Positions 1 to 18,141 of a stretch of DNA of 18,141 nucleotides are shown in pieces. The stretch covers positions 1 through 18,141 of the forward strand of contig JAQVNC010000015.1 of assembly GCA_028703305.1 (NCBI GenBank), read 5' to 3'. The notes under the pieces are model-generated. The model ran no database searches. It saw only the letters and a program-made list of their open reading frames with translations, and was not told where the DNA came from. Position 1 is the stretch's first letter, and the number at the start of each line of letters is the position of its first letter. The position numbers were made by a program, and so were the translations under genes. This DNA is from Patescibacteria group bacterium. GTDB taxonomy: Bacteria > Patescibacteriota > Patescibacteriia > Patescibacteriales > GWC2-42-12.

Positions 1-252
1 GCCGAAGCTCACATGCGGCAAGGGCCGGCGACGAGGTTCTCGGAAATTGATCCGATAAAAATTCTGGCCGAAGTGGATAAATACAATTTGGCCGAGGAAA
101 TTATGGCTCTGGCTAAAAGGTATTTGCCCGAACCGTATTATCTCCGAAGCCAAGGCCTATTTCGGCTCAACGCCATGTTGGCCGTTTCGCATCTGGTAAT
201 CAGCGGCGAGAGTGTCATCAACCAGGAAAAAATTCTAAAGCTTCTGAATTAA
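1..252 (+). CDS. 3' end of a gene entering from the left edge (hypothetical protein, last 83 codons)
   Basis: Frame 1 is open from base 1 to TAA at 250-252. The track ORF 13..252 is the same frame from its first Met. A hairpin plus T-run follows at 291-321. I recognise no motif. Confidence 0.4.
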   Translation, partial: AEAHMRQGPATRFSEIDPIKILAEVDKYNLAEEIMALAKRYLPEPYYLRSQGLFRLNAMLAVSHLVISGESVINQEKILKLLN

Positions 253-290
253 CTTCTGGATTCCCGATCAGGTCGGGAATGACAGAATAC

Positions 291-321
291 AAAAACCGCC
301 CTAAAAGGACGGTCTTTTTTT
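291..321 (+). terminator. Rho-independent-type terminator for the plus-strand edge gene (A-tract upstream, so possibly bidirectional)
   Basis: ACCGCCCT (295-302) / AGGACGGT (306-313) forms an 8-bp stem with one C:A mismatch and an AAA loop. It is followed by C plus a 7-T run (315-321) and preceded by AAAAA (291-295). Confidence 0.55.
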
Positions 322-330
322 ATAATAAGG

Positions 331-380
331 AAAAAATCCCCGCTCGGCTTAAGGCCGAGCCGCCCCTTTTATAAAGGGGC
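331..380 (-). terminator. Tandem hairpins ending in a U-run; terminator of rpoD
   Basis: Read on the minus strand just after the rpoD stop: GCCCCTTT-ATA-AAAGGGGC (380-362), then GCTCGGC-CTTAA-GCCGAGC (360-342), then GGGGATTTTTT (341-331). Both stems are perfect. Confidence 0.55.
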
Positions 381-386
381 CTATCT

Positions 387-1679
387 TTAATAGTCTCTTA
401 ATTTTTTTATGCCGGCATGCTTCTGAATTCTTTCTAAAGCCTTAGCTTCAATTTGCCTAATGCGCTCGCGCGTAACGTCAAATTCTCGCCCGACTTCTTC
501 CAAAGTATGAGCCACGCCGTCAACCAAGCCAAAACGCATTTCCAAAATCTTCTGCTCCCTTGGCGTTAATTCGGCGATAACTTCTTTTACATAATCTTTT
601 AATAACTGCAGAGCGGCCGACCGGTCCGGCGTAACGTTCTTCACGTCTTCAATAAAATCTTCCAAAGTTGAATCTTCATCATCATCGCCAATGGAAGTTT
701 CCAGCGATATTGTATCTTGGGATATTTTTATGACATGCCTGACTTTATCAATATCTTCGCCCATCTCGGCGGCGATTTCTTCGGGCAAGGGTTCGCGGCC
801 TAAATCCTGGATTAACTGGCGCTGGACTTGCTGAAATTTATTAATCGTTTCCACCATATGCACCGGGATTCTGATAGTACGCGACTGATCGGCCAAGGCC
901 CGAGTGATCGCCTGTCGGATCCACCAGGTGGCGTAAGTCGAAAATTTATAGCCTTTGCGGTATTCAAATTTTTCCACGGCGCGAAACAGGCCGATATTGC
1001 CTTCCTGAATTAAATCCAATAGGCTTAAACCTTTGGAACCGGTAAATTTCTTGGCGATAGAGACGACTAGGCGCAGATTGGCTTCAATAATTTTTTTCTC
1101 GGCCTCTTTATCCCCCTTTTCTTTGCGTTTGGCCAATTCAATTTCTTCCGCGCCGGAGAGCAGCGGCACTTTGCCGATTTCGCGCAAATACATCTGGATG
1201 GAATCGGAGCTTAATTCGGAAATATCAAATTTTTTCTTTTCGCTAAAACCGGCGATTTGCCCGGATTTATTTTTTATGTCATCGCCCGCGCCTAAAAATC
1301 CGCCCGTGTCCTCAATTATCTGGATGCCGTTTTTTTGCAAAGCTTCCAAAGTTAATTCGTAGTCAAAAATATATTCTTCAACCTCGGGAAAAATATGCAA
1401 TAGCTCCGTTTCCGTAAGAAAGCCGCGCGAACGGCCTTTAACAATTAAATTATTGATCTGCTCCTCGGTCGGTTTTATGACAATATGCTCTTCTTTTTTT
1501 TCTTTAGCTTTTCTGATTTTTGATTTCTGCCGGCTTAGCTTATTAAATTTAGGCTTTTTATAGTTTTTTTTATAATTTATCTTCTTCGCCTTAACGCTTT
1601 TAGCCTTAGGTTTTATTTTCGGCTTCTGGGCCTTTTTAGCTTTGGCGCGGCTCTTATTTTTTTTATTATGTTTCACCAT
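387..1679 (-). CDS. rpoD: Primary (housekeeping) RNA polymerase sigma-70 factor with a Lys-rich N-terminal extension
   Basis: Region 2 motifs are [38 protein letters not shown]. Region 3 is [14 protein letters not shown]. The region 4 HTH is [24 protein letters not shown]. It sits directly downstream of dnaG, as in the classical dnaG-rpoD operon. Confidence 0.95.
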
Positions 1680-1687
1680 ATTTAGTA

Positions 1688-3619
1688 TTATTTTACCTCT
1701 ATTAAATTTATTTCCTCGGTTAAAGCCTTGAATTCCTCCATCAAATTTTTCATTTTTTCATTCTTTTCCTGGCCATTGATATTTTCTTTTTCTATGCCGG
1801 CGATTAATTTAGCTATTTCGTGGCGCCGGTTATTTAAATAATTTACCCTTAAAGCGGCCATGATATTTATTATCTCGGCTTTAACCTGCTCTTCGCTATA
1901 ATCGTAAAAGTCTTTATCAGCTAAAAGAACCAGCCTGTCCAATAAGCTTAAACACTTATAATTATCAGGCTGGCTATCCGCTTTAACTTTGCCATCTTGT
2001 ATAAAATTATCCGGATTGCTTAACCATTCTTTAAGGCCAAGATAATTTATCGCCAATTCAAAATTTCCCCCTTCTCGAGTCCACAAATCTATGAGCTTAT
2101 TATAATAAATAATTAAATTTCTGTAAAGCAGCTGGTTAGACTCCCCGACTAAATCATCCGGCCCGATATGGTTAATCGCGTATTCCAAGTGGGCGGGAAA
2201 TCTTATAATAAAAGCCAGCAGTAATTCCGAAAGCATCTGCTCCCGGCTTGGTTTTAACCGGCTTAATTCTTTCATCGCTCCGGTTAAAGGCTTGGCTTGA
2301 GCATTAGCCTGGCTTTGCTTTTTTATAATTTCTTTTAATTTCTCCCTTAAAGAATTTTCATTAGCGTCAACCGCCTGGCTTAATTTTTTAAGCCAAAAAT
2401 CTTGCTCGGTTCGCGAGCCGAATTTGGCGATTAAGGGCAATAGTATTTTTTCCGCCTGATTCTGGCCTTCATAATCTTTTAAATTAAGCTTCAAAAAAGT
2501 TTTGTCAAAATAATACTGCGTCATCGGCTTGGCGTTTTTAACCGCCTGCCTCCAGCCGTCAGGATTATTTTTAATGCACTCGTCCGGATCTTTGCCTTCC
2601 GGCAGTTCAATCACTTTAATATTCATCTCCGCTTGCATGGCTTGGGCGATGCCGCGTTCAGCCGCCAAATCCCCGGCCTTATCCATGTCAAAAGACAAAA
2701 ATAAATTATTGGAATAGCGCTTGATTAAATTTACCTGATCAGCCGTTAAGGCCGTGCCTGAAGAAGCGATAACATTATTAAAGCCGTTTTGCGCCGCCGT
2801 GATCGCGTCCATCTGGCCTTCAACCAAGACAACCGCGTCTTCGGCTTTAATAGCCATTTTAGCTTTATCTAAGCCGAACAAAATATTTGATTTATTATAA
2901 ACTGATTTGTCATTAACCATGGTCGCCGGAGTATTTATATATTTTCCCATTTTTTCTTCCGCTTCTTTTTCCGGCCGAACTCGAGCCGTAAAACCAACTA
3001 CATTACCATTGATATCATTTATAGGAAACATAATCCGGCCCCTAAAACGATCATAAAAACCCGGAGTTTTTTCTTTTTTAACCGACAGGCCGGCTAAAAA
3101 AATTTCGTTTTCGCCGTAGCCCCGGCTTTTTAAAAAATGAGTCAGGCTGTCCCAGGTATCCGGACTATAGCCGATTTGCCATTTCTCAATCGTTTCGTCG
3201 GTCAAGCCCCGTTCGCGCAAATACGCCCGCGCGCCTTCAGCCGCCGGACTGGCCGTTAAAACTTTATGGTAATATTTGGCGGACAATTCTAAAATATCCA
3301 AAAGCGTATTGCGTTTTGAAGTTAGCGCCGGGTCGGCTTTTTTTAAAACCACGCCGGCCTTTTTGGCGAGCAAGCGAAGAGTTTCCACAAAACTCAAACC
3401 TTCAATTTCCATGACAAAAGAAAAAATATCCCCGCCTTTGCCGCAACCAAAGCAATGCCAAATCTGCTTTTCCGGGCTAACCATAAACGATGGGGTTTTT
3501 TCCCGATGAAACGGGCAATTGGCGCGAAAATTCAAGCCGGCCGCTTTAAGCTGGATATATTCACGGATAACATCAACGATATCCAATTTTGATTTTATTT
3601 CATCCGAAGGATTTTGCAT
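1688..3619 (-). CDS. dnaG: DNA primase
   Basis: The N-terminal CHC2 zinc finger reads [11 protein letters not shown]...[11 protein letters not shown]. The TOPRIM segment reads [11 protein letters not shown]...SSGTALT...[10 protein letters not shown]. An 8-nt gap separates it from rpoD. Confidence 0.95.
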
Positions 3620-3625
3620 AAAACA

Positions 3626-3940
3626 TTAAAATTTAAAATTTCCCGGCACAAAGTTTTTTATGCGAGCCATTTCCGCTTCCACCACTTCCCCCTCATATTC
3701 GGCGTTATGCGCGTGCGCGCCTTCGTAGCTGGCCTGCTTCTGGTCCAAGTGCAAATTTAAAATTACCTGGCTATTTTGCTCCTCAAGATAAAGATGAAAC
3801 CTAGGATAAAAACCGCGGCCAAACCGCCGCACATAACTTTCTTGGCCGGTGCGCCGATCCGTTAAAAAAGCATAGCCGGCCTGCCTTAATAAATTCTCCG
3901 GCGCTTGGTCTAAAATGTTTTTATCTAATATTAGCTTCAT
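3626..3940 (-). CDS. Hypothetical 104-aa protein, first gene of the dnaG-rpoD operon
   Basis: Clean ORF only 6 nt upstream of dnaG, preceded by a good sigma70-like promoter. No signal peptide or TM segment. Contains a His/Glu-rich patch, GAHAHNAEYEGE. I cannot name a family. Confidence 0.6.
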   Translation of the reverse strand: MKLILDKNILDQAPENLLRQAGYAFLTDRRTGQESYVRRFGRGFYPRFHLYLEEQNSQVILNLHLDQKQASYEGAHAHNAEYEGEVVEAEMARIKNFVPGNFKF

Positions 3941-3972
3941 AATTTTAAATTTAGCCTTCTTATAGTTATTTT

Positions 3973-4001
3973 ATCATAGTTTAAAAATTTAATTAGGTCA
4001 A
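3973..4001 (-). promoter_or_regulatory. Sigma70-like promoter for the ORF104-dnaG-rpoD operon
   Basis: On the minus strand: TTGACC (4001-3996), a 17-nt spacer, then TATGAT (3978-3973). The -10 box ends 32 nt upstream of the ATG at 3940. A purine-rich AAGAAGG lies in the leader. Confidence 0.45.
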
Positions 4002-4013
4002 AGGTCGGCTGTT

Positions 4014-4044
4014 ATTAAATAAACCCCGGACCAGCTGGGGTTTT
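4014..4044 (-). terminator. Probable intrinsic terminator after the ZIP transporter gene
   Basis: AAACCCC (4021-4027) / GGGGTTT (4037-4043) forms a 7-bp stem with a 9-nt loop. On the minus strand it is followed by UUUAUUUAAU. T-runs on both sides make it potentially bidirectional. Confidence 0.45.
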
Positions 4045-4069
4045 ATTAGGCCAATAATTAATAATTAAC

Positions 4070-4795
4070 TCAAGCCAAACGCGTAATTATAAAAATTAAA
4101 GCCGTACCTAAAATAGTCAGGCCGATAAGCTTAAATGAACTCTTTTGACTATGGGCTTCCGGTAAAATATCACTGGCGCCGATATAAAGCAAAAAGCCGG
4201 CGAAAAAGCCTAAATATAAAACCAAGAAATGCGCCGAGACTGTAAAAAATAAAGTTGACAGAGCGCCTAAAACCGGGGCGATTGAATCCAACAATAAAAA
4301 CATTTTGGCTTTAGCCGTACTGTTCTTATGGCTAAGCATCAAAGTTATGGTATTCATGCCGTCGGTAAAATCATGCGAAATTACGGCGATGGCAACCAAT
4401 AAGCCGACCGTCGGGCTTACTTGAAAGCCAAGGCCGATGCCTACCCCGTCCATAAAACTATGGCCGGCCAAAGCCAAGGCCGAGAGCATCCCGACTTGGG
4501 GATGTTTATGGTCGGCATAATCTTCTTCATGCGCGTGATGGATTAAGATCGTCTTTTCCAATATATGAAAAAGTAAAAAACCAACCACCAAAACTACCAT
4601 AATTTCAATCGGCTTAAAATCATTTATTTTTACTTGCTCCATAATCTCCGGGAAAATATCAAAAAACACCACTCCGAGTATAACTCCGGCTGAAAAAGCC
4701 ATAATTTTATGAAGCTGATTTTTAAACCTGGCGGCAAACATGCCGCCGCCCAAGGTTGAAAAAAAAGTCGCAATGGCAAAAAATATCATTTCCAT
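4070..4795 (-). CDS. ZIP-family (ZupT-like) divalent metal transporter
   Basis: Multi-pass membrane protein of 241 aa. It has a His-rich loop (HHAHEEDYADHKH) and paired metal-binding helix motifs, GHSFMDGVGIG and SHDFTDGMN, typical of ZIP/ZupT. Confidence 0.8.
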   Translation of the reverse strand: MEMIFFAIATFFSTLGGGMFAARFKNQLHKIMAFSAGVILGVVFFDIFPEIMEQVKINDFKPIEIMVVLVVGFLLFHILEKTILIHHAHEEDYADHKHPQVGMLSALALAGHSFMDGVGIGLGFQVSPTVGLLVAIAVISHDFTDGMNTITLMLSHKNSTAKAKMFLLLDSIAPVLGALSTLFFTVSAHFLVLYLGFFAGFLLYIGASDILPEAHSQKSSFKLIGLTILGTALIFIITRLA

Positions 4796-4825
4796 ATAAT
4801 TTATGCTAACTTTATTTTATCATTT

Positions 4826-7285
4826 TTAAGATAAGGCAACAATTTTTTTCGGCCTCATCTTTAATTTTATTATTTCAATAACCAAAACCAATAAAACCGC
4901 TTTAGCTAAAAGCAAACTCCATTGGAATAAATTTAAAGGCATCAGGCCGAGAATTTTTTGAGTCGGGGGAAAATAAGTTATAATAAACGCCAAGAGCAGG
5001 CTGAAAATTACTACCATAAAAAGCCATTTATTTGACCAAAAATTCTCATACTGCCAAAACGGCTTGCGTAGCGTCCGGCAGGAAAAAATATAAATAACCG
5101 AGCTGAAAGCCAGCGACATAAAAGCCATTGTCTGCCCTAAAATTAAATTCCCGTGATATAAGCCAAAATACCAGAAAAAACCAAGAGAAATAAGGCCGGA
5201 AAGAAGAGAAATCATAATGGTTAAAAAAATGCCAATTTTGTCAAAGATAGGTTCGGCCATGCTTTTAGGCCCTTCAAGCATGGTTTCTTTTTCCTTGGGC
5301 TCAAAGCCTAAAATAAAATCCTCCGGCCCGTCGCATAAAAGATGAAGCCATAGAATCTGCACGACCGTCAGAGGAAAAGGCCAGCCCAAAATTAAAGCGC
5401 CCATAATAACCACAACTTCCGCGAAAGAATTAGACAGGATAAATAAAATTATCTTTTTGATATTTTCAAATACCAGCCTGCCCGCTTCCACCGCGGAAAT
5501 AATCGTCTTAAAATTATTATCCAAAAGTATGAGATCGGCGGTTTCTTTAGCCACTTCCGAAGCGTCGCCGACCACGATGCCGATATTTGATTTTTTAAGG
5601 GCCGGCGCGTCGTTAACCCCGTCGCCGGTCATAGCGACTATTTCTCCAAGTTCCTGCAGAACGCTTACTATTCTTAATTTCTGCTCGGGCGTAACGCGGG
5701 CGAATAATAAAATGTTAGAAATTCGGCTTTTTAATTCTTTGTCATTTAATTTTTCCAATTCATCCCCTTCTAAAATCTGGCCGGAGTTAATCTTTATACC
5801 CAAATATTCCATGATTTTTACGGCCGTGCGATAATAATCTCCGGTAACAACTTTTATTTTAAGGCCGGCCTGCTTAGCGGCTAAAAGCGTCTCTTTTACG
5901 TCCCGGCGCGGCGGATCCCAAAGTCCGACCATGCCGGCCCAAGTAAAATCCGTTAATTTTTTATTTTTTATTTCTTTTAAGTCATCTTTTGATATTTTTT
6001 TGCTCGCCAGAGCCATCACCTTTAAGCCTTTCTCCGCCCAAGCGTCAATTTTAAGCATTAAAGATTTTTGTTCCGCTGCGGACAGTTCGCACATTTTCAT
6101 AATAATTTCCGGCGCTCCTTTGGCCGACGCCAGATATTCATCGCCGCCCCCGGCGTAAGAATTGACCGTTATCATGAATTTATGTTCGCTGCTAAAAGGA
6201 ATTTCAAAAATTCTGTTGGCTTCGTTAAAGGTTTTTTCCTGATCAAAATCTTTCCGCTCCCTTAAAAAATCCCAAAGCGCGATTTCTTCCGTGCCGCTTA
6301 AGTCGTTGCATAAGCACATCGTTAATAAGCCGCTCCCGGCGTCAATAAAATCGGTTTTAACGACTTTCATTTTTCCTTCCGTCAACGTTCCGGTTTTATC
6401 CGTGCAAATCGTTGTAACCGAGCCCAAAGTTTCCACGGCCAAAATTTTTCTTATCAAAGCTTTTCTTTTCAGGCTGTCCTGCATGGCTAAAACCAAGACT
6501 AAAGTTATAACTATCAGCAGGGCTTCTGGGATAATCGCCACTAATAGAACGGCGGAAAGTTCGGCCATCTGCCAAAAATCCCTGCCTGTTAAAAAACCGA
6601 AAATAAACACCAGGGCCGATAAAAAAACCGAAATAAAAATTAAAGTGTGAGTTAATTTTTTTAAACGAACTTGCAGGGTGGTGGCCGGCTCTTCGGTCTT
6701 TTTTAAAGTTTCGGCGATTTTTCCGATTTTAGTCAATGACCCTATTTTTACCACCTCTATTACGGCTCGGCCGGAAGAAACAATTGTCCCCATGAAAACT
6801 TCGCCGCCGGTTTCTTTTTTAACAGCCTCGCTTTCACCGGTCAAAACGGCTTCGTTGGTGAAAAAAGAAAAAGCTTCAATAACTCGCCCGTCAGCCGGCG
6901 CCCTATCCCCAACCGCTAAAAAAACTATATCTCCCGGGACTAACTCTAAAACGTCTATTTCTTGCCTTTGATTATCCCTAAGCACTCTAGCGCTTGGTTT
7001 TACCAGCTTCTTAAGGGCGGCCAGCGTTTGCTGCGTCTTGTTTTCCTGAAAAAATCCCATGAAAGCGTTAATAATAACCACGGAAAAAATCAGCGCGATA
7101 TCAAAATACTTTTGCAGAAAAAGAGAAATCAGGCCGGCCAAACAAAGGATATAGACCAAAGGATTGGCGAATTGCGAAAGAAAAATTCTAATCGCCGGAA
7201 CGGTTTTTTCCGCCGGCAAAACATTTTTGCCGTATTGAATTTGCCTTTTTTTAACTTCTTCGCAAGTTAAGCCTTTTTGTTTCAT
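4826..7285 (-). CDS. Cation-transporting P-type ATPase (P2-type, Ca2+/Mg2+-like; ion not assignable)
   Basis: Motifs seen: TGESEAV (actuator), IPEAL in TM4, CTDKTGTLT (phosphorylation site), KGAPE, VTGDYYRTA and MTGDGVNDAPALK. The N-terminus, GLTCEEVKKRQIQYGKNVL, resembles the Cation_ATPase_N domain. Confidence 0.9.
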   Translation of the reverse strand: MKQKGLTCEEVKKRQIQYGKNVLPAEKTVPAIRIFLSQFANPLVYILCLAGLISLFLQKYFDIALIFSVVIINAFMGFFQENKTQQTLAALKKLVKPSARVLRDNQRQEIDVLELVPGDIVFLAVGDRAPADGRVIEAFSFFTNEAVLTGESEAVKKETGGEVFMGTIVSSGRAVIEVVKIGSLTKIGKIAETLKKTEEPATTLQVRLKKLTHTLIFISVFLSALVFIFGFLTGRDFWQMAELSAVLLVAIIPEALLIVITLVLVLAMQDSLKRKALIRKILAVETLGSVTTICTDKTGTLTEGKMKVVKTDFIDAGSGLLTMCLCNDLSGTEEIALWDFLRERKDFDQEKTFNEANRIFEIPFSSEHKFMITVNSYAGGGDEYLASAKGAPEIIMKMCELSAAEQKSLMLKIDAWAEKGLKVMALASKKISKDDLKEIKNKKLTDFTWAGMVGLWDPPRRDVKETLLAAKQAGLKIKVVTGDYYRTAVKIMEYLGIKINSGQILEGDELEKLNDKELKSRISNILLFARVTPEQKLRIVSVLQELGEIVAMTGDGVNDAPALKKSNIGIVVGDASEVAKETADLILLDNNFKTIISAVEAGRLVFENIKKIILFILSNSFAEVVVIMGALILGWPFPLTVVQILWLHLLCDGPEDFILGFEPKEKETMLEGPKSMAEPIFDKIGIFLTIMISLLSGLISLGFFWYFGLYHGNLILGQTMAFMSLAFSSVIYIFSCRTLRKPFWQYENFWSNKWLFMVVIFSLLLAFIITYFPPTQKILGLMPLNLFQWSLLLAKAVLLVLVIEIIKLKMRPKKIVALS

Positions 7286-7352
7286 ATTTTTTTATTTTAA
7301 AATGCCTTACCGGCCGTTAATGAACATGCTGATAAGGCGAATTTGGCTGGTG

Positions 7353-7437
7353 CGGAGAGAGAGGGATTCGAACCCTCGATACCTTGCGGTATACGCGCTT
7401 TCCAAGCGCGCGCCATCGGCCTCTAGGCGACCTCTCC
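7353..7437 (-). tRNA. tRNA-Ser (anticodon GGA), class II with a long variable arm; CCA not encoded
   Basis: Folded by hand. Acceptor GGAGAGG/TCTCTCC (one G-U pair). D arm GCC-TAGAGGCCGAT-GGC. Anticodon arm CGCGC-TTGGAAA-GCGCG. Variable arm ATACC-GCAA-GGTAT. T arm GAGGG-TTCGAAT-CCCTC. Discriminator G. Total 85 nt. Confidence 0.9.
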
Positions 7438-7440
7438 GTA

Positions 7441-8016
7441 TTAGATTGCTCCCATCTTTCTTAACTCAAAATATACTTCATTAATCGGCAAGCCGACAAT
7501 AGAATAAAAATTGCCATTAACGCTTTCCATTAAAACCGCACCCCTGTCCATTAAGCCATAAGCGCCGGCCATATCTAAAGGCTCGCCGGTAGCGATATAT
7601 TCATCAATTTCCTCATCGCTTAAATCCCTGAATTTCACCACCGCCTCGCTATAATTATTTACCACTATTTTATTCTTAGTGTCAATTATAGCATAGCCGG
7701 TAATGCCTCTATTTTCCTTGCCGGACAGCTCGCGTAAAATCCTTTTAGCTTGAGCCGCGTCTTTAGGCTTGCCTAAAGTTTGGCCGTTAAAAATCACTAC
7801 TGAATCAGCGCCGATAATTATGGCATCATTAAAACTCGCGGCCACGGCCTCGGCTTTTTTCAAAGCTAAAAATTTAGCCAACTCAATCGGGTCGGCTAAA
7901 TTTACGCTATCTTCATCAAAATTACTTTCAATAATTTCAAACTCCAGGCCGACTTGCTCTAAAAGCTTTTTTCTTCTCGGCGATTTAGAGGCTAAAACTA
8001 TTTTTCTTTTCTGCAT
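7441..8016 (-). CDS. maf: Maf-family nucleoside triphosphate pyrophosphatase (septum formation protein Maf)
   Basis: N-terminal LASKSPRRKKLLEQVGLEFEI, plus IIGADSVV, GKPKD and the C-terminal GAYGLMDRG...GNFYSIVGLP, all typical of Maf. Confidence 0.9.
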   Translation of the reverse strand: MQKRKIVLASKSPRRKKLLEQVGLEFEIIESNFDEDSVNLADPIELAKFLALKKAEAVAASFNDAIIIGADSVVIFNGQTLGKPKDAAQAKRILRELSGKENRGITGYAIIDTKNKIVVNNYSEAVVKFRDLSDEEIDEYIATGEPLDMAGAYGLMDRGAVLMESVNGNFYSIVGLPINEVYFELRKMGAI

Positions 8017-8021
8017 AAATA

Positions 8022-8675
8022 TTATTTCAATAGCTCGCTGATTATGCTTTTCATGCCTTTATTGCTCCGGCCGTCAGGCGAAATAAAATCTTCAAACGGA
8101 TAAGCGCCGGGATAAATATTGTTGTTGACAAAAATTGTCGGCGTGCCGGTAGCGCCGGCTTTATCGCCCTCGGCCTTTTGTTGGCTGATTTTATCTTTAT
8201 ATTTGCCGCCGGTTAAACATTGATTAAATTGCTCTTGGTTTAAGCCTAAATCAATCGCATCCTGTTTAAATTGCTCTTCGCTTAATCGTCCGGCCTGGTT
8301 ATCGGCAAATAACTTATCATGCATTTCCCAAAACTTACCCTGTTCGGCCGCGCATTCCGAGGCCTCGGCCGCTTTTTCCGCGTCCGGATGACCGGCTAAA
8401 GGGTAATGCCTAAAAGTTATGGCCACCTTATCTTTAAAATTTTCTTCCACTTGTTTCATGGTCTCGGAAAATTTAACGCAAAACGGACATTCAAAATCGC
8501 TGTAGACAATCATAGCGACCGGCGCATTCGGATTGCCCCAAACATGATCAGTCTGGTCAACCGGCTTGGCCGTTTGATTATTTTGCGTCGTTTGGTTGTT
8601 TCTGGTTATGAAAATAAAACCGACTGCAACTATGGCAATCGCGATTATTAAAAATATTTTATTTTGCTTGGACAT
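8022..8675 (-). CDS. Membrane-anchored DsbA/BdbD-like thiol:disulfide oxidoreductase (thioredoxin fold)
   Basis: N-terminal TM anchor (IFLIIAIAIVAVGFIFI). CPFC active site in YSDFECPFCVKF. DsbA-family tail GATGTPTIFVNN (cis-Pro loop). Confidence 0.8.
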   Translation of the reverse strand: MSKQNKIFLIIAIAIVAVGFIFITRNNQTTQNNQTAKPVDQTDHVWGNPNAPVAMIVYSDFECPFCVKFSETMKQVEENFKDKVAITFRHYPLAGHPDAEKAAEASECAAEQGKFWEMHDKLFADNQAGRLSEEQFKQDAIDLGLNQEQFNQCLTGGKYKDKISQQKAEGDKAGATGTPTIFVNNNIYPGAYPFEDFISPDGRSNKGMKSIISELLK

Positions 8676-8689
8676 AATATAGTATTGTC

Positions 8690-8710
8690 ATTGCGGGCTT
8701 GACCCGCAAT
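8690..8710 (-). other. Perfect 8-bp stem-loop in the gatA to dsbA-like spacer
   Basis: ATTGCGGG (8690-8697), 5-nt loop, CCCGCAAT (8703-8710). It lies 5 nt after the gatA stop and ends 14 nt upstream of the dsbA-like ATG. No U-run follows on the minus strand. Confidence 0.4.
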
Positions 8711-8715
8711 CTATT

Positions 8716-10179
8716 TTAAATTTCCGCTTTTTTCAGATGCCACTCGGTCGCTTTTTCATAACTGCTCCCCACTCTAAATAGCGTGGCTTCATCAAAACGT
8801 TTGCCGATTAATTGCAAGCCGACCGGCAGGTTTTTATCAAAACCGCAGGGAATGGAAATAGCGGGTAATCCGGCCAGCGACGCTCCGGTTACAAAAATAT
8901 CTTCAAGATACATTTTTAACGGATCGTTGGACTGTTCGCCGATTTTAAAAGCTGCATGCGGCTCGGTTGGAGTTAACAAGCAATCCACGGTTTCTAAAAC
9001 TTTATCCATTTCTTGCTTTATTTTTGTCCTGACTTTTTGGGCCTGCAGATAATAAGCTTCAAAATAACCGGCGCTTAAGGCATAGGTGCCGAGCATGATG
9101 CGGCGTTTAGCTTCCGGCCCAAAACCTTTACCCCGGCTTTTGGTGTAAATGCTCATTAAATCAGCTTTAGCCCTATCGTCATCTTGGATGCTTAAGCCGT
9201 ATTTTATGCCGTCAAAACGCGCCAAATTGGAGCTAATTTCCGATGGTGTAATAATATAATAAACCGGCACGCCGTATTTTGTATGCGGCAGGCTGACTTG
9301 TTTAAATTTCGCGCCTAACTTTTTAAAATCTTCAATGGCTTTTTCCATGGCTTCGGTCACGCCTTTGTCAGTGCCTTCTATAAAATATTCTTTAGGCAAA
9401 CCGATAGTCAGGCCTTTTAAACTGCCGCCTTTAGCAAAGTGGGTCAGGGGGATTTTATCCACCGTGGTCGCGTCATTCTTATCAACTCCGGCGATAACTG
9501 ACAACACAATGGCCGCGTCTTCAACCGTTTTAGTTAATGGTCCGGGCACATCGGTTGAGCTGGTCATGGCGATAAGGCCAAAACGAGATGAACGGCCATA
9601 GGTCGGCTTTAAACCGGTAATACCGCAAAAACTGGCCGGGCATCTTATTGATCCGCCCGTATCCGTACCTAGGGCAAATAAACACATATCCGCGGCCACA
9701 GCCGCGCCTGATCCGCCGGAAGAACCGCCGGGCACGCGGGACAGATCCCAGGGATTATGCGTCGTGCCGTATGCCGAATTTTCCGTGGAGGCGCCATGCG
9801 CGAATTCGTCTAAATTGGTTTTGCCGAGTAGAACGGCGCCGGCCTGTTTTAATCTTTTTATAATAGTCGCGTCATAAGGCGCGATATAATTTTCTAAAAT
9901 TTTTGAAGCGGCCGTGGTTTTAACGCCTCGGGTCATAATATTATCCTTGGCCAAATACGGGATGCCTAATAATTCTCCGGTTTCGTCGTTCTTTATTTTC
10001 TCGTCAGCTTTTTTAGCTTCCGCCAAAGCTTCTTTTTCGCAGACGGTTAAACAAGCTTTGATTTTCCCGTCCACCTCTTTAATCCGCTTTAAACACGCCT
10101 TGGTCAAATCAACCGAGGTTATTTCTTTTTTTGCCAGCATCTGGCCGGCTTGTTTTATGGTAAGTTGATTTAATTTCAT
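8716..10179 (-). CDS. gatA: Glutamyl/aspartyl-tRNA(Gln/Asn) amidotransferase subunit A
   Basis: Amidase signature GGSSGGSGAAVAA...GTDTGGSIRCPASFCGITGLKPTYG. The 487-aa length fits, and it is 3 nt downstream of gatC. Confidence 0.95.
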   Translation of the reverse strand: MKLNQLTIKQAGQMLAKKEITSVDLTKACLKRIKEVDGKIKACLTVCEKEALAEAKKADEKIKNDETGELLGIPYLAKDNIMTRGVKTTAASKILENYIAPYDATIIKRLKQAGAVLLGKTNLDEFAHGASTENSAYGTTHNPWDLSRVPGGSSGGSGAAVAADMCLFALGTDTGGSIRCPASFCGITGLKPTYGRSSRFGLIAMTSSTDVPGPLTKTVEDAAIVLSVIAGVDKNDATTVDKIPLTHFAKGGSLKGLTIGLPKEYFIEGTDKGVTEAMEKAIEDFKKLGAKFKQVSLPHTKYGVPVYYIITPSEISSNLARFDGIKYGLSIQDDDRAKADLMSIYTKSRGKGFGPEAKRRIMLGTYALSAGYFEAYYLQAQKVRTKIKQEMDKVLETVDCLLTPTEPHAAFKIGEQSNDPLKMYLEDIFVTGASLAGLPAISIPCGFDKNLPVGLQLIGKRFDEATLFRVGSSYEKATEWHLKKAEI

Positions 10180-10182
10180 ATT

Positions 10183-10476
10183 TTATTCTATAACTCGTTT
10201 AACTTTAATAAACCTGCCTTCCCTCTCCGGCGCGTCGGCCAGAGCCGCTTCAATTTCTTTCTCATCCCAATTTTTTATTTCATCGCCGCGCAAAACATTT
10301 TCCTGCCCGGTTATCTGAGCGGTCGGCTCCACGCCTTTAACGTCAACTTCTTTTAGCTGGTCAATATAATTTAAAACCGCGGATAGCTGTCCGCCGTATT
10401 TTTCTAATTCTTCGCCAGTCAGTTCCAACCTGGCCAACTTAGCGATGTGTTGTATTTCGTCTTTGGATAAATTCAT
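10183..10476 (-). CDS. gatC: Glutamyl/aspartyl-tRNA amidotransferase subunit C
   Basis: 97 aa. The N-terminus IQHIAKLARLELTGEELEKYGGQLSAVLNYIDQL is the typical GatC pattern. It sits immediately upstream of gatA. Confidence 0.9.
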   Translation of the reverse strand: MNLSKDEIQHIAKLARLELTGEELEKYGGQLSAVLNYIDQLKEVDVKGVEPTAQITGQENVLRGDEIKNWDEKEIEAALADAPEREGRFIKVKRVIE

Positions 10477-10480
10477 AAAA

Positions 10481-10509
10481 CTAACGAATCAACGAATTAA
10501 ACAACAAAT
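10481..10509. repeat. Left arm of the bipartite inverted repeat flanking the GxxExxY ORF
   Basis: CTAACGAATCAACGAAT (10481-10497) is the exact reverse complement of 10944-10960. ACAACAAAT (10501-10509) is the exact reverse complement of 10923-10931. Confidence 0.85.
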
Positions 10510-10510
10510 A

Positions 10511-10921
10511 TCACGAATAATTCACTGATTCTTTATTGTTTGGATTTAATATTCTTAATGTTTTTACTCCGTAAGCGGTAAAATTAATTATTAAAGCTAA
10601 TTTATGCCCTGTCACTTTTAAATATTCTTTGACTTGGTTGATATTCTTTCTTGAAAAATAATTCCCCCTTTTTAATTCAACTATAATTTTATCTTCAACT
10701 AAAAAATCTAAATAATATGTGCCTATTTTTTCTTCGTGAAAAATTATATTATACGGTAGCTGTCTCTTGTAATTAATTTTTCTTTCAACAAAAATTTTTT
10801 CTACCGCCTTTTCATAATGTTTTTCCTGATAACCATACCCCAACTCATTAAATACTTCAAACATTATACCAACTATATTATAGCTTAAATCTTTATAAAT
10901 AATTTCTACCTCCTTTCTCAT
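10511..10921 (-). CDS. GxxExxY-family protein (PD-(D/E)XK nuclease-fold superfamily)
   Basis: Signature G30-Y-Q-E-K-H-Y36, then D72 (LDFLVED) and E82-L-K84 (VELK) as in PD-(D/E)XK, plus NQVKEYLK...LALIINF. The gene is much more AT-rich than its neighbours. Confidence 0.85.
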   Translation of the reverse strand: MRKEVEIIYKDLSYNIVGIMFEVFNELGYGYQEKHYEKAVEKIFVERKINYKRQLPYNIIFHEEKIGTYYLDFLVEDKIIVELKRGNYFSRKNINQVKEYLKVTGHKLALIINFTAYGVKTLRILNPNNKESVNYS

Positions 10922-10922
10922 A

Positions 10923-13435
<2,513 letters not shown>

Positions 13436-13488
13436 AGATTTATTATATTAATTAATTATTATTTATATTTTAATTAAATTTATAACTA

Positions 13489-14085
13489 TTAAAATAAGCA
13501 GCTGAAATTCCAAGGAAAAGCCATGGGAAAAACAAAATTGCAACCTGCCGGCGGAGCGGGTTCGCAAGCTCCGTCTACGCACGATTCGCCGTCGCCGCAA
13601 GAGCCGCAAGAACCGCCGCAGCCGTCATCTCCGCAAACTTTACCGGTACAATCCGGCGTACAAACAGGAAGTTCGCTGACTAAATATGTGCTTTCCACCG
13701 ATCTTTTAGCGCCGGCATAAATGCCAATTGATTTAAAAGTAACATAAGACGTTGAACTGGCATAATTTACCTGATAAGCGCTATTGTTGCCAAGATCAGC
13801 CAGGCTAAAAACATTATCGGTATCTACGTCAGGTAAAGCATAACTGTTTTTTCTGGCTTCCCATAAAGCCCGCTCCATACCGGCTTCGGATGCGAAATAT
13901 GCCAGGTTTGAATAACCGGCCAAACGGTTCATCTTTATGCCGGCTAAAACCAACTCGGCGGCGCCTAAAGTAATAATTAAAATACCGGATAAAATAAACA
14001 AAGTTAAAAGTAAAATTACGCCTTTTTGATTTTTTATATTATTATAAAATAAATTCATATTGAAAAATTTTTTAGGAGCCTTCAT
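13489..14085 (-). CDS. PilX/GspK-like pseudopilin lacking Glu+5, with a C-terminal Cys-rich module
   Basis: KNQKG|VILLLTLFILSGILIITLGAA is a class III-like leader, but with Leu at +5. AYFASEAGMERAL resembles the PilX N-terminal domain. There are 10 Cys in residues 142-196. The ATG at 14085 overlaps the upstream stop by 14 nt; the alternative Met10 is at 14058. Confidence 0.65.
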   Translation of the reverse strand: MKAPKKFFNMNLFYNNIKNQKGVILLLTLFILSGILIITLGAAELVLAGIKMNRLAGYSNLAYFASEAGMERALWEARKNSYALPDVDTDNVFSLADLGNNSAYQVNYASSTSYVTFKSIGIYAGAKRSVESTYLVSELPVCTPDCTGKVCGDDGCGGSCGSCGDGESCVDGACEPAPPAGCNFVFPMAFPWNFSCLF

Positions 14086-14665
14086 AATACCTTGAAGAAA
14101 CCGTCATTTGAATTTTCATTCTCTGCTCATGTATCGCCTGCCCGACAGCTTTAACATCTACTAACATAGTAACGTAAGGCTGAATACCGGGCAAAGCGCC
14201 AATTAAATCATCATTCACGTAAAATTTTAAATTGCTGACTTCAATTTTTGCCGGAGTAATAAAACCTTCAACATTGCCGGCATCAGACTCGGCCATTATC
14301 TTAAGGCGATTATCTTCCAGATAATAAACCACGCAATTGCCATATTGATTTTTAAAATAAAGCTTGCTATTATCGCCGGTTGTATTAAAAACTTTAAAAA
14401 CCGCGGTCGGCGGCACGCTAAACATATCTTCGCAATCATGATTGCTAATTCCCGCCATTCTGATTTCTTTGCTTATTTTTTCCATGGCGTATCTCATGCT
14501 CTCTTGCACGTTTTGCGCGCTGATAGAGCTTCTTTGCCCGTCAATTACCATTTTAAAAATTCCGGTCGCGACTAACATTAGAACGGAAAAAATCGCTACC
14601 GCGACTATTAATTCCAGCAAACTTACGCCTTTTTCAGCTTTAAATTTTTTTATAAATAAACTCAT
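14072..14665 (-). CDS. Prepilin-type pseudopilin, PilW/GspJ-like
   Basis: KAEKG|VSLLELIVAVAIFSVLMLVATGIF has Gly-1, Glu+5 and a hydrophobic helix. The 197-aa size and its position after a PilV-like gene fit PilW/GspJ. Confidence 0.72.
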   Translation of the reverse strand: MSLFIKKFKAEKGVSLLELIVAVAIFSVLMLVATGIFKMVIDGQRSSISAQNVQESMRYAMEKISKEIRMAGISNHDCEDMFSVPPTAVFKVFNTTGDNSKLYFKNQYGNCVVYYLEDNRLKIMAESDAGNVEGFITPAKIEVSNLKFYVNDDLIGALPGIQPYVTMLVDVKAVGQAIHEQRMKIQMTVSSRYYEGS

Positions 14666-14681
14666 AATAACAATTTATTAC

Positions 14682-14736
14682 ATCAAATAAAATTTTATGG
14701 CCGTAGGGCTTTGCCCGCTATAAAATTTTATTTGAT
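14682..14736 (-). other. Perfect 17-bp A/T stem capped by a GC-rich 21-nt loop
   Basis: ATCAAATAAAATTTTAT (14682-14698) is the exact reverse complement of 14720-14736. The loop GGCCGTAGGGCTTTGCCCGCT contains a GGGC-TTT-GCCC mini-hairpin. The structure ends 16 nt upstream of the PilW-like ATG. Confidence 0.6.
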
Positions 14737-14759
14737 ACAATATATTTTTGGAAAATATT

Positions 14760-14784
14760 AAAAACCTTTTCTAAAAAGGTTTTT
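14760..14784 (-). terminator. Perfect 11-bp hairpin after the PilV-like gene (weak, AT-rich; possible attenuating or bidirectional terminator)
   Basis: AAAAACCTTTT (14760-14770), CTA loop, AAAAGGTTTTT (14774-14784). It starts 5 nt after the TGA stop at 14790-14792. U-rich sequence follows on both strands. Confidence 0.35.
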
Positions 14785-14789
14785 AAAGG

Positions 14790-15302
14790 TCATCGCCAAT
14801 TATACAAATAAGTTTCGGCCGTATAATTATGGTTTTGCGCGCCGTCTTTCCAGCGGATCTCGCATTTAACATCAAGATAATCAGTATGATCAACCGCGGT
14901 AATTAAGCGATAAAAATTTGTCGGCGCGGCGCTTGTCTCATGAGTATAAAGGCCACTGCCGTTAAGATATAGCCTGGCGCCGTCTTCAGATATGGAATTT
15001 ATGGCCTGACTAATGCTCGCCGGCCCGCGATAATCAATAATATAAGTGCCGTCGCCCACTATATTTTGGTTCCAGGCATTGCCTGGCGTCAGCCAATTTA
15101 AATCCCTGATATTTCTTACCAACTCCAAGCCTTCCTGGGCTAAACCAGAAGCCATTAAAACATTTTTATTGATATATTGGGCTTCCACATTTTGAATTAC
15201 CAGCGACAAAACGCCGATCATGCCCATGGTAATTATCATCATGGCTACCACAACTTCTAAGATGCTAATGCCCGAATTGTTGTAAATTTTTTTTATTTTC
15301 AT
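14790..15302 (-). CDS. Prepilin-type pseudopilin, PilV/GspI-like
   Basis: MKIKKIYNNSG|ISILEVVVAMMIITMGMIGVLSL has Gly-1 and Glu+5, and the GxxG..L tail is typical of PilV. I prefer the ATG at 15302, 1 nt after the upstream TAA, over the TTG at 15317 used by the track. Confidence 0.72.
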   Translation of the reverse strand: MKIKKIYNNSGISILEVVVAMMIITMGMIGVLSLVIQNVEAQYINKNVLMASGLAQEGLELVRNIRDLNWLTPGNAWNQNIVGDGTYIIDYRGPASISQAINSISEDGARLYLNGSGLYTHETSAAPTNFYRLITAVDHTDYLDVKCEIRWKDGAQNHNYTAETYLYNWR

Positions 15303-15303
15303 T

Positions 15304-15837
15304 TTAATCCGTGTCAATTAAGCCGAAAAAATTAACCGAGACTTGAGCCGTTGAATTATTAATATTTTCTTTTAAAACGATTTCCGCGGCCGCGTTGCTT
15401 AAACCATTGATATAAGTTATTGGATCAGGCGGAAAAAAAACAATATCAACCGTATCGGCCGGACTTAAAGAATCTATGGTTATGCCGGCCGGTAAAGTTT
15501 TAGTCTCTACGGCTTCGCTTGCGTCATATGCCTGATCGCCGTTAGGCGCGTTTTTATCGGCAAAAATAATATAACGCGTCGGATCGGTTAAATCAAAATG
15601 CACGCCCCAGCCGCCGCCAGGCGTAGTAACGCCGTCATAAGTTTTTGAACCCAAGCTGTAATTTTGCGCCAGCCTGATATCTGAAGCTAATTTCTGTTTT
15701 ATCACGCCGAGTTCCGAACGCTTATTGGTATCATGGTAATTAACCATAAACAAGCCGCTCATCATCACAACTATAAAAATACTGACCGTTAATTCAATTA
15801 AGGTAAATCCTGATAAATTTTTAGCTTGTTTTTTCAT
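15304..15837 (-). CDS. Prepilin-type pseudopilin, FimT/FimU/GspH-like
   Basis: The canonical N-methylation motif is KNLSG|FTLIELTVSIFIVVMMSG. The following KQKLASDIRLAQNYSL resembles the GspH/FimT helix. Confidence 0.8.
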   Translation of the reverse strand: MKKQAKNLSGFTLIELTVSIFIVVMMSGLFMVNYHDTNKRSELGVIKQKLASDIRLAQNYSLGSKTYDGVTTPGGGWGVHFDLTDPTRYIIFADKNAPNGDQAYDASEAVETKTLPAGITIDSLSPADTVDIVFFPPDPITYINGLSNAAAEIVLKENINNSTAQVSVNFFGLIDTD

Positions 15838-15846
15838 TGATTTATT

Positions 15847-15881
15847 AAGACGTCCGACGTCTCCAAGGCGTCGGACGTCTT
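15847..15881 (-). other. Perfect 13-bp GC-rich stem-loop 9 nt upstream of the first pilin ATG
   Basis: AAGACGTCCGACG (15847-15859), 9-nt loop, CGTCGGACGTCTT (15869-15881). No U-run follows on either strand, so it is not a canonical terminator. Confidence 0.6.
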
Positions 15882-15907
15882 TAGCTCGCTAAATTGCTGA
15901 TAATTTT

Positions 15908-17545
15908 CTATTCCGGCTTAACCTCTTTCCATTTTGGCAGCTTGGCGCTAACATTAATCGTCTCTGAAGTTGAAACATAATAGCCGTCGTTATCAGTTAC
16001 TTTTAAAGCCACTGTGAAACTGCCGGCCGAATTAAAAGTTATAATCGGCGAAGTGGTGGCCGAATCATTGATGCTGGCTCCGGCCGTAGCGGTCCAAAGG
16101 TAAGTACAAAGTTCATCCGAACAATCAACCGCCGTATCCGGCGCCGCGGCTAGATACACTTTACTGATATTAGTAAAGCTAACTTGCTCGCTTTTACTAG
16201 GATTATTCGGAGAATAAGTAAAATCCGGTTCAGGCATTTTATGCTTATAGGTGGTAAAAGTTGGGACTACGCCGTCATCATTATCCGTATCCGGATTAGT
16301 GTCATAATCCTTGATAGCCGAAGCTATCTCGCTATCATCCCATACTTGAACCGACCATTTATAACCTTGATTATAGTCCAGCAAAGCGCTGTCTAGTATA
16401 TATTGGCAGACGCAATCGCCCGGACTAACGCAGCCGGTCGCGCCGTTTTCCAGGCAAATAGTATTATCAATTTTACAATCGGCCGAGGGCGTCTGATAGC
16501 CGGTGCATACGCCCGTATCTAACACCGCGGTATCATCGGCTTTCTTTACGATAACTTGATAAGCCGAGCCGTAGGAGCCGGTATCCGCGTCAACCATATT
16601 AAATTGCAAATTGGCGCGCAAGGCGCCGCTAACCGCGGCCTGGGCATAAGTCCAGTTAGGCGCGGTTAGTCCGGAAACCTCCGGGGCCTGATTAACCGAT
16701 ACGAATTTAACTTTATAATCAACTGTGCCGCAGCTTGAATCGTTATTGCAATTAAAACTTACCCAGCCAACCTGTTCGCCATAAGCCCAGCCCTCAAATT
16801 CATTGGTGGTAAAATTTATTTTTACTTGGCTGGCGCCGGCCGGAGCAAAATCAATCCAGCCGGCCTGTTCGCCATAAGCCGTACCGCTTAAATTGCCAAA
16901 GCCGTCATTTAAAACGCCGCCGCCGGCCGGAAATAAATTAATCCAGCCTAATTGTTCCGAGTAGGCATAGCCTTCAAGATGGTCGGTATAGACGGTAGTG
17001 GTAGCCATGTCCGGATTATTAAACTTAATCCAGCCAACCTGCTCGCTAAAAGCATAGTCTTCGGCATAACCTAATAATATTTGCTGGGTAACGCCATAAC
17101 CGATACCGGAAAAACTAATCCAGCCGACACTCTCACCCCAGGCATAGCCGGAAAAAACTCCGTTTTCATCAACGCTCACGCCGCCGCCGGCCGGCGCGAA
17201 ATCAATATAGCCGGTTTGCTCGCCCCAGGCATAGCCGGAAAGCGTACCGCCGCTATTTAATACCCGGTAAAAATTCGCCGCGCAAGATCCGCCGTCAGTA
17301 TTAGCGCAATCCATGCTAATCCAGCCCAGATTCTCGCTCCAGGCCCAGCCGGTTAATTTATCGGCTTCAACCATGGTTTCATAGCCCTCCGGCGCCAGAT
17401 TTATCCAGCCGGTTAACTCGCCCCAGGCATAGCCGGAAGCCTGATCGGCCGCGGACGCGGTAAAAGAATGGCTGTTATATATCAGAATTGCCACAAGCGC
17501 TGACAAAGCCAATAAAAATGAAAATTTTAAATATTTTTTAAGCAT
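15908..17545 (-). CDS. Secreted multidomain protein: Sec signal, 8 aromatic repeats, Fn3-like domain with a Cys-rich insert, C-terminal PKD-like domain
   Basis: Signal peptide LLALSALVAILIY...FTASA|AD. Eight copies of G[YW]A[WYF][GS]ExxG[WY]Ix[FLM]. The C-terminus FTYSP...YLWTATAG...FTVALKVTDNDGY fits the PKD pattern. Confidence 0.85.
   Translation of the reverse strand: MLKKYLKFSFLLALSALVAILIYNSHSFTASAADQASGYAWGELTGWINLAPEGYETMVEADKLTGWAWSENLGWISMDCANTDGGSCAANFYRVLNSGGTLSGYAWGEQTGYIDFAPAGGGVSVDENGVFSGYAWGESVGWISFSGIGYGVTQQILLGYAEDYAFSEQVGWIKFNNPDMATTTVYTDHLEGYAYSEQLGWINLFPAGGGVLNDGFGNLSGTAYGEQAGWIDFAPAGASQVKINFTTNEFEGWAYGEQVGWVSFNCNNDSSCGTVDYKVKFVSVNQAPEVSGLTAPNWTYAQAAVSGALRANLQFNMVDADTGSYGSAYQVIVKKADDTAVLDTGVCTGYQTPSADCKIDNTICLENGATGCVSPGDCVCQYILDSALLDYNQGYKWSVQVWDDSEIASAIKDYDTNPDTDNDDGVVPTFTTYKHKMPEPDFTYSPNNPSKSEQVSFTNISKVYLAAAPDTAVDCSDELCTYLWTATAGASINDSATTSPIITFNSAGSFTVALKVTDNDGYYVSTSETINVSAKLPKWKEVKPE
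16751..17434 (-). repeat. In-frame coding repeat array (8 units, 28-38 aa period) inside the 545-aa gene
   Basis: Repeat cores start at residues 38, 66, 104, 133, 163, 192, 221 and 252. DNA-level identical 22-mers lie at 17218-17239 and 17417-17438. Identical 17-mers lie at 16914-16930 and 17177-17193. Confidence 0.85.
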
Positions 17546-17571
17546 ATAAACACACTAATTTTTATACAACT

Positions 17572-17604
17572 ATTATACCATAATTTTATATAATATGGTA
17601 TGAT
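17572..17604. promoter_or_regulatory. Back-to-back divergent extended -10 promoters formed by an 8-bp inverted repeat
   Basis: ATACCATA (17575-17582) and TATGGTAT (17594-17601) are exact inverted repeats. On the minus strand they read TGGTATAAT (17580-17572), 26 nt upstream of the ATG at 17545. On the plus strand they read TGGTATGAT (17596-17604), 39 nt upstream of the ATG at 17644. Confidence 0.45.
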
Positions 17605-17643
17605 TATTATAGCTTATTTAATCATTAACAAAAACTTAAATTT

Positions 17644-18141
17644 ATGGATAACCAGCCAATAAAAAATTTTATCAGTTTTAGCTCTAAATCAATTTGGGCC
17701 TCGGTAATTATTTATCTGCTAATAGTTATCGTAATAATTATCGGCAGTTATTATTTCGGCTATAATCAAGGCTTAGCCAAGGGCGCCGAAAAAGGGCGGG
17801 CGCAAACCAGCCAAGAAATGCAAAATAAACTAAGCCAGTCGCCCATGGTTCAAGCCGATCAAAACAAAATTTTAAGAATTTCCGGAGAAATTTTAAATAA
17901 ATCCGAGGCTTCGGCCGCGCCCCAATTTTTAACGGTCAGCGCGGCTAATCTAAACCGCAACCCTTTAAGCGCGCCCACGCCGGCCCAAAGAAAAATCTTA
18001 ATTAGCGCCGATACTAAAATCATTAAAAAAATTCGCAAGCCGTCTGATCAAATCGCCAAAGAAAGATACCAATACGCCGAGGAGTTTAAAAAAAATCCTA
18101 ACGCAACCATGCCCGAGACTACGATAGATTCGCCGATTGCT
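17644..18141 (+). CDS. 5' part of a single-pass membrane-anchored hypothetical protein (runs off the right edge)
   Basis: My own translation from the ATG at 17644 is open for all 166 codons to the window end: MDNQPIKNFISFSSKSIWASVIIYLLIVIVIIIGSYYFGY.... It has one clear TM helix. It is absent from the ORF track, presumably because it has no stop codon. Confidence 0.55.
   Translation, partial: MDNQPIKNFISFSSKSIWASVIIYLLIVIVIIIGSYYFGYNQGLAKGAEKGRAQTSQEMQNKLSQSPMVQADQNKILRISGEILNKSEASAAPQFLTVSAANLNRNPLSAPTPAQRKILISADTKIIKKIRKPSDQIAKERYQYAEEFKKNPNATMPETTIDSPIA

Follow-up and report, generated by a model that had tools for sequence, protein, structure and literature searches.

The minor-pilin gene considered here lies in an 18,141-nt stretch of DNA from a Patescibacteria group bacterium (the whole stretch that was analysed, hereafter the window), and the reading that we regard as the probable one is that it encodes an intact PilX-type tip pilin joined to a single copy of a widespread eight-cysteine (8-Cys) spacer unit, making it a headless "bare stalk" allele. 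Judging from the sequences of related pilins, the unit is a proximal connector of modular tip pilins of both the K and the J type, and not their distal business end. Three things are new, namely the employment of an uncurated 8-Cys unit as a pilin junction, its presence within one genus on tip pilins of both the J and the K type, and the evidence for rapid exchange of the part distal to that junction. The features of the window that bear on this argument are as follows.

8022..8675, minus strand: membrane-anchored DsbA-like thiol-disulfide oxidoreductase (Thioredoxin_4 1.9e-30, DSBA 9.9e-22)
13052..13435, minus strand: orf127, 127 aa with a signal anchor and eight Cys, between the pilin gene and ligA
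13489..14085, minus strand: PilX-type minor pilin gene in the K (fourth) position, 198 aa plus stop, from the list of open reading frames
13492..13563, minus strand: unconserved Phe-rich 24-aa tail of this pilin, residues 175-198, EPAPPAGCNFVFPMAFPWNFSCLF, with two extra Cys
13564..13662, minus strand: single 8-Cys repeat unit, residues 142-174, from the searches and the 65-repeat alignment
13663..13683, minus strand: linker, residues 135-141 (LVSELPV), from comparison with relatives
13684..14019, minus strand: pilin core, residues 23-134, a long N-terminal helix and a three-stranded sheet, no Cys
14020..14085, minus strand: leader, residues 1-22, MKAPKKFFNMNLFYNNIKNQKG, from the sequence and the conserved KNQxG/VILLLT of the orthologue alignment (slash, predicted cut)
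14072..14665, minus strand: PilW/GspJ-like minor pilin, with N_methyl and weak prepilin peptidase-dependent protein, GspJ and ComGF matches
14790..15317, minus strand: PilV/GspI-like minor pilin, with TIGR02523 and gspI matches below cut-off, syntenic in relatives
15304..15837, minus strand: GspH/FimU-like minor pilin, with GspH and N_methyl matches
15908..17545, minus strand: 545-aa secreted protein with aromatic repeats and PKD (PKD match), head of the cassette, kept upstream of H in relatives

Gene order and leader both place the gene in the K slot of a minor-pilin cassette. The order big protein-H-I-J-K-ligA is shared by 17 or more Patescibacteria loci related to that of the window, and the window reading frame fills the K slot of the H-I-J-K cassette with a G/VILLL leader that lacks Glu5, which agrees with the PilX/GspK position that the original prediction had assigned to it. 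Its first ATG gives a 14-nt overlap with the PilW/GspJ-like gene; the database entry for this pilin is shorter, at 189 aa, with Met10 (14058) as its start. Prepilin-type cleavage is predicted after Gly22, which would leave VILLLT as the mature N-terminus (...NQKG/VILLLTLFIL), with Leu and not Glu at +5. The arrangement as a whole, ...NQKG/VILLLTLFILSG, in which a Gly-ended leader runs into a hydrophobic helix that lacks Glu at +5, is kept across 37 orthologues. A leader and helix of this kind typify the top subunit (GspK/PilX); GspK, which has no Glu5, is said, after Korotkov and Hol in 2008, to form the top of the GspI-J-K tip complex. The window pilin shares with PilX_N proteins and GspK the fourth place after H, I and J and a Glu5-less hydrophobic helix that is followed by an FxAxEAGLE motif. 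By analogy with T4P and T2SS, the K pilin, as the fourth, Glu5-less subunit of H-I-J-K, would prime assembly and end at the fibre tip. The cassette also has pilus machinery to work with, since the genome (925 kb, 98% complete) encodes a prepilin peptidase (PilD), three PilB-like ATPases and several PilT-like ATPases.

The core of the pilin, about 112 residues past the leader, extends to the point at which its orthologues end in the alignment (...KRSVESTYExQ). Around 190 orthologues of it were found, nearly all of them about 125 aa long and some named PilX by JGI. The PilX_N model (PF14341, cut-off 25.5 bits) gave no match to the window protein at E<=1 and only weak matches to 6 of 37 family members (best E 0.22), and a genome-wide scan with it returned one weak match, to a paralogue in C30; four loci (L022, L024, L025 and L027) pass the model with 27.6-43.4 bits. 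When alignments were compared by hhalign, that of the orthologues (A1) matched that of PilX_N proteins (A4) over 100 columns with a probability of 98% and an E-value of 2.3e-13, the bona fide PilX_N loci of A4 having been fetched with motifs derived from A1. For GspK the outcome was different: no gspK or T2SSK model is among the Pfam and NCBIfam matches of the window reading frame at E<=1. Moreover, GspK has an alpha-domain inserted in its pilin sheet, for which a core of about 125 aa is too small, whereas the window pilin carries its additional module at the C-terminal end. The earlier description of the protein as "PilX/GspK-like" can thus be kept in its PilX half, by virtue of the hhalign match, and has to be given up in its GspK half; on these sequence comparisons we class the core as a minimal and diverged pilin of the PilX_N type and not as GspK. 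An AF2 model of the window protein has the shape of a lollipop, with a helix at residues 21-79 and strands at 103-135 (pLDDT 65-95). A Foldseek search of the PDB with the whole-protein model gave no match at E<=1e-3, and a sequence-profile search of the PDB with the core gave nothing meaningful.

The Cys-rich end of the protein had been described exactly. Positions 13492-13662 of the minus strand encode residues 142-198 (CTPDCTGKVCGDDGCGGSCGSCGDGESCVDGACEPAPPAGCNFVFPMAFPWNFSCLF), which contain 10 Cys, separated by 3, 4, 4, 3, 2, 5 and 4 residues and then by 7 and 13, and hold every Cys of the 198-aa protein. The first eight of them make up one copy of a repeat with the consensus CxPxCxGKxCGxDGCGGSCGxCxxGxxCxxGxC. 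A phmmer search with the last 61 aa returned 3316 cluster representatives at E<=1e-3, 1099 at E<=1e-10 and 140 at E<=1e-30; the matches always cover residues ~4-38 of this query, and its final 24 residues are without a significant match. Up to 43 tandem copies occur in a single protein. Throughout an alignment of 65 repeats (59 cut from four multi-copy proteins, together with the pilin-borne copies), all eight Cys and two Gly are invariant, and the spacing of the Cys across the family is 3-4-4-3-2-(5/6)-(4/5). The window unit satisfies every invariant column of this alignment and matches the repeat profile with an E-value of 1.2e-14, and its Cys pattern, taken as a sequence pattern, is far beyond chance. 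It is the sole copy in the window genome, and the repeat is rare in Patescibacteria at large (8 of 401 sampled genomes), where it is found elsewhere in non-pilin surface proteins.

That such a pattern recurs in secreted Cys-rich repeat proteins, those of Myxococcota included, was borne out by the search matches. Many of the carriers begin with lipoprotein or signal leaders, those with source-given names are from Myxococcota, and the runs of repeats are situated between or after domains, for example in GH18 chitinase, GH9 endoglucanase, M23 and sedolisin-like peptidases and lipoproteins. The more specific proposal that the unit is a myxobacterial-type repeat did not survive: the curated models TIGR02232 and PF13948 had no match at E<=10 in the whole genome, and the Cys spacing and GxDGCGGSCG core of the window repeat differ from TIGR02232. 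What the two kinds of repeat share is that both are short, of a disulfide type, extracytoplasmic, abundant in Myxococcota and placed between an anchor and a recognition part, as is the case in TraA, which comprises a variable domain, Cys-rich repeats and MYXO-CTERM, with the repeats between the anchor and the variable recognition domain (PMC13184517). No Pfam or NCBIfam model matches the repeat, even in proteins with 15-27 copies, and the 61-aa tail found nothing in these collections at E<=10; PF26780, which is annotated on some carriers, is by inspection a different C-terminal Cys motif. A sequence search of the PDB with the module profile found no related structure, and a literature search with the motif string found no relevant paper. 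A unit that is this common, and for which there is neither a Pfam or NCBIfam model nor a structure, merits curation.

Context argues for the 8-Cys unit being, most likely, an extracytoplasmic, disulfide-braced spacer. The extracytoplasmic part of this reading follows from the lipoprotein and signal leaders of the carriers and from the presence of the DsbA-like gene, whose product, encoded 5 kb away, is a candidate catalyst for the putative disulfides of the module; VKOR, as a partner of DsbA, was not found in the window genome. The C-terminal extension of the window pilin would on this account be a small, rigid, disulfide-braced spacer consisting of one repeat unit. AF2 predicts the module with a pLDDT of ~50, whether it is given the family alignment or the 65-repeat alignment.

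What, then, is the unit doing on a pilin? A survey of relatives for the same fusion gave a positive answer, in that 5 of the 11 congeneric genomes carry the module on their K pilin (198, 339, 681, 767 and 813 aa), the other six having the core only. No module fusion was found in other genera of the same family, and a large protein database contributed three further fused pilins (512, 667 and 1306 aa; metagenome). The seven fusions besides that of the window (L004, L005, L006, L009, P0280, P0284 and P0285) all have a single module after the core and distal domains after the module, and in every long version a Gly/Ser-rich linker of 5-12 residues precedes the module, at the position held by LVSELPV in the window pilin. 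The distal domains of the long pilins are diverse: ~60-aa Cys/Trp repeats, Laminin_G_3 (lectin) together with Lcl_C, InlB B-repeats together with a Gly-rich domain, and fibrinogen C. The head of L004 is of the Laminin_G_3/Lcl_C kind and that of L006 of the B-repeat/Lcl-like kind. Some family members carry FISUMP directly on the pilin, without the module. The junction is shared by two J-type pilins, one in G014 (core, module, FISUMP) and one in G013 (core, module, three repeats), and it is on the seven long K fusions together with these two J pilins that the connector reading is founded. The original prediction had the module as the most distal structure of the filament; in the relatives it is instead the proximal connector to large, adhesin-like domains farther out. 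In the window genus, K and J tip pilins would accordingly receive their variable adhesin-like domains by way of the repeat unit, as the standard junction.

Could the module, in the window allele at least, itself be the functional distal tip, a compact Cys-knot that binds a host or substrate ligand at the fibre apex? Only a short tail lies beyond it in this allele, all consensus positions are kept, and the repeat is abundant in surface proteins of the Myxococcota, a phylum with known predatory members, and in carbohydrate-active enzymes. Yet the conserved positions of the 65-repeat alignment are Cys, Gly and Asp only, with no aromatic or charged surface maintained; the seven other fusions have the module in a proximal place, with recognisable binding domains after it; the repeat runs of enzymes, between and after domains, are linker-like; and six congeners have no extension at all. 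We consider this alternative rather unlikely. Under the preferred reading of a bare stalk, the module of the window pilin would probably be an exposed stub devoid of a recognition function, and recognition would be left to other products of the cassette. Against a stub, it has to be said that the window module retains every conserved position, which is unexpected if the stub were old and functionless.

The layout of core, linker and additional module has precedents. Modular type IV pilins number more than 1,200 in 264 architectures, many of them from Patescibacteria, and are exemplified by PilB and PilC of Streptococcus sanguinis with a vWA and a lectin module, respectively (PMC8179133, PMC9934059); tip exposure is predicted for them, and their common modules include FISUMP (IPR011871) and ConA-lectin (PMC8179133). 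Like these, the window pilin starts with a pilin module to which a short linker joins a C-terminal non-pilin one, and it falls under the definition of a modular pilin given by Raynaud et al. in 2021 (PMC8179133), with a core at 23-134, a linker at 135-141 and, at 142-174, a unit common to thousands of non-pilin proteins; FISUMP and ConA-lectin modules also occur in its family. There are two differences. The survey demanded the N-methyl motif IPR012902, which the PilX-type leader of the window pilin does not have, and the surveyed pilins bear functional domains, whereas the window module is a 33-aa uncurated Cys repeat that in relatives serves as an adaptor to effector domains. Closer by name are PilX1 and PilX2 of the saccharibacterium Nanosynbacter lyticus TM7x, which have no canonical PilD signal but do have C-terminal lectin-like domains, PilX2 being needed for host binding and proposed as a tip adhesin (PMC11623550). 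Both they and the window pilin are PilX-named minor pilins of Patescibacteria with C-terminal additions, the comparison being one of layout; those of TM7x have a beta-jelly roll and a beta-propeller as accessory domains, with no Cys-rich junction reported, in a different class of Patescibacteria. In the type IVb tip pilins CofB and TcpB, extra domains are likewise connected by linkers, and that of CofB acts as an adaptor for the secreted CofJ (PMC8179133); here too the likeness is one of layout, the extra domains being a beta-repeat and a beta-sandwich in place of a Cys-rich unit. As a design, the window pilin is one case of the modular pilins, which were known before, PilX pilins of Patescibacteria included (PMC8179133, PMC11623550).

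The part distal to the junction is proposed, on sequence comparison, to turn over quickly by recombination. Loci with the module and loci with the core only are intermixed in a tree built from the flanking cassette proteins, and its starred branches force at least two changes; the operon tree gave no polarity between a loss of distal domains and their never having been gained. The cassette DNA of two genomes, G014 and G017, is 91-94% identical, and the homology between them breaks off where the J core ends and again some 22 codons inside the K module, to return at ligA. Everything distal to the middle of the module has been replaced between these near-identical operons, and this one genome pair supports cassette exchange with a breakpoint that would lie inside the conserved unit.

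Patescibacteria are thought to find and hold host cells by type IV pili, which gives the ends of these pilins a particular interest. Within the window genus, the C-terminal end of PilX-/PilW-type tip pilins is a hot spot: the end states comprise the core only, a fused FISUMP, or a lectin, InlB-repeat, Lcl_C or fibrinogen-like head joined by the Cys unit, and near-identical operons differ just at these ends. If the heads set host range, they would offer a sequence-defined handle on the host specificity of uncultured episymbionts. The window allele, a stalk without a head, is in this respect the least informative member of the group. A more far-reaching proposal, which we advance only tentatively and hold to be somewhat doubtful, is that the repeat unit is a universal "socket" for the exchange of host-recognition cassettes on the J and K tip pilins of the genus, of which the window allele would be an empty one. 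If so, the conserved DNA and protein of the unit would provide a recombination breakpoint and a fold-independent junction at once, lectin or adhesin heads could be swapped on J and K pilins at species-level timescales, and the diversification of the pilus tip would be analogous in outcome to the exchange of phage tail-fibre cassettes.

How the window pilin came to end where it does is a matter of its 3′ region. Only 24 residues remain after the module, all three frames stop within 30 codons, and the last 17 codons of the gene are 51% T. No significant homologue of the 24-residue tail was found by protein search or in the 25 genomes of the family, AF2 predicts the tail as disordered (pLDDT <50), and tblastx and blastn comparisons of the 3′ region with the long relatives show homology that runs to the end of the module and no further. 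A hidden continuation by frameshift was rejected on the strength of the stops in all frames and the end of homology at the module. A derivation of the tail from CxYxCxxxYxWNGxxC, the motif at the close of each ~60-aa repeat in the long relatives, was rejected as well, as an HMM built from five instances scored it at -2.2 bits, a value that about half of 5000 shuffled sequences reach.

The same region also raises the question whether the tail, or the extension in its entirety, is an artefact of assembly or a frameshift, the true gene being core-only or continuing into a distal domain. The exact window protein is known from a single contig (protein database search), and its last 24 residues are without a homologue, as an artefact would have it; but the core-module junction recurs in seven other K-type pilins, four of them from congeneric genomes, no alternative frame exceeds 30 codons, and the next gene has a start of its own and a conserved N-terminal anchor. 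This worry, voiced with the original prediction, is thereby largely laid to rest, and we regard an artefact as very improbable.

Downstream of the pilin gene, a 53-nt spacer (96% AT) leads to orf127. Among the other syntenic loci (at least 17 compared), ligA directly follows K in all but one, the exception being L019, which has orf127-like genes. A homologue of orf127 was found in one other of the 25 family genomes searched, G013, where it sits downstream of the module-bearing J pilin, and the AT-rich regions upstream of the two genes are alike. From these comparisons we infer that the window lineage acquired a different segment between ligA and the middle or end of the module, and was left with a bare stalk. 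Such a swap most likely created the window allele, which would then have arisen by truncation, and the same event would have brought in orf127.

A different role for orf127 would be that of a partner: module and tail may form a docking stub to which orf127 or the 545-aa protein binds in trans, by way of Cys182 and Cys196 of the tail or its hydrophobic residues, so that the pilin would be modular but split. The tail does supply two Cys in addition to those eight that the repeat has, orf127 has been inserted directly downstream and is shared with G013 only among the 25 genomes, and its relative there follows a module-bearing J pilin that has a similar Phe/Pro tail. The tail, however, is unconserved, its resemblance to that of G013 was noticed post hoc, and L019 has orf127-like genes beside a pilin that is core only; we hold docking in trans to be quite improbable, and retain the bare stalk with its segment replaced as the preferred account.

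Three minor observations concern the module and the tail themselves. The end of the G013 J pilin, MFPLYFNITFPLIF, has 6 of 16 positions in common with the window tail (shuffle p ~0.003, post hoc). A special kinship between the window module and that of the G013 J pilin was considered and dropped, the identity being 26/33 as against 25/33 for the K pilin of G018, which is not distinctive. A recent horizontal gain of the module, which its GC content of 0.62-0.64 against 0.37 for the core might have indicated, was likewise dropped, as the difference is explained by the richness of the module in Gly, Cys, Asp and Pro together with the host preference for GGC and TGC; the GC3 of the module is 0.53.

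Outside the pilins, the 8-Cys unit that the K pilin (the PilX-type fourth minor pilin of the window) carries as a module is found in secreted enzymes, in which it stands in runs between and after the domains (P0297, P0157, P0289, P0296, P0307). These enzymes comprise a GH18 chitinase, a GH9 endoglucanase, an M23 peptidase and sedolisin-like peptidases. At the C-terminus, some of them have an additional, different Cys motif, annotated at the source as PF26780. The unit further occurs, as one copy, in a surface protein of genome G013, which matches no Cys-repeat family (e.g., TIGR02232, PF13948) from NCBIfam or Pfam at E<=10:

L064 (G013:C16) 2393-4813 (-): 807-aa surface protein; Cys repeats of the FCGDG...E.CDNG type, together with a single ~60-aa Trp/Cys repeat and a single 8-Cys unit

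This ~60-aa repeat, with the pattern Y.C..KP..GT.WNTVS.Y.QTW.G..W.P....T.YN.....C[RE]Y.C...Y.W[ND]G..C and a match to no Pfam model, recurs C-terminal of the 8-Cys module on pilins and also in other surface proteins of the window's genus.

Carriers of the ~60-aa repeat: loci L004, L006, L009, L063, L064; proteins P0284, P0285

Three copies stand in a J-type (PilW/GspJ-like) minor pilin of G013:

L063 (G013:C18) 3932-5284: J-type minor pilin; core, 8-Cys module, three ~60-aa repeats, C-terminal MFPLYFNITFPLIF

The end of this pilin, MFPLYFNITFPLIF, and the tail of the window's K pilin, NFVFPMAFPWNFSCLF, are identical at 6 of 16 positions (shuffle p ~0.003, in a post hoc comparison). Downstream of its gene comes a 356-aa ORF, a RhuM-like candidate as judged by eye, which is preceded by a hairpin; a relative of orf127 follows this ORF.

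Between two other cassettes, L009 (G014) and L006 (G017), DNA identity is 91-94%, and the differences are confined to the J extension and to all that lies distal to codon ~22 of the K module. The extension, consisting of the module and FISUMP, is present in G014 and absent from G017, and this distal part measures 516 nt in L009 against 1.8 kb in L006.

The orf127 family, which has no Pfam match for orf127 itself, is sporadic in distribution, occurring among the 25 genomes of the window's taxonomic family only in that of the window and in G013, and adjoining the pilin cassette in both:

Window 13052-13435 (-): orf127
L019 63-482 and 4489-4755: family members
L063 (G013:C18) 6664-7335: family member

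Its N-terminal anchor is conserved (14 residues, not shown, then [DE]AKTGGSG.LSE.NWN) and the C-terminal parts vary (127, 139 and 223 aa); an AT-rich region upstream of orf127 is common to the window and G013. The neighboring ligA, as called mechanically, overlaps orf127, and alignment with relatives places its conserved N-terminus, MNKLEIKK, at ~13020:

Window 10957-13128 (-): ligA, mechanical ORF with TTG start

As for disulfide machinery, no VKOR was detected in the window's genome, and the window encodes an oxidoreductase:

Window 8022-8675 (-): membrane-anchored DsbA-like oxidoreductase; CPFC motif, Thioredoxin_4 1.9e-30

Finally, the same genome holds a second, larger PilX_N-like paralogue, which congeners keep at 411-424 aa:

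G000:C30:845-1099 (-): PilX_N-like paralogue; 379-aa ORF, weak PF14341 match (E 0.146)

A PilB-like ATPase gene lies nearby (C30:4601-5806), and a second pilus system may have this paralogue as its tip pilin.

What the first reader, a model, noticed from the sequence alone, without database searches (positions are those of the whole stretch)
16751..17434. Eight-fold aromatic repeat G[YW]A[WYF][GS]-E-x-x-G-[WY]-I-x-[FLM] that matches no repeat family I can name
Residues 38-265 of the secreted protein contain eight units: GYAWGELTGWINL, GWAWSENLGWISM, GYAWGEQTGYIDF, GYAWGESVGWISF, DYAFSEQVGWIKF, GYAYSEQLGWINL, GTAYGEQAGWIDF and GWAYGEQVGWVSF. The period is 28-38 aa. Linkers are Gly-rich (PAGGGV) or contain Cys (units 2 and 8). 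The invariant Glu and the two aromatic pairs per unit suggest stacked beta-hairpins, forming a solenoid or propeller-like fold with a ladder of exposed aromatics. Carbohydrate- and cell-wall-binding repeats such as choline-binding repeats look like this, but the motif and period here are different. If this is the pilus-associated adhesin, the repeat would be the ligand-binding surface.
Basis: seen in the sequence. Interest (0 to 1): 0.75.

Follow-up and report, generated by a model that had tools for sequence, protein, structure and literature searches.

The report
Undescribed aromatic-repeat head on pilus-operon protein
The eight aromatic repeats are real and form two copies of a widespread, undescribed all-beta domain, which here sits at the tip of a secreted protein encoded with type IV pilus minor pilins in an uncultured Patescibacteria bacterium, making it a candidate host-recognition head.

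Summary
ORF 15908-17545 (minus strand, 545 aa) carries eight units at aa 38-264. They resolve into two tandem copies of a canonical four-unit module.

The module matches nothing in Pfam, NCBIfam or PDB sequences. Two confident AlphaFold models (pLDDT 88 and 90) have no Foldseek match in PDB or BFVD. The family is nevertheless large: 5,283 clusters at 50% identity and at least 586 GTDB loci across many phyla, all uncultured.

The module is nearly always the terminal domain of a secreted protein. The other end carries an anchor or an Ig-like stalk.

Family-wide, pilin genes are not neighbours (3 of 80 loci). The usual neighbour is an Lcl_C/DUF1566 lectin-like gene (44 of 80), sometimes diversified by a retroelement.

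The window protein belongs to a distinct subfamily: module, Ig-like domain, PKD-like domain, then an invariant C-terminal tail LPxWKEVKPE. A tail-only metagenome scan found 44 such loci. In 26 of 29 with enough downstream DNA (17 of 20 after dereplication), two or three prepilin genes follow on the same strand. Some members keep the stalk and tail but carry unrelated heads.

Best reading: a non-pilin, PilY1-like pilus-associated adhesin with the repeat module as ligand-binding head. The ligand and the pilus docking are inferred, not shown.

The parts
15908..17545 (-). Whole gene: 545-aa secreted protein (GenBank MDD4271924.1, 'hypothetical protein', Patescibacteria group bacterium MAG). Layout: signal peptide, two repeat modules, Ig-like domain, PKD-like domain, C-terminal tail.
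17450..17545 (-). Probable Sec-type signal peptide, aa 1-32: basic KK..K start, hydrophobic FSFLLALSALVAILIY, then ASA before ADQ. It has no prepilin G-F-T-L-x-E motif, so the protein is not a pilin.
   Evidence: Read directly from the sequence. Nearly all relatives begin the same way. The cleavage site is inferred.
16751..17434 (-). The finding itself: eight units [GD]-x-A-[WYF]-[GS]-E-x-x-G-[WY]-[IV]-x-[FLM] at aa 38-265.
17066..17434 (-). Module copy A, units 1-4 (aa 38-160). The linkers follow the canonical family order: V.V.D..L.G type, then Cys loop DCANTDGGSC, then PAGGGV.VD, then the Cys-less cap SGIGYGV.
   Evidence: Family HMM positions 4-119 hit aa 31-147. Family consensus.
16706..17065 (-). 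Module copy B, units 5-8 plus cap (aa 161-280). It ends with the canonical cap NCNNDSSCGTVDYKVKF.
   Evidence: Family HMM positions 9-133 hit aa 161-280.
16226..16690 (-). Ig-like beta-sandwich domain, about aa 286-440. It is conserved across the tail-bearing subfamily.
   Evidence: Weak Ig_Rha78A_N hit in the window protein. Relatives score higher (L117: E 4.9e-10, 40.1 bits against a cut-off of 27.4). Conservation map.
15941..16213 (-). PKD-like domain, about aa 445-535.
   Evidence: Pfam PKD scores 23.1 bits against a cut-off of 23.5, so it is borderline. PDB PKD domains match at E 0.006-0.3.
15911..15940 (-). C-terminal tail LPKWKEVKPE (aa 536-545). It is nearly invariant in a subfamily whose genes lie directly upstream of minor-pilin genes. 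Its proposed role is docking to the pilus or to the minor-pilin complex (inferred).
15304..15837 (-). Prepilin-like minor pilin, GspH/FimU type (SGFTLIE). It starts 70 nt downstream of the repeat gene.
   Evidence: Pfam N_methyl and GspH. NCBIfam best hit is GspH, below the cut-off.
14790..15317 (-). Prepilin-like minor pilin, PilV/GspI type (SGISILE). It overlaps the previous ORF.
14072..14665 (-). Prepilin-like minor pilin, GspJ/PilW type (KGVSLLE).
13489..14085 (-). 198-aa protein in the PilX/GspK position. Its pilin-like N-terminus lacks Glu5 (KGVILLLTLFIL), and it has a Cys-rich C-terminus. The assignment rests on position and N-terminal features only.
   Evidence: Orthologue in L083 at 12506-13108. 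No family hit.
13052..13435 (-). 127-aa Cys-rich secreted protein, the last gene of the putative operon. It is conserved in the orthologous locus L083.
17603..17631 (-). Sigma-70-like promoter match (TTGTTA, 17 nt, AATAAT) in the AT-rich gap between the repeat gene and a divergent gene. This is a consensus match only.

Best explanation
The repeat region is two tandem copies of an undescribed four-unit, all-beta extracellular module. Each unit is a three-stranded antiparallel meander: a linker strand, then xxSG-Y-A-W-G, a tight turn that starts with the invariant Glu, then G-W-I-x-F. Some linker loops carry conserved Cys pairs.

The module forms the distal head of a secreted, non-pilin protein. 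The rest of that protein is a stalk (an Ig-like domain and a PKD-like domain) that ends in an invariant tail, LPxWKEVKPE. The gene is the first in an operon with GspH-, PilV/GspI- and GspJ-like minor pilins and a fourth protein in the PilX/GspK position.

Proposed mechanism: the protein is exported by Sec. It associates through its tail and stalk with the minor-pilin complex that primes and caps the type IV pilus. It then presents the aromatic, acidic repeat head to bind a surface ligand, most likely a glycan, on a partner or host cell. This would be a functional analogue of PilY1, or of PilX2 in Saccharibacteria.

Shown here: the repeat, the family, the domain architecture, the gene linkage and the head swapping.

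Inferred: physical association with the pilus, the role of the tail, the binding function and the nature of the ligand.
For: 1. The repeat is real and lies under protein-level selection.

2. The family is large and coherent. There are 3,575 hits in the 90% clusters, and 5,283 clusters at 50% identity with E<=1e-3, of which 2,158 have E<=1e-10. The unit consensus from 997 units is [LF]-S-G-Y-A-W-[GS]-E-N-x-G-W-I-x-F.

3. The AlphaFold models are confident and all-beta. Window aa 28-290 gives pLDDT 88.4 and pTM 0.72. A canonical single module gives pLDDT 90.1 and pTM 0.77.

4. The module is terminal on secreted proteins, and the other end carries diverse anchors or stalks:
- PG_binding_1, SLH, LysM, CarboxypepD_reg, Big, PKD, fn3 and cadherin domains;
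- dockerin-like tails and C-terminal membrane anchors;
- no enzymatic partner among the families listed.
This pattern fits a head that does the binding while the other end does the attaching.

5. The window gene is 70 nt upstream of overlapping or closely spaced minor-pilin ORFs.

6. The closest orthologue, P0122, lies inside a full T4P cluster (PilC, two pilins, PilD) followed by the same minor-pilin set. P0215, which ends in the tail variant LPLWEEVSP, sits directly upstream of PilM, PilO, PilB, PilC and pilins, in a different gene arrangement.

7. A metagenome scan seeded only with the tail peptide returned 54 stretches, and 44 of them have a [LMF]P.WKEVKP ORF end. Of 32 full-length tail-bearing ORFs, 29 carry the module. 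In 26 of 29 loci with at least 1.5 kb downstream, two or three prepilin ORFs follow on the same strand. After dereplication this is 17 of 20 groups.

8. Heads are swapped on a conserved chassis. L131 is 63% identical to the window protein over aa 285-545 but has an unrelated N-terminal half. L137 and L142 have yet other heads and still have prepilins downstream.

9. There is an independent architecture in a Saccharibacteria MAG (L037). The order is pilin, PilD, three prepilins and a Glu5-less pilin-like ORF, then a 1,469-aa Ig/LamG protein with the module at its extreme C-terminus (E 5e-56).

10. There is a precedent in cultured Saccharibacteria. Large proteins with lectin-like beta domains, encoded in pilin loci and lacking PilD signals, include PilX2, and deleting pilX2 caused a significant host-binding defect (PMC11623550).
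Against: - No experiment or complex model ties this protein to a pilus. The tail's role is a guess.
- Across the wider family the module is not pilin-linked (3 of 80 GTDB loci). Its intrinsic activity is therefore not pilus-specific.
- Glycan binding rests only on composition (aromatic, acidic, Gly-rich, multivalent) and on weak, non-significant Foldseek neighbours: fucose-lectin propellers at best E 1.2e-3, TM 0.18.
- Synteny between the window and L083 also includes ligA and gatCA, so part of it is simply inherited gene order.
- Three of 20 dereplicated tail groups have no prepilin downstream. L131 also has none in the 1.16 kb available.
- My prepilin detector is a regex with a hydrophobicity filter, so it can miss divergent pilins.
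Confidence: 0.55

Rival explanations
1. The module is an adaptor that binds a co-encoded partner protein rather than an external ligand. It would hold Lcl_C/DUF1566 lectin-like proteins, or here the minor pilins, on the surface.
For: In 44 of 80 GTDB loci the nearest conserved neighbour is an Lcl_C-domain gene. It is mostly on the same strand and often within 100 nt. L002 shows the same arrangement. In 10 of those loci the neighbourhood is a diversity-generating retroelement, and in 6 of the 8 loci with a TR/VR pair the variable region maps to the 3' end of the Lcl_C gene.
Against: The window subfamily has no Lcl_C neighbour. There, pilin linkage follows the tail and stalk, not the module, because it is kept when the head is swapped (L137, L142). 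The module also occurs in proteins with no Lcl_C gene nearby (36 of 80 loci).
Confidence: 0.2
2. The module is a cell-envelope anchor for the bacterium's own wall polymers, like choline-binding, SLH or CWB2 repeats, and the C-terminal domains are the functional part.
For: It is a repeated aromatic beta-hairpin unit, reminiscent of choline-binding repeats. It sits immediately after the signal peptide.
Against: Many members already carry a dedicated anchor at the other end: PG_binding_1, SLH, LysM, dockerin-like tails or membrane anchors. The module occurs in lineages with very different envelopes, namely Planctomycetota, Desulfuromonadales, Gammaproteobacteria, Chloroflexota and Patescibacteria. 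CW_binding_1 gives no hit. In L037 the module lies at the far end of a 1,469-aa protein built largely of Ig-like domains.
Confidence: 0.12
3. The module is the DNA receptor of a competence pilus, analogous to ComZ or ComP.
For: It is encoded with minor pilins.
Against: The repeat region is strongly acidic, about -22 net charge with only 4 basic residues in 228 aa. It carries no known DNA-binding signature.
Confidence: 0.03
4. The module is an unrecognised enzyme, for example a glycan-cleaving domain that uses the invariant Glu.
For: There is an invariant Glu in every unit.
Against: The Glu recurs once per unit, in a beta-turn. That is typical of a structural or ligand-contact position in a repeat rather than of a single active site. 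There is no similarity to any enzyme family. All listed partner domains are non-catalytic.
Confidence: 0.03

Closest known systems
PilY1 / PilC (non-pilin type IV pilus tip adhesins; Pfam PF05567)
   Same: It is a large Sec-exported non-pilin protein encoded in the same operon as the core minor pilins (FimU/GspH, PilV/GspI, PilW/GspJ, PilX/GspK types). It has a beta-rich domain thought to contact the target surface.
   Different: There is no sequence hit to the PilY1/PilC family and no structural hit. The gene lies upstream of the minor pilins, not after pilX. The head is a 4+4-unit meander rather than a seven-bladed propeller. The short invariant C-terminal tail has no PilY1 counterpart that I know of.
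PilX1 / PilX2 of Nanosynbacter lyticus TM7x (Saccharibacteria), PMC11623550
   Same: They come from the same superphylum. They are large proteins in pilin loci that lack a PilD-type signal and carry lectin-like beta domains. Deleting pilX2 caused a significant host-binding defect without abolishing the pilus.
   Different: Their accessory domains are a jelly-roll and an RCC1-type seven-bladed propeller on a pilin-like lollipop. Here the head is the new repeat module on an Ig-like/PKD-like stalk. I did not compare the sequences directly.
Choline-binding / CW_binding_1 repeats and clostridial toxin CROPs
   Same: These are short tandem aromatic- and Gly-rich beta-hairpin units in secreted proteins. 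Their ligand sites are built from aromatic residues, and binding is multivalent.
   Different: Their period is about 20 aa, against 28-38 aa here. The motif is different, the unit has three strands, and some linkers carry conserved Cys pairs. Pfam gives no hit even at E<=10.
Fungal fucose lectins AAL / AFL (FleA), six-bladed beta-propellers
   Same: These are the only recurring top Foldseek neighbours for both models. They are repetitive all-beta lectins.
   Different: The matches are not significant: E 1.2e-3 to 0.09, TM 0.18-0.19, rmsd 9.6-19 A. Blades are about 50 aa with four strands and there are six repeats. This is a resemblance in local strand pattern at most.
Modular type IV pilins with grafted binding modules (for example Streptococcus sanguinis PilB; PMC8179133 surfaced)
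   Same: Both use the principle that a pilus gains adhesive function from a bulky binding module carried by a low-abundance component.
   Different: Those proteins are true pilins with a class III signal peptide. The window protein has a Sec-type N-terminus and no pilin domain.

Membership tests
Choline-binding repeat (CW_binding_1, PF01473) | Match to the family HMM, with an aromatic repeat of about 20 aa | tested here: not met
   No Pfam hit on aa 38-265 even at E<=10. The period is 28-38 aa.
Any curated protein family (Pfam-A 2025, NCBIfam 20.0) | HMM match over the repeat region | tested here: not met
   Relatives also carry no precomputed Pfam domain on the module.
Any solved structure (PDB) | Sequence, profile or fold similarity | tested here: not met
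   phmmer and a profile search give nothing on the repeat. Foldseek on two confident models finds no match with E<=0.001; the best are 1.2e-3 and 0.09, with best TM (normalised by the query) 0.21 and 0.34. BFVD also gives none. AlphaFold DB could not be searched.
Beta-propeller lectins (AAL/AFL type) | Closed propeller of four-stranded blades, with a significant structural match | tested here: inconclusive
   Only marginal Foldseek hits with TM about 0.18. The units have three strands by DSSP.
PilY1/PilC family | Homology to the PilY1 C-terminal propeller (PF05567) | tested here: not met
   No Pfam hit and no Foldseek hit.
PilY1/PilC family | Non-pilin protein co-encoded with the core minor pilins | tested here: met
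   Shown in the window, in the orthologue L083, and in 17 of 20 dereplicated tail-bearing groups. This is a functional analogy, not membership.
PilY1/PilC family | Physical location at the pilus tip, and a requirement for adhesion | not testable with these tools
   This needs microscopy, genetics or a complex prediction.
Type IV pilin / pseudopilin | Class III signal peptide (G-F-T-L-x-E) followed by a hydrophobic alpha1-N helix | tested here: not met
   The N-terminus is MLKKYLKFSFLLALSALVAILIYNSHSFTASA, which has no prepilin motif. There is no N_methyl hit.
PKD domain (C-terminal part of the same protein) | Match to the PKD HMM at or above the gathering score | tested here: inconclusive
   23.1 bits against a cut-off of 23.5. 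PDB PKD domains match at E 0.006. Relatives also give weak hits.
DGR variable protein (C-type-lectin fold target) | A variable region paired with a template repeat that differs at adenines, near a reverse transcriptase | tested here: not met
   The window has no RT, Avd or Lcl_C gene. In related loci with a mapped TR/VR pair, the variable region lies in the neighbouring Lcl_C gene, not in the module gene.

The most novel reading that the evidence does not exclude
The four-unit aromatic module is a new lectin-type fold, used across many uncultured phyla as a general surface-recognition head. In Patescibacteria it has been mounted on a dedicated Ig/PKD stalk. The invariant LPxWKEVKPE peptide on that stalk would plug it into the minor-pilin tip complex, giving a previously unrecognised class of type IV pilus tip adhesin with exchangeable heads that sets host or partner specificity of these episymbionts.
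Probability: 0.35. Interest if true: 0.85.

Novelty: new variant of a known kind. Interest (0 to 1): 0.68.

Why it matters
How ultrasmall Patescibacteria find and hold their hosts is largely unknown. Type IV pili are implicated, and in the one cultured system studied (TM7x) PilX2 is the proposed adhesin candidate.

This analysis defines a conserved operon class that can be recognised from sequence alone. It has a tail-bearing stalk protein followed by the minor pilins, and the stalk protein carries exchangeable heads. The commonest head is a large domain family that has never been described, with thousands of clusters in many phyla and no Pfam entry or solved structure.

This yields concrete candidates for host-recognition proteins, a short peptide that may be a new pilus-docking signal, and a domain worth curating and solving. 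The link between the wider family and DUF1566 targets of diversity-generating retroelements points to a broader role in variable surface recognition.

Tried and rejected
- Literature: full-text searches for the repeat motif (WSENIGWI, YAWSEN and others) and for the tail (WKEVKP) found nothing relevant. General searches gave only context papers.
- Phages and plasmids: tblastn of the repeat region found no match in either collection.
- Viral structures: Foldseek against BFVD found nothing.
- DNA-level repeats: Tandem Repeats Finder found none.
- Single-module model: I used a second structure prediction on a canonical single module in case the two-module model hid a domain-level match. There was still no PDB match.
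- Family-wide pilin link: tested and rejected (3 of 80 loci).
- DNA-receptor idea: rejected on charge.
- One expanded module: I considered that the eight units were a single module grown from 4 to 8 units. The HMM hits and the linker and cap order favour two complete tandem modules instead.
- P0021 and P0007 contexts: neither showed pilins. P0021 had an Lcl_C neighbour.
- Fold class: model coordinates are not exposed, so propeller, solenoid and barrel could not be distinguished.
Full report
**1. Observation**

The window is a complete 18,142-bp contig of a Patescibacteria MAG. The protein is deposited as 'hypothetical protein PHF50_03935', MDD4271924.1.

ORF 15908-17545 (minus strand) encodes 545 aa. 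This corresponds to nt 16754-17434.

A relaxed core motif occurs 7 times in the protein. It appeared at least once in only 1 of 20,000 shuffles.

There is no DNA-level tandem repeat. The units are therefore old and maintained at the protein level.

The repeat region is 17% Gly and 17% aromatic, with a net charge of about -22.

**2. No described family matches**

- Pfam-A and NCBIfam give nothing on the repeat region, even at E<=10. Only a borderline PKD hit and a weak Ig-like hit fall in the C-terminal half.
- phmmer and a 61-sequence profile against all PDB sequences find only PKD domains, or nothing.
- No paper in the searchable library contains the motif.

**3. The family is nevertheless very large**

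- A word-indexed search returned 3,575 proteins, all unnamed and without a Pfam domain on the module.
- An exhaustive phmmer scan of 1.84 billion cluster representatives found 5,283 with E<=1e-3 and 2,158 with E<=1e-10.
They lie in Patescibacteria, Desulfuromonadales and other Deltaproteobacteria, Planctomycetota, Chloroflexota, Nitrospirota, Gemmatimonadota, Acidobacteriota, Spirochaetia and Gammaproteobacteria. The 80 loci listed are all metagenome-assembled or uncultured genomes.
- One hit carries a Nanoarchaeota label.
- Cultured-phage and plasmid collections have no match.

**4. Anatomy of the module**

The family consensus is a four-unit module placed right after a signal peptide:

ID....YAW.EN.GWI.F - G.V.V.D..L.G - YAWGEN.GWISLNC.N..SC.T..Y.V.NDG.GNLSG - YAWGEN.GWINF.P..GGV.ID..G.FSG - YAWGENIGWI.FNC....SC....YKV.T.W

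Over 997 units, the core residues have these frequencies:

| Position | Residue | Frequency |
|---|---|---|
| 1 | G | 79% |
| 2 | Y | 75% |
| 3 | A | 98% |
| 4 | W | 85% |
| 5 | G or S | 83% |
| 6 | E | 89% |
| 7 | N | 83% |
| 8 | variable | – |
| 9 | G | 100% |
| 10 | W | 98% |
| 11 | I | 80% |
| 12 | variable | – |
| 13 | F | 73% |

An HMM of the module hits the window protein twice, at aa 31-147 and aa 161-280. The linker types follow the canonical order twice. The first copy ends with the Cys-less cap variant (SGIGYGV, as seen in L038). The second ends with the canonical NC...SC....YKV cap.

The 'eight-fold repeat' is therefore two tandem four-unit modules. The window protein also departs from the consensus by having Gln (5 of 8 units) where the family has Asn after the Glu.

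**5. Structure**

| Model | Region | pLDDT | pTM |
|---|---|---|---|
| Window protein | aa 28-290 | 88.4 | 0.72 |
| P0100 (175 aa, includes one canonical module) | whole protein | 90.1 | 0.77 |

Both models are all-beta. By DSSP, each unit is a three-stranded antiparallel meander. The strands are a short linker strand (e.g. VSVD), a long strand (e.g. VFSGYAWG), then a three-residue turn that starts at the invariant Glu, and finally the third strand (e.g. GWIS).

Foldseek found no match with E<=0.001 in PDB or BFVD. The best hits were fucose-lectin six-bladed propellers (AFL/FleA/AAL) at E 1.2e-3 and 0.09, with TM about 0.18-0.19.

Model coordinates are not exposed and AlphaFold DB was not available. 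I therefore cannot say whether the module closes into a ring or barrel or stays open. I can say that it has no recognisable solved analogue.

**6. What the family architecture says**

- The module is almost always at one end of a secreted protein.
- Among 78 diverse relatives, the other domains are CarboxypepD_reg (23 proteins), Big_13, Big_7, PKD, fn3, HYR, cadherin-like, PG_binding_1 and SLH. LysM and further PG_binding_1 examples appear.
- Short Planctomycete and other proteins pair the module with dockerin-like tails or C-terminal membrane anchors.
- None of the families listed is catalytic.

The pattern is a constant terminal head on variable stalks and anchors. That is what one expects of a binding module.

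**7. Genomic context of the wider family**

In 80 GTDB loci, prepilin-like ORFs lie within 8 kb in only 3. The detector did recover all three N_methyl ORFs of the window.

The dominant neighbour is a protein with a C-terminal Lcl_C/DUF1566 domain. It is present in 44 of 80 loci, mostly on the same strand and often within 100 nt.

Ten loci also contain a diversity-generating retroelement, with a reverse transcriptase and a bAvd gene. Eight of them show template/variable repeat pairs that differ at adenines. In 6 of those 8 the variable region maps to the 3' end of the Lcl_C gene, and in none of these does it map to the module gene.

Planctomycete loci have a right-handed beta-helix gene upstream instead.

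**8. The window's own subfamily**

The window protein and its closest orthologue P0122 share little beyond the module. The exception is the last residues: LPKWKEVKPE in the window and MPLWKEVKPR in P0122.

P0122 lies in a full T4P cluster. The gene order is PilC, two pilins, a Wzy_C/TPR protein, PilD, two unknown genes, P0122, then the same minor-pilin set, ligA and gatCA.

P0215 ends in LPLWEEVSP. It sits directly upstream of PilM, PilO, PilB and PilC genes and pilin genes, which is a different arrangement.

I then scanned JGI metagenomes with a DNA pattern that encodes only P.WKEVKP, one further residue and a stop. Results:

- 54 stretches matched, and 44 of them have an ORF ending in [LMF]P.WKEVKP.
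- Of 32 full-length tail-bearing ORFs (about 400-940 aa), 29 carry the module in the N-terminal half, with E from 1e-11 to 1e-49.
- In 26 of 29 loci with at least 1.5 kb of downstream DNA, two or three prepilin ORFs follow on the same strand. Their spacing is stereotyped, at roughly +100-400, +600-1150 and +1200-1900 nt from the stop codon.
- After dereplication this is 17 of 20 groups.

An alignment of the 29 non-redundant full-length tail-bearing proteins (27 from the metagenome scan, plus the window protein and P0215) shows a conserved chassis after the module. It consists of:

- an Ig-like domain, about aa 286-440, of Ig_Rha78A_N type (up to E 4.9e-10 in relatives);
- a PKD-like domain, about aa 445-535;
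- the tail.

**9. Head swapping**

- L131 is 63% identical to the window protein over aa 285-545, but its N-terminal half is unrelated.
- L137 and L142 carry other heads on the same chassis and still have prepilins downstream.

The pilin linkage therefore belongs to the chassis and tail, and the repeat module is the commonest of several exchangeable heads.

Independently, a Saccharibacteria MAG (L037) encodes, in order, a pilin, PilD, three prepilins and a Glu5-less pilin-like protein. A 1,469-aa Ig/LamG protein follows, and its last 110 residues are the module (E 5e-56).

**10. The window operon**

The repeat gene is first, because the upstream gene is divergent. The downstream genes are as follows.

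| Coordinates (minus strand) | Product | Evidence |
|---|---|---|
| 15304-15837 | GspH-like prepilin | |
| 14790-15317 | PilV/GspI-like prepilin | |
| 14072-14665 | GspJ-type prepilin | |
| 13489-14085 | Glu5-less pilin-like protein in the PilX/GspK position | |
| 13052-13435 | small Cys-rich secreted protein | |

The family assignments are best hits below the curated cut-offs. The H-I-J-K order is that of the core minor pilins, which prime and cap type IV filaments. That role is established knowledge of T4P and T2SS, not something tested here.

**11. Mechanism proposed**

The steps below are inference resting on sections 6-10.

1. The protein is exported by Sec.
2. Its stalk and tail associate with the minor-pilin tip complex.
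3. The pilus then displays two acidic, aromatic four-unit modules that bind a surface ligand of a partner cell. A carbohydrate is most plausible, given the Trp/Tyr/Glu/Asn(Gln) repeat chemistry and the multivalency.

This is a PilY1-like role without PilY1 homology. It parallels PilX2 of TM7x, a beta-propeller protein in a pilin locus whose deletion caused a significant host-binding defect (PMC11623550).

**12. Rivals**

- Adaptor for co-encoded partner proteins. This is supported by the Lcl_C adjacency but is not needed in the window subfamily.
- Self-wall anchor. This is contradicted by the separate anchors at the other end and by the range of envelope types.
- DNA receptor. This is contradicted by the charge.
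- Enzyme. Nothing supports it.

**13. Limits**

- There are no coordinates, no AlphaFold DB search and no complex prediction.
- Pilin calling used a regex plus a hydrophobicity filter.
- The metagenome hits are partly redundant. I dereplicated them.
- The tail scan used the strict KEVKP form, so variants such as the tail of P0215 are undercounted.
- The taxonomy of the metagenome loci is unknown, apart from the Patescibacteria labels on the window protein and on P0122.

Noticed in passing
window 15911-15940 (aa 536-545); also L083 near 9660-9692, L088 near 10280-10310, L089-L142: There is a nearly invariant C-terminal peptide [LM]P.WKEVKP[EKQR] followed by the stop codon. The proteins that carry it are otherwise only 27-46% identical to the window protein in most cases. 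It is not followed by a membrane helix, so it is not a sortase or exosortase signal. It appears in no paper in the library.
   Followed up: yes
L003-L082, e.g. L017 4306-5145, L036 10262-11668, L040 6896-7870; also L002 5000-5809: In 44 of 80 GTDB loci the module gene lies beside a gene with a C-terminal Lcl_C/DUF1566 (C-type-lectin-like) domain. This is usually on the same strand and often within 100 nt. The window locus has no such gene.
   Followed up: partly
L017 (TR 5791-5933, VR 5009-5151), L036 (TR 13148-13298, VR 11526-11676), L018, L035, L038, L049, L061: Complete diversity-generating retroelements (RT, bAvd, and template/variable repeats differing at adenines) flank module genes in about 10 of 80 loci. 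Where it could be placed (6 of the 8 loci with a TR/VR pair), the variable region lies at the 3' end of the neighbouring Lcl_C gene.
   Followed up: partly
L131 1162-2718 (-), L137 1900-3345 (-), L142 6470-9280 (-): These tail-bearing proteins have the same Ig/PKD/tail chassis but unrelated N-terminal heads. L131 is 63% identical to the window protein over aa 285-545. Its head is Cys-rich and contains a CGGGTQTC motif. L137 has another unrelated head, and L142 has repeated CGGGTQTQT motifs.
   Followed up: partly
L037 89-8369 (+), Saccharibacteria MAG: The gene order is pilin, prepilin peptidase, three prepilins and a Glu5-less pilin-like ORF. A 1,469-aa protein follows with Big_3_5, Big_1 and LamG domains, and the four-unit module forms its extreme C-terminus.
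   Followed up: partly
window 13489-14085 (aa about 140-175); L083 10393-11835 and 12506-13108: A Cys-rich mini-motif, C..DC.GK.CG.DGCGG.CG.C, recurs at or after the globular part of different minor-pilin-like proteins in the window and in the orthologous locus. In L083 it sits on the PilV-like protein, which is expanded to 480 aa.
   Followed up: no
window about 17688-18141 (+, runs off the contig end); L088 4509-5117 (-): The divergent upstream gene encodes a membrane-anchored protein containing AANL.RNPL.(x)PTPA.R. A similar protein lies near, and in the opposite orientation to, the P0215 pilus cluster in L088.
   Followed up: no
L041, L045, L047, L055, L056, L058, L062, L064, L075, L078 (module genes near 7900-8580, except L078 at 4842-5468): Planctomycete-type members are about 200-230 aa. 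They consist of a signal peptide, one module and a dockerin-like tail ending in CPDGW.LK. In 9 of these 10 loci a right-handed beta-helix (PF13229-type) gene lies upstream.
   Followed up: no
L083 1827-3992: A 721-aa Wzy_C/TPR protein (O-antigen-ligase-like) sits between the pilin genes and PilD in the orthologous T4P cluster. It may be a pilin glycosylation enzyme.
   Followed up: no
window 10511-10921 (-): A PD-(D/E)XK nuclease family gene (PDDEXK_3) is inserted between ligA and gatC. The orthologous loci L083-L085 have ligA directly followed by gatC.
   Followed up: no
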